NCBI GenBank assembly: GCA_965248445.1 | Contig: CBDFJG010000003.1 | Coordinates: 1,184,001-1,248,000, forward strand | Origin: Planctomycetota bacterium | GTDB lineage: Bacteria > Planctomycetota > JAJSAM01 > JAJVHW01 | Reading direction: 5' to 3' | Length of the DNA stretch: 64,000 bases | In this document: positions 1-64,000 of the stretch, piece after piece | Layout: each line of letters opens with the position of its first letter | How positions within the stretch are numbered: the stretch's first letter is position 1 | The notes under the pieces: generated by a model | Seen by the model: the letters and a program-made list of their open reading frames with translations, nothing else | Database searches by the model: none | Told to the model about the DNA's origin: nothing | Program-made: the position numbers and the translations under genes

Positions 1-190
1 TAGCGGCGCACTCATTGCGGTCGATCGTGCCCCCACGCGGCAGCAGGTCTTCGCGCTACCGCCGCGACTGGTCCACGTGACCGAGCACCGGCTGCACCGC
101 GCTCGCTGCACAGGGTGTGGGATGACGTCCACGGGGCGTCTGCCCGATGGCGTCACCGCCAGTCCCTTCGGTCCACGGCTCACCGCACTG
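1..190 (+). pseudogene. IS66-family transposase fragment, interrupted by IS3 at 191 and continuing off the left edge
   Basis: Frame 2 reads ...QQVFALPPRLVHVTEHRLHRARCTGCG..LPDGV..SPFGPRLTAL, homologous to HQVTVLPRVLVTVREHRLHKARCRRC..LPDGVPTGAFGPRLTTL in the IS66 transposase at 30941-32341. Confidence 0.85.
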
Positions 191-245
191 TGGAGTTCCC
201 CCGGTTCGGTGGACACCCGACCACTGAGGTTGGGAGGATGTCCAG

Positions 246-560
246 ATGCCCAGATCGAGACCACCGTACGACGAGGAGTACAAGCGCCAGATCGTCGAGT
301 TGCACCGCGCCGGCCGGAGCGTGATGAGCCTGTGCCGCGAGTTCGAGCCGACGGAGATGACGATCCGCAAGTGGATCAAGCAGGCCGCGCTGGACGCCGG
401 AGAGCGTGACGACGGCTTGACCACCGCGGAGCGCGATGAGCTGCGCAAGCTCAGACGAGATGTGCGCCGGCTGCGCGAGGAGCGCGACATCTTGAAAAAA
501 GCCGCGGCCTGGTTCGCTCGGGAGACGCGCTCGATCCCAGAGAAGGGTTCGGGTTCGTGA
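246..560 (+). CDS. IS3-family transposase OrfA (HTH and leucine zipper)
   Basis: YDEEYKRQIVEL..TIRKWIKQ..ELRKLRRDVRRLREERDILKKAAAWF, typical OrfA. Confidence 0.92.
   Translation: MPRSRPPYDEEYKRQIVELHRAGRSVMSLCREFEPTEMTIRKWIKQAALDAGERDDGLTTAERDELRKLRRDVRRLREERDILKKAAAWFARETRSIPEKGSGS
495..501 (+). promoter_or_regulatory. Programmed -1 frameshift signal (A AAA AAG) for the OrfAB fusion
   Basis: AAAAAAG near the end of orfA, upstream of the -1 frame orfB; canonical IS3 slippery heptamer. Confidence 0.75.
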
Positions 561-1414
561 GCGATCACCAGGCAGAGCACGACGTGGCCACCATGTGTCG
601 GGTCCTCGGCGTCTCGAGGAGCGGGTACTACGCATCGCGCGGCCGTGCGCCCTCGAAGAGAGATCGCGAGGACGCTGCCCTGACCGAGCGCGTCCGCGAG
701 ATCCACGAGCGCTCTCGCCAGACGTACGGATCACCGCGCATCCATGCCGAGCTGCGCTACGAGGGCCTCCACATCGGTAGGAAGCGCGTCGAGCGCCTCA
801 TGCGCCAGGCTGGGATCGAGGGCGTGAGCCGCCGCAAGAGAGCCAAGACCACGAAGCGCTCGCAGCGTCAGGCGCCGGCCGCCGACCTGGTCGATCGCGA
901 CTTCACGGCCGACGCACCCGATCAGCTCTGGGTGGCCGACATCACGTACGTGCCGACCTGGACGGGGTTCCTGTACCTGGCGGTCGTCCTCGACGTCTGG
1001 AGCCGCCGGATCGTCGGCTGGTCCATGGCCACGACGCTCCACACCAAGATCGTGCTGGACGCACTCGAGATGGCCGTGCGCCAGCGCCAGCCCCTCGGAG
1101 TCGTCCACCACTCCGACCAGGGCTGCCAGTACACGTCGCTCGCCTTCGGGCGGCGCTGCAGAGAAGCGGGCGTCAGGCCGTCCATGGGATCGGTCGGAGA
1201 CGCCTACGACAACGCCATGTGCGAGAGCTTCTTCGCCACGCTCGAGACCGAGTTGATCGACCGCACCAGCTTTTCGACCAAGTCCGCAGCGCGGTTGGCG
1301 GTGTTCGACTTCATCGAGGGCTTCTACAATCCGCAGCGGCGACACTCCTCCATCGAGGACCTGTCGCCGATCGAGTTCGAGCGCAGATTCCGGCAGAGGG
1401 CCGGAGTTGCATAG
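557..1414 (+). CDS. IS3-family transposase OrfB (rve/DDE integrase core)
   Basis: WVADITY, HHSDQGCQY and DNAMCESFF motifs. Confidence 0.95.
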   Translation: MSDHQAEHDVATMCRVLGVSRSGYYASRGRAPSKRDREDAALTERVREIHERSRQTYGSPRIHAELRYEGLHIGRKRVERLMRQAGIEGVSRRKRAKTTKRSQRQAPAADLVDRDFTADAPDQLWVADITYVPTWTGFLYLAVVLDVWSRRIVGWSMATTLHTKIVLDALEMAVRQRQPLGVVHHSDQGCQYTSLAFGRRCREAGVRPSMGSVGDAYDNAMCESFFATLETELIDRTSFSTKSAARLAVFDFIEGFYNPQRRHSSIEDLSPIEFERRFRQRAGVA

Positions 1415-1447
1415 CCCCCGGGTGTCCACCGAACCGGGGGAACTCCA

Positions 1448-2127
1448 GTTCGAGTCGGACGCAAGCGCGTCGAGCGACTCATGCGCGAGGCGGGCATCGA
1501 GGGCGTGAGCCGGCGCAAGCGGACGAGGACGACGAAGCGGGCCAAGCGTCACGCACCCGCCGCCGATCTCGTCGACCGCGACTTCACGGCCCACGCCCCG
1601 GACGAGCTCTGGGTCGCGGACATCACGTACGTGCCGACCTGGTCGGGCTTCCTCTACCTCGCCGTCGTCCTCGACGTCTGGAGCCGGCGCATCGTCGGCT
1701 GGTCGATGGCGACGACCTTGCACACCAAGATCGTGCTGGACGCGCTGGAGATGGCCGTTCGTCAGCGTCAGCCCCTCGGCGTCGTGCACCACTCCGACCA
1801 GGGCTGTCAGTACACGTCACTCGCGTTCGGGAAGCGGTGTCGAGAGGCCGGCGTCCGGCCGTCCATGGGCAGCGTCGGCGACGCCTACGACAACGCCATG
1901 TGCGAGAGCTTCTTCGCCACGCTCGAGATGGAGCTCATCGATCGCACCAGCTTCCCGACGAAGTCCGCAGCACGCCTCGCTGTGTTCGACTTCATCGAGG
2001 GCTTCTACAATCCGCAGCGGCGACACTCCTCCATCGAGGACCTGTCGCCCATCGAGTTCGAGAGGCGGCGACGGCCGGAGGCCGCCGTGTCATAGTCCCC
2101 GGGTGTCCACCGAACCGGGGGAACTCC
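1448..2127 (+). pseudogene. 5'-truncated second IS3 element (copy B): C-terminal OrfB and a right IR split by the intron
   Basis: Starts mid-OrfB (VRVGRKRVERLMREAG) directly after the IRR of copy A; stop at 2095; IRR ...ACCGGGGGAACTCC ends at 2127 and its terminal A lies at 4109 after the intron. Confidence 0.9.
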
Positions 2128-4108
2128 GTGCGCCACGAAGGTGTCGATGTCCAGCAAGTGAGAGTCTTGTCCGTGAAACTGACGGTCCACCACGGTAGCT
2201 ACCCGGGCACGGTCGGTCGGCAACGATCGGCGGTGAAGCCCCGGGGACAGGGGGCCGCTTCTGGCGGTCCGGCAAACCCGCAGGCCGCAATGCGTGTGAA
2301 TCCTGAGCAGGCCCCGAAAGTGAAGTCGCAGACGCCGACCCGCCGGAGTTACGGGGAAGGCCGCAGCGCGTCCGGGAAGCGACCGTCAAGCGCACCGGGT
2401 GCGGTCCGCCGGGGTATGGGGAGCAGCATGCGGGGAAGGACATCGTCGCAACGTGGGAGGCCCGGTCGGGTGCGGGGTCGTTGCCCGCAGCGTCACATCT
2501 GGTGGCGGCCTGGCCGGGAGTCGGACGGGTGCGTAGTACCGCTGAAGCCGGGTAGTGCCGGTGGAGGGAAGGCGCCCTACGTCTGGGACGCTCTCGAAGC
2601 GGCCAAGGGTCGGGGATTGGCGTGAGCCTGGTAACCCCACCGAAGATCCGGCGGCTGCAGAGGAAGCTCTACGCGAAGGCGAAACAGGAGCCGGGCTTTC
2701 GCTTCTACCAGCTCTACGACAAGGTCCACCGGGAGGACATCTTGGCCCATGCGTACGCGCTCTGCCGCAGCAACGGTGGTGCGCCCGGCGTGGACGGGGT
2801 GGACTTCGCGGAGATCGAGTCAGCGGGGCTTGCGGAGTGGCTGTCGCGGCTCGGGGAGGAAGTGCGGAGCAAGAGATACAAGCCGGACCCGGTGCGCCGG
2901 GTCCTGATTCCGAAACCTGGTGGTGGCGAGCGCCCGCTTGGGATTCCGACCATTCGGGACCGAGTGGTGCAGACCGCTGCCAAGCTGATCCTGGAATCGA
3001 TCTTCGAGGCGGACTTCGAGGACTGTGCCTTCGGGTACCGTCCGAAGAGAAGCGCCCAGCAGGCGGTGAAGGCCGTGCACCGGGCCCTTTGTCAGGGCTA
3101 CACGGACGTGGTCGACGCCGACCTGTCGAAGTACTTCGACACGATCCCGCATCATGCACTGATGCATTCGGTGGCCCGCCGTGTGATGGACCGCCATATG
3201 CTGAAGCTCATCAAGGGCTGGCTGAAGGTGCCGGTCTGGGAGCGGGACGGCGACGGACGCACGCGGATGTCGGGCGGCAAGAAGAGTCGCTGCGGCACGC
3301 CGCAGGGCGGCGTCATCAGCCCCCTGCTCGCAAACGTGTACATGCACCGCTTCTTGCGGGCATGGCGCGAACGCGGCAAGGGCTACGCGTTTCGGGCGCA
3401 CATCGTCAACTACGCGGACGACTTCGTCATCCTGAGCCACGGCAACGCGGCAGAGGCTCTGGCGTGGACGCGCGGTGTGATGGGCGCCATCGGCCTTTCG
3501 CTGAACGAGACCAAGACTCGCCTGTGCAACGGTCGCACGGAGTGCTTCGACTTCTTGGGCTACACCTTCGGCCCGGCGCGCTACTGGAAGACCGGGAGCG
3601 CATACCTGGGAGCGATGCCGTCGAAGAAGGCGGTGGCGCGGCTGAAGCGCCGTGTCCACGAGGAACTGGGAAGAGGGATTGTCTCGCCGTGGGACGAGGT
3701 GCGTCTACGCCTGAACCGGGTCCTCCGGGGCTGGTCGGCGTACTTCAACTACGGCGCGCGCCGCAAGTCGTACCGAGCGATCGACAACTACGTCGAGAGC
3801 GCGGTGCGCGACTTTCTCCAGCGCCGCCACAAGGTGCCTGGACGGGGCATTCGGCGCTTCGGCGCGGCCACGATCTTCGGGCCGCTCGGCGTGCTGCGTC
3901 TGCGTGACGTGCAACTGGATGGACTGTGACAGCCAACGCGAGAACCCAGTCGGGAAGCCGGATGCGGGAGATCCGCACGTCCGGTTTGACGAGCGGGGGC
4001 GGAAGACGGAGCTACGACGGGACCTGAGGCACCGGCACCGTGGCGAAAGCCGCCGGCGAACTGCTACTCATCCCGATCTATGGCCACCGCGTCCGCCCTC
4101 GACTCCAC
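2128..4108 (+). ncRNA. Group II intron (IIB-like, En-minus IEP), full length
   Basis: 5' GTGCG at 2128; domain V GAAGCCGGATGCGGGAGATCCGCACGTCCGGTTTG (3954-3988, AGC triad); domain VI with bulged A and 3' end ...GACTCCAC at 4108; EBS1 GGAGTT at 2345-2350. Confidence 0.93.
2622..3929 (+). CDS. ltrA: Group II intron reverse transcriptase/maturase without endonuclease domain
   Basis: GAPGVDG, RPLGIPTIRDRVVQ, GTPQGGVISPLLANVY, YADD and FDFLGY motifs plus thumb/X domain; no HNH C-terminus. Confidence 0.95.
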   Translation: MSLVTPPKIRRLQRKLYAKAKQEPGFRFYQLYDKVHREDILAHAYALCRSNGGAPGVDGVDFAEIESAGLAEWLSRLGEEVRSKRYKPDPVRRVLIPKPGGGERPLGIPTIRDRVVQTAAKLILESIFEADFEDCAFGYRPKRSAQQAVKAVHRALCQGYTDVVDADLSKYFDTIPHHALMHSVARRVMDRHMLKLIKGWLKVPVWERDGDGRTRMSGGKKSRCGTPQGGVISPLLANVYMHRFLRAWRERGKGYAFRAHIVNYADDFVILSHGNAAEALAWTRGVMGAIGLSLNETKTRLCNGRTECFDFLGYTFGPARYWKTGSAYLGAMPSKKAVARLKRRVHEELGRGIVSPWDEVRLRLNRVLRGWSAYFNYGARRKSYRAIDNYVESAVRDFLQRRHKVPGRGIRRFGAATIFGPLGVLRLRDVQLDGL

Positions 4109-4138
4109 ACTGGTTCTGTACCGGCGAGGGCTCGCGCC

Positions 4139-5341
4139 TTACCAGTCGCTCCACGAGAAGCCGCGCGGCAGCATGTCCCGGAACAGCTGGTCCCGTTCGT
4201 CTCGCTGGCGCTTGCGCTGCTCGATCTCTTCGCGATCCTCCGCGGAGAGCTCGCCAAGACCGAGGCCACGGGCAACCCTTCCCGCGAGCGCAAGCGCAAG
4301 CGCATCTCCGTGATCCGGTGAGCGTCCGGTCCGGTCGCGGATGCGCTTCTTCGGCTCAAGCGCGACTCGGCCGTCGGACTTCATCTCATACTTCGGGGCA
4401 CAGAGGTCCGCTCGCAGGATGTCCTTCACATCGGGGTTGAGGTCGGCGAGAGCGGCTTTCTCACGAAGCCACGTGCGCAGATCCCACCAGAGCTCGGTGC
4501 GGCGATTGGCGAACGTCTCCTCGCCCTTGTAGCCAACCGCCTTGCTGCCGAAGTTGACGGCATTCACGCCCCAGCCGAGTTCGCGGAGACGATCCGTTAC
4601 TCCCCCGCCGACGCCGGTGTCGTCGATCGCGATCCGCCAGGCGTCCGGTATCCACATGCCGAGGTCGCGTGCAAGTGCCACAACGCGGCCGGCGGTGCGC
4701 ATCGTGTCTTGCCCCGACCACGACTCGACATGCGCAACGGCTCCACCGCGGACGACGTAGATCACGGTCTCGTCCGATCCGAAGCGAGCAACGTCCACAC
4801 CGATCGTCGGACGCTCTTCGCACTCCTCGGCCGCTGATCGCGCCAGGGCGCGCTCTACCTCTGCGATCGAGATCAGTGTGTCGATGGCCGTCTCGGGGAA
4901 CAGCCCCAGCACCTTGGTCTGGTAGATGACGCTCCCCTCGCCCCACCGCCGACGCATCTCGTCCACCCACTTCTGGGTCACGCCCCACGGCTGTTGCACA
5001 GCACCGGGCTGGAGGTTCGGGCAATCGAACGCGCTGATGCGCAGCACGCGCCAGTCGGGTGATCGACACACCCGTTCGAACTCTGTTCCGCTCGCGGGGT
5101 TGCCGATGGCGAGGACCTTGGCGTTCTCGGACGTAAGCAGAGAGTCCACCGCGGCCCACACTTCGCGTGCAATGCCACCGGCCTCGTCCAGGATCACGAG
5201 CAAGTGGCCGCTGTGGTAGCCGCTCATCCGCACGGCGCTCTCCTGCGCCTTATCGGGGCTGGTGGCAAACCCCGTCGCGAACCAGTCTGCCTCGATCTCC
5301 CAGTGCGTGAGGCTCGGCGTACCGAGACCGGGGTCGCCACC
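4139..5341 (-). pseudogene. Phage terminase large subunit, N-terminally truncated by IS insertion
   Basis: Walker B LLVILDEAGG, LAIGNP, nuclease motifs IGVDVARFGSDETV, IAIDDTGVGGGVTDRL and SPDHGDALALA; frame stays open up to the IS junction but has no Walker A or N-terminus. Confidence 0.88.
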
Positions 5342-5343
5342 TA

Positions 5344-6821
5344 GCAGCGTGTTGAAAAACCGCGTCCCGGCCGATTCTTAGAAGTAGGGGTCGGCCCGGG
5401 AGGACGGTCATGGCATTGGGTAGGCGTGGCGAGGAGCAACAGGGGGCGTTGTGGGTGGCTGCGGAGCGACTGAGGTCGCCGGGGCACCCGTTTTACGACG
5501 CGCTCAACCGCCTCCTGGCCGAGATCGACTTCGACCCGCGGATCGAGGAGTTGTGTGCGTCGTACTACGGCGAAGGCGGTCGCCCGAGCATCCCGCCCGG
5601 CGTGTACTACCGCATGCTGTTCGTGGGCTACTTCGAAGGTCTTGGTAGCCAGCGCGCGATCGAGTGGCGCTGCGCGGACAGCCTGTCGCTTCGCAGCTTC
5701 CTGGGGCTCTCGGCGAGCGATCGCGTGCCGGACCACTCCTCGCTCACGCGCATCCGGCAGCGTCTGGCGCTCGAGATCGACGAGGCGGTGCACCATATGG
5801 TGCTGGGACTGGCGGCGACCAAGGATCTGTTGGAGGGCAAGACGCTGGGGGTGGACGTGACGCTGATCGAGGCGTGCGCGGCGATGCGGCGCATCGTGCG
5901 TCGCGAGGACGGCAAGGACTGGAAGCAGTACGTGAAGGGGCTTGCCGAGCAGGATGGCGTGGAGATCCGGGACGACGAGGATCTGCGGCGCTACGACAAG
6001 AAGCGCCGCAAGAAACGGGTGAGCAACAAGGAGTGGGAGTCGCCGACGGACGAAGACGCGCGCATCGCCAAGATGAAGGACGGCCGCACGCGCCTGGCCT
6101 TCAAGGTCCAGCACGCCGTCGCCATGCAGAGCGGCATCGTGGTGGACGCCGCGGCGCACACGGCCGACACCGCGGACTCCGCCGCGATCGAGGAGGGTGT
6201 GCTCTGCGCGCAGGTGCATATGGACGAGGCCGACGCCGACGCGCAGGTCGCTGAGGTCGTGGCCGACAAGGGCTACCACAAGGCCGAGGTGCTGGCGGCC
6301 CTCACGGAGAGCGGACTGCGCACCTACGTGCCCGAGCGCAGCGACGCGCAGCGGCGGCGCTGGATGGACAAGCCGGCGAGTTGGAAGAGCGCGGTGTACG
6401 GGAACCGCCGGCGCGTGAAGGGCACCTACGGCAAGGCACTGCAGCGTCGCCGCGGCGAGATGGTCGAACGGAGCTTCGCGCACGCGTGTGACAGCGGAGG
6501 CATGCGTCGATCGACGTTACGCGGACTGCTGAACGTCCACCGACGAGTGCTCGTGCAGGCCGTCGCCATGAACCTCGGGACGATCCTGCGCTCGATGATC
6601 GGCGTGGGGACTCCCAAGCGGCTGGCGGAGGCGTCGAAGGGCCTTGCAGCGGTCGGATGCGGCGTCTCTCGAGCCCTTCGAGCCGCGGCGGCGGTGCTCC
6701 GTGCCGCGAAAGTGCGAGGCGGCCTCGGCGAGGTGTCCGCGACTTGGTCCCGGACCGGGCCGTCCCAACCGCGCCCATCGAGAGCACTCGCGGCGTGAGG
6801 GCCGCTTCTTCAACACGCTGC
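5344..6821 (+). mobile_element. IS1182/IS5-like insertion sequence
   Basis: IRs GCAGCGTGTTGAAAAA / TTCTTCAACACGCTGC; flanked by TA on both sides (cTAg left, cTAa right). Confidence 0.88.
5410..6798 (+). CDS. IS1182/IS5-like DDE transposase (DUF772 N-terminus)
   Basis: GRPSIPP, PDHSSLTRIR, VADKGY and RRRGEMVERSFAH motifs. Confidence 0.9.
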   Translation: MALGRRGEEQQGALWVAAERLRSPGHPFYDALNRLLAEIDFDPRIEELCASYYGEGGRPSIPPGVYYRMLFVGYFEGLGSQRAIEWRCADSLSLRSFLGLSASDRVPDHSSLTRIRQRLALEIDEAVHHMVLGLAATKDLLEGKTLGVDVTLIEACAAMRRIVRREDGKDWKQYVKGLAEQDGVEIRDDEDLRRYDKKRRKKRVSNKEWESPTDEDARIAKMKDGRTRLAFKVQHAVAMQSGIVVDAAAHTADTADSAAIEEGVLCAQVHMDEADADAQVAEVVADKGYHKAEVLAALTESGLRTYVPERSDAQRRRWMDKPASWKSAVYGNRRRVKGTYGKALQRRRGEMVERSFAHACDSGGMRRSTLRGLLNVHRRVLVQAVAMNLGTILRSMIGVGTPKRLAEASKGLAAVGCGVSRALRAAAAVLRAAKVRGGLGEVSATWSRTGPSQPRPSRALAA

Positions 6822-6824
6822 TAA

Positions 6825-8493
6825 CCCGAATCGTTCACCAGCCGGGAATCTGAGCGGGCCGTCGTCTGTCTAAGTGCTCGTACGCGCCAGTACTTGCACC
6901 GACAGGAGCGCCGGCCCGATGACGACAGACTGTAGCCCGCAGGGGACCCTCTTCGCGGGCATCTGTGGACGCACCGCGGTGACGCGCTTCGACGCGGGTA
7001 CCGTGACGAGCGACGGGGGCGTGCTGCTGCTCGAGCGGACCGATCGTCGCATCGATCTGCTCTCGCGGTTTGCGCGCTGCTTCCGCGATCACCGCGACCC
7101 GCGTCGGGTCGAGCACACGGTCGGCCAGATGCTGCGTCAGCGGGTCTTCGGGCTGTGCGCGGGCTACGAGGATCTGGTGGACCACGACCATGTCGGCAAG
7201 GACCCGCTGTTTGCCGCGGCGTGCGGCAAGCGCGAGGGTGCTCTGGCCACGCACCCGACGCTCTCGCGGCTCGAGACCACGCAGCTCGGCGCCACGGCAC
7301 AGACGCGCTACGCCAAGATCGAGATGGACCAGGAGCGCGTGGACAGCGTGCTCAGCGACGTCTTCTGCGAGGCCATGGGGCCGGAGGATCCGGGCCTGCT
7401 CGTGCTGGACCTGGACCACTCCGACGTGCGGCTGCACGGCCGGCAGGAGGGCCGCTTCTTCCACGGCTACTACGGGCACTACTGCTACCTGCCGCTGTAC
7501 GTCTTCTGCGGCGAGCACCTCTTGCTCGCTCGGCTCCAGACCGCTGACAGAGATCCCGCGCGCGGAGTCGTGGACGAGCTCCGTGCGCTGGTCTTACGTC
7601 TGCGGCGCCGCTGGCCCCGGGCCAAGGTGCTCGTGCGCGCAGACTCGGGCTTTTGCCGCGAGGAGCTGATGGCCTGGTGCGAGGCCGCCGGCCACTTCTA
7701 CCTGCTGGGCATGGCGCGCAATGAGCGCCTTGAGCGACACGTCGAAGACGCGCTCGATGAGGCCGCAGCCCGTGCCGTGCAGACCGGCCGAGCAGCCCGG
7801 GTCTTTCGCGACTTTGCCTGGACCACGCTGGGGAGCTGGAGCCAGAGGCGTCGCGTGGTCGCCAAGGCCGAGCACCTGCCGGGCGGCAAGCGCAATCCCC
7901 GCTTCGTGGTGACCAATCTGCCGCCTCGTAGCTGGAGCAGCAAGCGTCTCTACGAGCAGCTCTACTGCGCCCGGGGCGAGGCGGAGAATCGCATCAAGGA
8001 GCAGCAGCTCGAGCTCTTCGGCACCCGTCTGTCGGTGCACACGATGCAGGGCAACGCCGTGCGGATGGCCATGTCGGCCATGGCCTACGTCCTGACCTGT
8101 GCGCTGCGACGCATCGGTCTCGCCGGCACCGAGATGGCGCGTGCGCAAGCCGGCACGATCCGCCTGCGGCTGCTCAAGATCGGCGCGCTCGTGCGGATCA
8201 CGACGCGCCGGATCTGGGTCTCGATGTCCTCGTCGTGGCCCTGGCAGCACGTCTTCGAGCGCTGCGCGCAACGACTGCTGGCATCCCCGAAGCCGACCTG
8301 ACGTCCCGCCGCGCCGTCCGCCACACCACCGCCCGGCCTACGGTCTGCCCACACCGCAGAATCCGCGCCGTTTCGGCCGCTCACTCGCGTTGCCCTTGTG
8401 GCAACGACGACAGCATCCGCCCTCGCCTGGCCAAGATCTGACCCTGTGGACTCCGAAAGCACCGTCATCGCGATGTCTCGTGAACAGATGCGG
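6825..8493 (+). mobile_element. IS1380-family element, copy 1 (1669 bp)
   Basis: Ends CCCGAATCGTTCAC / GTGAACAGATGCGG; near-identical to 23618-25286; flanks CTAA and CTAG. Confidence 0.93.
6919..8301 (+). CDS. IS1380-family transposase (DDE_Tnp_1_4)
   Basis: TSDGGVLLL, LDLD..DV.LHG.QEG.FFHGYY..YCYLPL, VRADSGF and YCARGEAENRIKE; AGGAG RBS before the ATG at 6919. Confidence 0.94.
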   Translation: MTTDCSPQGTLFAGICGRTAVTRFDAGTVTSDGGVLLLERTDRRIDLLSRFARCFRDHRDPRRVEHTVGQMLRQRVFGLCAGYEDLVDHDHVGKDPLFAAACGKREGALATHPTLSRLETTQLGATAQTRYAKIEMDQERVDSVLSDVFCEAMGPEDPGLLVLDLDHSDVRLHGRQEGRFFHGYYGHYCYLPLYVFCGEHLLLARLQTADRDPARGVVDELRALVLRLRRRWPRAKVLVRADSGFCREELMAWCEAAGHFYLLGMARNERLERHVEDALDEAAARAVQTGRAARVFRDFAWTTLGSWSQRRRVVAKAEHLPGGKRNPRFVVTNLPPRSWSSKRLYEQLYCARGEAENRIKEQQLELFGTRLSVHTMQGNAVRMAMSAMAYVLTCALRRIGLAGTEMARAQAGTIRLRLLKIGALVRITTRRIWVSMSSSWPWQHVFERCAQRLLASPKPT

Positions 8494-8555
8494 CTAGCGG
8501 CGCGGATCGCACCGCCAGTCGCCTTTGCCTTCCGGTGGGCAAGTTGCCCCAAGCG

Positions 8556-9011
8556 TCAGACCGTCGGTGTCTCCGTCGTCGGAGTGGGCTCCTGAGCGGC
8601 CTTCTTCGGCGCGGCGCCCGCGCGCTTCGAAGCTTTTGGCTTCGCCGGCTTCGGATCCGTCACTCGAAACCACAGCATCCCGTTGATCGACTTGGCCCCC
8701 GTCACCTTGGCCGCCAGCGCGGAGAGGGAGCGGTACTCGCTGCCCTCCCAGCGGAAGCCCGCGTCCAGGACGACGACCCGGATCTCCCGCCCCTTGTCGG
8801 GCCGGATGAGCGTCGTTCCCGCCGCGGGGAGCCGCGGGTCGCGCGGCCGCTGGGGAGCGGGCTCCGTCGGCTCGGCGGCCGTCGGCTTGGCCGTCTTGCG
8901 CGTCGCCTTGGCAGTCTTCTTCGCCGTCGCCTTCTTGGCGCGAGTCGTCTTCGTGGCCTTTGTGGCCGGGGGCGCGGACCGGGTCCGCTTGCGCTGCGCG
9001 TGCTTGGTCAT
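8556..9011 (-). CDS. DUF2924-family protein with Lys/Ala-rich N-terminus
   Basis: RDPRLP..GT.L.R..KGR...V.V...GF.WEG..YRSLSALA..VTG..INGM.WF signature. Confidence 0.8.
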   Translation of the reverse strand: MTKHAQRKRTRSAPPATKATKTTRAKKATAKKTAKATRKTAKPTAAEPTEPAPQRPRDPRLPAAGTTLIRPDKGREIRVVVLDAGFRWEGSEYRSLSALAAKVTGAKSINGMLWFRVTDPKPAKPKASKRAGAAPKKAAQEPTPTTETPTV

Positions 9012-9143
9012 GAAGCACCTCCTTGTCTGCGGACATTCGCTCGACTGCGCGCTCGATAGCGAGGTGTCGCCGCCCTGAAACACAGGAAACACAAAGGTTT
9101 CGAGGCGACGAGAACCGCCTTGACTTGGAAGCTGTGAGATGCC

Positions 9144-9325
9144 TCAAGCGACCGCTTCGACGGTCCAGATCTCGTCGTCCTGGCTGGTCCGGTAGAGGGA
9201 AGTCTGGGCGTCGAAGTCCCACCGCTCGTTGAGCAAGAAGACGCCCGCGACCTCGAGCCCACCCGCGGCACCCGTGTGCCCCGACAGAACACGCCGCAGC
9301 GCGAGCCCGAGCGCCGTTGCCTCGC
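9144..9325 (-). pseudogene. C-terminal fragment of a phage tail-completion (DUF3168/gp17-like) protein
   Basis: EATALGLALRRVLSGHTGAAGGLEVAGVFLLNERWDFDAQTSLYRTSQDDEIW; no N-terminus, abuts the AbiEii fragment. Confidence 0.55.
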
Positions 9326-9549
9326 CCCGCGCGGAGTTTGTCGGCATCGAGCGCCAGATCCACGTCGATGCTGCCCACGTGCGGCTCCTCGGCGTCGGGC
9401 AGCAGCAGATCCGGCACCCAGCCACCGACCACCACGATGCTGTCGGTGAAGAAGGATCCGAGCACCTGGCCGAGATCGACCAGCACGCGGTGCGCCGCCT
9501 CGATCTGACGGTCGGAGTAGTCGTGCTGCGTGCGGGGCTCGGGCATCAT
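9326..9549 (-). pseudogene. Truncated AbiEii-like nucleotidyltransferase toxin
   Basis: ATGA overlap with the AbiEi stop; VVVGGWVP....HVGSIDVDLAL pol-beta NTase motif; ends after about 75 codons. Confidence 0.75.
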
Positions 9550-10694
9550 GCGGAACCGACCGCCTTCCACGCCCGTAGCAGGCGCTGCTCCAGAACCGCC
9601 TGCGCGGCTTCCTCGCCGCGCCCGCCGCAGTGGAGCAGGTCCACGTAGGTCTGCACGGGATCGGTGCAGCCGAGCGTCCGGTCGCCGACGTGGCCGTCCG
9701 CGTCGAACGAGAGGAACACGCCGGAGTCCTCGGGAACCAGCACGACGAGGTTCTCGCCGGAGTCGACCACCTTGGCCTGCGCATGCCGCTCCAGCGCACC
9801 CAGGTACTCGGACGCGACGTAGAGCCAGGTCTTGGGCTGGCGAACCTGGGGCGCCTGACGCTCGGCCGCAGAGAACGCCGCGAACACAGCCATCCCGCCG
9901 GCATCGAGGCCCGTGCGGTAGAGGGCTTCGTCGAGCTGAGATCGCTTGAGCAGCGTGAAGTAGGACCGGCGCTCGTGCTGGTCGAACCGGTACTCCTCGC
10001 TCCAGGCCCGGAGCAGCCCGGTGGCGTCACTGACGCGGACGCCGCTGACCTCGGCTTCGCTCACATAGCCCTCGTCCCGCAGGTGGCGGACGACCTTGTT
10101 CACGAGCCCAAGGCTGACGGGCCGATCACGCGAGACCTGCCAGCAGGTGCTGTCGCGCAGGTCGCGCTGGGTCCACGTGCGTCCGGCGTGGCCGGGACTG
10201 AGCAGGACGCGCAGAACACGCGCCGTCGCCGCGGTGCCGAGGTTCGCGCCGCGCTTGCGGGGTCGCCGGACGGGCTCGTTGCCACGGCGCTCGATGCGGA
10301 TCTGGCCCGGCACGTCAATCCAGCAGTTCCCGGCGAGGTCGAGCCAACTCCACCGCGCGCGGCGGCAGAGCTCGGCCATGCGCGGCGAGACGTGGGGCAG
10401 GGCGAGGAGCGGGACGGCATGGTGCGCCCACGCAGAGGACGAGCGCGCGGCCGACCACGAGAAGAAGGTGCTCGGGCGCATCTCGCTCTTGACCCAGACG
10501 TGGAGCGCCGCGCGGCTACCGGACTCCGAGGCGAGTTGGATCGTCGCGTCCGGCCCCTGGTCGTGCGGGCTCCCCGGGCTCGGGGTCTCCGTCAGCCACC
10601 CGATCTCGCCGAGGAGGGCCTGGAGACGGTCGAGCAGGGCCCGCTCCAGGGCGGGACCGCTACGGGGGGCGTTCACGGATTGCTGTCTGTTCAC
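9546..10694 (-). CDS. Type IV TA antitoxin, AbiEi family
   Basis: WLDLAGNC, wHTH WTQRDL..VSLGLVNKV, LLRAW and DPVQTYVDLL..GGRGEEAA C-terminal motif. Confidence 0.8.
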   Translation of the reverse strand: MNRQQSVNAPRSGPALERALLDRLQALLGEIGWLTETPSPGSPHDQGPDATIQLASESGSRAALHVWVKSEMRPSTFFSWSAARSSSAWAHHAVPLLALPHVSPRMAELCRRARWSWLDLAGNCWIDVPGQIRIERRGNEPVRRPRKRGANLGTAATARVLRVLLSPGHAGRTWTQRDLRDSTCWQVSRDRPVSLGLVNKVVRHLRDEGYVSEAEVSGVRVSDATGLLRAWSEEYRFDQHERRSYFTLLKRSQLDEALYRTGLDAGGMAVFAAFSAAERQAPQVRQPKTWLYVASEYLGALERHAQAKVVDSGENLVVLVPEDSGVFLSFDADGHVGDRTLGCTDPVQTYVDLLHCGGRGEEAAQAVLEQRLLRAWKAVGSA

Positions 10695-10726
10695 GATGCC
10701 GTGAACATACCACTATCCGTGAACGC
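10669..10726. promoter_or_regulatory. Nested inverted repeats over the AbiEi start, candidate autoregulatory operator
   Basis: GCGTTCACGGAT (10669-80) / ATCCGTGAACGC (10715-26) enclose TGTTCACG-atgc-CGTGAACA (10688-10707). Confidence 0.6.
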
Positions 10727-10784
10727 GGCAAGCCGGAACTTGCTCCAGGAGGCTCGGCGAGCCTGACAGGCGACAGGCGCGCCG

Positions 10785-11197
10785 TCAGCCGACCACCCGA
10801 ACCCCACGGTACGCGTACGGTGAGGCCGGCCGATCCGGTAGCACCACGAGCCGGGAGAGCGCCATGACGGCCGCCACCACCCCGTCGATCCGGCGCGTCC
10901 CCTGCGCGGCGCCGCCGGGCTTGACCGGCTTGATGTTCCCGGCCGGGTCCGACGCCACCTCGCCGTTGGCCACGCACCAGCGCATGACCGGGTTGCCGTC
11001 GTGGCACAGGCGACCCGAGCGCACGAGCGTCTCGAAGAGCTTCGAGGGTCCTGAGAGCGAGGCGTAGCCCTGGCGGACCTCGACCATCTCGACGCCTGCT
11101 GCGACGAGCGAGCTGGCGAGGTGGGTCGCGTTCCAGGGGTCGTAGCCGATCTCGGCAAGGCCAGCAAACCGCGGGCGGATCTCCTCCATGATGACGC
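10785..11197 (-). pseudogene. C-terminal nuclease fragment of a second, unrelated phage terminase large subunit, fused in frame to IS3 OrfB
   Basis: EIGYDPWNA, VEVRQGY.SLS.PSK.FE, H.GNPVMRWC..N, D.AGNIKP.K and RIDGVVAAVMA, typical of Terminase_1. Confidence 0.85.
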
Positions 11198-12671
11198 GGT
11201 GGGCCGCGTCGAGGACGACCGATCGGGCGGCGAGGGCAGCCTCGGCGCGGCCGTAGTGGACGGTCTCGGGCGTGAGCAGTCCGAGACCCAAGTGGCGATG
11301 CTCGCGGTTGTACCAGTCGAAGAAGGCGCGGCAGTGGGCGCGCGCATCCTGGATCGAGCCGAAGCGCGCGGGGAAGTCCGGCCGGTACTTCATGGTGCGG
11401 AACTGGCTCTCGCTGAAGGCGTTGTCGTTGGACGTGTGCGGCCGGCTGTGGGACTTGGTGACCCCGAGGTCCGCGAGCTTGAGCGCCAGCGTCTTGGAGA
11501 TCATCGGCGGCCCGCGATCGGCGTGCAGCGTCAGCTCACCGGCGCGGGTCCCCTGCTTGTCGCACGCGTGCGCGACGAGTTCCTTGGCCAGCGTGCCGCT
11601 CTCGCACGCAGCCAGCGTCCAGCCGACGACGCAGCGAGAGTAGATGTCGATCACGACGTAGAGGTAGTCGTACGTCCACTTCACCGGGCCCTTGAGCTTG
11701 GTGATGTCCCAGCTCCACACCTGGTTGGGCGCCGTCGCCAGCAGCTCGGGCTTGCTGTACGCCGGATGACGCAGTTGGTTGCGGCGCTCACGCACGGCGC
11801 CGGCGGCCGCGAGGATGCGATACATCGTGCGCGCCGAGCACAGGTAGCGCCCCTCGTCGAGCAGCGTGGCCCAGATCGTCCGCGGCGCGTGGTCCACGAA
11901 GCGCTCCTCGTTCAGGACGGCGAGCACCGCCAGGCGTTCTTGGGTCGAGAGCGCCCGCGGCGACGGCGGGCGCGGCTGCTGGGGCCGGGGGCACGCCCGT
12001 GCCGTCCGGCGCCGGTAGAGCGTGGCACGCGCCACGCCGAGCGCGCGGCAGGCCGGGGCGACGCCGACGCGTCCTCCCAGGTCCTCCGCCGCGCTCACGT
12101 GTCGCTCCCGCTCGTCTCGGGCATCTCGATGCCCAGCAGCCGTGAGACTTTTTTCTGCACGGCGAGGATCGTCTCAGCGGTCTCAAGCCGCTGGCGCAGC
12201 CGGACGTTCTCGCGCTCGAGCTGCGTCAGGCGCCGCTTGAGGGCGCGGGCCGGGTCGGGCCTGGGGCCGCGACGCTTGGGCGCGAGCGCGTCGAGTTGGC
12301 CCTGGTCGCGCGCACGCCGCCAGGCCACCAGGTGCGAAGAGTAGAGCCCCTCGCGGCGCAGCAGCGCCCCCACCTCACCGGGCTTCGTGCAGCTGTCGGC
12401 CTCGCCCAGGATGCGCAGCTTGTACGCCGCGCTGAAGCGCCTCCTGGTGGCGCGCGGCACGACCTCCGGGTCGGGGACGCCCCCCTCCTCGCCGTCGCGC
12501 GCGCCGGGGGAGCCCCCTGCGCCTCGTGAGGGCTCGCTCCGCTCGCCCTCCCTCGGCTCCGGGATCTCCACCGGCCCTGTGTTCCTCTTCTTCGTCATCG
12601 CTCAATCCTCCATCGCCCTGCACAGTAATCATCCGGGGGGCGGTGTCTCAGCGATGTTGGCACAGAGGGCA
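11198..12671 (-). mobile_element. Third IS3-family element with its right end deleted (OrfB at about 11198-12098)
   Basis: Left end TGCCCTCTGTGCCAACATCGCTGAGACA at 12671; OrfB motifs WSWDITKL, LHADRG and SNDNAFSESQFRTMKY; AAAAAAG slippery site near 12148-12154. Confidence 0.85.
12095..12598 (-). CDS. IS3-family transposase OrfA
   Basis: PDPEVVPRATRRRFSAAYKLRIL..AD.C..PGEVGALLRREGLYSSHL..WR. Confidence 0.88.
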   Translation of the reverse strand: MTKKRNTGPVEIPEPREGERSEPSRGAGGSPGARDGEEGGVPDPEVVPRATRRRFSAAYKLRILGEADSCTKPGEVGALLRREGLYSSHLVAWRRARDQGQLDALAPKRRGPRPDPARALKRRLTQLERENVRLRQRLETAETILAVQKKVSRLLGIEMPETSGSDT

Positions 12672-14063
12672 TCGGCTGCGAGCTGTGAGTCAAACCCAGA
12701 CCACAGGAGGCAGACCGATGACGCAGGAGATCGTGCGCGACGAGGGGACACTTGCCAAGGTGCTGGGGGGCCCGGAGGGGGACTTCTTGCGGGAGGCGCT
12801 CACGCGCTTCGTCCACGAGCTGATGGAGGCCGAGGCGACAGCCCGAGCCGGAGCGGAGCCGTACGAGCGCAGCGAGCTCAGGCGCGCGTACCGCAACGGA
12901 CACCGGGGACGGCAGTGGCTCACGCGGCTCGGTGAGATCGCGCTGCAGGTCCCCCGGCTGCGTGACGCCAGCTACTTCCCGAGCTTCCTCGAGGCGCGCA
13001 AGCGCGGCGAGCGGGCGCTGGTGTCGGTGGTCCAGGAGGCCTACGTGCTGGGGCTCAGCACGCGCAAGGTGGACGAGCTCGTCGAGGTGATGGGCGGCAC
13101 CGGCGTGTCCAAGAGCACCGTGAGCCGGCTCTGCAAGGAGCTCGACCAGGAGGCGGCCGCCTTCCGCGAGCGCCCGCTTGAGGGCGCGGTGCCCTACCTG
13201 TGGCTCGACGCCGTGTACGAGAAGGTCAGGGAAGGCGGCCACGTGATCTCGATGGCGGTCGTGCTGGCGATCGGCGTCGCCCAGGACGGCACGCGCAGCG
13301 TGATCGGCGTGGACGTGGGCCACACCGAGGACGAGGCCTTCTGGACGAGCTTCTTGCGCTCGCTGGTGCAGCGCGGCCTGGAAGGCGTGCAACTCGTCGT
13401 CAGTGACGCGCACGGAGGGCTGCGCAACGCGATCGGCAAGGTCCTCGTGGGCGCGACCTGGCAGCGCTGCCGCGTGCACACGATGCGCAACGTCCTGACC
13501 CACGTGCCCAAGCAGCAGCAGGCCATGGTGATGGCGGCCGTGAAGACGATCTTCGCCCAGCCGAGCCAGGAGCAGGCGCTCGCTCAGCTCGCGCAGATCG
13601 TCGAGACGCTCCGGAAGAAGTGCCCGAAGGCCGCCGACGTCCTCGAAGACGCGGCCGAGGACGTCTTGGCCTACATGGCCTTCCCGTCCGAGCACTGGCG
13701 CCAGATCCACTCGACCAACCCGCTCGAGCGCCAGAACAAGGAGATCCGGCGCCGGACCCGCGTCGTGGGCATCTTCCCCAACCGAGCGTCGCTGCTCCGA
13801 CTCGTCACGATGCTGATGGCCGAGCAGCACGACGAGTGGCAGGCCGCCGAGCGGGCCTACATGAGCAAGACCTCGATGGCCAAGGTAGTGGAGTCGCTCA
13901 CGCCGCCGCCGAGCTTGATGAAGGAGGTGGCCACCGGGGGACCGCGACCGCGTGGGGAGTCGGCTCCGGTCGGCCCTCCGGGCCTCCCTCCGCCGACTCC
14001 CCACGCACGATCACGAACCAACGACTCGCAGATCGAATCTCCACACTTGACGGGACACCAACC
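12672..14063 (+). mobile_element. IS256-family element, left end apparently removed by the adjacent IS3
   Basis: Mutator-type transposase from ATG 12718; right-end-like CTCCACACTTGACGGGACACCAACC ending near 14063; no matching left IR found. Confidence 0.8.
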
Positions 14064-15864
14064 GCCGGCCGGCGGAGAGACTCTGTGCACCGCGTGCGCA
14101 CCGCCGTCCGCAACGACCGACGCGGCGACGATGTCCCCCATCCGCCGCCAGGTCTTCATGGCGAAGTACACGGAGCTGCGCCAGAAGAGCGATGGAGATC
14201 CACGCAACGTGGAGCTGCGGCTCGACGCAGCGCGCGTTGCCGAGACTCTCGGCCTGACCCTGGAGGCGGTGGAACACCTTCGCGCCGCCATCGAGGAACA
14301 ACCGAATCACCTCGAGGCCGCCGCTCGCTACAAGGCGCTGCGCCGTCAGCTCGAGGCCGCGGAGATGCGCGACGCAGGCGAGTACGCACCGCCGCCGCGG
14401 CGCCCGCACCGCAACGATCCTCCGTTCTGGAACGACCTCGGCAGCGTGCTCGCGTATCCGCTGCGCGGCCGCGGGAAGATGGTCCTCGGTGCAGGCGCGA
14501 TCTTCTTCGGCCTCGCCGAACTCACGTCCTCGCTCAGCATCATCGGCGGCATCGTGATGCTGTTCATCTGGGGCTACGTCGTCGCATACCTGTTCGACGT
14601 CATCGGGTCGACGGGCGCGGGCAAGGACCAGCCACCGGAGCTCCCGGAGGTCGCGAGCTTCCTCGACAACATGCTGTTCCCGGGGCTGCAGTACGGCCTG
14701 ATGTCGGCGTTCGCGTTCCTGCCGTGCATCGTCGTCGTCGCACTCGGTGCGACCCTCGGGATCGGCGCGCTTCCGACGATGCTGATCGGTCTTCTCACGT
14801 TCGCGGGCGGCTGCGTCGCGTTTCCCATGTGCCTCATGGTCCGTGGGCTGATGCAGGACTGGCGGCCCGCGATCAACCCGGCAATCGTGTTCGGCGCGAT
14901 CGCCCGTGTGCTGCCGGACTACCTCGCCGCGTTCGTGGCGCTGGCCGTGATGTGGTCGGCCTACGTGCTGCTTCTCGCCGTCGCGATGGTCGTGGTCACG
15001 CTGGTGTTCGGCCCACCCACCGCCGACGCGGTCCTGACGATGGTGCCCATGCGGATACTCGGCTGGATCGTCATGACGTTCATCAGCTGGCCGATGCTGC
15101 TGTACTGCATCACGCTCGAGGGGCACATCCTCGGCCGGGTCTACCGCCAGGGCGCTACCCGTCTTGGGTGGTTCGTGCAGCGCGAGGGCAACTCGCGACC
15201 CGTCCCGAAGCCCGGCGCGATGCTCTGGATCGCGGCTCTCGGTGCGTGCCTCCTGTTCGGCGCCGTGGGCTTCGGAGCGATGACGCTGTACGAGCAGACC
15301 TCGGGACGCGGGTCGTTCTCGGCCCCGCGCTTTCCCGCGCCGCAAGGCGGCAAGCTGACCTACTACTGGGAGAGCACAGACGGTCCCGCTGGGCTCGTCA
15401 CGTACGAGTTCGAGCCCCAGGCCGACGGCACGGTCAAGGTCATCATCGAGACGCGCCGCCCGGAGGAGCCGCCCGAAGAGGCGTACCGCTCGCAGGTGGG
15501 CACCTTGAACACGACGACGGCGAAGTGGATCTCCGCCGAACCGGTGTTCGTCGGCGACGAGAGGCTCCCGATCGCTGCGGACATGGACGTGATGTTCTAC
15601 GGACCCCTCAAGGGCACCGTGGACAGCCCGTACGTCGCGGGCTGGAGCGTAAAGGAACGCATGACCTGGCAGGACCAGTGGGACGTGTACCGCGTCGTCG
15701 ACGACATGTCGGGCGACGTGTTCTACGACGCGCGCACCGGGATCCTCGTCGGCCGCCGCTGGAACGGCGTCGGCGTGCAGGTGCAGGAGTGGCTGGTTGA
15801 CTACGAGGGCATCCAGGGCCTCGGCGGATGCCCCGTGCCGAACCGCAACTTCCCGGATCGGTGA
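12718..15864 (+). CDS. IS256 transposase reading through in frame into a host membrane protein
   Basis: YRNGHR, YLWLDA, VSDAHGGL, WQRCRVH and HSTNPLERQNKEIRRR; no stop codon before 15864. Confidence 0.8.
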   Translation: MTQEIVRDEGTLAKVLGGPEGDFLREALTRFVHELMEAEATARAGAEPYERSELRRAYRNGHRGRQWLTRLGEIALQVPRLRDASYFPSFLEARKRGERALVSVVQEAYVLGLSTRKVDELVEVMGGTGVSKSTVSRLCKELDQEAAAFRERPLEGAVPYLWLDAVYEKVREGGHVISMAVVLAIGVAQDGTRSVIGVDVGHTEDEAFWTSFLRSLVQRGLEGVQLVVSDAHGGLRNAIGKVLVGATWQRCRVHTMRNVLTHVPKQQQAMVMAAVKTIFAQPSQEQALAQLAQIVETLRKKCPKAADVLEDAAEDVLAYMAFPSEHWRQIHSTNPLERQNKEIRRRTRVVGIFPNRASLLRLVTMLMAEQHDEWQAAERAYMSKTSMAKVVESLTPPPSLMKEVATGGPRPRGESAPVGPPGLPPPTPHARSRTNDSQIESPHLTGHQPPAGGETLCTACAPPSATTDAATMSPIRRQVFMAKYTELRQKSDGDPRNVELRLDAARVAETLGLTLEAVEHLRAAIEEQPNHLEAAARYKALRRQLEAAEMRDAGEYAPPPRRPHRNDPPFWNDLGSVLAYPLRGRGKMVLGAGAIFFGLAELTSSLSIIGGIVMLFIWGYVVAYLFDVIGSTGAGKDQPPELPEVASFLDNMLFPGLQYGLMSAFAFLPCIVVVALGATLGIGALPTMLIGLLTFAGGCVAFPMCLMVRGLMQDWRPAINPAIVFGAIARVLPDYLAAFVALAVMWSAYVLLLAVAMVVVTLVFGPPTADAVLTMVPMRILGWIVMTFISWPMLLYCITLEGHILGRVYRQGATRLGWFVQREGNSRPVPKPGAMLWIAALGACLLFGAVGFGAMTLYEQTSGRGSFSAPRFPAPQGGKLTYYWESTDGPAGLVTYEFEPQADGTVKVIIETRRPEEPPEEAYRSQVGTLNTTTAKWISAEPVFVGDERLPIAADMDVMFYGPLKGTVDSPYVAGWSVKERMTWQDQWDVYRVVDDMSGDVFYDARTGILVGRRWNGVGVQVQEWLVDYEGIQGLGGCPVPNRNFPDR
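13950..14006. repeat. Long GC-rich hairpin in the IS256 3' region
   Basis: GCGTGGGGAGTCGGC ... GCCGACTCCCCACGC perfect 15-bp inverted repeat. Confidence 0.75.
14064..15864 (+). pseudogene. 5'-truncated multi-pass membrane protein (TPR-like segment, DUF4013-like TM domain, soluble C-terminal domain)
   Basis: Residual CxxC, helical repeat, multiple TM segments with YPLRG..GY..Y...I..T..G....PELPE; could restart at ATG 14131. Confidence 0.6.
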
Positions 15865-15893
15865 GCTAGCGCGCCGTCGGCTACATTCCGCGC

Positions 15894-16418
15894 ATGCCTT
15901 GCATGCACCGCATCCGGAACGCCTGGATCATGGACAACGCCCGCGTGCTGGGGGACGTCACGCTCGGTGACGACGTCAGCATCTGGTGCGGCGTCGCCAT
16001 CCGCGGCGACGTGGCGCCCGTCACGATCGGTGCCCGCACCAACGTGCAGGACAACGTCGTCGTGCACTGCGACTCGGGCGACGAGAACGTGATCGGCAGC
16101 GACGTGACGATCGGCCACGCCGCGCTCGTGCACGGCATCCGCGTCGGCAGCGGATCGCTGATCGGGATCGGAGCCCGTCTCCTGGCAGGGACCGTGATCG
16201 GTCAGGGCTGCCTCGTCGCCGCCGGAACGGTGGTGCCGCCGAGGCTGTACGTCCCCGACGGAATGGTCGTGATGGGAGTCCCGGGACGCGTGGTGCGCCC
16301 GGTCAGCGACGAGGAACGCGCTCACTTCCTCTACGCGGTGCAGAGCTACCTCGACCTCGCGCGACGGCACACCGAACGGCCCGACGATCCGAGCGTTCGA
16401 CAGTACGGAGCCGATTGA
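15894..16418 (+). CDS. Gamma-carbonic anhydrase family hexapeptide-repeat protein
   Basis: GDVTLG..VSIW...IRGD...TNVQDNVVVH..IGH.A.VHG; start could be 15903. Confidence 0.9.
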   Translation: MPCMHRIRNAWIMDNARVLGDVTLGDDVSIWCGVAIRGDVAPVTIGARTNVQDNVVVHCDSGDENVIGSDVTIGHAALVHGIRVGSGSLIGIGARLLAGTVIGQGCLVAAGTVVPPRLYVPDGMVVMGVPGRVVRPVSDEERAHFLYAVQSYLDLARRHTERPDDPSVRQYGAD

Positions 16419-16424
16419 CCGGTA

Positions 16425-16450
16425 GCCGGCAGGACTCTCGCCCTGCCGGC
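16425..16450. terminator. Hairpin after the gamma-CA gene, possible terminator
   Basis: GCCGGCAGG-actctcgc-CCTGCCGGC; no U-tract. Confidence 0.45.
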
Positions 16451-16649
16451 CGGATTGCGAAGGGAGACGCTTCCACGCGCTGTACGGATCGAGCGGACCA
16501 GGGTTTGTGGTCCACGCGCAGTCCTGACTCTCCAACGCCGCGCGATCCCCTCATCGAGAGCTACTGGCCCCTCATTGATCGCTGCGGGCGTCCCCTCCCG
16601 GAGACGTCTTCGATGCAGCCTGGAACGCGAATGCGCAGAAGCGGGTTCC

Positions 16650-17642
16650 CTAGGCGTCGCGGGATTTCAGCGGCGCCCCGAACACGTACGCGCGGTGAGG
16701 CGTCGTGCCCCGGAAGTCCTCTGGGATGGTCTGCGCTGTGATCTCGCGCATCGGCAGATCGGGCAATCCGCTCTCTGCGAGCTGGAAACCGCGGGCGTTG
16801 TTGCTGAACAGCAGCGTGCCGCCGGGCGCCAGGACGGCCGCGCAGGCGGCGAGCAGCGCTGGGTGGTCGCGGGCGACGGCGAACGTCGCCGCCATGGACT
16901 TCGACGCGGAGAAGGTGGGCGGATCGCAGACGATGAGGTCGAAGCTCTCCCCGCGCTCACGCGCGCCGGACAGGAACGCAAACGCCTCGCTCGCCACGAC
17001 GCGGTAGCGGTCCGGGTCGAGGAACCCGTTCCTCTCGAGGTTGCGGTCGGCCCACTCGCTGTACGTGTTGCTCATGTCCACGGATACGACCCGCTGCGCT
17101 CCGCCCGCCGCCGCGTGACAGGAGAACGTGCCCGTGTATGCAAACAGATTGAGCACGGTGCGCCCCTCGGACGCGCGCTGCACGAGCTGCCGCGTCGTCC
17201 GGTGATGCAGGAACAGACCTGTGTCCAGATAGTCCGAGAGGTTGACCTCGAACGAGAGATCCCCCTCGCGAACCTCCCGGACGTGCCGGCGTCCGCCGAG
17301 CCGCATGTACTGGCCCGCGCCGGGAACATCGCGTTGACGTCCCTTCTGCCGGCGCCGCCGCTTCACGAAGACATGCTCGTCGTCCAGTTCGAGCGCGTCG
17401 CGGACCGCGGAGACTGCGGACGTCAGCCAGGCCAGGTCCGCCGCCTGATCGTCGTCGCGCTTGCGATCGTAGGCCCACACCACCGCGTCCCCGTCGTACC
17501 ACTCGACAACGAGCGGCTGATCCGGCAAGTCGCGATCGTAGATGCGGAAACAGGGGATGCCCTGGCGTCGCGCCCACTTCGCCACGTGCTTGCGGCGCTT
17601 GCGCACACGGTTGGCAAGCATCTCGAAAGGGGAGCCGGACAT
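16650..17642 (-). CDS. RlmK-like class I SAM rRNA methyltransferase (C-terminal half of RlmKL)
   Basis: NRVRK..K....W, CFRIYDRDLP, VNLSDYLDTGLFL, LNLFAYTG, VDMSNTYSEWA and DPPTFS. Confidence 0.85.
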   Translation of the reverse strand: MSGSPFEMLANRVRKRRKHVAKWARRQGIPCFRIYDRDLPDQPLVVEWYDGDAVVWAYDRKRDDDQAADLAWLTSAVSAVRDALELDDEHVFVKRRRRQKGRQRDVPGAGQYMRLGGRRHVREVREGDLSFEVNLSDYLDTGLFLHHRTTRQLVQRASEGRTVLNLFAYTGTFSCHAAAGGAQRVVSVDMSNTYSEWADRNLERNGFLDPDRYRVVASEAFAFLSGARERGESFDLIVCDPPTFSASKSMAATFAVARDHPALLAACAAVLAPGGTLLFSNNARGFQLAESGLPDLPMREITAQTIPEDFRGTTPHRAYVFGAPLKSRDA

Positions 17643-17885
17643 GGCGACAGGGTGCCGCGCCGACGCAGGCAGACGGCCAAAAGACGCGGCCCGAAAGAGG
17701 ACGCGGGCGGGGCAGCACCCGCCTCGACAGCGAGCTCTCTGCCGAGATGCGAATCGCGAGGGCGCGACGGTTGCGTAGCAAGCGGCGTGACCGCAGCCCT
17801 CCGTAGCGGTCAGAGACCGCGTAGGAGGGAGACGTCGTCGTGGGCGCGTGGCGGGAGGATCGCCTCGCGATCCTCATGACACGCG

Positions 17886-19676
17886 TCAGCGACGCCCGTG
17901 CATCGCCAACTCCTCGCGGATCTGCTCGAAGAGGATGTCCTCGAGGTTGTTGCTCTTCACCTTGCCGGCCACGCCGTGCGAGGCGGCGCTGGCGGCGCTG
18001 CTGCCGTACTCGATGAAGATGAACTTGCCGCGCGTGTACTGGGCGATCTGGCGGAACACCAGCGTCCCGACGGCGTTCAGTCCGCTGGCCGCCACGCTGT
18101 GCACCTTGACGCCCTTCGCGACGGCCGCCTGCAGCGTCTCGCCGTACGGCGTGTCGCCCGCGTAGTCCATGTGCGGCTGCGCGTCGGCGATCAGGAACAC
18201 GACCTTCGCAGCGCCGGGCCGCCACTCGACGCCGGTCACCGCCTCGGCCAGCCCCTGGTTCAGAGACTCCGGTCCGTCGCCACCGCCAGCCGCGTCGACC
18301 TTGCGGAGCGCTTCGTCGAACGCCTCGACGTCGCTGGTGAACGGATGGCTCGCGGTCAGGTACTGGTCACCGATGTCGCGATACAAGACCGCGCTGTAGC
18401 GCAGGTCGAACTCGCGGTCGAGCGACCGGAGCTGCTGCGTCATCCGGAGCAGCGCCTGCTTGATGCTCGCGATCTCGTCGCTCATCGAGCCGGTCGTATC
18501 GATCAGGAGGCAGACGTCGAGCTGCAGGGGATCCGCAGCGCTCGGGGCGCCGTCGATCACCAGCTCGAATTCCTCGCCCGTGCCGTCCCAGACAGTGCGG
18601 GTACCGACCGGGGTGTCGTCGCCGGGCAGATACGCTTCTACGAGCAGCTCGCGCGGAGCGTCGCCGTCGTCCTCGTCGAACTCTGCCATGTGCGGATAGA
18701 ACGCGACGCGGCCGTCGCCGTAGGTCGTGCCGGTGAACACCACGCGGTCGGCGACCTCGTCCACGACGCTCACGATCGCGCCCGGCACGGGTGCGCCGGA
18801 CTCGTCCGTGACCGAGAGCCAGCAGCGCTCGCTCACGTCCATCTGGTGGAACAGCTCGCGAACGTCCTTCTTCTCCACCCACGTGCCGAGGAACTCGAGG
18901 TACGCCTCGTAGTCGTCGTTGTCGTCGGTGGCACCGGCCTTCAGGTCGCGCGCGGGCGGAGCGGAGGGAGCCGCACCACCGCCGCCGCCGGGGCGCCGCC
19001 TCATCACGACCGAGCTGTCGGCGCTGTCGCGCTCCTCGCCGTCGTCGCTGCCGGACTTGTCCTCGTCGTGCGAGCTCGCCACCTCCATCGCGAGAGCCTC
19101 GCGGTCGCGCAGCACGAGCACGTCGCCCCCTTCGCGCGGATCCGCCGCCGGACTGCGAGCAGGCGGCGGCACGTCGTCGCCGGACTCACCGCCGGCATCG
19201 CCCCCGCCGGTGGTCGGTCCTGAGGCGGGGTCGCTCGGTTCCCGGGAGTCGCCCGGGACCTCGCCGACAGGGCCGCGGAACGCGCCGCCGGCGCGGGGGG
19301 CGCCGCGCCCACCGCCGCGGCCGCCGAAGCTGCCCGCGGAGCCGCCGACCACACGGATCTCCGCTGTCGTGACCGGGGCGTCTTCGGTCAGCTCGTCCTT
19401 CTCGCCTTTGCTCGCCGCCTCGCGCCGCTTTGCACCGCCGTCGCCGGGTTGGAGCGTCCGCCGGACGCTCCATGGGCCGTCGACCAGTGCCTCGACCGTC
19501 CGTTCGCTCAGCACGGCCGCGAGATCGAGCTTCCCGACCTCCGTCTCCGCGACGCGGGGCACGAAGGGCTCAGGAGCCGGCGCGGGCGGCGGCGTGGGAG
19601 GCGTGCGGTCGGCGTCGGAGCAGCCGACGAGACCGGCCGCCAGCATGGCGGTGAGCGTGGGGATGACGAGGCGCAT
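17886..19676 (-). CDS. Lipoprotein with VWA domain
   Basis: Lipobox LVGC after a signal peptide; MIDAS LIDTTGSMS, GGGDGPE and ADAQPH; ATG chosen at 19676. Confidence 0.8.
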   Translation of the reverse strand: MRLVIPTLTAMLAAGLVGCSDADRTPPTPPPAPAPEPFVPRVAETEVGKLDLAAVLSERTVEALVDGPWSVRRTLQPGDGGAKRREAASKGEKDELTEDAPVTTAEIRVVGGSAGSFGGRGGGRGAPRAGGAFRGPVGEVPGDSREPSDPASGPTTGGGDAGGESGDDVPPPARSPAADPREGGDVLVLRDREALAMEVASSHDEDKSGSDDGEERDSADSSVVMRRRPGGGGGAAPSAPPARDLKAGATDDNDDYEAYLEFLGTWVEKKDVRELFHQMDVSERCWLSVTDESGAPVPGAIVSVVDEVADRVVFTGTTYGDGRVAFYPHMAEFDEDDGDAPRELLVEAYLPGDDTPVGTRTVWDGTGEEFELVIDGAPSAADPLQLDVCLLIDTTGSMSDEIASIKQALLRMTQQLRSLDREFDLRYSAVLYRDIGDQYLTASHPFTSDVEAFDEALRKVDAAGGGDGPESLNQGLAEAVTGVEWRPGAAKVVFLIADAQPHMDYAGDTPYGETLQAAVAKGVKVHSVAASGLNAVGTLVFRQIAQYTRGKFIFIEYGSSAASAASHGVAGKVKSNNLEDILFEQIREELAMHGRR

Positions 19677-19853
19677 GGGAGTCTCCTGCCTGCGGCGCGG
19701 CCGGAAACGGCCTCCGCCTACTCCAGTGGACGCAAACGTACGAGGAGAGTTCCCGTTCGACTCTCCCCGTCTCCGGGACAAGTGGAGAGACAAATCGAAA
19801 GCCGGGCCCGCAGCGCATCTGCGGACCCGGCCAGAGCCGCGGAGCCGTTCCGA

Positions 19854-21389
19854 TCAGAGGATCGTCACGAGCTCCGTGAGCGCCGGAGATGCACCCAGCG
19901 CCCTGTAGTTCATGTCACGCAGGAACTCGGCCAGTGCCGGAACCTGCTCGCGATCGCCGATTTGTCCCAGGGCCACGACCGCGAGGGCGCGGGTGAGATC
20001 CGGGAACTTCTCGCCGTTCGCGATCTCGAGGAGCGGCGTCAGAGCGCGCGAGTCGCCGATGCGACCGAGCGCCAACGCCGTGCTGCCGAGAACGTACTGG
20101 CTCTCCTCGCGAGTGCGCAGGACGTCCACCAGCAACGGAACCGCGCGGGCCTCCCCCATCAGACCGACCGACATCGCGGCCCGCAGGCGGACCTCGCGGC
20201 TGCTGTCGTTCTGGAGGAGATCGAGCACGGGCTCACGTGCCGCGTCGTCACCGATCATGCCGAGTGCGAGCGCGATCTGTCCGCGCAAGCGCTCCGATCC
20301 GACGTCGAGCGACGCGAGGAGGTCGGGCGGTGCCAGCGGGTCCTGAGCCAGCCCGAGCGACACCGCGAATGCGCCCCGCATCTTGGGAGCGCTGCCCTCC
20401 GCGTCCGTCCACGCGTCGCGTAGCGGCATGCGAAGTTCCTCGTCCGCAACGGCGCGTCCGGCATCCCGGTCTCCGCGAGCCGCAAGGCCGAGGCCGAGCG
20501 CCGCGAACGGCCGCATGATGAACGCCTTCTGTCCGTCCTCGAGCTGCTCGCGCAGCGTCGTGCGGACACGAGCACGGAGCTTGGGACCGAGGTCGGCCTC
20601 GCCCACCAGGCGGCCGAGCGACACGACGGCGAACGCACGCATCGAGTCGTCGCCGCGCTTCTCCGCCGCGGACTGCAGCGCCGCGATGGTGCGCGCGCGC
20701 TCGTCGCGCTCCGCACCCTTCGCCAGGCCGGCCAGTGCGAGGGCCGCCGAGCGGCGCATGTTCAGGCTTGCGTCAGAACCGCGCTTCGCCTTCCCGACCA
20801 GCGCACGTACCGCGGAGATCACAGCATCGGGATCCTCCGCCGTGCCCGGGCGGCCGAGCCGTCCGAGCGCGTCCACGACGAACGAACGCGAACTCTTCGG
20901 GAGCTCCGCAGCGTCCTTGCGAACGCGGCCGGTCTCGAGAGCTGCGAGCAGCGGCACGACCGCCGAGTCGTCGTCCAGGTTGCCGAGCGCGAGCAGCGCC
21001 AAGGGCACCACGTCGGTCTCCGTCTCGTCGCCCGCGAGCAGATCGACGAGTGCCTCGCGGATCTGCGACCTCGCCGGACTGTCGAGCCGGCCCAGCAGGC
21101 CGAGCGAGACCGCAGCGAACGGACGCGCACGGGAGCCCTTGTGCCCCTTGTCGCCGGCGATGCCGACCAGCGCATCGATCACTTCCTCGGAGGGTGTGCC
21201 GAGCAGGCCGAGCGCGAGCGCCGCGGACTCCTCGACGATGACGTGCGCCTTGCCGTCCTCGTTCTTGGCGAGGCGGATCAGGTCGGGGGTGACGGTCTGG
21301 TCGCCGGCCTTGGCCAGGGCCAACGTCGCGGCCGACCGGACGTCGAAGTGCAGGTCCTCGTCTGCCAGGAGCTTGCGCAGAGCAGGCAA
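19854..21389 (-). CDS. HEAT-repeat protein, probably 5'-truncated at the integrative-element junction
   Basis: Many VRSAATLALAKAG / AALALGLLG-type repeats; begins mid-repeat, with an in-frame stop about 6 codons upstream in AT-richer DNA. Confidence 0.75.
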   Translation of the reverse strand: MPALRKLLADEDLHFDVRSAATLALAKAGDQTVTPDLIRLAKNEDGKAHVIVEESAALALGLLGTPSEEVIDALVGIAGDKGHKGSRARPFAAVSLGLLGRLDSPARSQIREALVDLLAGDETETDVVPLALLALGNLDDDSAVVPLLAALETGRVRKDAAELPKSSRSFVVDALGRLGRPGTAEDPDAVISAVRALVGKAKRGSDASLNMRRSAALALAGLAKGAERDERARTIAALQSAAEKRGDDSMRAFAVVSLGRLVGEADLGPKLRARVRTTLREQLEDGQKAFIMRPFAALGLGLAARGDRDAGRAVADEELRMPLRDAWTDAEGSAPKMRGAFAVSLGLAQDPLAPPDLLASLDVGSERLRGQIALALGMIGDDAAREPVLDLLQNDSSREVRLRAAMSVGLMGEARAVPLLVDVLRTREESQYVLGSTALALGRIGDSRALTPLLEIANGEKFPDLTRALAVVALGQIGDREQVPALAEFLRDMNYRALGASPALTELVTIL

Positions 21390-21438
21390 CCACTCCGACA
21401 GTTTTCAGGCTCGAATTGGGCTGAAATCGGAAAACAGG

Positions 21439-22536
21439 ATGGGTACCGTACCCATAGTGGGACGGCAGACCAGACGCGGGTGGGGCTCGATCAAGCGCCG
21501 GAACGGGCGGCTCTACGCCCGCTTCACGCACCCACTGACCGGCAAGCGGACGATGCGCCGGCTGCGCGCACACACGCTCCGCGCCGCCGAGTCCGAGATG
21601 ATCTCGCTCCGTCACGCGCTCGAGAACGAGGACGCGCCCCCGCCGGTCGAGATGACGCTGCTCGCGTGGACGCTCGACAGCTACCTGGCGATCCTGCGCT
21701 CCCGTCTCGCGGAGGGCTCGTGCGCCAGCGCCCGCGTCCACATCGCGCGGTTCTCGAACTGGCTGGCCGAGAACGGGGATCCACCGATGTCCCGCGTGAC
21801 CGCGGCTCACGCGCAGCAGTTCTGCGCGGACCTGGCCGCCGAGGAGCTGAAGCCCGGGTACATCCAGCGACTCGTGCGAACGCTGCGCGGCACGTGGCGC
21901 GACGCCATCACGCATCGGCTCGCGGACGTCAACCCGTTCGATGGCCTTGTCCTCAAGGCGCCCGACGAGACCGAGGTCCCGTGGGTCGATCCGGCCGACC
22001 TGCGCAAGCTCCTGTTGCACGCGACTGACTTCCAGCGCCCCATCCTCACGGTCATCGCGGGTACGGGCCTCCGCTCCGGCGAGGCGCGCGCCCTGTCGTG
22101 GGATGATGTCACGCTGACCGGACAGGACCCGAACGTGTATGTGAGGAGCGGGAAGACACCCGCAGCGCGTCGTCGCGTCCCGTTGACGGACGACGCGCTC
22201 GCGGCCTTGGTCGCGCTGCACGGGCGCGCTGAGTCGCCGGAAGGGGCCGTCTTCGCACCGCGGTCCCCGTACGGCATGCTGCGAGCGCTCGGCCACGCGT
22301 GCGCGGCTGCGAAGCACGTCCGGCTGACGGTTCACCAGCTCAGGCATGTGTACGCCTCTCATCTTGTGCAAGCTGGCTGTTCCTTGCCGACAGTAGCTCG
22401 GTTGCTCGGCCACGCGGACCACGGGGTGCTGGCCCTGCGTCTGTACGGTCGCTGGGCTCCTCAGGATGCTGAGCGTCTCGCGGTGAGGGATCTGGTGGCA
22501 TTTCGGAGAGCCACTCCAGAAACGCATCCCGGCTGA
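21439..22536 (+). CDS. Phage-type tyrosine integrase
   Basis: Arm-binding N-terminus GWGSIKRRNGRLYARF; TGLRSGE, GKT, HQLRH, LLGH and LRLY catalytic set; start 21439 or 21457. Confidence 0.9.
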   Translation: MGTVPIVGRQTRRGWGSIKRRNGRLYARFTHPLTGKRTMRRLRAHTLRAAESEMISLRHALENEDAPPPVEMTLLAWTLDSYLAILRSRLAEGSCASARVHIARFSNWLAENGDPPMSRVTAAHAQQFCADLAAEELKPGYIQRLVRTLRGTWRDAITHRLADVNPFDGLVLKAPDETEVPWVDPADLRKLLLHATDFQRPILTVIAGTGLRSGEARALSWDDVTLTGQDPNVYVRSGKTPAARRRVPLTDDALAALVALHGRAESPEGAVFAPRSPYGMLRALGHACAAAKHVRLTVHQLRHVYASHLVQAGCSLPTVARLLGHADHGVLALRLYGRWAPQDAERLAVRDLVAFRRATPETHPG

Positions 22537-22681
22537 CGTAGACGTCCCCGTCGATGCGCTGGCCCGGGAAGTTGTGCGCGCGGCGCCACTCCAGGCGCAT
22601 CAGGGTGGCCTTCTTCAGGTTGACCAGCCTCTCGATCGCCGCGGCGTTCAGGATCTCCGGCAAGGTGTTAGTGAGGGTCAT
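22340..22681 (-). CDS. Putative excisionase (Xis-like HTH) convergent on the integrase
   Basis: LPEILNAAAIERLVNLKKATL....FPGQRIDGDVYVSRDAFLEWL; ATGA overlap with the upstream phage gene. Confidence 0.6.
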   Translation of the reverse strand: MTLTNTLPEILNAAAIERLVNLKKATLMRLEWRRAHNFPGQRIDGDVYVSRDAFLEWLSEMPPDPSPRDAQHPEEPSDRTDAGPAPRGPRGRATELLSARNSQLAQDERRTHA

Positions 22682-23046
22682 TCGGTCGCGCTCGTGCGGG
22701 AGAGGCGACGGAGCCACTCTGGGCTCTCGCGGTTCAGGGACCGCACTCGGATGCCCAGCCGCGTCGCATGCCGGACCTCGTTCGCGGTGCTCTCGCCGAT
22801 GTAGCCATCGACGTCCACCACGAGGATCTCGTCGGACATCGAGAGCTTGTCCAGGTGCAAGGCATCCATCTGCTCCGCTACGCCTTCCACCTCCGCCTGG
22901 TGCGACGATGCTGCGCCGTACCAATCCGGCAGCAGGTGGCACGAGAGCGCGATCTTGCCGGCCTTCTCCTCGTGCCACGCGGCGACCGCCATCACGTCGA
23001 TGAAGCGTGACGAGCCGCACAGGGTGACGATCGTGCGCCGGGTCAC
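22678..23046 (-). CDS. Phage protein of the nucleoside 2-deoxyribosyltransferase-like fold
   Basis: IVTLCGSSRF, LHLDKLSMSDEILVVDVDGYIGESTANEVRHA. Confidence 0.7.
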   Translation of the reverse strand: MTRRTIVTLCGSSRFIDVMAVAAWHEEKAGKIALSCHLLPDWYGAASSHQAEVEGVAEQMDALHLDKLSMSDEILVVDVDGYIGESTANEVRHATRLGIRVRSLNRESPEWLRRLSRTSATE

Positions 23047-23546
23047 GCCTTGCTCCCCTCCGCGGCGAGGCGCCGCTCCTCGAGCAGGTCGTACGTCGGC
23101 TTCATCGCCCCGGCGGCGGCCTTCACGAACTCGTGCAGCCCTGGGCTGTTCATAATCAGCTCCGGGTCGCTACTTGCCCAACGGGGGCCGTCCAACAGGT
23201 CCATCAGTGCAAGGGCGGTGAACTCGTGCCAGTACTCCGGGATGGGGCCGAGCGAGATGCCCGTGGGGACGTGGATGACGTGCTGCTGCCGGCTGAGCGG
23301 GTGCCATCCACATCCCGGTGGCCGGACGGTGAGAGCGCGGTCTCCGTCCATGTGCAGCGTGTGATCCTCCATGCAGCCAGTGCAGCCCCACAGCTCCTCG
23401 GGGACCGCGAGGAACCCCGAGTCCGACAGGTACGCGAACGCCTCCACTGACCCGCCCTCGAACGCGCGGGTGATGACGGCCTTCTTCCGCTCCTGGCGGT
23501 CACGGACGTCGTCCGGCGGGATGACCTTGAACTCGTGCTCGCTCAT
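23043..23546 (-). CDS. Phage hypothetical protein
   Basis: GAGGGGAG RBS and coupled overlap with the next gene; no recognised family. Confidence 0.55.
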   Translation of the reverse strand: MSEHEFKVIPPDDVRDRQERKKAVITRAFEGGSVEAFAYLSDSGFLAVPEELWGCTGCMEDHTLHMDGDRALTVRPPGCGWHPLSRQQHVIHVPTGISLGPIPEYWHEFTALALMDLLDGPRWASSDPELIMNSPGLHEFVKAAAGAMKPTYDLLEERRLAAEGSKA

Positions 23547-23617
23547 CGTGTGCTCCCCTCGAGGCACGCGCTCCGAGGCGAGGCCGTGTTGCGGCAGCGC
23601 CATTTCTGCACCGCTAG

Positions 23618-25286
23618 CCGCATCTGTTCACGAGACGTCGCGATGACGGTGCTTTCGGAGTCCACAGGGTCAGATCTTGGCCAGGCGAGGGCGGATGCTG
23701 TCGTCGTTGCCACAAGGGCAACGCGAGTGAGCGGCCGAAACGGCGCGGATTCTGCGGTGTGGGCAGACCGTAGGCCGGGCGGTGGTGTGGCGGACGGCGC
23801 GGCGGGACGTCAGGTCGGCTTCGGGGATGCCAGCAGTCGTTGCGCGCAGCGCTCGAAGACGTGCTGCCAGGGCCACGACGAGGACATCGAGACCCAGATC
23901 CGGCGCGTCGTGATCCGCACGAGCGCGCCGATCTTGAGCAGCCGCAGGCGGATCGTGCCGGCTTGCGCACGCGCCATCTCGGTGCCGGCGAGACCGATGC
24001 GTCGCAGCGCACAGGTCAGGACGTAGGCCATGGCCGACATGGCCATCCGCACGGCGTTGCCCTGCATCGTGTGCACCGACAGACGGGTGCCGAAGAGCTC
24101 GAGCTGCTGCTCCTTGATGCGATTCTCCGCCTCGCCCCGGGCGCAGTAGAGCTGCTCGTAGAGACGCTTGCTGCTCCAGCTACGAGGCGGCAGATTGGTC
24201 ACCACGAAGCGGGGATTGCGCTTGCCGCCCGGCAGGTGCTCGGCCTTGGCGACCACGCGACGCCTCTGGCTCCAGCTCCCCAGCGTGGTCCAGGCAAAGT
24301 CGCGAAAGACCCGGGCTGCTCGGCCGGTCTGCACGGCACGGGCTGCGGCCTCATCGAGCGCGTCTTCGACGTGTCGCTCAAGGCGCTCATTGCGCGCCAT
24401 GCCCAGCAGGTAGAAGTGGCCGGCGGCCTCGCACCAGGCCATCAGCTCCTCGCGGCAAAAGCCCGAGTCTGCGCGCACGAGCACCTTGGCCCGGGGCCAG
24501 CGGCGCCGCAGACGTAAGACCAGCGCACGGAGCTCGTCCACGACTCCGCGCGCGGGATCTCTGTCAGCGGTCTGGAGCCGAGCGAGCAAGAGGTGCTCGC
24601 CGCAGAAGACGTACAGCGGCAGGTAGCAGTAGTGCCCGTAGTAGCCGTGGAAGAAGCGGCCCTCCTGCCGGCCGTGCAGCCGCACGTCGGAGTGGTCCAG
24701 GTCCAGCACGAGCAGGCCCGGATCCTCCGGCCCCATGGCCTCGCAGAAGACGTCGCTGAGCACGCTGTCCACGCGCTCCTGGTCCATCTCGATCTTGGCG
24801 TAGCGCGTCTGTGCCGTGGCGCCGAGCTGCGTGGTCTCGAGCCGCGAGAGCGTCGGGTGCGTGGCCAGAGCACCCTCGCGCTTGCCGCACGCCGCGGCAA
24901 ACAGCGGGTCCTTGCCGACATGGTCGTGGTCCACCAGATCCTCGTAGCCCGCGCACAGCCCGAAGACCCGCTGACGCAGCATCTGGCCGACCGTGTGCTC
25001 GACCCGACGCGGGTCCCGGTGGTCCCCGAAGCAGCGCGCAAACCGCGAGAGCAGATCGATGCGACGATCGGTCCGCTCGAGCAGCAGCACGCCCCCGTCG
25101 CTCGTCACGGTACCGGCGTCGAAGCGCGTCACCGCGGTGCGTCCACAGATGCCCGCGAAGAGGGTCCCCTGCGGGCTACAGTCTGTCGTCATCGGGCCGG
25201 CGCTCCTGTCGGTGCAAGTACTAGCGAGTACGAGCACTTAGACAGACGACGGCCCGCTCAGATTCCCGGCTGGTGAACGATTCGGG
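23618..25286 (-). mobile_element. IS1380-family element, copy 2 (inverted relative to copy 1)
   Basis: Same ends as copy 1; CTAG on both sides (23614-17 and 25287-90). Confidence 0.95.
23810..25192 (-). CDS. IS1380-family transposase
   Basis: Nearly identical to 6919-8301. Confidence 0.94.
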   Translation of the reverse strand: MTTDCSPQGTLFAGICGRTAVTRFDAGTVTSDGGVLLLERTDRRIDLLSRFARCFGDHRDPRRVEHTVGQMLRQRVFGLCAGYEDLVDHDHVGKDPLFAAACGKREGALATHPTLSRLETTQLGATAQTRYAKIEMDQERVDSVLSDVFCEAMGPEDPGLLVLDLDHSDVRLHGRQEGRFFHGYYGHYCYLPLYVFCGEHLLLARLQTADRDPARGVVDELRALVLRLRRRWPRAKVLVRADSGFCREELMAWCEAAGHFYLLGMARNERLERHVEDALDEAAARAVQTGRAARVFRDFAWTTLGSWSQRRRVVAKAEHLPGGKRNPRFVVTNLPPRSWSSKRLYEQLYCARGEAENRIKEQQLELFGTRLSVHTMQGNAVRMAMSAMAYVLTCALRRIGLAGTEMARAQAGTIRLRLLKIGALVRITTRRIWVSMSSSWPWQHVFERCAQRLLASPKPT

Positions 25287-25579
25287 CTAGCCGGTCCGTC
25301 GCGACTCGTCTCTGTGGGTTGGCTGCGCCGACTGTTTCGGATTTCTTGGCGGGCGAGCCCGTCCAAGCCCGTTCACACGTGTAGCGGTGGACCTGCACCT
25401 GCGGTACGTCGCGAGCGGCTGTCGCGAAGGAGAGCATCTGGATGCCCGAGCCCAGCGTCTCCGCGTCTCCCGCCCCCACACGGGAACATGAACGGGAGAT
25501 GAACGAGCCCACTTGCGCAGCGCCGCCGCGGCGTGTAAGACCGTCAGCGGGGGCAGCGGGAGTGTGCGGCGCTAGCAGC

Positions 25580-25996
25580 GACGCGCGAGGAGAGCGATCA
25601 CGCTCGCTGCGGAGCTTCATGCCGCGAACACAGGTCACTCGCAGGCTCAATCTGACTCGGCGCCCAGCCTTGGGCCTCGGGCAGCTTCGCGCGTCGGCCC
25701 CAGCGGCGCGGATCACGCGCCGCCGTCCTGCTCGGGCGGCCCGCCCGCGCGTCGAGCACTGGCCGTCCCTATATACGTACCTCGGCTACTGTCTCGTGGA
25801 GCCAGCCCTGACCCTCGGGGAGCAGCTACGGCGCTGGCGGCGGGCGCAGGGCTTGTGCAGGAGCGCCGTCGCCCAACTGCTCGGCCTCGACGACTGCACC
25901 CTCTGGCGCCTCGAGGCCGGGATCACCGGAGAGCCCACGCGCAGAGTCCGTTCGACGGTGCAGTCCCTGCTCGCGCGGCCACTCCACAGGCAGTGA
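25580..25996 (+). pseudogene. Degenerate HTH remnants ending in an XRE-family HTH
   Basis: YLGY.....TLGEQLRRWRRAQGLCRSAVAQLLGLDDCTLWRLEAG; upstream RTQVTRRLNL resembles a decayed HTH. Confidence 0.5.
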
Positions 25997-26131
25997 GCCA
26001 GCGAGTTGAAGCCTCCTCGCTCGGGGCTCAGCGCAACGTGGGCAGTTGGACTTCGATTCCGCGCGCCGCCAGCCCGGGAGAGCACTTGCTCCCGAAGCAA
26101 GAGCAGCCAGGCTCGCAGTCCTGTGTTCGCC

Positions 26132-26167
26132 GTCGCATGTGTCGCATACGTCGCATGTGTCGCAGGA
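26132..26167. repeat. Four tandem 9-bp repeats GTCGCA-NNN
   Basis: gtcgcatgt gtcgcatac gtcgcatgt gtcgcagga. Confidence 0.8.
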
Positions 26168-26637
26168 GACGACTGTAGTCCTGCAACTCTAGAGCAACTC
26201 TGTGCCGTGGACGGTACGCAGCAGCGACGGAGGCGACGACCTCAACGGCTGCCGCTCACCGGGGAGGTGGTCCGACACTGGTCACGGCTCGATGATCAAT
26301 CGCCGGTTCCGTCGCTTCCACTGTTCTCGAATGAACGGGAGCCACGCCGGGAGCCTCGCCAAGAGTAACGCCAAGACGCCCGCGGCTGCCGATACGAGCG
26401 CTACGATCGTGTCGGACGTTGCCTGCCTAACCTCGACACGCGCGCTCATGGCTCGCATCGCGACCACGCCCTCGCCGCCGACGGCTCTCTCGATCGGTGT
26501 CGCCCCGAACGTGCGAATCGGTATCGGTGTCCGCGTGGGCCTGTCCTCCAGCTGCACCTCGACGCGGTACGATCCGACACTCTACCACTGGCAGGATGAC
26601 GAATTCGTGCCGCACCTCGCCAGGCCACGACAGCCAT

Positions 26638-27063
26638 TCATGCACCAACGCCCGGTTCATGCACCAACGCCCCAGGACGCAGCGAATATGCCACGGCACC
26701 GAGCAACATCATTACCAAGGCGATGATGAGACGCCCCACATAGCCGACCTCAAGCCCGCCGGTACACCCACAAGTTGCGTTGATGCCACGCGTGGCAACG
26801 AGAAAGCCCTGAAAACAGAGGAACGCACCGCCCAGGCCAATGAGCAAGAGTGACCGGAAGCGCCCCAGCCACCCTGCAAGGAAGGCAGCCCCGAGGAGAA
26901 CCTCGACCACTCCCACTGCTGCGACAGCGGACGAAACCCACGGCCAGACTGGCTCAGCACCTGCACCGCCTGGAACGAGTTTCGAGCCTGCAAGAGCGAT
27001 GAGGGCGAGGCCACACGCAACATCCACCGGGCGCCGCGACAGTGACAGTGAACGACGGATCAA
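26638..27063 (-). CDS. MauE/DoxX-like membrane protein
   Basis: Four hydrophobic segments, AGSKL, VGVVEVLLG and G.NATCGCTG motif. Confidence 0.75.
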   Translation of the reverse strand: MIRRSLSLSRRPVDVACGLALIALAGSKLVPGGAGAEPVWPWVSSAVAAVGVVEVLLGAAFLAGWLGRFRSLLLIGLGGAFLCFQGFLVATRGINATCGCTGGLEVGYVGRLIIALVMMLLGAVAYSLRPGALVHEPGVGA

Positions 27064-28022
27064 CGCTCAGCCAGCCGCCACGCCGCCGCGCTTACACGTG
27101 CGAACGAGCGCCCAAACTGGTCGCACAACAGATCGAGTTCGTCGTCTACACCGCGCTCAAAGACGTAAACGCTGTCCCCGCGACCGATGACTCCGGAGAT
27201 CTCCTGGACATCGAGCCGTGTTGCGCGCCCGCTATCGACCGCGGACGTTGTTAGATCCCAGAGTCGGTAGAGATCGGACCAGTAGTCCTCCAGTTGCTGG
27301 TTCTTGAACGTGACCAGCTTGGCAAACGTCTCATCCGTGACGCGCTCGTATCCCGGCATCTCCCGCCGATGCGGGGCCGTGTATCCAAGATGCAAAGCAA
27401 CGTCGGCGGCCGCTTCACGGGGATCGAACGCAAGAATATCCGTTTGTTTGCCGACAGAGACTGCGAATTCGTCTCCCGCACGAAACAACAGAAATGAGAA
27501 ATCCCCGTTCCGGAGCGGACTCGAGAGCGCCCGATTGAGCTCGGAGATGCGAACTTGAACATCGTCTCCGGGCTCGGACATCAACACGGGATCAACTCCG
27601 ACGCCCCCACGCTTCCGATACTCACTCAGCGACAGGGACAACGGCCGTGTCGGCGTGGGATCTACAGACTTCCGAAACTCCGTCTCTAATCCGTACTCAA
27701 CGAACAGATTGTAGAGATCACGGTGGTGCTCGTCTCGTGGGCCTGCCGGCTGGCGGCCGGTTGCGCTCGGCTGCACCTCTGATGCCCCGCTACTGCCAAG
27801 CGCATCGGACTCCGCGCGCGAACGCGCCTCACGAATAGCAACTCGCACTCTCCGCAGATCTCTCAGTAGTGACTCGTCCGATCCGCTCCCATCGTGGCCA
27901 AGATCATCCGATCCGTGCTCGTGGACATCAATTCCCCCACTCAGCGCCGCGGCGGTTAGACGTCCCGACACTCCGAGCACAAAGGCAAGCACTGCTACAG
28001 CAATAATCGGTAGCGCCTTCAT
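27060..28022 (-). CDS. Hypothetical exported protein
   Basis: N-terminal signal peptide MKALPIIAVAVLAFVLG; stop overlaps the next start. Confidence 0.65.
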   Translation of the reverse strand: MKALPIIAVAVLAFVLGVSGRLTAAALSGGIDVHEHGSDDLGHDGSGSDESLLRDLRRVRVAIREARSRAESDALGSSGASEVQPSATGRQPAGPRDEHHRDLYNLFVEYGLETEFRKSVDPTPTRPLSLSLSEYRKRGGVGVDPVLMSEPGDDVQVRISELNRALSSPLRNGDFSFLLFRAGDEFAVSVGKQTDILAFDPREAAADVALHLGYTAPHRREMPGYERVTDETFAKLVTFKNQQLEDYWSDLYRLWDLTTSAVDSGRATRLDVQEISGVIGRGDSVYVFERGVDDELDLLCDQFGRSFARVSAAAWRLAER

Positions 28023-28031
28023 CGTCGAGTG

Positions 28032-28988
28032 CTACCGACGATCCTCAAGTAGGGCTCGCGCCACGCCGATTGACTCCTGCCCAACTCGCGAACGGGCTTC
28101 GCGGAGTGCCTGAATCTCCGGACAGCTCTCTCGCATCATGAGATACGCGTCCTCCACACCGATCCGAAAGGCCACTACCGGGGACTGGCCCACGTCCGCC
28201 TCGGACAGCGTATCCAAACGCGCCACGATCTCGTTCACCAACTTCCGCTTCTCTACCTCGAACCGTTCGAATAGAGATACCAATTGAGCACGCTTCGTCG
28301 CGTCAGCATCGCGCCCGTGCGCGGCGTCCAGCTGCCGCGTGAACCACTCCGCTGACGTCTCCGGCGCGGCGTCAACCCAGAAGGCGCGCCCGACGACCGC
28401 GTGCGACGGCAGACTGAGACCGGAGACACGAAACTCGCGACTCTCCCAAGGTGGCGGCGCACGGCCTGCCGTGGCCGCCATCCCCCTGCGCAACATTGGC
28501 TTCATCTTCATCAACAGACTCGTTGCATGCCTGTAGGCTGCCTCGCGCGCGGGACCGCTGACGGGCATCGCGTACTCGCCCCACAGCGCGTGCTGCCGAA
28601 GAGGCACCTGCCCCGTCGCGCCGCGCACGTCCGCCGCCCCCGCCGCTGCTGGCATCCAAGCAGCGAGTGCTTCCGAAGCGGGCTTGTCCCCTTGCGGAGT
28701 TCCGACAGTGGTCGATCTCAAACCGGGATACCCGCGCGGAAGCACGCCCTTGCGCGGCATCGCGGAGCCCCCATCAACACCCGGGAGCTCGCTTGGCGAA
28801 TCGACGGCGGGCGCTTGAGGCGTTACGGCCTCCTCCATAGCGTCGCCGATGCCCTCCCCGACTCGAGCGATTGACGGCAGCATGAGATCACTGACACCGA
28901 CGCCAGTCACAACCGCCACAACGAACACCGCGACGATGGTTCGCCGCGAAGGACCGCGATCCGTAGAGGACGAAGCGGCTAGTTGCAC
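28032..28988 (-). CDS. Hypothetical exported or membrane-anchored protein
   Basis: N-terminal hydrophobic segment TIVAVFVVAVVTGVGV; start overlaps the end of the Cys-rich gene. Confidence 0.6.
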   Translation of the reverse strand: MQLAASSSTDRGPSRRTIVAVFVVAVVTGVGVSDLMLPSIARVGEGIGDAMEEAVTPQAPAVDSPSELPGVDGGSAMPRKGVLPRGYPGLRSTTVGTPQGDKPASEALAAWMPAAAGAADVRGATGQVPLRQHALWGEYAMPVSGPAREAAYRHATSLLMKMKPMLRRGMAATAGRAPPPWESREFRVSGLSLPSHAVVGRAFWVDAAPETSAEWFTRQLDAAHGRDADATKRAQLVSLFERFEVEKRKLVNEIVARLDTLSEADVGQSPVVAFRIGVEDAYLMMRESCPEIQALREARSRVGQESIGVARALLEDRR

Positions 28989-29446
28989 TCACAGTCCTTC
29001 ATGAAGCCGCTGGGCTCGTACGGGTCAGGCTTGATCTCCGATGGCTCACACCCAGGGGTGGTGTTGCACGCAACAGTTCGACAGTCGAAGAACGTCCCGA
29101 GAACCGTGTGGGCCAATGTGCCCTGACATGGAAGGGTCCCGTTCTCGATGCTCCACGGATTGGAGATGGTCTGCGTCGTGCTGTCCCAGCATTGGCAGTA
29201 GTCGGTGCTCGACGACGGGAAGACAGCCGTGACCTTGATGCAGTGCGCGCCGACATCCGCACACTCCGTGTTGATGTTACAGACAAACACCCAGAGTGGG
29301 TTCCCCGCGCCGTCGGTGGTCGTGCCGTCCCAGAACATCGTTCCGTTGCACGGCGTAGACGCCGCCAAGAGGGGCGTTACGCAGACGACGTACGCAGAGA
29401 TCGCAACTGTCGCGAGGACGATCGCGCGAAGAGTTCGTGGCAGCAT
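28979..29446 (-). CDS. Secreted cysteine-rich protein with two 6-Cys modules
   Basis: GGAGGT RBS and ATG at 29446; signal peptide; 12 Cys in the predicted mature region. Confidence 0.75.
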   Translation of the reverse strand: MLPRTLRAIVLATVAISAYVVCVTPLLAASTPCNGTMFWDGTTTDGAGNPLWVFVCNINTECADVGAHCIKVTAVFPSSSTDYCQCWDSTTQTISNPWSIENGTLPCQGTLAHTVLGTFFDCRTVACNTTPGCEPSEIKPDPYEPSGFMKDCECN

Positions 29447-29845
29447 TGGACAACCTCCGTGGGTCCCGGGTCTCAGGGCGTAGGCTCTTGGGAGAACGAT
29501 ACCACGCCGCGCGTGTATCGGGAGGGGCTCGTTTCCGCGGTAACGGTTCAGGCGAGCCCGCGGCCTCGATCTGAGGCCCACCCGGAAGTCCAGGCTCAGA
29601 CGACGGAGCAGCCACACGCTGCCATCAACCGAGGCCGCCCCCGTCACCCAGGAAGTCGCCGAGGAGAGGGATCGCGGGTCGCGCGCGTTCCCCACGAACA
29701 CCACACCTTGACGGCGCCTCTGCCGGGGCGCGAGACTGACATGGGCTGTGCGCGCGCCGAGTCGCGCACGCGTCACGCGTGCATGGCAACGACGTACCGG
29801 TCGGTAGCGTGCGGACAGCGCGTGCCGCTACGAGTGAGGAGGCAG

Positions 29846-30821
29846 ATGGTGCCAGAGATCACGGACGCGCCCCCCGCCAATGTGCAGCAAGACCTCGACG
29901 CGCTGAGCGCGCAGCTCGACGCCGAGATTCCGGAGAAACTGGCGGACAACGTCTTGATCGCGACGTGGAACATCCGCTCATTCTCGTCACTGACGCGGGA
30001 GTGGACGGCAGACTCCGACGACCGCCCGAAGCGCGACCTGCGCGGTCTGCTGGCAATCATCGAGATCCTCAGCCGGTTCGACGTGATCGCGATCCAAGAG
30101 ATCAAGGGCGATCTCCGCGCGCTGCGTGACACGGTCCGGTTCCTCGGCGACGACTGGGGATTCCTCATGACGGATGTCACGTTGGGAGACGAGGGCAACG
30201 ACGAGCGGCTGGCGTTCTTGTTCGATCGATCGCACGCGCGTCACGCCGTCCGGACTTGCGGCCGAACTCGTTGTTCCTCCCGACCGCCTGGATCGCATCG
30301 ACGAGAACGCGTTGCGGCAGCAGTTCGTGAGGACTCCATACGCAGTGAGCTTCCGTCGGGAAGACACGACATTCATCCTCGTAACCCTGCATGTGCTGTT
30401 CGGCGACGATGAGGACGATCGAGTGCCAGAACTCCAGGAGATCGCGGACTGGATGCGCGACTGGGCCGGCCGTTCGAATCGCTTCCACCACAACCTGTTT
30501 GTACTGGGCGACTTCAACATCGATCGTCAGGACAGCCCGCTGTTCGATGCGTTCGCGTCAACAGGGCTGACCGTGCCTGACGAACTGATCGACCTGCCAC
30601 GGACCATCTTCGATGACCCGGGCGACTCGGATGACGACAACTTCTACGATCAGATCGCGTGGTTCGAGACCGGGACAAGGGCGCTGGTTGACTTGGAGCT
30701 GCTCAGCGGCGGGAACTTCGACTTCCAGCCATTCGTGTACACCGACGAGAACCTAACGCGCGGATCAACGTCATTCAGGATCTCGGACCACTTCCCGCTG
30801 TGGGTGGAGTTCGGGTTGTAG
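29846..30821 (+). pseudogene. Endonuclease/exonuclease/phosphatase family protein, frameshifted by a 4-bp duplication
   Basis: IATWNIR and FDVIAIQE in one frame; LGDFNI, YDQI and SDHFPLW in another; CGATCGAT at 30223-30230. Confidence 0.85.
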
Positions 30822-30873
30822 GCGGCTGTCTTGAGAACCGCGAGCTCGCTCGTCCGGCGAGGCGACGTCACGC

Positions 30874-32373
30874 GTAACCGTTCACCCCTTCGTCGCGAGC
30901 CAGGATCCAGATCGTTCGGCCATCGGTCGATCAAGATGTTGTGGGCGAGCGGCAGGACGAGGATCTGCGGGCGATGGTCGAGGGCCTTCTGGCCTGGATC
31001 GAGGAGCTGGAGCGTCGCGAAGCGAAGCATCTGCGCCGCATCGACGAGCTCGAGTCGCGTCTGAAGCGTGACTCCCGCAACAGCTCGAGGCCTCCGTCGT
31101 CGGACCCGGCGTGGCCCAAGCGCCGTCGCGGCCGAAGGCCGCGTAGCGGTCGCCAGCAGGGCGGACAGCCGGGCCATGAGGGCACGGCGCGCGAGCTGGT
31201 GGATCCGTCCAACGTCGATGAGACCAAGGACCACCGTCCCGACCTCTGCGACGCGTGCGGACACGACGATCTCGAGCAGGGCATCGGCGATCCGTACCGG
31301 CACCAGGTGACGGTGCTCCCGCGCGTGCTCGTCACGGTGCGGGAGCACCGGCTGCACAAGGCGCGGTGCCGGCGCTGTCGTGCGGTCACGACGGCGGTCC
31401 TGCCCGATGGCGTGCCGACCGGGGCCTTCGGTCCGCGGCTGACCACACTTGCCGGCGCGCTGCGCGGCGTGTACCGCGTGAGCGTGCGGGAGACGCAGCG
31501 GCTGCTCGGTGAGATCTTCGGTGTGAAGATGTCGCTGGGCAAGATCAGCGACTGTGAGCGTCGGCTCAGTGACGCTCTGCACTCGTCGTACCTCGAAGCC
31601 CTCGGGGCAGTCCGCACGTCGCTGCGAGCCAACGTGGACGAGACGTCGTGGAAGGAACGGGGCCGGGTGTGCTGGCTGTGGGCGGCGGAGAGCGAGCACG
31701 CCACAGCCTTCGGGATCGATCGCCGCCGCAGTGCCAAGGCGAAAGGGCGGCTGATCGGGCGGCGCTTCGGTGGCACGGTGATCAGCGACCGGATGGGTGC
31801 CTACGAGTCACACCCACTTGCCCGCCGCCAGCTCTGCTGGGCGCACATCGAGCGCGCCTTCCGTGCGCTGGCCGAAGGCCCGCGAGAACATCGCCGCTTC
31901 GGCAACAAGGGCGTCATGATCGCGCAGTCGGTCATGCGCAGCTACCGGCTCTTCGGTGAGCACGGCGACCGTGACCGGCTGCAAGGCGAAGCCGCTGTGC
32001 TGCGCGGACGGCTCGAGCGACTGATCGCGAACGACGACTCGGCTCTGGCCAACCATCTGCGCCCCCGCGTGGTCGCCCTCTTCACCTATGCGCGGACCCA
32101 GGACGTGAGTCCGACGAACAACGCCGCCGAGCGCGCGGTCCGCAAAGCGGTGCTCTGGCGCAAGGGCTCCTTCGGAAGCCAGTCCGCTCGCGGACTCCGC
32201 TTCGCCGAGCGCGTGTTGACCGCCGCGGCCACGCTGCGACGCCGTGGCGACCAAGTCTTCGACTTCCTCGCCGACTCGGTCGCCGCGCACCTCACCGGCG
32301 CCGACCCGCCCGTCATGGTCCCGATGCCCGTCGCACGCTGAGGCTCACACGCTGTCAAGGGGTGAACGGTTAC
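30874..32373 (+). mobile_element. IS66-family single-ORF element (ISBst12-like group)
   Basis: IRs GTAACCGTTCACCCCTT / AAGGGGTGAACGGTTAC; no 8-bp target duplication. Confidence 0.92.
30941..32341 (+). CDS. IS66-family transposase
   Basis: NSSRPPSSD, GGQPGHEG, zinc finger, VDETSW, SDR, QLCWAH and PTNNAAERAVR. Confidence 0.92.
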   Translation: MGERQDEDLRAMVEGLLAWIEELERREAKHLRRIDELESRLKRDSRNSSRPPSSDPAWPKRRRGRRPRSGRQQGGQPGHEGTARELVDPSNVDETKDHRPDLCDACGHDDLEQGIGDPYRHQVTVLPRVLVTVREHRLHKARCRRCRAVTTAVLPDGVPTGAFGPRLTTLAGALRGVYRVSVRETQRLLGEIFGVKMSLGKISDCERRLSDALHSSYLEALGAVRTSLRANVDETSWKERGRVCWLWAAESEHATAFGIDRRRSAKAKGRLIGRRFGGTVISDRMGAYESHPLARRQLCWAHIERAFRALAEGPREHRRFGNKGVMIAQSVMRSYRLFGEHGDRDRLQGEAAVLRGRLERLIANDDSALANHLRPRVVALFTYARTQDVSPTNNAAERAVRKAVLWRKGSFGSQSARGLRFAERVLTAAATLRRRGDQVFDFLADSVAAHLTGADPPVMVPMPVAR

Positions 32374-33094
32374 GCTGGCTGCGCGGCAACTTCCGCGCGG
32401 AGATCCGCGACGTGCTCGGGTTCGTCGGGGGACTCCTGGTCCTTGCGGCGTTGCTACGCCGCGGGCGAGCACTGGAGTTCGCCGGCGCCTGGTACGCATC
32501 GATCCTCGTCTTCTACGTGATCACTGCGGACACGTCCGGCGACGCATGGGCGTTCTACTACCACGCCAACTCGGTCGCCCCGGCCGCCCTGCTCATGGGC
32601 GCGGGGGTCGACGCGCTCCGCTCGTTCCGCCCGCAGGTGGTGCGTCTGGCGGGGCCGGCGCTCGTGGTCCTCGCGTGCGTCGCGCTCACGCGTGAGTCAT
32701 TGGACGTGCATCGGCAGCGCAACGACGGGGCGGTCCGGCAGGACTTGCGCGCCGCGTGCCTGGTGTTCGCCGACCACCTGCCTACGGACGCGCGGATCGC
32801 TGTTCGCGGGGGCTACCGCATGGACGCGCACGGTCACCCGGTCGCGTTCAACGAATCGATGGCGTACGCATGGCTCGACCGGAAGGGTGAGAACTACCCA
32901 ATCGAGGACGCTCCCCGGCCACGCTCCTCGGCATGGCCGAACGCGGCTGCACCCACTGGATCGTCCAGCCTGCCGATCTCGCGGACGAGATGCTCGCGGC
33001 GTTCGTGCGCGGCAGTGACGCGACCATCGCGGAAGCGCACGGTCACCTGCTCATCGACCTGCGCTCCGAGGATGAGCGCGTCTCTCTCAGATAG
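32374..33094 (+). pseudogene. C-terminal remnant of a polytopic membrane protein (GT-C/ArnT-like), truncated by IS66 and frameshifted near 32912
   Basis: Hydrophobic helices followed by a periplasmic-type domain; frame switch at YPIEDA / PATLLGMAERG...LIDLR. Confidence 0.55.
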
Positions 33095-33349
33095 AGAGAA
33101 GCGTCCAGCACGCCCGGCACTCCCGTTGCGATACGGACCACGGAGACACCGTTCATCTCCGTGTGCGAGACGCGAAGCGGTGCCTCCGGACCATCGGGTA
33201 AGGGGGAGGCAGACAGCCTTGCGTGACACGACTTCGAGCGCGCGTCCGTGGCGTTCCGCCGCCTCCCCCCTGCCCGGTACTGCACCGTTCCCCGCGCTGG
33301 ACATCCGGACCGGATCGTTCACCGCGATCAACGCCTGGGGGCTATCGAA

Positions 33350-34354
33350 ATGAGAATCGCCGTCACCGGTTCCGCCGGATTCCTCGGTTCACACCTCGTG
33401 GACCGCCTGCTCGGCCTCGGCCACACCGTGGTCGGGTTCGACAGCCTGCTCTACGGGGCGAGGCGGAACTTCGAGCATCACACCTCGAACCGCCGTTTCA
33501 CCTTCGTGGAAGCCGACGTTCGTGACTCCGAGGCACTCGGCAAGGCGTGCCGCGGGGCCGACGTGATCGTGCACCTCGCCGCACACAAGATCCCGCGGTA
33601 CGGCGGTGCGCTGGACACCCTCCTCGTGAACACTGAGGGCACGCGAAACGTGCTCGATGCAGCCCGGGACGGACAGCGCAAGGTCGTCCTCGCTTCGACC
33701 AGCGACGTGTACGGCAAGTCCCCCGACCTTCCGTTCAAGGAAGACGGCGACCTCGTGCTCGGCTCCAGCAAGGTCAAGCGCTGGGCGTACGCAACGTCCA
33801 AGCTGTTCGACGAGCACCTCGCCTTCGCGTACATGGACGAGTACGACCTGCCGGTCGTCGCGCTGCGCTTTTTCGGTAGCTACGGCCCGCGCCACCATCT
33901 CTCCTGGTGGGGCGGACCGCAGTCGGTCTTCATGTCGAGCGTCATGAACGACGAACCGATGACGATCCACGGCGACGGACAGCAGACGCGCTCCTTCACG
34001 TACGTCTCCGACACCGTCGACGGGATCGTGCGCGCGACGCTCTCGCATGCGGCCGACGGCGAGATCCTGAACCTCGGCAACAACCACGAAATCACGATCC
34101 TCGAGCTGGCAGAGACCATCTACCGGCTCTGCGACGCACCGGGCAGGGCGAACCTCGAATTCATCCCTTACAAGACGTTCTCCGGAGGCAAGTACGAAGA
34201 CGTGCGTCGGCGCGTCCCTGACTGCAGCAAGGCGGCTCGCCTCCTTGACTGGCGCGCCCACGTCGATCTCGAAACCGGACTCACGCGGACGATCGAATGG
34301 CACCGCGCGGCGCTGGCAACCGCGACGTCCATGACCGTAAGCGGTGCAGCATGA
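33350..34354 (+). CDS. NAD-dependent epimerase/dehydratase (UDP-glucuronate decarboxylase-like SDR)
   Basis: TGSAGFLG, STSDVYG, YATSK and GDGQQTRSFTYVSD. Confidence 0.92.
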   Translation: MRIAVTGSAGFLGSHLVDRLLGLGHTVVGFDSLLYGARRNFEHHTSNRRFTFVEADVRDSEALGKACRGADVIVHLAAHKIPRYGGALDTLLVNTEGTRNVLDAARDGQRKVVLASTSDVYGKSPDLPFKEDGDLVLGSSKVKRWAYATSKLFDEHLAFAYMDEYDLPVVALRFFGSYGPRHHLSWWGGPQSVFMSSVMNDEPMTIHGDGQQTRSFTYVSDTVDGIVRATLSHAADGEILNLGNNHEITILELAETIYRLCDAPGRANLEFIPYKTFSGGKYEDVRRRVPDCSKAARLLDWRAHVDLETGLTRTIEWHRAALATATSMTVSGAA

Positions 34355-35199
34355 ACAGTCTTCGACGCCGCCGCATCCACTTCATCGTGCCCGCGTACAA
34401 CGAGTGGCAGAACGTCCCGTTCCTCCTGCGGAACCTCGCTGGGTTCGCACGCTACACCGGTGAACAGGTCAGTGTTGTCCTGGTGGACGACGGTTCGACC
34501 GACGGCACTGCCGAAACCGCAGAGGAGGTGGCCCGCAGGACGCACGAACTCGACGTTCGCATCATTCGACACGCGCGCAACCGCGGTCCAGGCGCCGCCT
34601 TCCGCACGGGGATCGCAACCGCGTTGCAGCAGGCGCACGACGACGACTTCATCGTGACGATCGAGGCGGACAACACGTCCGACATCCTCCTGGTCACCAA
34701 GATGCTCGACCGCGCCGAGCGTGGCAGCGACCTGGTCCTTGCCACCGTGTACGGATCAGGACGAATCGTCGGCGCCTCGCTGCTCCGCAGCGTGCTTTCC
34801 GCTGGAGCGAACGCCCTCGTCAAGCTCCGCTTCGGTCTGTTCGGCATCACGACGTTCTCGTCGTTCTTCCGGCTGCACCGGGCGTCGCTGCTGAGGCGAG
34901 CCTCGAGCGCCTACGGCGGGAGGCTCATCGAGGAGCCTGGGTTCGTGTGCATGGTGGAGCTTCTGGTCAAGCTCAAGCGCCTCGGCGCAAGCGTCGACGA
35001 GGTTCCTATGCTCCTCGACGCACGCGCCCGCCGGGGCGGAAGCAAGATGAAGGTGCTGCGCACCGTCGGCACGTACCTACGGATCCTCCGTGGGATCGCT
35101 CGTCCGGAGCAGTTCGCCGACTCCGCCGTCCCCGCACCGCAGATCGCGCCGCCCCGGGCCCGGATGCCCGCGCGTGCACCCGACTACGTGACCGCATGA
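34351..35199 (+). CDS. GT2 polyprenol-phosphate glycosyltransferase (DPM1/ArnC-like)
   Basis: VPAYNE, VDDGSTDGT, NRGPGAAFRTG, EADN and R..G.SKM. Confidence 0.9.
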   Translation: MNSLRRRRIHFIVPAYNEWQNVPFLLRNLAGFARYTGEQVSVVLVDDGSTDGTAETAEEVARRTHELDVRIIRHARNRGPGAAFRTGIATALQQAHDDDFIVTIEADNTSDILLVTKMLDRAERGSDLVLATVYGSGRIVGASLLRSVLSAGANALVKLRFGLFGITTFSSFFRLHRASLLRRASSAYGGRLIEEPGFVCMVELLVKLKRLGASVDEVPMLLDARARRGGSKMKVLRTVGTYLRILRGIARPEQFADSAVPAPQIAPPRARMPARAPDYVTA

Positions 35200-36575
35200 C
35201 CGTGGCCGCCGCACCCGTGACTCGCCGCAGCGCCGGCGCAGAGGGACGACCCGGCGCGCAGGGCCGGACCAAGGACGTAGCGGTGCTCGGCGGAGGAATC
35301 CTCGGCCTGACGATCGCATACCGCCTGGCTCGTGCGGGACACTCGGTCACCGTGCATGAGGCGAGCCCCTACCTCGGTGGACTCGCCAGCGCCGTCGAGA
35401 TTGCCGGCTCCCGCGTCGACCGCTACTACCACGTGATCCTGGCGTCGGACGAGCACCTGATGCGGCTGTTCGAGGAGCTCGAGCTCCAGGACCACATGCG
35501 TTGGGGAACGACCAAGATGGCGTTCTTCCACGAGGGACGTTTGTTCCCGATGTCCACGGCGTCGGAGTTCTTCCGTTTTCCGCCCCTCTCGATGCTCGAC
35601 CGGCTCCGCCTGGCACGCACTCTCGCGACAGCGAAGTTCACGCGCGACTGGCGCTCGCTGGACAACGTCTCGCTCGAGGAGTGGCTCACGCGCCTCTCCG
35701 GCAAGCGAACGTACGAGAACGTCTGGCGCCCGCTGCTTGCGTCCAAGTTCGACGGCGCGGCGGACCGCGTTCCCGCCACGTACATCTGGTCGCGCATCCG
35801 GCGCATGACCTCGACCCGCCAGGGCGTGCGGCAGAAGGAGGCCATGGGCCACCTCGCCGGCGGATACGAGACGCTCGCCATCGCGCTGGCGCAGCGCCTC
35901 GAGCAGATGGGCGGCAGCGTGCTCCAGAACTCGCGCGTCGAGAAGATCGCTCTGGAGAACGGCGCCGCCCGCGGACTCGTCATCGACGGTCAGCTGCAGA
36001 GCTACGACGCCGTGGTCGCGACCGCGGCCGACCCGATCCTGGCTCGCCTGCTGCCCGACGCGCCGCCCGCGATGCAGACGGAACTGGCCGGTGCGAAGTA
36101 CCTCGGGATCGCGTCGCTGCTGCTTCTGCTGGATCGTCCGCTGTCGCCCTACTACAGCGTCAACCTGACCGACCGCAGCATCCCGCTGACAGGCATCATC
36201 GAGACGACGACGCTGATCGATCCCGAGTCAGTCGGCGGCCATCTCGTGTACCTGCCCAAGTACTGCAAGCAGGAGAGCGCATACCTCACGATGGACGAGG
36301 ACGACGTGCGCGACGAATTCCTCGGTCATCTCGAGAGCGTGTTTCCGGAGTTCGACCGGAGCTGGATCAAGGGTTCGCTGCTCGGCCGCTCGCGGCTGGT
36401 CGAACCGATCCATGAGATCGCCGAGACCCGTGACCTCCCGGGCGCGAGCACGCCGGTTCCCGGCCTGTTCATCTCGAACACGAGACGCATCTACCCCGCA
36501 CTCCACAACTGCGAGGCCGTCGTCGGTCTGGCCGAACGAGCCGTCCCGGAGGTCCTCGAAACCCTCGACGCCTGA
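35196..36575 (+). CDS. FAD-dependent oxidoreductase (amine oxidase/HemY-like family)
   Basis: VLGGGILGLTIAYRLA, E....LGGLA and DRYYH. Confidence 0.85.
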   Translation: MTVAAAPVTRRSAGAEGRPGAQGRTKDVAVLGGGILGLTIAYRLARAGHSVTVHEASPYLGGLASAVEIAGSRVDRYYHVILASDEHLMRLFEELELQDHMRWGTTKMAFFHEGRLFPMSTASEFFRFPPLSMLDRLRLARTLATAKFTRDWRSLDNVSLEEWLTRLSGKRTYENVWRPLLASKFDGAADRVPATYIWSRIRRMTSTRQGVRQKEAMGHLAGGYETLAIALAQRLEQMGGSVLQNSRVEKIALENGAARGLVIDGQLQSYDAVVATAADPILARLLPDAPPAMQTELAGAKYLGIASLLLLLDRPLSPYYSVNLTDRSIPLTGIIETTTLIDPESVGGHLVYLPKYCKQESAYLTMDEDDVRDEFLGHLESVFPEFDRSWIKGSLLGRSRLVEPIHEIAETRDLPGASTPVPGLFISNTRRIYPALHNCEAVVGLAERAVPEVLETLDA

Positions 36576-36578
36576 CCG

Positions 36579-38444
36579 ATGCGCCGTCCCCGCATCTCGA
36601 CCGTCCTCATCACGCTGATCGCGCTCGCCGCGGTCGCGCGCTGGATCGATGTACACCCGTACACGTATCGCGCGCACGAGCCGGAGCTGCACGGCACGGC
36701 GAAGCGGTTCGAACGAACCGCCGACGTGCTCGTTCTCGTCGACCCCGGCTCGGTGTACGGCGCCGCGGGCGATTCGTTCGAGAACGGCGACTGGTCGTAC
36801 GGGTGGATGAACCTCGCGGAACAGGAGTTCGGCCGCTTCGCCCTGACGTCGACGGTGTATGCCGGTGATCTCGCCGGGCGCCGCGCCGTGGTCGTGACCC
36901 GCAGTGCCCTCGGCGGAGCCACCGTCATGCTCCCCGAACTGCGCGACTTCGTCCGTGACGGTGGACTGCTGGTGCTCGAACAGCCGGACGCCTCGTGGCA
37001 GGAGTTTGCCGGTGCTCACTGCGGAGAGCCCGTGGACCAGCCGGGCGCACTCACGCTCCCCGGCGCCGATCCCGAGACCGCCGACGACCTATCGCACGTG
37101 CCGCTCGTGGCGGGCTCCGTGCGGTCGCTTCTTCTCGCACCGGACGCAACGCCGCACTTGCGGGTGGGCAACGCTGTGGTCGCTTCGACGATCGAACGCG
37201 GCGACGGGGCGGTCCTGTCGCTCGGCCTCGACGTCGGCCGGGCGATCACGGCGCTCCAGCAGGGCACGCCGGCCCCCGGGACGTTCTCCGTGCGCAACCG
37301 CTACCCGGACGTGCTGACCGCGCACATCCAGTCGAACGACCTGGTGGCGGATGCCGCGCTCCTGGGCAGCACGATCCCCGTGGCGGACGTCCTCGAACGC
37401 GTGGTCGTCGCCCTGTTCGACCGCCACGCCCCGCTGCCCCGCTGGTGGGCGTATCCCGACGCCGCGCCGGGCGCGTATCTCGCCACTCACGACGAGGAGG
37501 AGATGGGCGAGAACGCCGCGTGGATGGCCGACGCCGAGCGCTCGTGGGGAGTCGCGGGGTCGGACTTCGTGATCGGCGGGCATCACCTGACGCCGGGCGC
37601 GGTCCAGCGATTCGGAGGAGCGGGCCGGACGCTCGGCCTGCACTACGTGACCAGTCTCGATGCCGGTGCCCCCCGGCACGAACTCGGGATCTGGCGCTTC
37701 CGTCCCGCAGTGCGGCCTCAGACGCTCGCGGAGCAGGCCGCCGTCTTCGAGGAACACGCGTCGCGCAAGCCGCGCAGCAACCGCAACCACTATCTCCTGT
37801 GGGACGAAACATACGCCGGACTGTTCCGACGCATGGCCGCGCAGGGCATTCGCGTGGACTCGACCTACGGGCCGGACGTCGGAGCGAAGGGGTACCTGTT
37901 CGGGACGGCCCAGCCGTTCATCGCGCTCGACCGCAACGGACTGCCGCTGCCGGTTCGCGAAGTGCCGTTCCAGACGGCCGAGGATCTCGGAGGCGCGGAT
38001 CGCGCGTTCATCTGGAAGCTCCTGGCCGACAGCGCCTCCCGTCATCACCAGCCGGTCCACACGCTGTTCCACCCGAACGTGTTCGGGTGGCGTCCTGACG
38101 CGACGCTCTACGAGACGTGGCGTGACTCCTTCCGGGAGGCGAAGCGGCTGGGCCTTCACATCACGTCGGTCGAAGCACTCGTCGCGACGCAGCGGGCGCG
38201 GGGCGCTTCCGCGATGCGCTCGACCTGGAGCGACCGCGTCCTGGCGATCGAGGTCGACGCGGCGCACGACGGCGCGACGCTCGCGATCCCGGCGGTCTGG
38301 GACGGAGTCCGCGGAGCCGTCAGCGTCGACGGCGACCCCGTGACCGCACAGCGAGTTTCCTACGCCGGCGGCGATCTCCTGCTCGTGGTGACCGCGCCCG
38401 GCGCGCGTTCCGTGCGCGTGGTCTACGGGGAGACCGCGCGATGA
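36579..38444 (+). CDS. Exported protein with polysaccharide deacetylase-like domain
   Basis: N-terminal TM or signal; THDEE, GLH, NRNHYL, DSTYG, GYLFGT..PF and LFHP. Confidence 0.65.
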   Translation: MRRPRISTVLITLIALAAVARWIDVHPYTYRAHEPELHGTAKRFERTADVLVLVDPGSVYGAAGDSFENGDWSYGWMNLAEQEFGRFALTSTVYAGDLAGRRAVVVTRSALGGATVMLPELRDFVRDGGLLVLEQPDASWQEFAGAHCGEPVDQPGALTLPGADPETADDLSHVPLVAGSVRSLLLAPDATPHLRVGNAVVASTIERGDGAVLSLGLDVGRAITALQQGTPAPGTFSVRNRYPDVLTAHIQSNDLVADAALLGSTIPVADVLERVVVALFDRHAPLPRWWAYPDAAPGAYLATHDEEEMGENAAWMADAERSWGVAGSDFVIGGHHLTPGAVQRFGGAGRTLGLHYVTSLDAGAPRHELGIWRFRPAVRPQTLAEQAAVFEEHASRKPRSNRNHYLLWDETYAGLFRRMAAQGIRVDSTYGPDVGAKGYLFGTAQPFIALDRNGLPLPVREVPFQTAEDLGGADRAFIWKLLADSASRHHQPVHTLFHPNVFGWRPDATLYETWRDSFREAKRLGLHITSVEALVATQRARGASAMRSTWSDRVLAIEVDAAHDGATLAIPAVWDGVRGAVSVDGDPVTAQRVSYAGGDLLLVVTAPGARSVRVVYGETAR

Positions 38445-40069
38445 GCCGACTCCGCGCACTCCTACTGACGGGTCTCGTCCTCGCGGGCACCGGCGCCCTG
38501 TTGCAGCGCAGTCCGGTGGAGTTCGCAACGCACGAGACCGAGCTTGCGGCGCCCCTGCCCCGCGGGACGCTCGACACGGCGGAGGTCTGCCTCGTCGCGT
38601 CGCCCGAGCGCGTGCGTGAGCGTTCGCAGAAAGGGCGGGACGACACGTTCGCGTGGGTCTCGTTCCTCGAGCAGGAGTTCGGCCCGTGGCGCCTGGCCGT
38701 ACCCGGCGACGAGGCGGATGGCGGACTGGAACGCCAGATGCACGGTGTGCGACTCGCCGTCGTACCGGAGTCCGCGTGGACCGATCTCTCGCCATCGGAT
38801 CGCGCCGCTCTCGCGAACCACCCCACCGCACACATCCTCGTCGAGGGACCGGCCGCCCGCGCACAGTCGCTCGGCGGGCACGCTCTGGCCATCGACGATT
38901 TCGCAGCGGGACTGGCGAGGATGCAACAGGGCGAGACCGGCGCGCTGGACCGGGAGTACCCCGGCGTGCGCAGCGGCCTCGTGCAGCCCCACGGGTTCCT
39001 GCCCGAGGGCTCAGAACCGCGCGCCCTCGCGCCGGCGGCCGACCTGAAGGAGCGAGCGCTCCTCGCAGACATCGAACGAATGACGCCGATAGCGGGGTGG
39101 TGGCCATTCCCCGGAGGAGCACCCGCGTACGTCGCGGTGACGCACGACGAGGAGCGCTTCGGCGACAAGTCCGCGTGGCTGCCCGAGGCGTTCGCCGAGC
39201 GCGGCGTCGCGACGACGGGCTTCATCATCCCGGATCGGATCGGCCGGAGCGGAGTCGCGGCGATGCAAGCCGCCCGCACAGACGTCCATCTGCATTGGGA
39301 TCGCGGGTTCTTCGGCGAGATGCCCCTGAGGCACATGGGCATCGGGCCGCTCGCCCCCGCCGTGCGCCGGTCGTCGCTGCTGGAGCAGGTCTCGGACTCC
39401 CGCGACCTGGGCGTGGTGCAGAGCGACGTGGTGATGAACCGCACGCACGGGCTGATCTTCGATCCCGATCCGGCCAAGACGTTCCGGATGCTCCACGCAG
39501 CCGGCGTCACCGTGGATTCCACGTACGGCCCCTCCGGCCCCGACCGTTTCGGGTATCTGTTCGGGACGGGGCTTCCGTTCCGCCCGCTCGACGCCACGGG
39601 CTGGCCGTTCCCGCTTGTCGAAGTGCCGTTCCTGTTCCAGGAGGACGAGGCCTGGAGCCGCGACGACCAGGACCGGATCATCCGCGAAGCCGCCTCGACT
39701 CACCACCAACTCGTCGTCGGCGTCTACCACACGAACTCGATGTCGCGCGTCCCGTCCGCCGAGTTGATCGAGGGCATGCTGGCGGTCGGTGAGTCGGCGA
39801 GGACGGCCGGCGCTGACCACGGATCGCTCGAGCGGTTCATCCGCCACTGGAACGCGCGCCTGCGTTCGCGGCTCACGACGACGGTGCACGACGGCGTCGT
39901 GCGCGTCGCAGCCAACGCCGCACTCGCCGGGCTCTCCGTGCGCCTGCCTGCCGACGCCGCTGGCGACGTGCTCGTCGACGGCGTCCTCACGCCTCCGGTG
40001 CGTCACGGGCCCTACATTGTGGTGCCGCTGCCCCACGGCGAGCACACGGTCGAGGTCGTGTACCGATGA
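38441..40069 (+). CDS. Paralogous exported polysaccharide deacetylase-like protein
   Basis: THDEE, LHW, NRTHGL, DSTYG and GYLFGTGLPF; W...EQEFG shared with the preceding gene. Confidence 0.65.
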   Translation: MSRLRALLLTGLVLAGTGALLQRSPVEFATHETELAAPLPRGTLDTAEVCLVASPERVRERSQKGRDDTFAWVSFLEQEFGPWRLAVPGDEADGGLERQMHGVRLAVVPESAWTDLSPSDRAALANHPTAHILVEGPAARAQSLGGHALAIDDFAAGLARMQQGETGALDREYPGVRSGLVQPHGFLPEGSEPRALAPAADLKERALLADIERMTPIAGWWPFPGGAPAYVAVTHDEERFGDKSAWLPEAFAERGVATTGFIIPDRIGRSGVAAMQAARTDVHLHWDRGFFGEMPLRHMGIGPLAPAVRRSSLLEQVSDSRDLGVVQSDVVMNRTHGLIFDPDPAKTFRMLHAAGVTVDSTYGPSGPDRFGYLFGTGLPFRPLDATGWPFPLVEVPFLFQEDEAWSRDDQDRIIREAASTHHQLVVGVYHTNSMSRVPSAELIEGMLAVGESARTAGADHGSLERFIRHWNARLRSRLTTTVHDGVVRVAANAALAGLSVRLPADAAGDVLVDGVLTPPVRHGPYIVVPLPHGEHTVEVVYR

Positions 40070-41715
40070 GCAGGACAAACTGGATTGCCGCCCTGGCAAC
40101 ACTGTGTGTCGCCTGCCTCCTGGTCCCCGACATGCTCCTCGCCTCGCCCAGCACGGCGCGCATGGTGTTCACTCTGGCAATCGCGACCGCTCTCGGCATC
40201 GTCCTGTTGAACAGCGGGTGGAGAGACCGGGTGGTCGCCCTGCTGGGCCGCCGTCACACGGCGCACGTGCTGCTCGGCGCATGGATCGTCGTCGGGCTCG
40301 GCATGCAGGTGATGAAGCTGCGCGCATTCCACGACTACCCGGGTCACGACCAGGCATACCACGTCCAAGTTCTCTGGAACACGCTCGAGGGCCGGTTCGG
40401 CGAGGGCACGATTCTGCAGCAGCTGCACTTCGATCCGCCGCTGCGCAATCACATGGGATTGCACGTCTCACCTGCGTTCTTTGCACTGCTCCCGCTGTTC
40501 GCGGTGTTCCCGCACGTGGCAACGCTCCTCGTCGTGAAGATCGCCGCAACCGGAGTGGCCGCGTTCGCCCTGCACCGCATCGCGCGAGACGCTGCGGGCG
40601 CCGCGGCGGCCACGGCGATCATGGCGGCATACCTGCTGCACCCAACCGTGCTCAGCCAGTGGACCGGAGACTTCTACCCCGCGATCCTCGCGCCCCCCGC
40701 GCTGTTCTGGGCGATCCTCAACTGGGAGCGCAAGAAGCTGGGGTGGTTCGTGGCGTCACTCGTGACGCTACTCGCGGTCCGCGAGGACCTCGCGTTGACC
40801 GTGTGCGCGTTCGTGCCGTTCGCGATCGTCTCGCGCTTCACGCGTGCGAAGCAGGTACGCCGCATCGCCTGGTACGTCCTGCCTCCGCTCGTCGGCATCG
40901 CATGGCACCAGGTCGCGACGCGCGTGGCGATGCCGTGGGGCGGCGGTGATCCGCTCGCCGAGAACGTCCTCGCGTGGTACGCGGGACTGGGATCGACGCC
41001 GGGCGAGATGATCCAGACTCTCGTCTCCGATCCGCTCTATGCGATCAGCGTCGCGTTCGCGTCGTCGAAGCTGCTGTACCTCTGGCAGGTCCTACGCCCC
41101 CTCGCGCTGTTCCCCCTGGCCGGGCGGCACTCGCTACTCGCACTCCCGGGCATCGCCGTGGTCATCCTCGTGACGGCCGGTGTCGGCCCCCTCGATCCGC
41201 AGACGCACTACTCGAACGTCGTCGCAGCGGGGCTGGCCGCCGGTGCGGCCACGGCGCTCGCGGGCATCCGTGCGCGCTTCGGCGAGAAGACCCTTGGCGC
41301 GGCGTCGCTCGTGCTGCTGGCGGCGGCGCTGACCGGCGTCCCGGACTCGCTGAACGACACCACGCTCCCGCGCATCCAGCGGCCCGACCACGCCGTCGCC
41401 GTCGATGGCGCTCTCGCGCTCATCCCCGAGCACGCTTCGGTGGCGGCGCCGGGCGCGTTCCTCTCGCTCGTCGCCGACGCGCCGACCGCGTACGCGCTCG
41501 ATCACTTCGAGCACTCCCCGCCCGGACTGGACAGTCCGGAGGCCGTGGTCCTGGATCTTCTCCCGTCGCGCATCTCGATGTCGCACGACCGCCTCGCGCA
41601 GTACGAGGCGCGGCTCGCCCGCTTTCGCGCGGATCCCGCCTACGAGATCGCCTTCGAGCAGGACGGGATCATCCTCCTCCTGCGCCGGGACGTCGAGCGC
41701 GCAGACGCTCGCTGA
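40066..41715 (+). CDS. DUF2079-family polytopic membrane protein (GT-C fold)
   Basis: D.A...Q.LWN...GR, GLHVSP, DFYP and RED motifs; many TM helices. Confidence 0.8.
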   Translation: MSRTNWIAALATLCVACLLVPDMLLASPSTARMVFTLAIATALGIVLLNSGWRDRVVALLGRRHTAHVLLGAWIVVGLGMQVMKLRAFHDYPGHDQAYHVQVLWNTLEGRFGEGTILQQLHFDPPLRNHMGLHVSPAFFALLPLFAVFPHVATLLVVKIAATGVAAFALHRIARDAAGAAAATAIMAAYLLHPTVLSQWTGDFYPAILAPPALFWAILNWERKKLGWFVASLVTLLAVREDLALTVCAFVPFAIVSRFTRAKQVRRIAWYVLPPLVGIAWHQVATRVAMPWGGGDPLAENVLAWYAGLGSTPGEMIQTLVSDPLYAISVAFASSKLLYLWQVLRPLALFPLAGRHSLLALPGIAVVILVTAGVGPLDPQTHYSNVVAAGLAAGAATALAGIRARFGEKTLGAASLVLLAAALTGVPDSLNDTTLPRIQRPDHAVAVDGALALIPEHASVAAPGAFLSLVADAPTAYALDHFEHSPPGLDSPEAVVLDLLPSRISMSHDRLAQYEARLARFRADPAYEIAFEQDGIILLLRRDVERADAR

Positions 41716-41751
41716 GCAATACAGGGCGCGCCGACGGTCGCTGACGCGCCG

Positions 41752-42261
41752 CTACTCGACCGCTTCGCGCACGAGTTCGCGCGACCGCGTCCAGTTCTCC
41801 GTCTCGAGCATGGCGCGGATGCGCGACAGCCGGTCCGATGCGGTCTGCAACTTGGGCCCGGCCTTGGTCTCGAGGAGCTTGGCGAAGTTGGGGTTCATGT
41901 CCCCCTTCTCCGCGAGCAGCGAGAGCGCCTGCGCGCGATACACCCGTTCGAGGTCGACGTGCAGCCGGAGCAATTCGAAGTCCCCGGGGTTCCAACCGGA
42001 GACGAGGAAGAACGCCAGCCGCTCGTTCTCGGGGAGCTTGCGCGGATCGCGCCGCTCGGCGATGGCGAGCAACACGGCGTCGATCGACTCCTGCTTCGGC
42101 GCCGGAAGCGTCATCGCGGTCGTGCGCTCGACGGCTCCGAGTCGCTCCTCGAGCGCCGCCACCCGGTTCTCGAGCTCGGTCACGCGGTCGTCGTCCTTCG
42201 GCGCGTCAGCGCAGGAAGCAAGCAACGCCAGCGCAGCACACCAGAGAATCGGTCGTCTCAC
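41752..42261 (-). CDS. Hypothetical lipoprotein
   Basis: Lipobox LLASC followed by a coiled coil. Confidence 0.6.
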   Translation of the reverse strand: MRRPILWCAALALLASCADAPKDDDRVTELENRVAALEERLGAVERTTAMTLPAPKQESIDAVLLAIAERRDPRKLPENERLAFFLVSGWNPGDFELLRLHVDLERVYRAQALSLLAEKGDMNPNFAKLLETKAGPKLQTASDRLSRIRAMLETENWTRSRELVREAVE

Positions 42262-42270
42262 GACACGAGG

Positions 42271-42567
42271 CTATCCGGAGTGCACGCCGAGATACTTGCG
42301 GGGATTGCGGAACACCATGCGAGCCGGCAGGGCGGTGCACAGCAGGGCTGTCACCAACGTGAGCACTTGGCCGACCCACCGGTGCTCCGGCCACCAGGAC
42401 TCGAACGAGATCGGAAACAGCACCAACTTGACCGACACCACCAACAGCAGATACCAGAGCGCACAGAGCATCGCGACGCCGATGAGAAGCCGAGCCATTC
42501 GGACGCGCGCAGGCCGGCGCGGCAGCACCTCGATCGTCCGCTTCTTCCAGAGGTGCTCGTCGTTCAT
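42271..42567 (-). CDS. Small hypothetical membrane protein
   Basis: MNDEHLWKKR start, two hydrophobic helices. Confidence 0.5.
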   Translation of the reverse strand: MNDEHLWKKRTIEVLPRRPARVRMARLLIGVAMLCALWYLLLVVSVKLVLFPISFESWWPEHRWVGQVLTLVTALLCTALPARMVFRNPRKYLGVHSG

Positions 42568-42781
42568 CCGCTCACTCTCGTATTCACGGCGCCGAGCAGC
42601 CGCGGGCGGCGCGGAGCGAACAGTGGCGCGGAGGGCTCCACACCCCCACCGTACCCGAACGCGCTCACGCAGAGCGCCCGGCGCCCCACCGTTCGAGTAG
42701 GCTGACGCAGCCCGGACTGTTCCTGGTCTACGTCGACCACCGAGCGACGTGCCATGCACAAGTGGTGACGGAGACCGAACG

Positions 42782-43471
42782 ATGCCCGATTCCCTCCCCG
42801 AACAGCTCTTGGAGATGCGCCTCCACGTGGACGGAGATACGTGGGTGCCCACGCCTCATGGAGAGTTCATGGCACAGGTGCTGGCCGGGCAGAACCTGGT
42901 CGAAGGGAGACGGGTTCTCGAGATCGGAGGCGGCGCGGCCAACCACACGATCATCCTCCTGCGCCAGGGCGCCAAGCACGTCGTCGTGACCGAGATCACC
43001 GCGGACCTGCTCGCGGCGAACCGGCGCAACGTCGAGCACAACTGTCCCGGGGACCGCGACCGGATCGAATACCGGGTCGCCGACTGGTTGGACACGCCGG
43101 GTTCGTTCGACCTCATCGTCACGAACCCGCCTTTTTGCAAGAGCGGGAAGCAGAACCGGCGCTACTTCATCGACTCCCTCATTCTCGACGGACACAAGCG
43201 GCTCGCGAGCGGAGGCTCGCTGCTCTTCATTCAGTCGTCCATGGCGGACCTCGCGAAGACGCGGGCCCGGCTCGACGAGAACGGATACGAAGTCGAGATT
43301 CTCGCGAGCCGGAGGGGTCCCTTCCGCGACTACTACTTCGAGGACGCGGCGTTCATGAAAGAGATCGAGGACGTGCCGGGCGCCTACGAGAAAGACGGGT
43401 CGACGTTCATCGAGACACTGTCCGTCGTCTCGGCACGCCTGCGAGATCGGGGGGAAGCGGCGCAACCATGA
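42782..43471 (+). CDS. Class I SAM methyltransferase (HemK/MTS-like)
   Basis: VLEIGGG and FDLIVTNPPF. Confidence 0.85.
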   Translation: MPDSLPEQLLEMRLHVDGDTWVPTPHGEFMAQVLAGQNLVEGRRVLEIGGGAANHTIILLRQGAKHVVVTEITADLLAANRRNVEHNCPGDRDRIEYRVADWLDTPGSFDLIVTNPPFCKSGKQNRRYFIDSLILDGHKRLASGGSLLFIQSSMADLAKTRARLDENGYEVEILASRRGPFRDYYFEDAAFMKEIEDVPGAYEKDGSTFIETLSVVSARLRDRGEAAQP

Positions 43472-43487
43472 CGCGACGGCGCGCGCG

Positions 43488-43565
43488 TGGTACCCCCGAC
43501 GGGATTCGAACCCGTGTACCCAGCTTGAAAGGCTGGTGTCCTAGACCTAACTAGACGACAGGGGC
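43488..43565 (-). tRNA. tRNA-Glu (TTC) with encoded CCA
   Basis: GCCCCTG...CGGGGGTACCA acceptor stem, CCAGC-CTTTCAA-GCTGG anticodon arm, GGTTCGAATCC T-loop. Confidence 0.97.
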
Positions 43566-43655
43566 ACCGTTGCGCGTTCGCGCGCCCGTTATAGGGCGGG
43601 AACGCGCGGAGGCTCAGACTTCGAGCGGCCCGGCTCTCGCCGTGAGCCGCAGGAA

Positions 43656-44225
43656 TCAGACCTCCAAGATGTCGGCGGTCTTCTTCTCGAGCGCCTCGGT
43701 CACTTTCTTCTCGAAGCCCTGGATCAACTCGTCGACGCCGCCCTTGAGGCGCTTCAGGTCGTCCTCGCCGAGGTCGCCGGCCTTCTTGGCGGTGTCTGCG
43801 TGGCGATTCGCCTCGCGACGGATGTTGCGCAGCGCGACGCGGCTCTCCTCCGCCTTGTCGCGGACGAGCGAGACGTACTGCTTGCGCCGGTCCTCGGAGA
43901 GCGGCGGGATGGCCAGCCGGATGAGCTTGCCGTCGCTCTGCGGCGTGATGCCGAGTTCGGACTTCTGGACCGCCTTGACGACGTCGCTGACGAGACTCGC
44001 ATCGAACGGCTTGATGACGATCAGACGCGGCTCGGGGATCGAGATGCTCGCGACGTGCTTGAGCGGGGAGACGGCGCCGTAGCAGTCCACGCGAACGTCC
44101 TCGACCAGACCGGGCGACGCCCGGCCGGTGCGAACACCGCGGAACGAGTGGATCAGGTGCTCGAGCGCCTTCTCCATCTTCTCTTCCGCTTCGAGAAGTG
44201 TCTCTTCGTACATCGTGGTCTCCAT
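43656..44225 (-). CDS. frr: Ribosome recycling factor
   Basis: VRTGRASP, IPPLSEDRRK and RVALRNIRREAN. Confidence 0.97.
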   Translation of the reverse strand: METTMYEETLLEAEEKMEKALEHLIHSFRGVRTGRASPGLVEDVRVDCYGAVSPLKHVASISIPEPRLIVIKPFDASLVSDVVKAVQKSELGITPQSDGKLIRLAIPPLSEDRRKQYVSLVRDKAEESRVALRNIRREANRHADTAKKAGDLGEDDLKRLKGGVDELIQGFEKKVTEALEKKTADILEV

Positions 44226-44343
44226 GGCCGCCCGTCCGGCGCCTTCTCGTCCGCGTCAGCGGACGAACCAATGAGCCGGATCGTACCCGGTCAACCGGAG
44301 GGGCGGCCCGATCGTTCGAATCGGCGTTCGAACGGGCGTTCGA

Positions 44344-45063
44344 CTACGCGGACGTGACGCGGGTTCCGACGGGGCGGCCCAGCGCTGCGTCCTGGATCGC
44401 GCCGTCCCGCCGCATGTCGAAGACGATCACGTCGAGGGCGTTGTCGCGGCAGAGCGCGAACGCGGCACCGTCCATGACGCCCAGATCACGGGCGAGGCAC
44501 TCGTCGAACGTGATCTGCTCGAAGCGTTCGGCATCGGGGTGCGTCGCCGGATCCGCCGAGTAGACGCCGTCCACCTTCGTCGCTTTGAGCAGGCGATGCG
44601 CGCCGATCTCCAGGGCGCGCAGCGCTGCGGCGGTGTCGGTGGTGAAGAACGGATGACCGGTGCCGCCGGCGAGCACGACGACGCTCCCGCTGCCGAGCAG
44701 CGCACGGGCCCGTTCCGCTGTGAACGTCTCCGCGACCTCCGGGACGCGCAGGCCGGTCAGAAGCGCCGCCGGCCGCCCCACCGCGCGGATCTGGTCGCGA
44801 AGTAGCAGCCCGTTCATCACGGTCGCCAGCATGCCCATGCGGTCGGCGCTGTCGCGCTGCACCGGCGTGCCGGCGAGCTCGGCACCGCGGAAGACGTTGC
44901 CGCCCCCGACGACGACCGCCACCTCGACTCCGCTCGCCGCCGTGTCCGCGATCTGCGCGGCGATGTGCGCGGCGCTCTCGGCGTCGACGCCTCGGCCCCC
45001 CGGGCGGCAGAACGCCTCACCCGATAGCTTGAGCAGAACCCGCGGCGTGACGTCGTCGGTCAA
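44344..45063 (-). CDS. pyrH: UMP kinase
   Basis: RVLLKLSGEA, GGGNVFRG and GTGHPFFTTDTAAALRA; start approximate (TTG 45063). Confidence 0.95.
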   Translation of the reverse strand: MTDDVTPRVLLKLSGEAFCRPGGRGVDAESAAHIAAQIADTAASGVEVAVVVGGGNVFRGAELAGTPVQRDSADRMGMLATVMNGLLLRDQIRAVGRPAALLTGLRVPEVAETFTAERARALLGSGSVVVLAGGTGHPFFTTDTAAALRALEIGAHRLLKATKVDGVYSADPATHPDAERFEQITFDECLARDLGVMDGAAFALCRDNALDVIVFDMRRDGAIQDAALGRPVGTRVTSA

Positions 45064-45071
45064 CGGCGCTG

Positions 45072-45719
45072 TTAGTCCTCGCCTTCCTGGCCATCGTCGG
45101 CGCCCGGAACCGGGACGTCGTCGCCGACCTCCCATCGCGCGAACCGGCGCAGCTGCACGTTCTCGTGGAAGCCGGACTTCGAACGGGCCTGCACGAGCAC
45201 GTCGTTGACGGTGCCCTTGGACGTGTCCATCGCGTAGTCCTGCTCGAGCAGGACACAGGTCTTGAAGAACGAGTTCATCTTGCCCTCGAGGATCTTCTCC
45301 TGGATCTGCGCGGGCTTGTCCTTGATCTGCTCGATGTGGATCGCCTTCTCACGCTCGACCTGGTCGGCCGGCACCTCGCTGCGGTGCAGATACTTCGGCG
45401 CCGGGTAGGCGGCCGCCACGTGCATCGCGAACTGATTTGCGAGTGCGATGAAGTCGGGGTTCTTCGCCACGAAGTCCGTCTCGCTCAGCAGCTCGACCAT
45501 GGCGCCGAGCTTGCCGTTGTGATGGATGTAGGACGCGATCACGCCCTCCTTCGTGGCGCGGCCGGCGCGGCTCTCGCTCTGCTTGACGCCCTTCGCGCGG
45601 AGGATGTCCACCGCCTTCTCGAGGTCTCCACCGGCCTCGATGAGGGCCTTCTTGCAGTCCATCATCCCGCCGCCGGTCTTGGCGCGGAGCTTCATCACGG
45701 TCTTGGCGTCGATGTTCAT
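45072..45719 (-). CDS. tsf: Elongation factor Ts (short form)
   Basis: LRAKTGGGMMDCKKAL and ETDFVAKN. Confidence 0.97.
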   Translation of the reverse strand: MNIDAKTVMKLRAKTGGGMMDCKKALIEAGGDLEKAVDILRAKGVKQSESRAGRATKEGVIASYIHHNGKLGAMVELLSETDFVAKNPDFIALANQFAMHVAAAYPAPKYLHRSEVPADQVEREKAIHIEQIKDKPAQIQEKILEGKMNSFFKTCVLLEQDYAMDTSKGTVNDVLVQARSKSGFHENVQLRRFARWEVGDDVPVPGADDGQEGED

Positions 45720-45798
45720 GGCGTTCCTCGGGTGTTGCGGCGCAGGGGTGTGCGCCTCCGGCCGGCGCCCCGGCGGATGCGGGGCCCAATCCCAATAC

Positions 45799-45846
45799 CT
45801 CGGGCAGTCTCTCGGCCAATCTCTCGGGCAGTCTCTCGGCGGTCTC
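45799..45846. repeat. Tandem 12-bp repeats downstream of rpsB
   Basis: ctcgggcagtct ctcggccaatct ctcgggcagtct ctcggcggtct. Confidence 0.65.
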
Positions 45847-46829
45847 TACTCGGCCGGCGTGTCGCCGGCGGGCGGCGTCGCGTCGGGGGTGGCTTCCGGA
45901 GCGGGATCAGCAGCTGGCGCTGCCGGCGCTGGGGCCTCGGGAGCCGCAGGCGTCTCCGCCGCGGCGGGCGCGTCTGCCGGAGTCGGCGCGGGCGTCTCCG
46001 CGGGCGCGTCCGGTGTCGTACTGGCGCGGCGCACCACGACGGTCTTCGAGGGACCGCGCCGCCCGGCCTCGCCGGTCGCCCGGGCGATCGCGTCCTGCGT
46101 GCTCTCGTCCATCCCGCCGCGGCGGAACTCGGCGGCGCGCGACTTGGCGGCCTTCTTGCCGGTCATGCACGACTCCGACAGGCGCTTGAGGAGCACCGTC
46201 ACGCTGCGCATCGCATCGTCGTTGCCCGGGATCGGGATGTCGATCGGGTCGGGATCGCAGTCGCTGTCCACGATGGCGATGATCGGGATGTTCTCGCGGT
46301 TCGCCTCGCGAACGGCGATGTGCTCGCGCTTCGGATCCACGATCACGACCGCGCCGGGAAGGTTGCTCATCGCGCGGATGCCGGAGAGGTTCTTGAGCAG
46401 CTTGCGCTTCTCGCGGTTGTGCCGCGACTGCGCCTTCTTCGACAGCGTGATCAACTCGCCGGTCGTCTCGATCGCCTCGAGTTCCTCGAGGCGGTTCAGC
46501 CGACCGCGAATGGTCTCGAAGTTCGTGAGCGTGCCACCGAGCCAGCGCTCGGTCACGAACGGCATCTCACAGCGCATCGACTCCTCACGGATGACGTTCT
46601 TCGCACTGCGCTTCGTGCCGACGAACAGCACGTCGTAGCCCTCGGCGGTGACGGCACGCAGGAAGTGCGTTGCCCGCGCCAGACCACGCACGGTGGCCTT
46701 CAGGTCGATGATGTGGATGGTGTTGCGCTTCCCGAGAAGGAAGGGCTTCATCTTCGGGTTCCACCGGCTGGTGCGATGTCCGAAGTGGACTCCCGCTTCG
46801 AGGAGTTCGTTCACGCTGACGACTGCCAC
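45846..46829 (-). CDS. rpsB: 30S ribosomal protein S2
   Basis: LLEAGVHFGHRT.RWNPKM, RWLGGTLTNF and PGNDDA; Pro/Ala-rich tail. Confidence 0.98.
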   Translation of the reverse strand: MAVVSVNELLEAGVHFGHRTSRWNPKMKPFLLGKRNTIHIIDLKATVRGLARATHFLRAVTAEGYDVLFVGTKRSAKNVIREESMRCEMPFVTERWLGGTLTNFETIRGRLNRLEELEAIETTGELITLSKKAQSRHNREKRKLLKNLSGIRAMSNLPGAVVIVDPKREHIAVREANRENIPIIAIVDSDCDPDPIDIPIPGNDDAMRSVTVLLKRLSESCMTGKKAAKSRAAEFRRGGMDESTQDAIARATGEAGRRGPSKTVVVRRASTTPDAPAETPAPTPADAPAAAETPAAPEAPAPAAPAADPAPEATPDATPPAGDTPAE

Positions 46830-47012
46830 GGCATACCTCCGGTCCCGACCGATCCGGACACGAGCGCGCTCTCAACGGGTCGGCTGCTGAACAGACGACC
46901 GTCTCAACAGCGTTAGCTGTTGAACAGAACACGCTGGGAAGGGCTTACGCATCGCGGCGGGAGGACCGTCCTCCCTCTCCGCGCCGAGCCCTCCGCCGGA
47001 CGTGCGGGGGTT
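46830..47012 (-). promoter_or_regulatory. Candidate structured rpsB leader (S2 autogenous control)
   Basis: Position 5' of rpsB; several hairpins, with the 5' end able to pair near the GGAGGT RBS. Confidence 0.35.
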
Positions 47013-47085
47013 CCTGAATCACGAACCGCGGAGGGTAGCCGCGGCGTGCTGGGGCCGCGAAGTTCTCCAGCCTGGCCGGCCCCGC

Positions 47086-48006
47086 CTAACCACCTGGCCG
47101 GTGGCGGGTCGCGGCCTCGTGGAGCGCAGCCGCGGCCGCGGCGAGGCCGGAGCGGCCGTAAGTGCGGGCCAGATTCGGCAGATACGCCCGCTCGACGTCG
47201 TCGGCGAAGCCCGCAGCGGACTGGACGTGGAAGGCCTCGACGAACCGCTCCCCGGTCTCGCCCCCGCCGTAGGGCAGCAGCCGGGAGTTCCAGGCCGCCA
47301 GCCCCATCGCGACATGGTCATAGCGGCGGTAGCGGTCGTTCTGGGACGCGAACAGGCCGAGCAGCCGCCGCTTCTCCGGCGCGACGTCCGTGATGTCCAC
47401 CAGGCCGTTGGCCGGCAGCGCGTTGTGGACCTGGTAGGCCCAGACCGCCGCGTCCGTCGGCTGCCTCAGGAGCGCGAGCGCCAGCAGGTGGACCACGAGC
47501 CGGTGCTTGGGCGGGCGGTCCAGGACCCAGGGCGCGAGGATCACGTCCGGGGCGGAGTCACCGATCGCGGCGGCGAGACGCTCGACGTGCTCGAGGCCGG
47601 GGTGTGGTTCGACGTTCGAGATGCCTAGCTCGACGACCGAGGCGCCGATCGCGGCGGCTACCTCCCGCAGTTCCCCCATGCGGCGCTGCGCGGACTCCTC
47701 CACAGTCATGTCGTCCCGCTGCTGAGCACCGTCGGTAGCCGCGACGATCGTGATGCGTGCGCCTTCTTGAGCCAAACGCAGCATCGTGCCACCGGCGCCG
47801 ATGGTCTCGTCGTCAGGGTGCGGCGCAATGACGAGAGCGCTCCGTACGCTCGTGAGCGCGAGCAGCCCCGGCTTCTCGAAGCGCAGGTAGTTGTCGGTCG
47901 CGAGCAACTGCGCGGAGAGGTCGATGTCGTCCAGGCGGCGCCACGACGGCGGCGTGCCGCCAAGGGCGCGAACGATGCGAGCGCGCAGCCGGTCGAGAAG
48001 ACTCAC
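47086..48006 (-). CDS. PIG-L/LmbE family deacetylase
   Basis: IAPHPDDETIGAGG, TDG and R..E motifs; start GTG 48006. Confidence 0.85.
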   Translation of the reverse strand: MSLLDRLRARIVRALGGTPPSWRRLDDIDLSAQLLATDNYLRFEKPGLLALTSVRSALVIAPHPDDETIGAGGTMLRLAQEGARITIVAATDGAQQRDDMTVEESAQRRMGELREVAAAIGASVVELGISNVEPHPGLEHVERLAAAIGDSAPDVILAPWVLDRPPKHRLVVHLLALALLRQPTDAAVWAYQVHNALPANGLVDITDVAPEKRRLLGLFASQNDRYRRYDHVAMGLAAWNSRLLPYGGGETGERFVEAFHVQSAAGFADDVERAYLPNLARTYGRSGLAAAAAALHEAATRHRPGG

Positions 48007-48953
48007 GCGCGCCACTCGGGCAGATCGTCGCCCAGCAACGCCGCGAGCCGTGCGACAGATGGCGCGAATTGCTCGCGGAGGCGCGCGCGGAGGCCTGCGT
48101 CCATGGTCATCGCCGCAGCGGGACGGCGGAACGGCGCACACAGCGTGTTCGTGAGACGCCGTTCGCGTGTTGCACGATCTGCGCGCCCGCGTGACATGCG
48201 CGAGGCCAGTCTCCGGGCCCCCCGTCCGTACGCAGCTTCGAGACCGCCGAGTCCGAGCGCGCCGACCCACGGCCGCCGCACCGTCGTCCAGTTCTGGTTG
48301 TGTCGCGATCCCCCGGCGGTGTGACCGCGTTCGGGATCCACGCCGAGAAACGTGTACACGCGGCGCAGTGCGGCTGCCGGATCTGCGAGTGTGCGTTCCA
48401 TGACGAGAGTCAGCACCTGATCGCGCGGGAACAGCGCGAGGATCCTCCCGACAGATTCGTCGTATCGCCCGCGCGCGGCGTAGGAGAGATGGAAGCGCGC
48501 CCAGTCGCTCTCGTTCGCACGCTGCTCCTCGGCCGCGAGCGCGTCGTCGAACGGCAGCGTCTCACGACCCTTGCCCACCTCGTTCCAATACTGCGACCAC
48601 GCGCGGGTCACCGGGTCGCGCAATGTGATCACGAGGCGGACCTGTGGCACGAGAGTCGCGAGCCGGCGCGTCGCCGGTTCCCAGAAGAGGATGTCCGCGC
48701 ACTTCTCACCGATCGCTGTGTACTGCGTCGCGGACTCGAAGCGCCGCGCGTAGTCCTCGACGTCGTGGTCCGTGTCCCAGCCTTCGAGATCGATGCGCGG
48801 CACGTCGCTGCGACTGCGCAGCGGACCGTCGACGAAGTACATCGTGTCCTGCTGATCCGGGAGACGCACGTCGGGGTGGCCGCGCATCCAGTGATAGAGG
48901 GATGAGGTGCCACAGCGCCGCCCGCCTGCAATGAGGAACGTCGGAAGCGTCAA
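48003..48953 (-). CDS. Sulfotransferase domain protein
   Basis: PTFLIAGGRRCGTSSL (PAPS 5' motif) and LRDPVTRAWSQY; start TTG 48953. Confidence 0.88.
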   Translation of the reverse strand: MTLPTFLIAGGRRCGTSSLYHWMRGHPDVRLPDQQDTMYFVDGPLRSRSDVPRIDLEGWDTDHDVEDYARRFESATQYTAIGEKCADILFWEPATRRLATLVPQVRLVITLRDPVTRAWSQYWNEVGKGRETLPFDDALAAEEQRANESDWARFHLSYAARGRYDESVGRILALFPRDQVLTLVMERTLADPAAALRRVYTFLGVDPERGHTAGGSRHNQNWTTVRRPWVGALGLGGLEAAYGRGARRLASRMSRGRADRATRERRLTNTLCAPFRRPAAAMTMDAGLRARLREQFAPSVARLAALLGDDLPEWRA

Positions 48954-49939
48954 CGACCGTCCTTCCGACGGCCGCTGGTCAGATGGCGCATGCGGCGCGC
49001 CACACGCCGCGGGAGCGACGGCACGGACGACGACGAGCGCGGCCGGGACTGCACGTCGCGCGCGAACGCGAGGAGCTCCCGTGCCGCCGCTGCGCTGTCC
49101 GGCGAGAGGTCCCGGGCCGGCTCCACGGGGCGGCAGAGGAAGCCCAGGTGGTACGACGCGCTCCAGAGCGACACGGGCTCGAACCCGGACAGGCGCAGCA
49201 GCGCTTCGGTCGACTCGTGGGTCCAGGCGAACGGGTGGTCGATCTTGAGGGCCGCCGCCGCGGACCCGCGGCGATGCAGCTCGTAGCGGAAGTCGACGAT
49301 GTCGGTGAAGAACAGCCCGTCGTCCTTCACGAGCGAGCGGACGCGGCGGAACACGGTGAGCGGATCGAGCAAGTGGTCGATCGTCTTGCAGATGAGCACC
49401 ATCTCGTAGGGCTCGTCGCCGACGTCCGCGCTCTCGGCCAGCCCCACCACCGTGTCGAGGCCCTTCGCGCGGGCCTCCGCCAGTTCGGCATCGCTCGGAT
49501 CGACGACGGTCGGCGTCAGTCCGAGCACGTCGCGCACGCGCGCCGCAACCGTTCCCGTCGATCCGCCGATGTCGAGTGCGCGGCCGGACTGCCGCACGTG
49601 CGGCGCGAGGAACCCGTCGACGAGCCGCTTCGCGTACTTGCCCTGGTTCGCCTGGATCGACTTCTCGTCGACGGGCCGGCCGTAGCGCAGCGCGAGAATC
49701 TTGCGGTACGTCCCGGCGTAGAAAGCGGCCGCACTGTCGGCGGTCATCCGCGGATCGGCGTAGACCGTGCTGCACGTCATGCAGAGCTGGTACGGGACGG
49801 AGAAGCCGTAGCGCTCCTCCTCGGCCAGCAGTGTGCGGTACGTGGCGGCGCAGACCGGGCACGCACCCAGCGCGGTCGTCTCGACCTCGCCGTAGTCGAA
49901 CCCCGTCTCCTCGCGCAGTCTCTGCGCCACCGTCGCCAT
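48950..49939 (-). CDS. Class I SAM methyltransferase with N-terminal Zn ribbon
   Basis: CPVC...C.TC, LDIGGSTG and IDHLLDP. Confidence 0.85.
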   Translation of the reverse strand: MATVAQRLREETGFDYGEVETTALGACPVCAATYRTLLAEEERYGFSVPYQLCMTCSTVYADPRMTADSAAAFYAGTYRKILALRYGRPVDEKSIQANQGKYAKRLVDGFLAPHVRQSGRALDIGGSTGTVAARVRDVLGLTPTVVDPSDAELAEARAKGLDTVVGLAESADVGDEPYEMVLICKTIDHLLDPLTVFRRVRSLVKDDGLFFTDIVDFRYELHRRGSAAAALKIDHPFAWTHESTEALLRLSGFEPVSLWSASYHLGFLCRPVEPARDLSPDSAAAARELLAFARDVQSRPRSSSSVPSLPRRVARRMRHLTSGRRKDGR

Positions 49940-49983
49940 GGCGGGCCAGTCTGCCGCTCCGGCGGCAGCGCGGGAAGGAGCGT

Positions 49984-50472
49984 TCAGCGCGAGGCCCGCA
50001 CCGCCGCCTCGAACGCCAGGATCGCCCGCTCTACGGGAGGCGCAGGCTCGCTCTGGAACTCGTGGTGCCAGACGTGCCGTTCGTCGTCGGTCGCGAAGAC
50101 CAGAGTCGTGGTCATGTTCGCCGGCGAGCCGCGGTCGGTCGCGTGGAGGTCGCCTGCGAGCAGCGCCGTGAGCAGCGCGCTCAGTTCGTCCGGCGGCACG
50201 GTCCCGAGCGGAGTCTCGACCACCGGAGTGCCCGCGACCGGCCAGCGCCCGCTGAACGCGAAGCCATCGGACAGAACGGTGTTCGATCCTCCGCCACCGC
50301 TGAAACCGCCCGATGTCGAGAGCGTGGCGGACCACGGGCCGACCGGGGGTGACACGTCAGGTGACCCGCATCCGACGCCCATGCCAAACCCAAAGAACAG
50401 TAAGAACAGCGCCGCCGCGAGCGCGAGGCCCGCGGCGGCGCGGAGGATCGTCCGTGTGAGACTGCGGAACAT
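49984..50472 (-). CDS. Hypothetical exported protein or lipoprotein
   Basis: Hydrophobic N-terminus ending GVGC; SGGFSG motif. Confidence 0.55.
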   Translation of the reverse strand: MFRSLTRTILRAAAGLALAAALFLLFFGFGMGVGCGSPDVSPPVGPWSATLSTSGGFSGGGGSNTVLSDGFAFSGRWPVAGTPVVETPLGTVPPDELSALLTALLAGDLHATDRGSPANMTTTLVFATDDERHVWHHEFQSEPAPPVERAILAFEAAVRASR

Positions 50473-50504
50473 GTCGCTCGTAGACGCTGGTTGCGGACCG
50501 GTGA

Positions 50505-51149
50505 CTAGAAGATCTTCTTCGCGATGCCGAGGACGTCGTCGAGACCGAAGCCGTCGTCGTCGTCGTCATCGCCGCCACCGAGGAAGCCGCCGAGCAGACC
50601 GGCGAGGCCGCCGCTGCTCTTCTTCTCTTCCTTCTGACCGCCGCCGAGGAGGCCCGCTGCGGCTCCGAGGAGGCCGCTGCTCTCCTGCTTCTGGCCGCCG
50701 AGCATTCCGGCTGCTGCGCCGAGCAGTCCGCCCGAGTCGGCCTTCTTGCCCATACCGCCCATGAACATGGTCGCGACGAGGGGGAGCATCTTCTTGAGGA
50801 TGCCCGTGTCGACGCCGCTCTTCTCGGACGCGCGCGCCGCGACGGCGCGGGAGACGTCCTTGCTGCCGAGGATGTGACCGAGGATGCCGTTGCCCTCTTG
50901 GGTCGTGGCAGCCTGGCTGAGCAGGTTGGGCTGCTCGAGGAACCGGGAGTGCTTCCCGCCCTGGAGCGCGCCGAGCAGGCCGCTCTCGCCGCCGCCCTGC
51001 ATGTTGCGCTGTACGCCGCGCGACAGCGCGGGCAGCAGGCTCTTGATGGCCGAGGTGGTCTGGTTGCCACTGAGACCGAACTGGGTCGAGAGCTGCTCGA
51101 CGGCGCCCCCGTTGCTTGCGCCAAGGATGGCTTCGAGAATTCCGGACAT
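50505..51149 (-). CDS. DUF937-family protein
   Basis: LLPAL, GNGILGHILG and LKKMLPLVATM; Gly/Leu-rich tail. Confidence 0.85.
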   Translation of the reverse strand: MSGILEAILGASNGGAVEQLSTQFGLSGNQTTSAIKSLLPALSRGVQRNMQGGGESGLLGALQGGKHSRFLEQPNLLSQAATTQEGNGILGHILGSKDVSRAVAARASEKSGVDTGILKKMLPLVATMFMGGMGKKADSGGLLGAAAGMLGGQKQESSGLLGAAAGLLGGGQKEEKKSSGGLAGLLGGFLGGGDDDDDDGFGLDDVLGIAKKIF

Positions 51150-51382
51150 GGACTGTCTCCTACGCGGGTCGCTCGACCTCGCTCTCGTTGTCCCCGTGGC
51201 GCCGGATCCGCGACGCGACATCCACATGTTCGCGTCGAACTCTGCCCGGTGCTCGAGGAGCAACCCCACACTCCCGCGCCTCTGACCCCCGCGGGAAGAG
51301 CCCGACAGATTACCGGGCGGCCTCACCTGCGCACGCATCGTGCCGGAACCGGGGGCGCGGCCGTTTGGCTACAGAGGTCGGG

Positions 51383-52387
51383 CTAGGCGGGCCCGCGACG
51401 GATGGCGGCGACGATGTCAAGGCTCAGCGAGACCGCAGCGAGCCCGGCCCGGCCGGAGACCTCGGGTTCGGTGCCGTCCCGGACGCAACACAGGAACGAC
51501 CGGATCTCGTCGGTGAGCGCGTCCGCCGGGGCCACGTCGAGCTCCTGGACGGTCAGCAGATCGCTGAACACCGCCCCCTTCAGGTCGGCCAGTGAACTGG
51601 CGCCGCTGCGCAGCTCCATCACCTTCTCGACCGTGAGCTCTGGCGACTTCTCGTAGAGGTGGCCCTTGCGCTCGCCGAAGTCGACGACCAGGTAGCTCGA
51701 TGGGCTGAATACGCGCAGGCGCCGGTCGGTCTTCATCGCCACGCGGCTCGCGGTCAGGTTGGCGACGCAACCGTTCTCGAAGACGACGCGGGCGTTCGCG
51801 ATGTCCTCGTGCCGCGTGAGCACCGGCACTCCGACGGCGTCAACCCGCTTGGGCGGAGACCCGGCCAGGTCAAGGACGAGATCGATGTCGTGGATCATCA
51901 GGTCCATCACGACGCCGACGTCAGCCGAGCGGAAGGAGAACGGCGCCACGCGGGTCGCCTCGATGAACCGGGGTTCGATGCGGTGCTCGCGCAGCGCGCG
52001 GGTCGCGGGATTGAACCGCTCGACGTGGCCCACCTGCAGGACGGCGCCAGATCGGTCTGCAGCGGCGATCAGATCACGTCCCTCGGCGACGGTCTGCACC
52101 ATCGGCTTCTCGACCAGCGCCGAGACACCGCGCTCGAGCAGCGGGAGCGCCACGGCGTGATGATGTTCCGTGGGCACGGCGACCGCGACCGCTTCGACAT
52201 CGTCCGGTAGCGCGGAGGCGTCGGCCACGACCGGCACTCCGTACTGCTCGTGCACTTTCTCGCGAACAGCCGGATCGCGGTCCACGACCGCGACGAGTTC
52301 CGCCTCCTCCATGCCGTGGAGGATGCGTACGTGGTGGCGCCCGAAGCCGCCGGCGCCGATGACCGCCGTGCGCACGGGTCGGCTCAC
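51383..52387 (-). CDS. Gfo/Idh/MocA oxidoreductase, GnnA-like
   Basis: VIGAGGFG.HH, VEKP, QVGHVERFNP and DLMIHDID; coupled to lpxA. Confidence 0.85.
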   Translation of the reverse strand: MSRPVRTAVIGAGGFGRHHVRILHGMEEAELVAVVDRDPAVREKVHEQYGVPVVADASALPDDVEAVAVAVPTEHHHAVALPLLERGVSALVEKPMVQTVAEGRDLIAAADRSGAVLQVGHVERFNPATRALREHRIEPRFIEATRVAPFSFRSADVGVVMDLMIHDIDLVLDLAGSPPKRVDAVGVPVLTRHEDIANARVVFENGCVANLTASRVAMKTDRRLRVFSPSSYLVVDFGERKGHLYEKSPELTVEKVMELRSGASSLADLKGAVFSDLLTVQELDVAPADALTDEIRSFLCCVRDGTEPEVSGRAGLAAVSLSLDIVAAIRRGPA

Positions 52388-53190
52388 GCGCGCGTCCCCT
52401 CGAGCGCCCGCCCTTGCTTTCCGTGCGACATGGCTTCGAAGAACTGCCGCAGGCGCTCCACGTCATCGGACCAGACGCCGTCCGTGCGGAGCGCTTCGAA
52501 CGACTCGACCCACGTCGAGTGACGGCGCCGGAACACGTAGCGGAACGCCGTCCGCATCGTGTCGATGCGGTCCTCCGAGAATCCGCAGCGGCGCAGCCCC
52601 ACGACGTTCACCTTGGCCGTTCGCGCCGGGTTGCCCTCGGTGACCATGAACGGCGGCGCGTCGCGCACGAGTCGGGAGTACCCGCCAATGTAAGAGAGCG
52701 TGCGGACCGTCCCGAACTGGTGCATCCCCGAACTGCCGTTCATGATCGCGCGGTCCTCGACCCGCACGTGACCGGCGAGGAGCACCTGGTTCGCCAGCAC
52801 GACATCGCTGCGGACTTCGCAATCGTGTGCCACGTGGGCGCCGGCGAACAGCAGGTTGCGGTCGCCGATCCGCGTCACGCCGCCACCCTCGCCCGTGCCG
52901 CGGTGCACCGTCACGTGCTCGCGGAACAGATTGTCGTCGCCGATGACGGCGCGCGTGGGCTCGCCCCTGTACTTCTTGTCCTGAGGCGCTCCGCCGACGA
53001 CGGCGCCTCCCCAGACCACGTTCCGGTCGCCCACCTCGGTACCGGGACCCTCGATGATCGCGTGCGCACGGATCTCGTTGTCGCTGCCGATCTTGGTGCC
53101 CGGCGCGACGTACGCGAACGGCCCGATCGTCGTGCCCTCGCCGATTTCGGCGGTCGGATCGACGTGGGCGAGCGGATGGATGCCGGTCAC
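52384..53190 (-). CDS. lpxA: Acyl-ACP--UDP-N-acetylglucosamine acyltransferase
   Basis: Hexapeptide repeats, PQDKKY, HRGT, HVAHDC and VNVVGLRR. Confidence 0.95.
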   Translation of the reverse strand: MTGIHPLAHVDPTAEIGEGTTIGPFAYVAPGTKIGSDNEIRAHAIIEGPGTEVGDRNVVWGGAVVGGAPQDKKYRGEPTRAVIGDDNLFREHVTVHRGTGEGGGVTRIGDRNLLFAGAHVAHDCEVRSDVVLANQVLLAGHVRVEDRAIMNGSSGMHQFGTVRTLSYIGGYSRLVRDAPPFMVTEGNPARTAKVNVVGLRRCGFSEDRIDTMRTAFRYVFRRRHSTWVESFEALRTDGVWSDDVERLRQFFEAMSHGKQGRALEGTRA

Positions 53191-53200
53191 GCGGCGGTCC

Positions 53201-54508
53201 TCAGGCGTCCGTCAGCATGAAGTTGATCTGTGCCTCGCAGGCGAGTTTGCCCTCGACGGTGGCGCGGCAGTGAACCCGCGCCGACCGCGACCGGACCTTG
53301 AGCGCCTCGGCCTCGATCCGCAGCTGATCGCCCGGCACCACGGAGCGACGCAACTTCACCTTGTCGATCGAGAGGAGCACCGCGAGCTTGTTCGTGTTGT
53401 CGAGCTTGCGGAACAGCAGCACGCCGGCCAACTGCGCCATCGCCTCGACGATCAGGACACCGGGCATGATCGGCGCCTGCGGCCAGTGGCCCTGGAAGAA
53501 CGGCTCGTTGATCGTGACGTTCTTGATGCCGACGGCACGCTTCAGCCCCTCGACCTCGATCACACGATCGATGAGCAGGAACGGATACCGGTGCGGCAGG
53601 ATGCGCAGGATCTCGCGAATGTCGATCGTCGAGTCCCGGCGCAGGCCCTCGGCGATCTCCGCGTCGCGCACGTGCTTCTGCAGCTCGCGCACCATCGTCG
53701 AGTTGAGTTCGTGTCCCGACTTGGTCGCAACGATGCGCGCGTGCAGGTCGAGGTTCATCAGGAAGAAGTCGCCGATCAGGTCGAGCAGTTTGTGGCGCAC
53801 GGGCTCATCGGGGAAGCGCAGCCGGTTGTCGATCACGCCCTTCTCGCCGAACACGAGTGTGTTCTCGTACGTCGCGCCCTGCCCGAGTCCGGACGTCTTG
53901 AGCTGAACCGCTTCTTCCTCGAGGCAGAACGTCCGCGCGGGAGCGATCTCGTTGACGTACGACGTCTCTGCGAGTCGCACCCAGTGGTACTGGCTGCCCA
54001 CGAACGGCGAGCCCGCGTAGTCGAGCGTGTAGCTGAACGAGAGTCCCCGCTCCGCGGGAAGCGCGACGATCGACGCGTCGCCGCCGCCGCTGCTCACCGC
54101 CAGCGGGGTGAGGAGCTGGAACTCCTTGCGCGGCGTGCCCTGCTCCACGGGCTTGGCGGCCTTGAGCGCCTCGACGAACGGCAGTGCGCTCCCGTCGAGA
54201 CCCGGCAGCTCCGGTCCGTCGAGCTCTACAACGAGATTGTCGATCCGGAGCGCGTGGCACGCCGAGAGCAGGTGCTCGACCGTGTGGACCTCCGCACCCT
54301 CGAAGCGGATCGAGGTGCGGCGCCCGGTCGTGTCGACGTAGTCCACGTCGGCAGGGATGCGCGGCTGGTCGGGCAGATCGGTGCGGACGAAGGCCACGCC
54401 GTGGTCCGCCGGAGCCGGGAGGATGCGGAGGTTGACGGCCTTGCCGGTGTGGAGCCCCACCCCGGCCAGGTCGTACGAGCCCTCGATGGATCTCTGGTTC
54501 CTGCCCAC
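53201..54508 (-). CDS. lpxC: Bifunctional LpxC/FabZ fusion
   Basis: GVGLHTG, TVEHLLS, ARTF and RHKLLDLIGD (LpxC), then LPHRYPFLLID and FFQGHWP..PIMPGVLIVEAMAQ (FabZ). Confidence 0.95.
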   Translation of the reverse strand: MGRNQRSIEGSYDLAGVGLHTGKAVNLRILPAPADHGVAFVRTDLPDQPRIPADVDYVDTTGRRTSIRFEGAEVHTVEHLLSACHALRIDNLVVELDGPELPGLDGSALPFVEALKAAKPVEQGTPRKEFQLLTPLAVSSGGGDASIVALPAERGLSFSYTLDYAGSPFVGSQYHWVRLAETSYVNEIAPARTFCLEEEAVQLKTSGLGQGATYENTLVFGEKGVIDNRLRFPDEPVRHKLLDLIGDFFLMNLDLHARIVATKSGHELNSTMVRELQKHVRDAEIAEGLRRDSTIDIREILRILPHRYPFLLIDRVIEVEGLKRAVGIKNVTINEPFFQGHWPQAPIMPGVLIVEAMAQLAGVLLFRKLDNTNKLAVLLSIDKVKLRRSVVPGDQLRIEAEALKVRSRSARVHCRATVEGKLACEAQINFMLTDA

Positions 54509-54585
54509 GATGTTGATTCTCCCCGCGCGGCAGACAGCGGCAAAGGGGGACTTGCGGGTGGAGCCGGCTTTCGAGCCTGGGAGGC

Positions 54586-55155
54586 TCAGCGCCCGTTGAG
54601 CTGATTGATCAGGTCACGGGTCAGGTCGTTGCGAGGATCGCTCCAGACGACCGTCCGGGTGGCGGTCACCAGCTCGATGTCGGCGGTCTTCGCGAAGTCC
54701 TGGGGGAGCGGCGCAGACTGCAACACGGCACCATACCCGCGGTTGCGGCCGAGCACCTCCACGGCGGCCACGATCTCCTTGTACATGAGCCCTTCCTGGT
54801 AGGTCGCGTCCCGCTGGATCGAGCGCAGCCCTTCCTCCTCGTCGAACTGGATCTGCGCCTGCAGCAGAGCGAGTTCACGCATCTTCGCGCTGTACTCGGG
54901 CGCCTCCTTGTTCAGCGTCTTGAGCGTCTGGGAGAGTGCCTCTGCACGGTCCACGTCGGCCTGGATGCGTGACTTCAGCGCGCCCTGTCGGGACTGCAGG
55001 CTGTTGAGAACGGTCTGACGCTTCGTGTACTCGCGGAACGCCTGTCGCACGTCCACGAACGCGATGCGATCCGGCGCCTGCTGCGAGGACGCCTCGCGGG
55101 CGACAACCGCCAGGCCGAGCGTGACGATGAGGACGAGGGAGATGAGTCGCTGCAT
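54586..55155 (-). CDS. skp: OmpH/Skp periplasmic chaperone
   Basis: Signal peptide, IAFVDV, long coiled coil, DLTRDLINQLN; directly downstream of bamA. Confidence 0.8.
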   Translation of the reverse strand: MQRLISLVLIVTLGLAVVAREASSQQAPDRIAFVDVRQAFREYTKRQTVLNSLQSRQGALKSRIQADVDRAEALSQTLKTLNKEAPEYSAKMRELALLQAQIQFDEEEGLRSIQRDATYQEGLMYKEIVAAVEVLGRNRGYGAVLQSAPLPQDFAKTADIELVTATRTVVWSDPRNDLTRDLINQLNGR

Positions 55156-55264
55156 GGGGGCCTCCACCTGAGTGCGCACCGGGCTTCGCTTGTTCATCCG
55201 AATTCGGCCGTCCAAGGCCCGGTCCGGAAACGCGTGAGAGTACGGGATCGCGATCGACGGACGG

Positions 55265-57940
55265 TCAGAAGTCGCGCGAGACCGAGAACGAGAGGATCTG
55301 CGTCTCGTCGCCGTCCTCTTCGCTGATCGGGACGGCGATGTCCACGGCGATCGGCTGCGTGCCGAAGCCCGGGATCTTGATGCGGATACCGAAGCCGACC
55401 GCAACGCGGAGGTCGCTGAACAGCGAGTTGTTGTCGTCGAAGGCGAGCCTCCGGCCGAGCTGCTTCTGCCTCTTGTTGCCGTTCAGCAGCCGTCGGCGGA
55501 GCCGTGCCACACGGCCCTCGTCCAGACCGTGCGACGAGTCGAGGTCATCGCGCGCGAACCCGGCGTCAATGAACACGACACCGCGCAGCATCCGCTCGTA
55601 CAGCGGGAACTGGTACTCGGCGGTGGACGTGAACAGGACGTCGCCGCCCAACGGGTCGCCTTCGTTCTCGAGGATCGACGCCGCGGTCTGTCCGAGACGG
55701 ACCCGTCGCCTGCCGGGCTTGCCGATCTCGCTGTTACGGCGACGCAGGAACGGGTCGCCCTCGCCGTGGGGGCCGGCGCCGCCGAGAGCGAAGCCGCGGA
55801 TCGAAGAGCTGCCGCCTGCGCGATACCGTTCATAGATCGGCACGAACTCGTTGTCGAACAGGTTGTTGCCGACAGACTCCGAACCGGACATCTCCTTGGC
55901 GACCGCGAACAAGCCCCCGACGGTGAACACGTGATCGCGTTCCTCGGCGTCGCGGTGCACGACCCAGTAGCGGCGCGCCTCGACCTGGTTCTTCCAGACC
56001 TGCACGTCGCTGGCGAACCCGAACTCCGTGGAGAACTCACCGAACCAACCCGACGTCGGGTCCACCGAACTGTCGAGTCGGTCGAGCCGCACGCCCAGTC
56101 GTTGCGCGATCAAGCCGAGGTCGCCCTCGGACAGGAACGCGGTCGGCGAGCTGTCGCGGTCGATGTCCTGGACGTCGTGCTCCTCGATGCGCGTGGTGCC
56201 GGAGACGCTCAGCTCTGTGTCGACCTTCTTGCCGGGGTAGCGGAAGCGGCGGCCGAGCGAGAGGTTCAGGCCGCGCCGGTCGACCTGGTAGTCGAAGCGG
56301 TTGAACTTCGTCAGGAACAGGTCCCAGCCGAAGGAGATCGGCTTGTCGAACATCCACGGCTCGGTGAACGCCACGCGATAGGAGGAGAAGTCCGAGCCGG
56401 GCGACAGGTCGAGCTTGAACGTCTGCCCTCCGCCGGTGAACGCCCGGCCGTTGAACACGTCGCCGAGGCGTTCCGGCCAGTCCTTCCAGTCGAAGTTCCG
56501 CTTCGTCAGCGTGACGCTGCCGATCAAGCCCAGGTCGCTCGACACGCCGGCCGCGAAGCGAACCTGGCCTGTGCGAACGTTGTCGTCGACCTCGAAGATC
56601 ACGTCCTTCTGGTTCGGGTCCTCGGTGGACGGGACGTCGCGAACCGTCGCTGCGACGCGCCCGAAGTACTGCAGCGAACGCAGACGACGGACGCTCTTGT
56701 CGACCTCGTTCTGGTTCAGGATGCCGTCGGGGTAGATGCTGATCTCACGCACGATCACGTCATCGCGCGTGATCGTGTTGCCGCGGATGTCGAGGCGGCG
56801 CACACGCACCTTCGACTGCTCCTCCACCTTGAACTCGAGATTCACGGTGTGTCCGACCGAGGGCAGCGTCTCGGCGGGCACGACGCGCACGGCGAAGAAC
56901 CCCTCTTCGCGGTACGCGGTCTCGAGCGCGTCGATGCTGCGCGACACGTCGCGCGCGCGGCGCCGGCGGCCGTTCTCGACGTGCAGGACCTCCATCAGCG
57001 CGCCGACGCCGCCCGGGTAGCTCGTCGAGCCCGTGATCGAGACGCTTCCGACCCGGTAGCCCGGCCCCTCGTGCACGGCGATCGTGATGTCCACGTCCTC
57101 GCGGTCCTGGGAGAAGCCCGGCCGGCCGGCCAGCTCCACCGTCGCATCGAGGAACCCCTCGGCACGGTAGAACTGCCGCAGGGTGAGCAGGTCGAGGCGC
57201 AGAGTCTCCTCGACAAACTCGTCGCTGCTGAGACCGAGCAGACCGCCGTCCCGCGTGACCATGTTCTCGCGGAGGCGGTCTTCGGTGATCGAGTCGTTGC
57301 CGACGAAGGAGATCGAATCGACCTCGACCTCCGGTCCCTCGCGCACATCGAACACGACGCGCTTGTCGCCGCCCATCTCCTCGACGCGGTTCGTGACCTC
57401 GACGAAGTGGTATCCCTTGCGCCGGTAGACGTCGCGGATGCGCCGCACGTCGTTGGCGAGCCGATAGTCGGCCAGGGGCTTGCCGGCCGACGTGGACACG
57501 ACCTCCTGGACCTCACGGAGCGCGACCTGGTCCACTCCCACGTACTCGACCTTGCGCACGATCGGGTTCTCGGTGACGAGGAAGCGGATGTGCACACCGT
57601 CCGCGACCGGCTCCTCCTCGAGTTGCACCGAGTCGAACAGCCCGTAGAGCGTGTTCACGTCCTCCTGCAGGAGCGTGCGGTCGAGCACCTCGCCGATCTT
57701 GGTCCGCAGAGACAGCCTCAGCACGTCGTCCTCGAACCGCCGGTTACCGACGAACTCGATCGACTTGATCCGCTGCTCCTGGGGGAGCGGCTGCGCGGCG
57801 GTTGCGTGCGCTGACGGCGGCTGACGCGAAGGATCCTGAGGCGCCGGGGGCATCGGAGCGTCCTGGCCGAAGGCGTGACCCTGCAGGCCGAACGCAAGGA
57901 GCAACGAAACCAGCGTGGAGACGGAGACCTTCCGAGTCAT
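55265..57940 (-). CDS. bamA: Outer membrane protein assembly factor BamA
   Basis: POTRA repeats, FTEPW, IRGF motif, C-terminal F; start ATG 57940. Confidence 0.93.
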   Translation of the reverse strand: MTRKVSVSTLVSLLLAFGLQGHAFGQDAPMPPAPQDPSRQPPSAHATAAQPLPQEQRIKSIEFVGNRRFEDDVLRLSLRTKIGEVLDRTLLQEDVNTLYGLFDSVQLEEEPVADGVHIRFLVTENPIVRKVEYVGVDQVALREVQEVVSTSAGKPLADYRLANDVRRIRDVYRRKGYHFVEVTNRVEEMGGDKRVVFDVREGPEVEVDSISFVGNDSITEDRLRENMVTRDGGLLGLSSDEFVEETLRLDLLTLRQFYRAEGFLDATVELAGRPGFSQDREDVDITIAVHEGPGYRVGSVSITGSTSYPGGVGALMEVLHVENGRRRRARDVSRSIDALETAYREEGFFAVRVVPAETLPSVGHTVNLEFKVEEQSKVRVRRLDIRGNTITRDDVIVREISIYPDGILNQNEVDKSVRRLRSLQYFGRVAATVRDVPSTEDPNQKDVIFEVDDNVRTGQVRFAAGVSSDLGLIGSVTLTKRNFDWKDWPERLGDVFNGRAFTGGGQTFKLDLSPGSDFSSYRVAFTEPWMFDKPISFGWDLFLTKFNRFDYQVDRRGLNLSLGRRFRYPGKKVDTELSVSGTTRIEEHDVQDIDRDSSPTAFLSEGDLGLIAQRLGVRLDRLDSSVDPTSGWFGEFSTEFGFASDVQVWKNQVEARRYWVVHRDAEERDHVFTVGGLFAVAKEMSGSESVGNNLFDNEFVPIYERYRAGGSSSIRGFALGGAGPHGEGDPFLRRRNSEIGKPGRRRVRLGQTAASILENEGDPLGGDVLFTSTAEYQFPLYERMLRGVVFIDAGFARDDLDSSHGLDEGRVARLRRRLLNGNKRQKQLGRRLAFDDNNSLFSDLRVAVGFGIRIKIPGFGTQPIAVDIAVPISEEDGDETQILSFSVSRDF

Positions 57941-58160
57941 GCAGCGTCCCTCCCAGGACCGGATGTGGGAACTTGCGTGGAACCGGCGTGGCGACTTCCG
58001 AAGCGCACACCGCCACACATGCCGACGCCCCAGGCACTTAGAGCGGTGTCCTGAGGCGAACCGCCGACGATAGCAGCGGGTTGCGGGCGGAGCCAGACCG
58101 GGATTCCCGCCCCGCGCTTGGTGCTCTCAGTCCGCCGCAGAGGGTAGATTCCGCCTCCCC

Positions 58161-59498
58161 ATGCAGCGCGTCCCACCCCACGACACCGAGGCCGAAGTGG
58201 CCGTGCTGGGCTCGATGCTCCTGGACCCGGAAGCTGCCGGCCGGATCGCCGCGTTCCTCAAGCCCGAGGACTTCTACCGGGGCCCCCACGGCGAGGTGTT
58301 CGGGGTCCTGCAGGAGATCTTCGACGAGAACCGCGCCATCGACGTCGTCCTCCTCCGTGAGGAGCTCGAGCGCAAGGGTCTGCTGGAGAAGGTCGGGGGC
58401 ACCAGCTTCATCTCGCGCATCGTCTCGACGGTCCCGTCGGCGGCGAACTCAGAGCACTACGGGAAGATCGTCCGCGCCGCGGCGGTGCGACGCTCGATCA
58501 TCCAGGCGTCCCACGAGATCGAGCGCGAAGCGTACGACGGCGGGCTGAAGGGCCAGGAGCTGATCGACTTCGCGGAGAGCAAGTTCTTCGAGATGGCGCG
58601 CCAGTCGGGGAGCGCCGACGCGCTGCACATCCGCGAGATTCTGAAGGAGACGTTCGGTCGCATCGACGCGATGCACAGCCAGGCGGGCAGCCTGACCGGC
58701 GTACCGACCGGTTTCTACGACCTGGACGACATGACGTCCGGACTGCAGAGCGGAGAGCTGATCGTCGTGGCCGCGCGCCCGTCGATGGGCAAGACGACGT
58801 TCGCGCTGAACCTCGCCGAGCACGCCGCGGTCGCCGAGCGGACTCCGGTCGCGATCTTCAGCCTCGAGATGTCGAAGGACTCACTCGTGCGCAACATGCT
58901 CTGCTCGCGGGCGCGGGTGGACGCGCTCAAGCTGCGCCGCGGGCTGCTGCGCGACGACGACTGGGGGCGGCTCTCCGCCGCGTCGGGGAAGCTGGGCGAG
59001 GCGCCGATCCACGTCGACGACACGCCCGGACTCTCTCCGCTGCAGCTGCGCACCAAGGCGAGGCGACTGCGTTCGCAGCACAACGTCGGGCTGATCATCG
59101 TGGACTACCTCCAGCTCATGGAGGTGGCCCACCGTCGCGACAGCAACCGGCAGGCGGAGATCAGTTACATCTCCCGCTCCATCAAGGGCCTGGCTCGCGA
59201 GTTGGAGATCCCCATCATCGCTCTGTCGCAGCTGAACCGCGCCGTCGACGCGCGCGAGGACCACCGCCCGCGCATGAGTGACCTGCGTGAGTCGGGCGCC
59301 ATCGAGCAAGACGCCGACGTCATCATGTTCCTCTACCGGCCGGCGTACTACGAGCACGACGAGCAGCGGCGGGCGGAGCTCGAGGGGCAGACCGAGGTGA
59401 TTATCGGCAAGCAGCGCAACGGGCCGACCGGCACCGTGCCGCTGACGTTCCTGGCGCAGTTCATGCGCTTCGAGAGCGCCGCTCGAATGCGGTACTGA
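58161..59498 (+). CDS. dnaB: Replicative DNA helicase
   Basis: PPHD.EAE..VLG, AARPSMGKT, IVDYLQLM, LSQLNR and SDLRESGAIEQDAD; no intein. Confidence 0.98.
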   Translation: MQRVPPHDTEAEVAVLGSMLLDPEAAGRIAAFLKPEDFYRGPHGEVFGVLQEIFDENRAIDVVLLREELERKGLLEKVGGTSFISRIVSTVPSAANSEHYGKIVRAAAVRRSIIQASHEIEREAYDGGLKGQELIDFAESKFFEMARQSGSADALHIREILKETFGRIDAMHSQAGSLTGVPTGFYDLDDMTSGLQSGELIVVAARPSMGKTTFALNLAEHAAVAERTPVAIFSLEMSKDSLVRNMLCSRARVDALKLRRGLLRDDDWGRLSAASGKLGEAPIHVDDTPGLSPLQLRTKARRLRSQHNVGLIIVDYLQLMEVAHRRDSNRQAEISYISRSIKGLARELEIPIIALSQLNRAVDAREDHRPRMSDLRESGAIEQDADVIMFLYRPAYYEHDEQRRAELEGQTEVIIGKQRNGPTGTVPLTFLAQFMRFESAARMRY

Positions 59499-59679
59499 CT
59501 GCGTCGCGTCATGCCGGTTGCTTCGCAACCGTCACGCCGCTCCTGGACAGTGTGTCTCCCTCCTACGCGGTCTCCGACCGCGACGGAGGTGGCTCGCTGC
59601 GGCGCGTCACTCGGCGCGCGGACGCGCCCCTCGTGCCGCTCCTCGCTCGCGGTTGCCACATCGTCGGATCACGGGGCTG

Positions 59680-61143
59680 CTAAGCGGGCGGCGGCAACAA
59701 CCTCCGTTTGCCGTCGGCTGACATCGTCAGGCCGTCCTTGCCGTCGGGAAACTCACGGTCCCACAGCTGGCACGTGACCTCCTTGTGCCGCTGGTCGAGC
59801 GCCTCGCAGTAGTTCGTGTAGACGCAGCGGCGGATGGCGTCGCCCCGGCCCGAGCGCATCTTGTGCCACCAGTCGGGATCGGCGAGTGACTGGCGCGCAG
59901 CGGCGACGAGGTCGGCTTCGCCGCGCGCGAGGATGCCCTCGGCCAGTTCGAACGTGTTGATGCCGCCGGCGGTGACGATCGGCGTGTCGTGGCCGTCGTC
60001 ACGGACCGCCTGCCGGACCGCCGCGGCGAGCGGCACGTTGCGTCCGAACGGGCCCGGCGCTCCGACGAACACGGTCGGCATGCACTCTAGGCCGCTCTCG
60101 CCCGTGTACGGATACACCGCCTCGCCGACGCGCGGCTGTTTGGCATCGTCAAACTTGCCTCCCTTCGAAAGGGAGAGAAAGTCCATGCCCGCGGCAGCGA
60201 AGCGACGGGCGTAGAGCACGGCGTCGTCGACCGTGGAACCGCCCGCAATCGCCTCGTCGCCCAGGTAGCGGCAACCGACGACGAACTCCGGCGGGACGGC
60301 CGCACGCACGCGCTCGTACACCTCGAGCGGCAGCCGCACGCGTCCCTCAGGAGAACCGCCGTAGCCGTCCTCGCGGTCGTTCGTCCGGGAGAGGAACGAC
60401 GCCATGGTGTACGCGTGAGCGTAGTGCAGTTCGACGCCGTCGAAGCCGGCCTGGTGCGCGCGCGTCGCCGCGGACGCGAAGAGACCGGGCAGCACCTCGG
60501 GCAACTCTCGGACGTGCGGCAGGTCCACATCCGCGACCCGTTCCCGGTAGCCCATCCGCAGCGACTCGTGCTCACGCTCGTCGAGCACGTCGCCCCACCC
60601 GGCTTCGCCTAGAGCTAGCAGAGCGTCACGCACATCGGACTCGGCGCCCCCTCGCCATCGGTCGTCGCCCGTGCGTTCGGCCAGCCCCTCGCGGTGCCGG
60701 TCCGTCACATCCAGGAAGCGCGCGAAGTACTTCGCGGGATCCGGGCGCCGTCGGATGGTCAGAAAGTCGATGATCTGGATGAACAACCGAGTCTCACCGC
60801 CCGAGCGCGTGCGCACCTCGTCGACGAGGCGTCGCAGGCCGGGCAGGAACCGGTCGTGACCGATGCGGAGCAGCGGACCGCTCGGCACATCGCGGATGCC
60901 CGTCGCCTCGACCACGAGGACACCCGGTCGGCCGGACGCGAAGCGCCCGTACCACTGGATGACGTTCTCGGTGACGTGACCGTCGTCGGTCGCACGCCAG
61001 GGCACCATCGCGGGCACCCACGTGCGCGTCCCGACCTCGCACGTCGCTCCGACGCGGATCGGACTAAACAGTTGCGACGCCGCGGCCTCGCCGGCCGTCG
61101 GCCAGCGGGTCGGAAGGATCGGATGTCGTTCTCGTGCGGCCAT
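59680..61143 (-). CDS. NADH:flavin oxidoreductase (Old Yellow Enzyme family)
   Basis: AGFDGVELHYAHAYT..SFLS..N.REDGYGGS.E.R and AARQSLADPDW. Confidence 0.9.
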   Translation of the reverse strand: MAARERHPILPTRWPTAGEAAASQLFSPIRVGATCEVGTRTWVPAMVPWRATDDGHVTENVIQWYGRFASGRPGVLVVEATGIRDVPSGPLLRIGHDRFLPGLRRLVDEVRTRSGGETRLFIQIIDFLTIRRRPDPAKYFARFLDVTDRHREGLAERTGDDRWRGGAESDVRDALLALGEAGWGDVLDEREHESLRMGYRERVADVDLPHVRELPEVLPGLFASAATRAHQAGFDGVELHYAHAYTMASFLSRTNDREDGYGGSPEGRVRLPLEVYERVRAAVPPEFVVGCRYLGDEAIAGGSTVDDAVLYARRFAAAGMDFLSLSKGGKFDDAKQPRVGEAVYPYTGESGLECMPTVFVGAPGPFGRNVPLAAAVRQAVRDDGHDTPIVTAGGINTFELAEGILARGEADLVAAARQSLADPDWWHKMRSGRGDAIRRCVYTNYCEALDQRHKEVTCQLWDREFPDGKDGLTMSADGKRRLLPPPA

Positions 61144-61224
61144 GGCATGCGCACGGCCCCGCCGCGTCGAGCGACGGGGCCGCGGTGCGTTCGACTCCCT
61201 GTCCGCGCCCCGGTCTCCCGGGAG

Positions 61225-61701
61225 CTACTTAGCGTCGTCCGCCGTCGCACCCGGAGGCGGCTGCACGACGTACAGCTTCACCGTCGACGCGACATCTTCG
61301 AACAGCTTGACCGACACCTCGTAGATGCCGAGTTCCTTGATCGGTTCCTCGAGCATGACACCGTGCTCTTCGACCGCGATGCCTTCTTTCGCAATCGCCT
61401 CGACGATCATCGCCGGTGTGACCGACCCGTAGAGCGTTCCGCCCTCGCCGGCACGTGCTTCGACGTGCACGGACGTGCCCGCCAGCGTTGCGGCCTGTGC
61501 CTCTGCCTCCTGGCGACGCTTCGCGAGCCGGACGACGACCCCCTTGAGGTGGCCCTCGGCCTGACGCTCGGCGTCCGGCGAGACCGGAGCCGCCAGCCGT
61601 CGCGGCAGCAAGAAGTTGCGTGCGAATCCGGGACGCACCTTGACGACGTCACCGGGCTGACCGAGGCCCTTGACCTCGCGGAGCAGCATGAGTTTGAGCA
61701 T
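61225..61701 (-). CDS. rplI: 50S ribosomal protein L9
   Basis: LG..GDVVKVRPGFARNFLLP, LYGSVT and PIKELG. Confidence 0.96.
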   Translation of the reverse strand: MLKLMLLREVKGLGQPGDVVKVRPGFARNFLLPRRLAAPVSPDAERQAEGHLKGVVVRLAKRRQEAEAQAATLAGTSVHVEARAGEGGTLYGSVTPAMIVEAIAKEGIAVEEHGVMLEEPIKELGIYEVSVKLFEDVASTVKLYVVQPPPGATADDAK

Positions 61702-61709
61702 CGTGCCTC

Positions 61710-61955
61710 CTAGTGCGCCACGTACGGCAACAGAGCCATGAAACGGGCGTACTTCACCGCGGTCTTGAACTGCCGCTGGTGTCGCGCGCAGTTGCCGGAG
61801 CGCTTGCGCGAGTACATCTTGCCCTGCCCGGTGGAGAGTCGGGAGAGCGTATGCACGTCCTTCCAATCCATCTGCTTGATCTTCGCGCGGCAGAACCGGC
61901 AACGGCCCTTGCCTCCGAAGCGCTTGAAACGTGGCTTGTCGTCTCTGTCGCCCAT
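61710..61955 (-). CDS. rpsR: 30S ribosomal protein S18 (Zn-binding form)
   Basis: CRFC, DWKD and GNCARHQR..AVKYARFMALLPY. Confidence 0.96.
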   Translation of the reverse strand: MGDRDDKPRFKRFGGKGRCRFCRAKIKQMDWKDVHTLSRLSTGQGKMYSRKRSGNCARHQRQFKTAVKYARFMALLPYVAH

Positions 61956-62467
61956 CAGGCACCTCCCTCTGCGGCGGCAGGCTCGGCCGGTGCAGCCGGT
62001 GCAGCCGGTGCCGCCGGTGCCGCCGGTGCCGCCGGCGTAGTCTTGACGGATGTGACGGTCCCTTCGTCGCGTTCACGCCGGCGTCCGCCGCCGCCGTACC
62101 CGCCGCCGCGCCCGCCACGCCGATCGTCGTCGTCATCCTGGATCATGCGCTTCTGCTCGATGCTCTCGGGGACCGGCACGTCGTCCGGTATCACGAGGAT
62201 CAGGAAGCGCAGAACCTCCTCGCGCAGAAGCAGGTCCGCGCGGATCTTCGCGATCGCATCCGTCGGCGCCGCGAAGTACGCGAGGTAGTACGCGCCGCGC
62301 TTCTGACGCTTGACCGCGTACGCGAGCTTGCGCTCGTCCCACTTTCCGTTCAGCCCGACCGTGGCGCCGTAGCGCTCGAGCGTCGTGTTGATCACGGCGA
62401 TCGTGTCGTCCCAGTCCTTCGCTGCCCGAGCGCTGTCGAGCAGGAACATTCCTTCGTAGTTCCGCAA
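61955..62467 (-). CDS. rpsF: 30S ribosomal protein S6 with low-complexity C-terminal tail
   Basis: RNYEGMFLL and W.ERKLAY.VK....G.YYL; GGAGG RBS before TTG 62467. Confidence 0.93.
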   Translation of the reverse strand: MRNYEGMFLLDSARAAKDWDDTIAVINTTLERYGATVGLNGKWDERKLAYAVKRQKRGAYYLAYFAAPTDAIAKIRADLLLREEVLRFLILVIPDDVPVPESIEQKRMIQDDDDDRRGGRGGGYGGGGRRRERDEGTVTSVKTTPAAPAAPAAPAAPAAPAEPAAAEGGA

Positions 62468-62527
62468 CTTATGCCTCCGTGCCGAGCGGTCACTGGGCGC
62501 CACCGGCGCCCGACCACTCCGCTTGTT

Positions 62528-63085
62528 TCAACCGTTGTGTCTGTTCGTTGCCTCTTGCGTGCCGAGCGACACCCAGTCCTCGACGCAGTTGGCTGCGCGG
62601 TCGTACGCCTCCTCGATCCGATCTCGTTCCGAAGGGCGGAAGCGCGTCAAGACGAAGCGCTCGGCCATCCCCTCAGGAGGCGTATCGATGCCGATCCGCA
62701 AGCGCGGGAATTCTTCCCCGAGCTGCCCGATCAGCGACCGCATTCCATTGTGTCCACCCGCTGAGCCGCGCGACCGAAGCCGCAACCGCGCCAGCGGAAG
62801 CTGGAAGTCATCCACGACTACCAGCAAGTCTGCGAGTTCCACCTCGCGTTCGCGCATCACTCGCTGCACTACCGGTCCGGACAGATTGACGTACGAGAGC
62901 GGCTCCAGGAGCGTGATGTCCTGGTCCCCAATGCGTCCACGCGCCACGCGCGCGTTCAGCCGCTTGTCCCGCTCGAGGGTGAGGGCGTTGCGTGCAGCGA
63001 CACGCTCGACGACCTCGTAGCCCACGTTGTGACGGGTGCCCACGTACTCGCGTCCGGGATTACCGATGCCCACGACGAGTTTCAT
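62528..63085 (-). CDS. pth: Peptidyl-tRNA hydrolase
   Basis: VGIGNPG.EY..TRHNVG, GSAGGHNG and RLRIGI. Confidence 0.97.
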   Translation of the reverse strand: MKLVVGIGNPGREYVGTRHNVGYEVVERVAARNALTLERDKRLNARVARGRIGDQDITLLEPLSYVNLSGPVVQRVMREREVELADLLVVVDDFQLPLARLRLRSRGSAGGHNGMRSLIGQLGEEFPRLRIGIDTPPEGMAERFVLTRFRPSERDRIEEAYDRAANCVEDWVSLGTQEATNRHNG

Positions 63086-63093
63086 CCGACGGG

Positions 63094-63768
63094 TTACCCG
63101 CCGCCCTCGGAGGGCTTCGCATCACCGTCAGCAGCGTCACCGGCAGCGGCAGCGGCGGCCGCAGCCTCGAGCGCCTCTGCAGCCGCCGCGTCCTCGGCAG
63201 CCTGCTCGTCGGCGGTGAGACCGCGCGGGACGGAGACGGTCACCATCGTGGCCGTGGGCTCATCTGCCAGCGAGACGTTCTCCGGCAGAGGAATGTCACT
63301 GGCGTGCAGCGACTCGCCGAGCGCCAATCCCGACAACTCGACCTCGAACTGGTCCGGGATGTTGCGCGGCAAGCAGCGCACTTGCAGATTGTCGCGCTGC
63401 ACCACCAGGATACCGCCCTCGTTGACTCCGGCCGGCGTCCCGCGGAACTCGATCGGAACGCCGATCGTCAGCTCGTGATCCGGGTGCAAGCGTACGAAGT
63501 CGGCGTGCAGGACCTTGCGGCCGAGCGCGTCGTACTGCACGTCCTTGAGCAGCACGCGCGAGGCGCCGACTCCCTCCATGTCGAGGTCGATGACACGCGC
63601 GCCGCGTTCCAGCGCGAGAACGAACTCGCGTGTCTCCACCGCGACGTGCCGCGGGGGGCGTCCCTCGCCGTACACGACCCCCGGCACGTGCTCGCCACGC
63701 CGCATGCGGCGGGCGCCGCGCGTGCCGGACGGCTCGCGGGGCTTGGCGCTCAAGTTCACGACCTTCAT
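63094..63768 (-). CDS. rplY: 50S ribosomal protein L25/Ctc
   Basis: ARRMRR..VPGVVYG, LHADF and G...GG.L. Confidence 0.95.
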   Translation of the reverse strand: MKVVNLSAKPREPSGTRGARRMRRGEHVPGVVYGEGRPPRHVAVETREFVLALERGARVIDLDMEGVGASRVLLKDVQYDALGRKVLHADFVRLHPDHELTIGVPIEFRGTPAGVNEGGILVVQRDNLQVRCLPRNIPDQFEVELSGLALGESLHASDIPLPENVSLADEPTATMVTVSVPRGLTADEQAAEDAAAAEALEAAAAAAAAGDAADGDAKPSEGGG

Positions 63769-63843
63769 CTCTCTTGCCTTTCTGCGGGCGTGTCCGGGGC
63801 GTCCGCATCCCCCATTGGGTTCTGGTTCTCTTGGGTTGTTGAT

Positions 63844-64000
63844 CTACTGCGGGAAGAGCTTCGACACCGAGCGGCCCTGGTGGATGCGAAGGATCGCGTC
63901 ACCGAGCAGGTTGCCGCAGGACAGGACCGTCACGCCGGCCGGAGCAGTCGCTCCCAGCGGGATCGTGTCGGTCACCACGATGGAGTCGATCGGAGCCGCC
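63844..64000 (-). CDS. prs: Ribose-phosphate pyrophosphokinase, C-terminal part (partial)
   Basis: IDSIVVTDTIP...VLSCGNLLGDAILRIHQGRSVSKLF*; upstream of rplY. Confidence 0.92.
   Translation of the reverse strand, partial: AAPIDSIVVTDTIPLGATAPAGVTVLSCGNLLGDAILRIHQGRSVSKLFPQ

Follow-up and report, generated by a model that had tools for sequence, protein, structure and literature searches.

We identified, in a 64,000-nt stretch of DNA from a Planctomycetota bacterium (hereafter the window), an apparently intact group II intron without an endonuclease domain that sits one base inside the right terminal repeat of an IS3-family element. The explanation that fits best, and which we consider probable, is that this IIF-like intron arrived by RNA-guided insertion and that the tip of the IS3 repeat is its cognate homing site. 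The anatomy of the intron, the pairing of its guide sequences EBS1 and EBS3 with the flanking exons and the landing of its relatives in the terminal repeats of other transposons are established. In the mechanism that we propose, the intron would have entered the right repeat tip of the element (copy B), one base from its end, by RNA-guided reverse splicing followed by reverse transcription. EBS1 (GGAGTT) pairs there with the six IS bases that precede the cut, and EBS3 (U2417) with the terminal A. The IS3 tip would be a cognate homing site, reached by one of the several changes of target in a clade that appears to land most often in the terminal repeat of IS1380. The insertion would also disable the affected IS end as DNA, which is what the transposase works on, and splicing could not repair it.

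Intron anatomy and guide sequences

Rfam matches, folding and homology place the intron at 2128-4108 on the plus strand (1981 nt, or 673 nt without its ORF). Its 5' end, GTGCG at 2128, conforms to GUGYG and is followed by the conserved domain I core at 2152-2295 (+), which matched Rfam RF02003 (group-II-D1D4-4) with 81.6 bits (gathering score, 49; E = 2.5e-16). An uninterrupted ORF within domain IV (2622-3929, +) encodes an intron-encoded protein (IEP) of 435 aa with reverse transcriptase (RT) and maturase regions, in which YADD is present. The only Pfam matches of this protein at E <= 0.001 were RVT_1 (5.4e-36) and GIIM (6.1e-11); it ends 28 aa past the GIIM match and has neither a DNA-binding nor an endonuclease/HNH domain. 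Domain V (3955-3987, +), with a 5-nt terminal loop, is supported by the fold and by a match of the domain V/VI region to RF00029 (37.5 bits, just below the gathering score of 40). It is followed by a long, structured domain VI predicted at 3991-4105 (+; 115 nt), in which the branch-point A is bulged at 4102, 7 nt before the intron end and within the 7-8 nt looked for, and the intron has an AY terminus. The fold of 3950-4111 reached -79.8 kcal/mol (z -3.33), and none of 200 shuffles folded equally well. On this anatomy the element is a complete mobile group II intron whose ORF is intact.

The 3' end lies at 4108 (...CGACTCCAC). The motif ACT[CT][TC]AC follows domain V in 63 of 78 related loci, and the flanks diverge immediately past it. 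An end of domain VI at 4077, taken from the RF00029 match, was rejected because a second genomic copy is identical to the intron through 4108 and for 3 nt more (ACT). Both intron ends match exactly those defined by homology, and the boundaries drawn in a sequence-only reading that preceded this analysis were correct.

That reading had also paired GGAGTT (2345-2350) with the exon hexamer AACTCC as EBS1 and IBS1. The hexamer lies in the terminal loop of a conserved domain I stem (2334-2361, +): across 34 relatives 98.7% of cells were paired, both sides had changed in four of seven pairs, and 0/500 shuffles were as good. Covariation across 43 distinct relatives bears out the pairing and defines EBS1 as 2345-2351 (GGAGTTA), of which six bases pair with the exon here. 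Exon positions -1 to -7 pair with 2345 to 2351 in 100, 100, 98, 95, 93, 88 and 84% of these relatives, respectively, and for every one of the seven the top mutual information was with its EBS1 partner. Similarly, the column with the top mutual information to exon +1 was U2417 (+), which pairs with A4109 and corresponds to EBS3. This EBS3-IBS3 column pairs in 86% of 29 relatives, and the nearest relatives have G at the EBS3 column and C at exon +1. EBS3, which the earlier reading did not name, pairs with the terminal A of the IS; by itself, an A at exon +1 would match EBS3 with a chance of 1 in 4.

A fold of domain I had been proposed as the check on EBS1, EBS2 and EBS3. Covariation, which goes beyond the fold alone, supported the first and the third, and gave no consistent position for EBS2: no column agreed with exon -8 to -16 by mutual information, by 5-mer complement mapping or in the nearest relatives. 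The CGGG after the EBS1 stem, which complements the CCCG of IS1380, was tried as EBS2 and rejected; it is also conserved in introns with other exons. Support for target specificity accordingly ends at 7 nt, a point against the preferred explanation.

The split IS3 repeat and its occupancy

The window opens on an intact IS3-family element, copy A (191-1447, +; 1257 bp), whose existence had been noted before and whose extent is corrected here. It has orfA (246-560; HTH_Tnp_1), orfB (557-1414 in the -1 frame; rve, HTH_21 and rve_3) and, at 495-501, an A6G slippery site. Its ends are TG..CA, and by its HTH and DDE domains and -1 frameshift it is a member of the IS3 family. Its 29-bp inverted repeats (left, 191-219, minus strand, 100% match; right, 1419-1447, plus strand, tip ...GGAACTCCA) each present a vacant intron target at the tip, the left one as an exact 22-mer at C3:1184191-1184212 (-). 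The genome contains 10 full-length IS3 copies at 98-100%, copy A included; around three of the 10 copies with flanks read there are 3-bp target duplications, and the other seven are rearranged.

Copy B (1448-2127, +) is 5'-truncated and diverged; it shares 86% identity with copy A across A positions 585-1257 and retains part of orfB at 1481-2095 (rve, rve_3 and rve_2). Its right inverted repeat (2099-2127, +) lacks the last base: window positions 2100-2127 match IS3 repeat positions 2-29 at 100% and the terminal base alone is missing. The missing A stands at 4109 (+), as the first base of the 3' exon (IBS3). The intron thus splits the repeat between ...GGAACTCC and its terminal A, as had been read from the letters, and IBS1 (AACTCC, 2122-2127) is assigned by covariation.

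A CTG at 188-190 and again at 4110-4112 was considered as a 3-bp duplication around the whole IS and intron unit. It was rejected because the left flank of copy A is an IS66 gene, of which the six intact copies continue ACTGCC..., and the right flank past 4109 is unique DNA, so that the two do not form a single empty site. Heavy rearrangement of the locus, together with this mismatch of the outer flanks, speaks for an IS3 element that landed beside a pre-existing intron, or for an assembly artefact. Such an origin is hardly credible: an IS arriving upstream would have brought its own terminal A in front of GTGCG, and the A instead follows the intron; the genome is a four-contig assembly; and the intron ends coincide with those defined by homology.

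The 22-mer tip of the IS3 repeat occurs 24 times in identical form in the genome, with 23 tips vacant and one occupied by the intron. The vacant targets reported earlier at 1441-1447 and 191-197 are real and are two of these. Beyond the full copy, the genome has a 250-nt 3' fragment of the intron without a 5' exon, nothing further, and a single IEP gene. The intron is therefore almost inert in its source genome, with one full copy, one 3' fragment and 23 empty identical tips. It counts against cognate homing that the junction is the single one of its kind and that 23 of 24 tips are empty, which would not be expected of an active homing intron. Judged by GC skew, which is weak in this rearranged genome, the two intron copies seem to run against the inferred fork direction.

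IS3-family transposases require the terminal CA. Separation of the terminal base from the repeat should therefore disable that end at the DNA level, and the sequence-only reading had gone on to cast the intron as a hyperparasite that suppresses the spread of IS3. RmInt1 has been suggested to play a comparable part in ISRm2011-2 (PMC5894124). That this intron, whether as hyperparasite or as a brake of benefit to the host, measurably suppresses IS3 is nevertheless very improbable here. The 10 full-length copies all have empty tips, the genome has only the one IEP gene, and the sole occupied copy is an old relic, diverged from the active family and already truncated. There is no sign of restraint on IS3, because only one tip is occupied and the copy that carries it is diverged and truncated.

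Searches for further junctions gave no second case. Sixteen other genomes of the order yielded no IS3-tip junction; there the junction pattern returned five matches outside the window's own that kept GTGCG; all five were read and none was an intron. None of 25 metagenome stretches matching the EBS1-loop pattern showed an IS3 junction. About seven of these 25 were introns of another type, which start with GCGCG behind a 5' exon ending ...AAATACTCC; one stretch (L168) resembled this type in variant or truncated form, one further stretch starts with GTGCG behind a different exon, and the remaining stretches had no intron start at the expected distance. Among sequencing-run contigs, none had 31 letters on both sides of either intron junction, so none bridged it, and none had the joint across 2128-4108 that removal of the intron would leave, contigs being unable to show absence. 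Two sediment runs (X5 and X6) contained intron pieces that each differed at 2 to 33 letters (roughly 1-7%) and whose 5' exons were unreadable.

Landing sites of related introns

The earlier reading had proposed to test whether homologs sit consistently at IS3 repeat tips. They do not: the closest relatives are found in the terminal repeats of IS1380-family elements, at 16-17 nt from the outer end. Retrieval of upstream regions by blastn with the first 170 nt of the intron gave only 4/78, and motif anchoring was used instead. In two genomes of the same family (G006 and G007), 16 of 17 readable 5' junctions were in IS1380-type repeats with the motif TA(R)CCCG..TCA, which forms the outer terminal repeat both in IS1380-family elements and in MITEs of roughly 240 nt. 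This motif occurs 91 times in G000, 128 times in G007 and 85 times in G006, and its reversed-pattern controls gave 0. Seven MAGs from other phyla use the same target, as do G294 and plasmids of Mesorhizobium and Rhizobium; an intron gene is annotated on either side of one Rhizobium IS1380 gene. We found no paper linking a group II intron to IS1380 by title or abstract.

One relative lies at an IS1595 tip, and others occupy REP-like hairpins or interrupt IS5 and IS110 genes. An inverted-repeat partner was present within 250 nt at 14 of 73 distinct intron sites, compared with 5 of 420 control positions. Transposon terminal repeats are thus a habitual landing site of the clade. Insertion of several copies at the same repeat position and at both ends, as in RmInt2, is not seen in IS3, where one of 24 tips is occupied; the relatives in IS1380 repeats do show this pattern.

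We also weighed a one-off ectopic retrotransposition, in which the natural site would be some other sequence ending AACTCC|A(CT), the IS3 tip would merely resemble it and there would be no specialisation on IS3. The occupancy of a single tip speaks for this reading, as do the different targets of every near relative, the EBS2 position that could not be assigned, and the ACT that both genomic copies have at +1 to +3, given that CT follows the tip in none of the 10 IS3 copies with flanks read. However, EBS1 (6/6) and EBS3 pair perfectly with the tip, where ectopic sites usually have mismatches, and the clade habitually lands in transposon terminal repeats. The EBS1 also differs from that of the nearest relative (L033) at five of six positions and from two aligned G007 copies at two to four, and the insertion is therefore not a near-cognate slip by an IS1380-targeting intron. 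Taken together, we regard an ectopic event as unlikely, and retain cognate homing into the IS3 tip as the preferred reading. The ACT with which the 3' exons of both the full copy and the fragment begin could mean that the target extends to +2/+3, and is not simply the IS tip plus any flank.

The clade may, more broadly, form a guild whose speciality is the terminal inverted repeats of DNA transposons together with palindromic repeats, and which repeatedly retargets EBS1 and EBS3 between families and may exploit hairpin-prone single-stranded repeat arms at replication forks besides base pairing. The jump to IS3 would be one such event. We put this forward tentatively, as a possibility on the doubtful side; if true, the clade would parasitise transposon ends in general. 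The landing sites concerned are IS1380 across several phyla, IS3, IS1595, MITEs and REP-like hairpins beside Y1 transposase genes.

A lineage on IS1380 repeats in several phyla that switches to other transposon ends bears on how mobile elements parasitise one another. In practice, genome annotation can easily misread an IS end that is interrupted, or a contig that breaks at an intron.

Comparison with known systems

Targeting of an IS inverted repeat has already been published for RmInt2, and so has the idea that an intron curbs IS spread (PMC5894124). The window intron is a well-supported further example of this published habit and opens no new principle. It extends the few documented cases of intron homing into IS inverted repeats to the IS3 family and to an extreme position, the element's last base, and it locates EBS1 and EBS3 in an IIF-like lineage by covariation instead of a single fold.

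RmInt2 is described as homing into the inverted repeat of ISRm17, so that each IS offers two sites (PMC4615759, PMC5894124). Both introns lack an endonuclease and pair their EBS with an IS inverted repeat, both have two sites per IS in opposite orientations, and EBS3-IBS3 is U-A in both. They differ in that RmInt2 has seven copies and its homing has been shown experimentally, whereas the window intron has one full copy and is known from sequence alone; its IS is of the IS3 family and is cut 1 nt from the tip. They also differ in class. RmInt2 belongs to class D (IIB3), which has the C-terminal motif LX3AX3PXLF[V/A]HW (PMC4615759); by inspection this motif is absent from the C-terminus of the IEP (...FGAATIFGPLGVLRLRDVQLDGL), which looks IIF-like.

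RmInt1, similarly without an endonuclease, resides in the multi-copy ISRm2011-2 (IS630 family) and has been proposed to block its spread (PMC5894124). The two systems share an endonuclease-less intron in a multi-copy IS. The target of RmInt1 is inside the transposase gene, where splicing could in principle rescue the mRNA, whereas that of the window intron is a DNA end.

Class C (IIC) introns are found behind terminators and in integron attC sites, and recognise a DNA stem-loop with a short EBS1 and no EBS2. They resemble the window intron in lacking an endonuclease and in landing sites tied to inverted repeats or hairpins. Unlike them, the window intron has an EBS1 of 6-7 nt that covaries with the exon, and a IIB-like architecture.

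The closest likeness in class is to the bacterial IIF introns (class F; group g3 of Toro and Martinez-Abarca), which include Ni.ha.I1 and D.a.I1 as well as Pe.th.I2 and Ge.ur.I1 (PMC3552965, PMC3753933) and are characterised by a domain V loop of 5 nt, a domain VI that is long and structured, and a small IIB-like ribozyme (PMC3753933). The IEP is 64% identical to a protein on plasmid 1 of Nitrobacter hamburgensis X14. By its ribozyme features the intron looks IIF-like, the tree having been built from relatives other than the named reference introns. It shares with the bacterial IIF introns the 5-nt domain V loop, the long domain VI (115 nt here), a ribozyme of 450-700 nt (673 nt here without the ORF) and an IEP without an endonuclease domain.

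Intron boundaries and the split IS3 repeat

Window positions 2128-4108 (+) hold a complete group II intron, with the boundaries that the sequence-only reading had proposed. It begins with GTGCG at 2128, followed by a domain I core at 2152-2295 (+; Rfam RF02003, group-II-D1D4-4, 81.6 bits, gathering score 49) and an uninterrupted ORF of 435 aa at 2622-3929 with RVT_1 (E 5.4e-36) and GIIM maturase (E 6.1e-11) domains. No domain was found C-terminal of these two, and the intron protein is therefore without a DNA-binding and endonuclease region. Folding of 3950-4111 (-79.8 kcal/mol, z -3.33, as good in 0/200 shuffles) gave domain V with a 5-nt loop at 3955-3987 and a domain VI of 115 nt at 3991-4105, in which a bulged A at 4102 is followed by CUC and CAC. 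The generic Rfam model RF00029 (37.5 bits, slightly below its gathering score of 40) put the 3' end at 4077. This end was rejected in favour of 4108 because the second copy in the genome matches without change through 4108 plus three further bases, and because the motif ACT[CT][TC]AC recurs behind domain V in 63 of 78 related loci, the flanks differing immediately past it.

The host is an IS3-family relic. Copy A (191-1447, 1257 bp), recognised by Pfam matches, repeats and a slippery site, is intact, with 29-bp perfect inverted repeats ending in TG...CA, an orfA with HTH_Tnp_1, an orfB in the -1 frame with rve and an A6G slippery site at 495-501. Ten full-length copies are present in the genome (98-100% identity). 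Directly behind copy A lies copy B (1448-2127; 86% identical), of which the 3' part remains and the 5' half is lost. Its right repeat at 2100-2127 equals repeat positions 2-29 at 100%, and only the terminal base is absent, supplied by A4109 immediately 3' of the intron. Precise intron excision would regenerate ...GGAACTCCA.

Mobile elements make up almost all of the window's first 8.5 kb. The left flank of copy A (1-190) encodes the zinc finger of an IS66-family transposase (weak zf-IS66 match, 22.7 bits, below the cut-off of 27.3). It is 100% identical to six other copies that extend beyond position 190, and recombination between IS copies has therefore rearranged the locus. Downstream, the intron is adjoined by a 364-aa ORF on the minus strand (4139-5233) with no Pfam match; 4110-4400 is unique DNA in the genome. 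An IS5/IS1182-like transposase gene (5410-6798; DUF772, DDE_Tnp_1, DDE_Tnp_1_6) then separates the intron locus from an IS1380-family element at 6822-8301.

Guide sequences of the intron

We gathered 78 loci whose products are related to the intron protein (40-77% identity) and added copies from two same-family genomes. Homologues of 2334-2361 form a conserved stem enclosing a variable 7-nt loop in 34 distinct relatives, with 98.7% of cells paired and both-side changes in four of seven pairs; slid controls pair at 22-68%, and none of 500 shuffles matched the stem. In a set of 43 distinct intron-exon pairs, bases 2345 through 2351 pair with exon positions -1 through -7, respectively, in 100, 100, 98, 95, 93, 88 and 84% of cases, each pairing having the top mutual information among all domain I columns for that exon position, which identifies 2345-2351 as EBS1. 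Six of its bases pair in the window (GGAGTT with AACTCC), as first read from the sequence. The best covariation partner of exon position +1 is column 2417, EBS3, which pairs in 86% of 29 sequences. U2417 faces A4109 in the window; nearest relatives of the window intron have G at this column, and copies of this kind in G007 (a same-family genome) have 3' exons starting with C. Comparison with relatives revealed no position for EBS2. With the EBS1 and EBS3 pairings, the intron RNA thus reads the seven terminal bases of the IS3 repeat, and RNA-guided targeting of the repeat tip is well supported.

Landing sites of copies and relatives

Targeting of IS3 tips is not general. The source genome contains one full copy and one 250-nt 3' fragment, and no intron protein gene besides that of the full copy was found there. 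The fragment (contig CBDFJG010000003.1, 487033-487282, minus) matches the window copy at 100% identity. A junction at intron position 1732 joins it to the middle of a truncated IS66 transposase gene, and its 5' exon is lost; its 3' exon opens with ACT like that of the window and then diverges. Cumulative GC skew of this contig peaks near 680 kb; were this the terminus, both copies, the full one at 1.186 Mb (+) and the fragment at 0.487 Mb (-), would oppose fork movement, the skew being weak and the genome IS-rich.

The exact 22-mer repeat tip occurs vacant 23 times in the source genome and occupied once. Among 16 other genomes of the order it was found in one only, once and vacant, and a pattern search of these 16 returned no IS3-tip intron junction; all five hits keeping GTGCG in the order-wide search were read and were unrelated. 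A metagenome scan for EBS1 loops with GGAGTT likewise gave no IS3 junction. Six metagenome introns (L153, L165, L167, L169-L171) share the EBS1 hexamer of the window, start with GCGCG rather than GTGCG and are preceded by a conserved exon ending ...AAATACTCCAAATACTCC.

The commonest target of the relatives is instead the terminal repeat of IS1380-family elements. The expectation that homologs would consistently sit at IS3 tips failed in the two same-family genomes, where the motif TA(R)CCCG..TCA precedes 16 of 17 readable 5' junctions, the DNA upstream of -18 being unrelated. IS1380-family elements (PF13701, E 1e-141) carry this motif as their outer terminal inverted repeat, and so do roughly 240-nt MITEs; the introns lie 16-17 nt inward from the repeat end, reading inward. 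Occurrences of the motif, one mismatch permitted, number 91 in the source genome, 128 in G007 and 85 in G006 (the other same-family genome), and reversed-pattern controls gave 0. The same target precedes relatives in seven MAGs of other phyla, in a further genome (G294) and on Mesorhizobium and Rhizobium plasmids. On the Rhizobium leguminosarum plasmid NZ_CP016288.1 (L216), an IS1380-family transposase gene is annotated with an inward-pointing group II intron gene on either side, which suggests that both terminal repeats of a single IS1380 are occupied; the left junction was confirmed by reading and the right one is cut by the locus end. In the window, the IS1380 element (transposase gene 6874-8301, PF13701) carries the motif TAACCCGAATCGTTCA at 6822-6837 as a vacant site. 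The 91 occurrences in the source genome belong partly to MITEs, yet no intron of that targeting is present there.

Other relatives lie at the tip of an IS1595-family element (one case; inverted-repeat partner 1045 nt upstream, 19/24 bases matching), in arms of 45-90-nt palindromes close to transposase genes of the Y1 (IS200-like) type, within conserved IS5 and IS110 transposase codons, or at the end of an ABC substrate-binding gene. For 14 of 73 distinct sites, which are mutually non-independent, an inverted-repeat partner lies within 250 nt, versus 5 of 420 control positions. In two Alphaproteobacteria MAGs, a multi-copy relative (L035-L044, L050, L083, L102; 65% protein identity) targets ...TGCACTGTCACCGT|AAT in the right arm of 45-90-nt palindromes, some adjoining Y1 transposase genes; several of its 3' exons hold odd reiterated CCGTAAT-like units, and in L043 a different intron-like start follows immediately after domain V. 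L111, a G006 copy (contig C129) with 76% nucleotide identity, immediately follows the right arm of an inverted repeat of 13 bp whose arms are ~60 nt apart, and its EBS1 has a single mismatch to the exon.

A protein tree was built from 42 hand-picked representatives, excluding redundant copies and one short row; IS1380-repeat targeting is spread across all of it. The window intron groups with L033 (support 93/78, unstarred), of which only 6 nt of 5' exon are readable and fit the IS1380 motif; with a G006 copy they form a starred three-row clade.

Effect on IS3 and comparison with known introns

The placement of the intron in the repeat tip was read correctly from the sequence. The further proposal that it suppresses IS3 spread is not supported, because the intron leaves the active IS3 family untouched and occupies only a copy that was already a truncated relic. 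IS3-family transposases need the terminal CA, so the split end can reasonably be inferred to be inactive in transposition.

By inspection, the intron protein has no class D C-terminal motif of the kind in PMC4615759. The intron shares with the IIF lineage, as far as its features are described in PMC3753933, a 5-nt domain V loop, a long structured domain VI and a compact ribozyme (673 nt in the window). Its protein shares 64% identity with a protein from plasmid 1 of Nitrobacter hamburgensis X14; Ni.ha.I1 and Ni.ha.I2 are placed in class F/group g3 (PMC3552965).

Both the mechanism and the hyperparasite idea are already in print. In Sinorhizobium meliloti GR4, all seven RmInt2 copies lie in ISRm17 inverted repeats, so that each IS offers twice as many sites, one of them always on the lagging-strand template; homing was demonstrated experimentally (PMC4615759). 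A review from the same group describes blocking of ISRm2011-2 spread by intron insertion and suggests a possible role for introns in controlling harmful mobile elements (PMC5894124). Whereas RmInt2 uses ISRm17 repeats, the window intron occupies an IS3-family repeat and is IIF-like, not class D; what is new is thus modest, namely the IS family, a cut just one base short of the element end and membership of an IIF-like clade.
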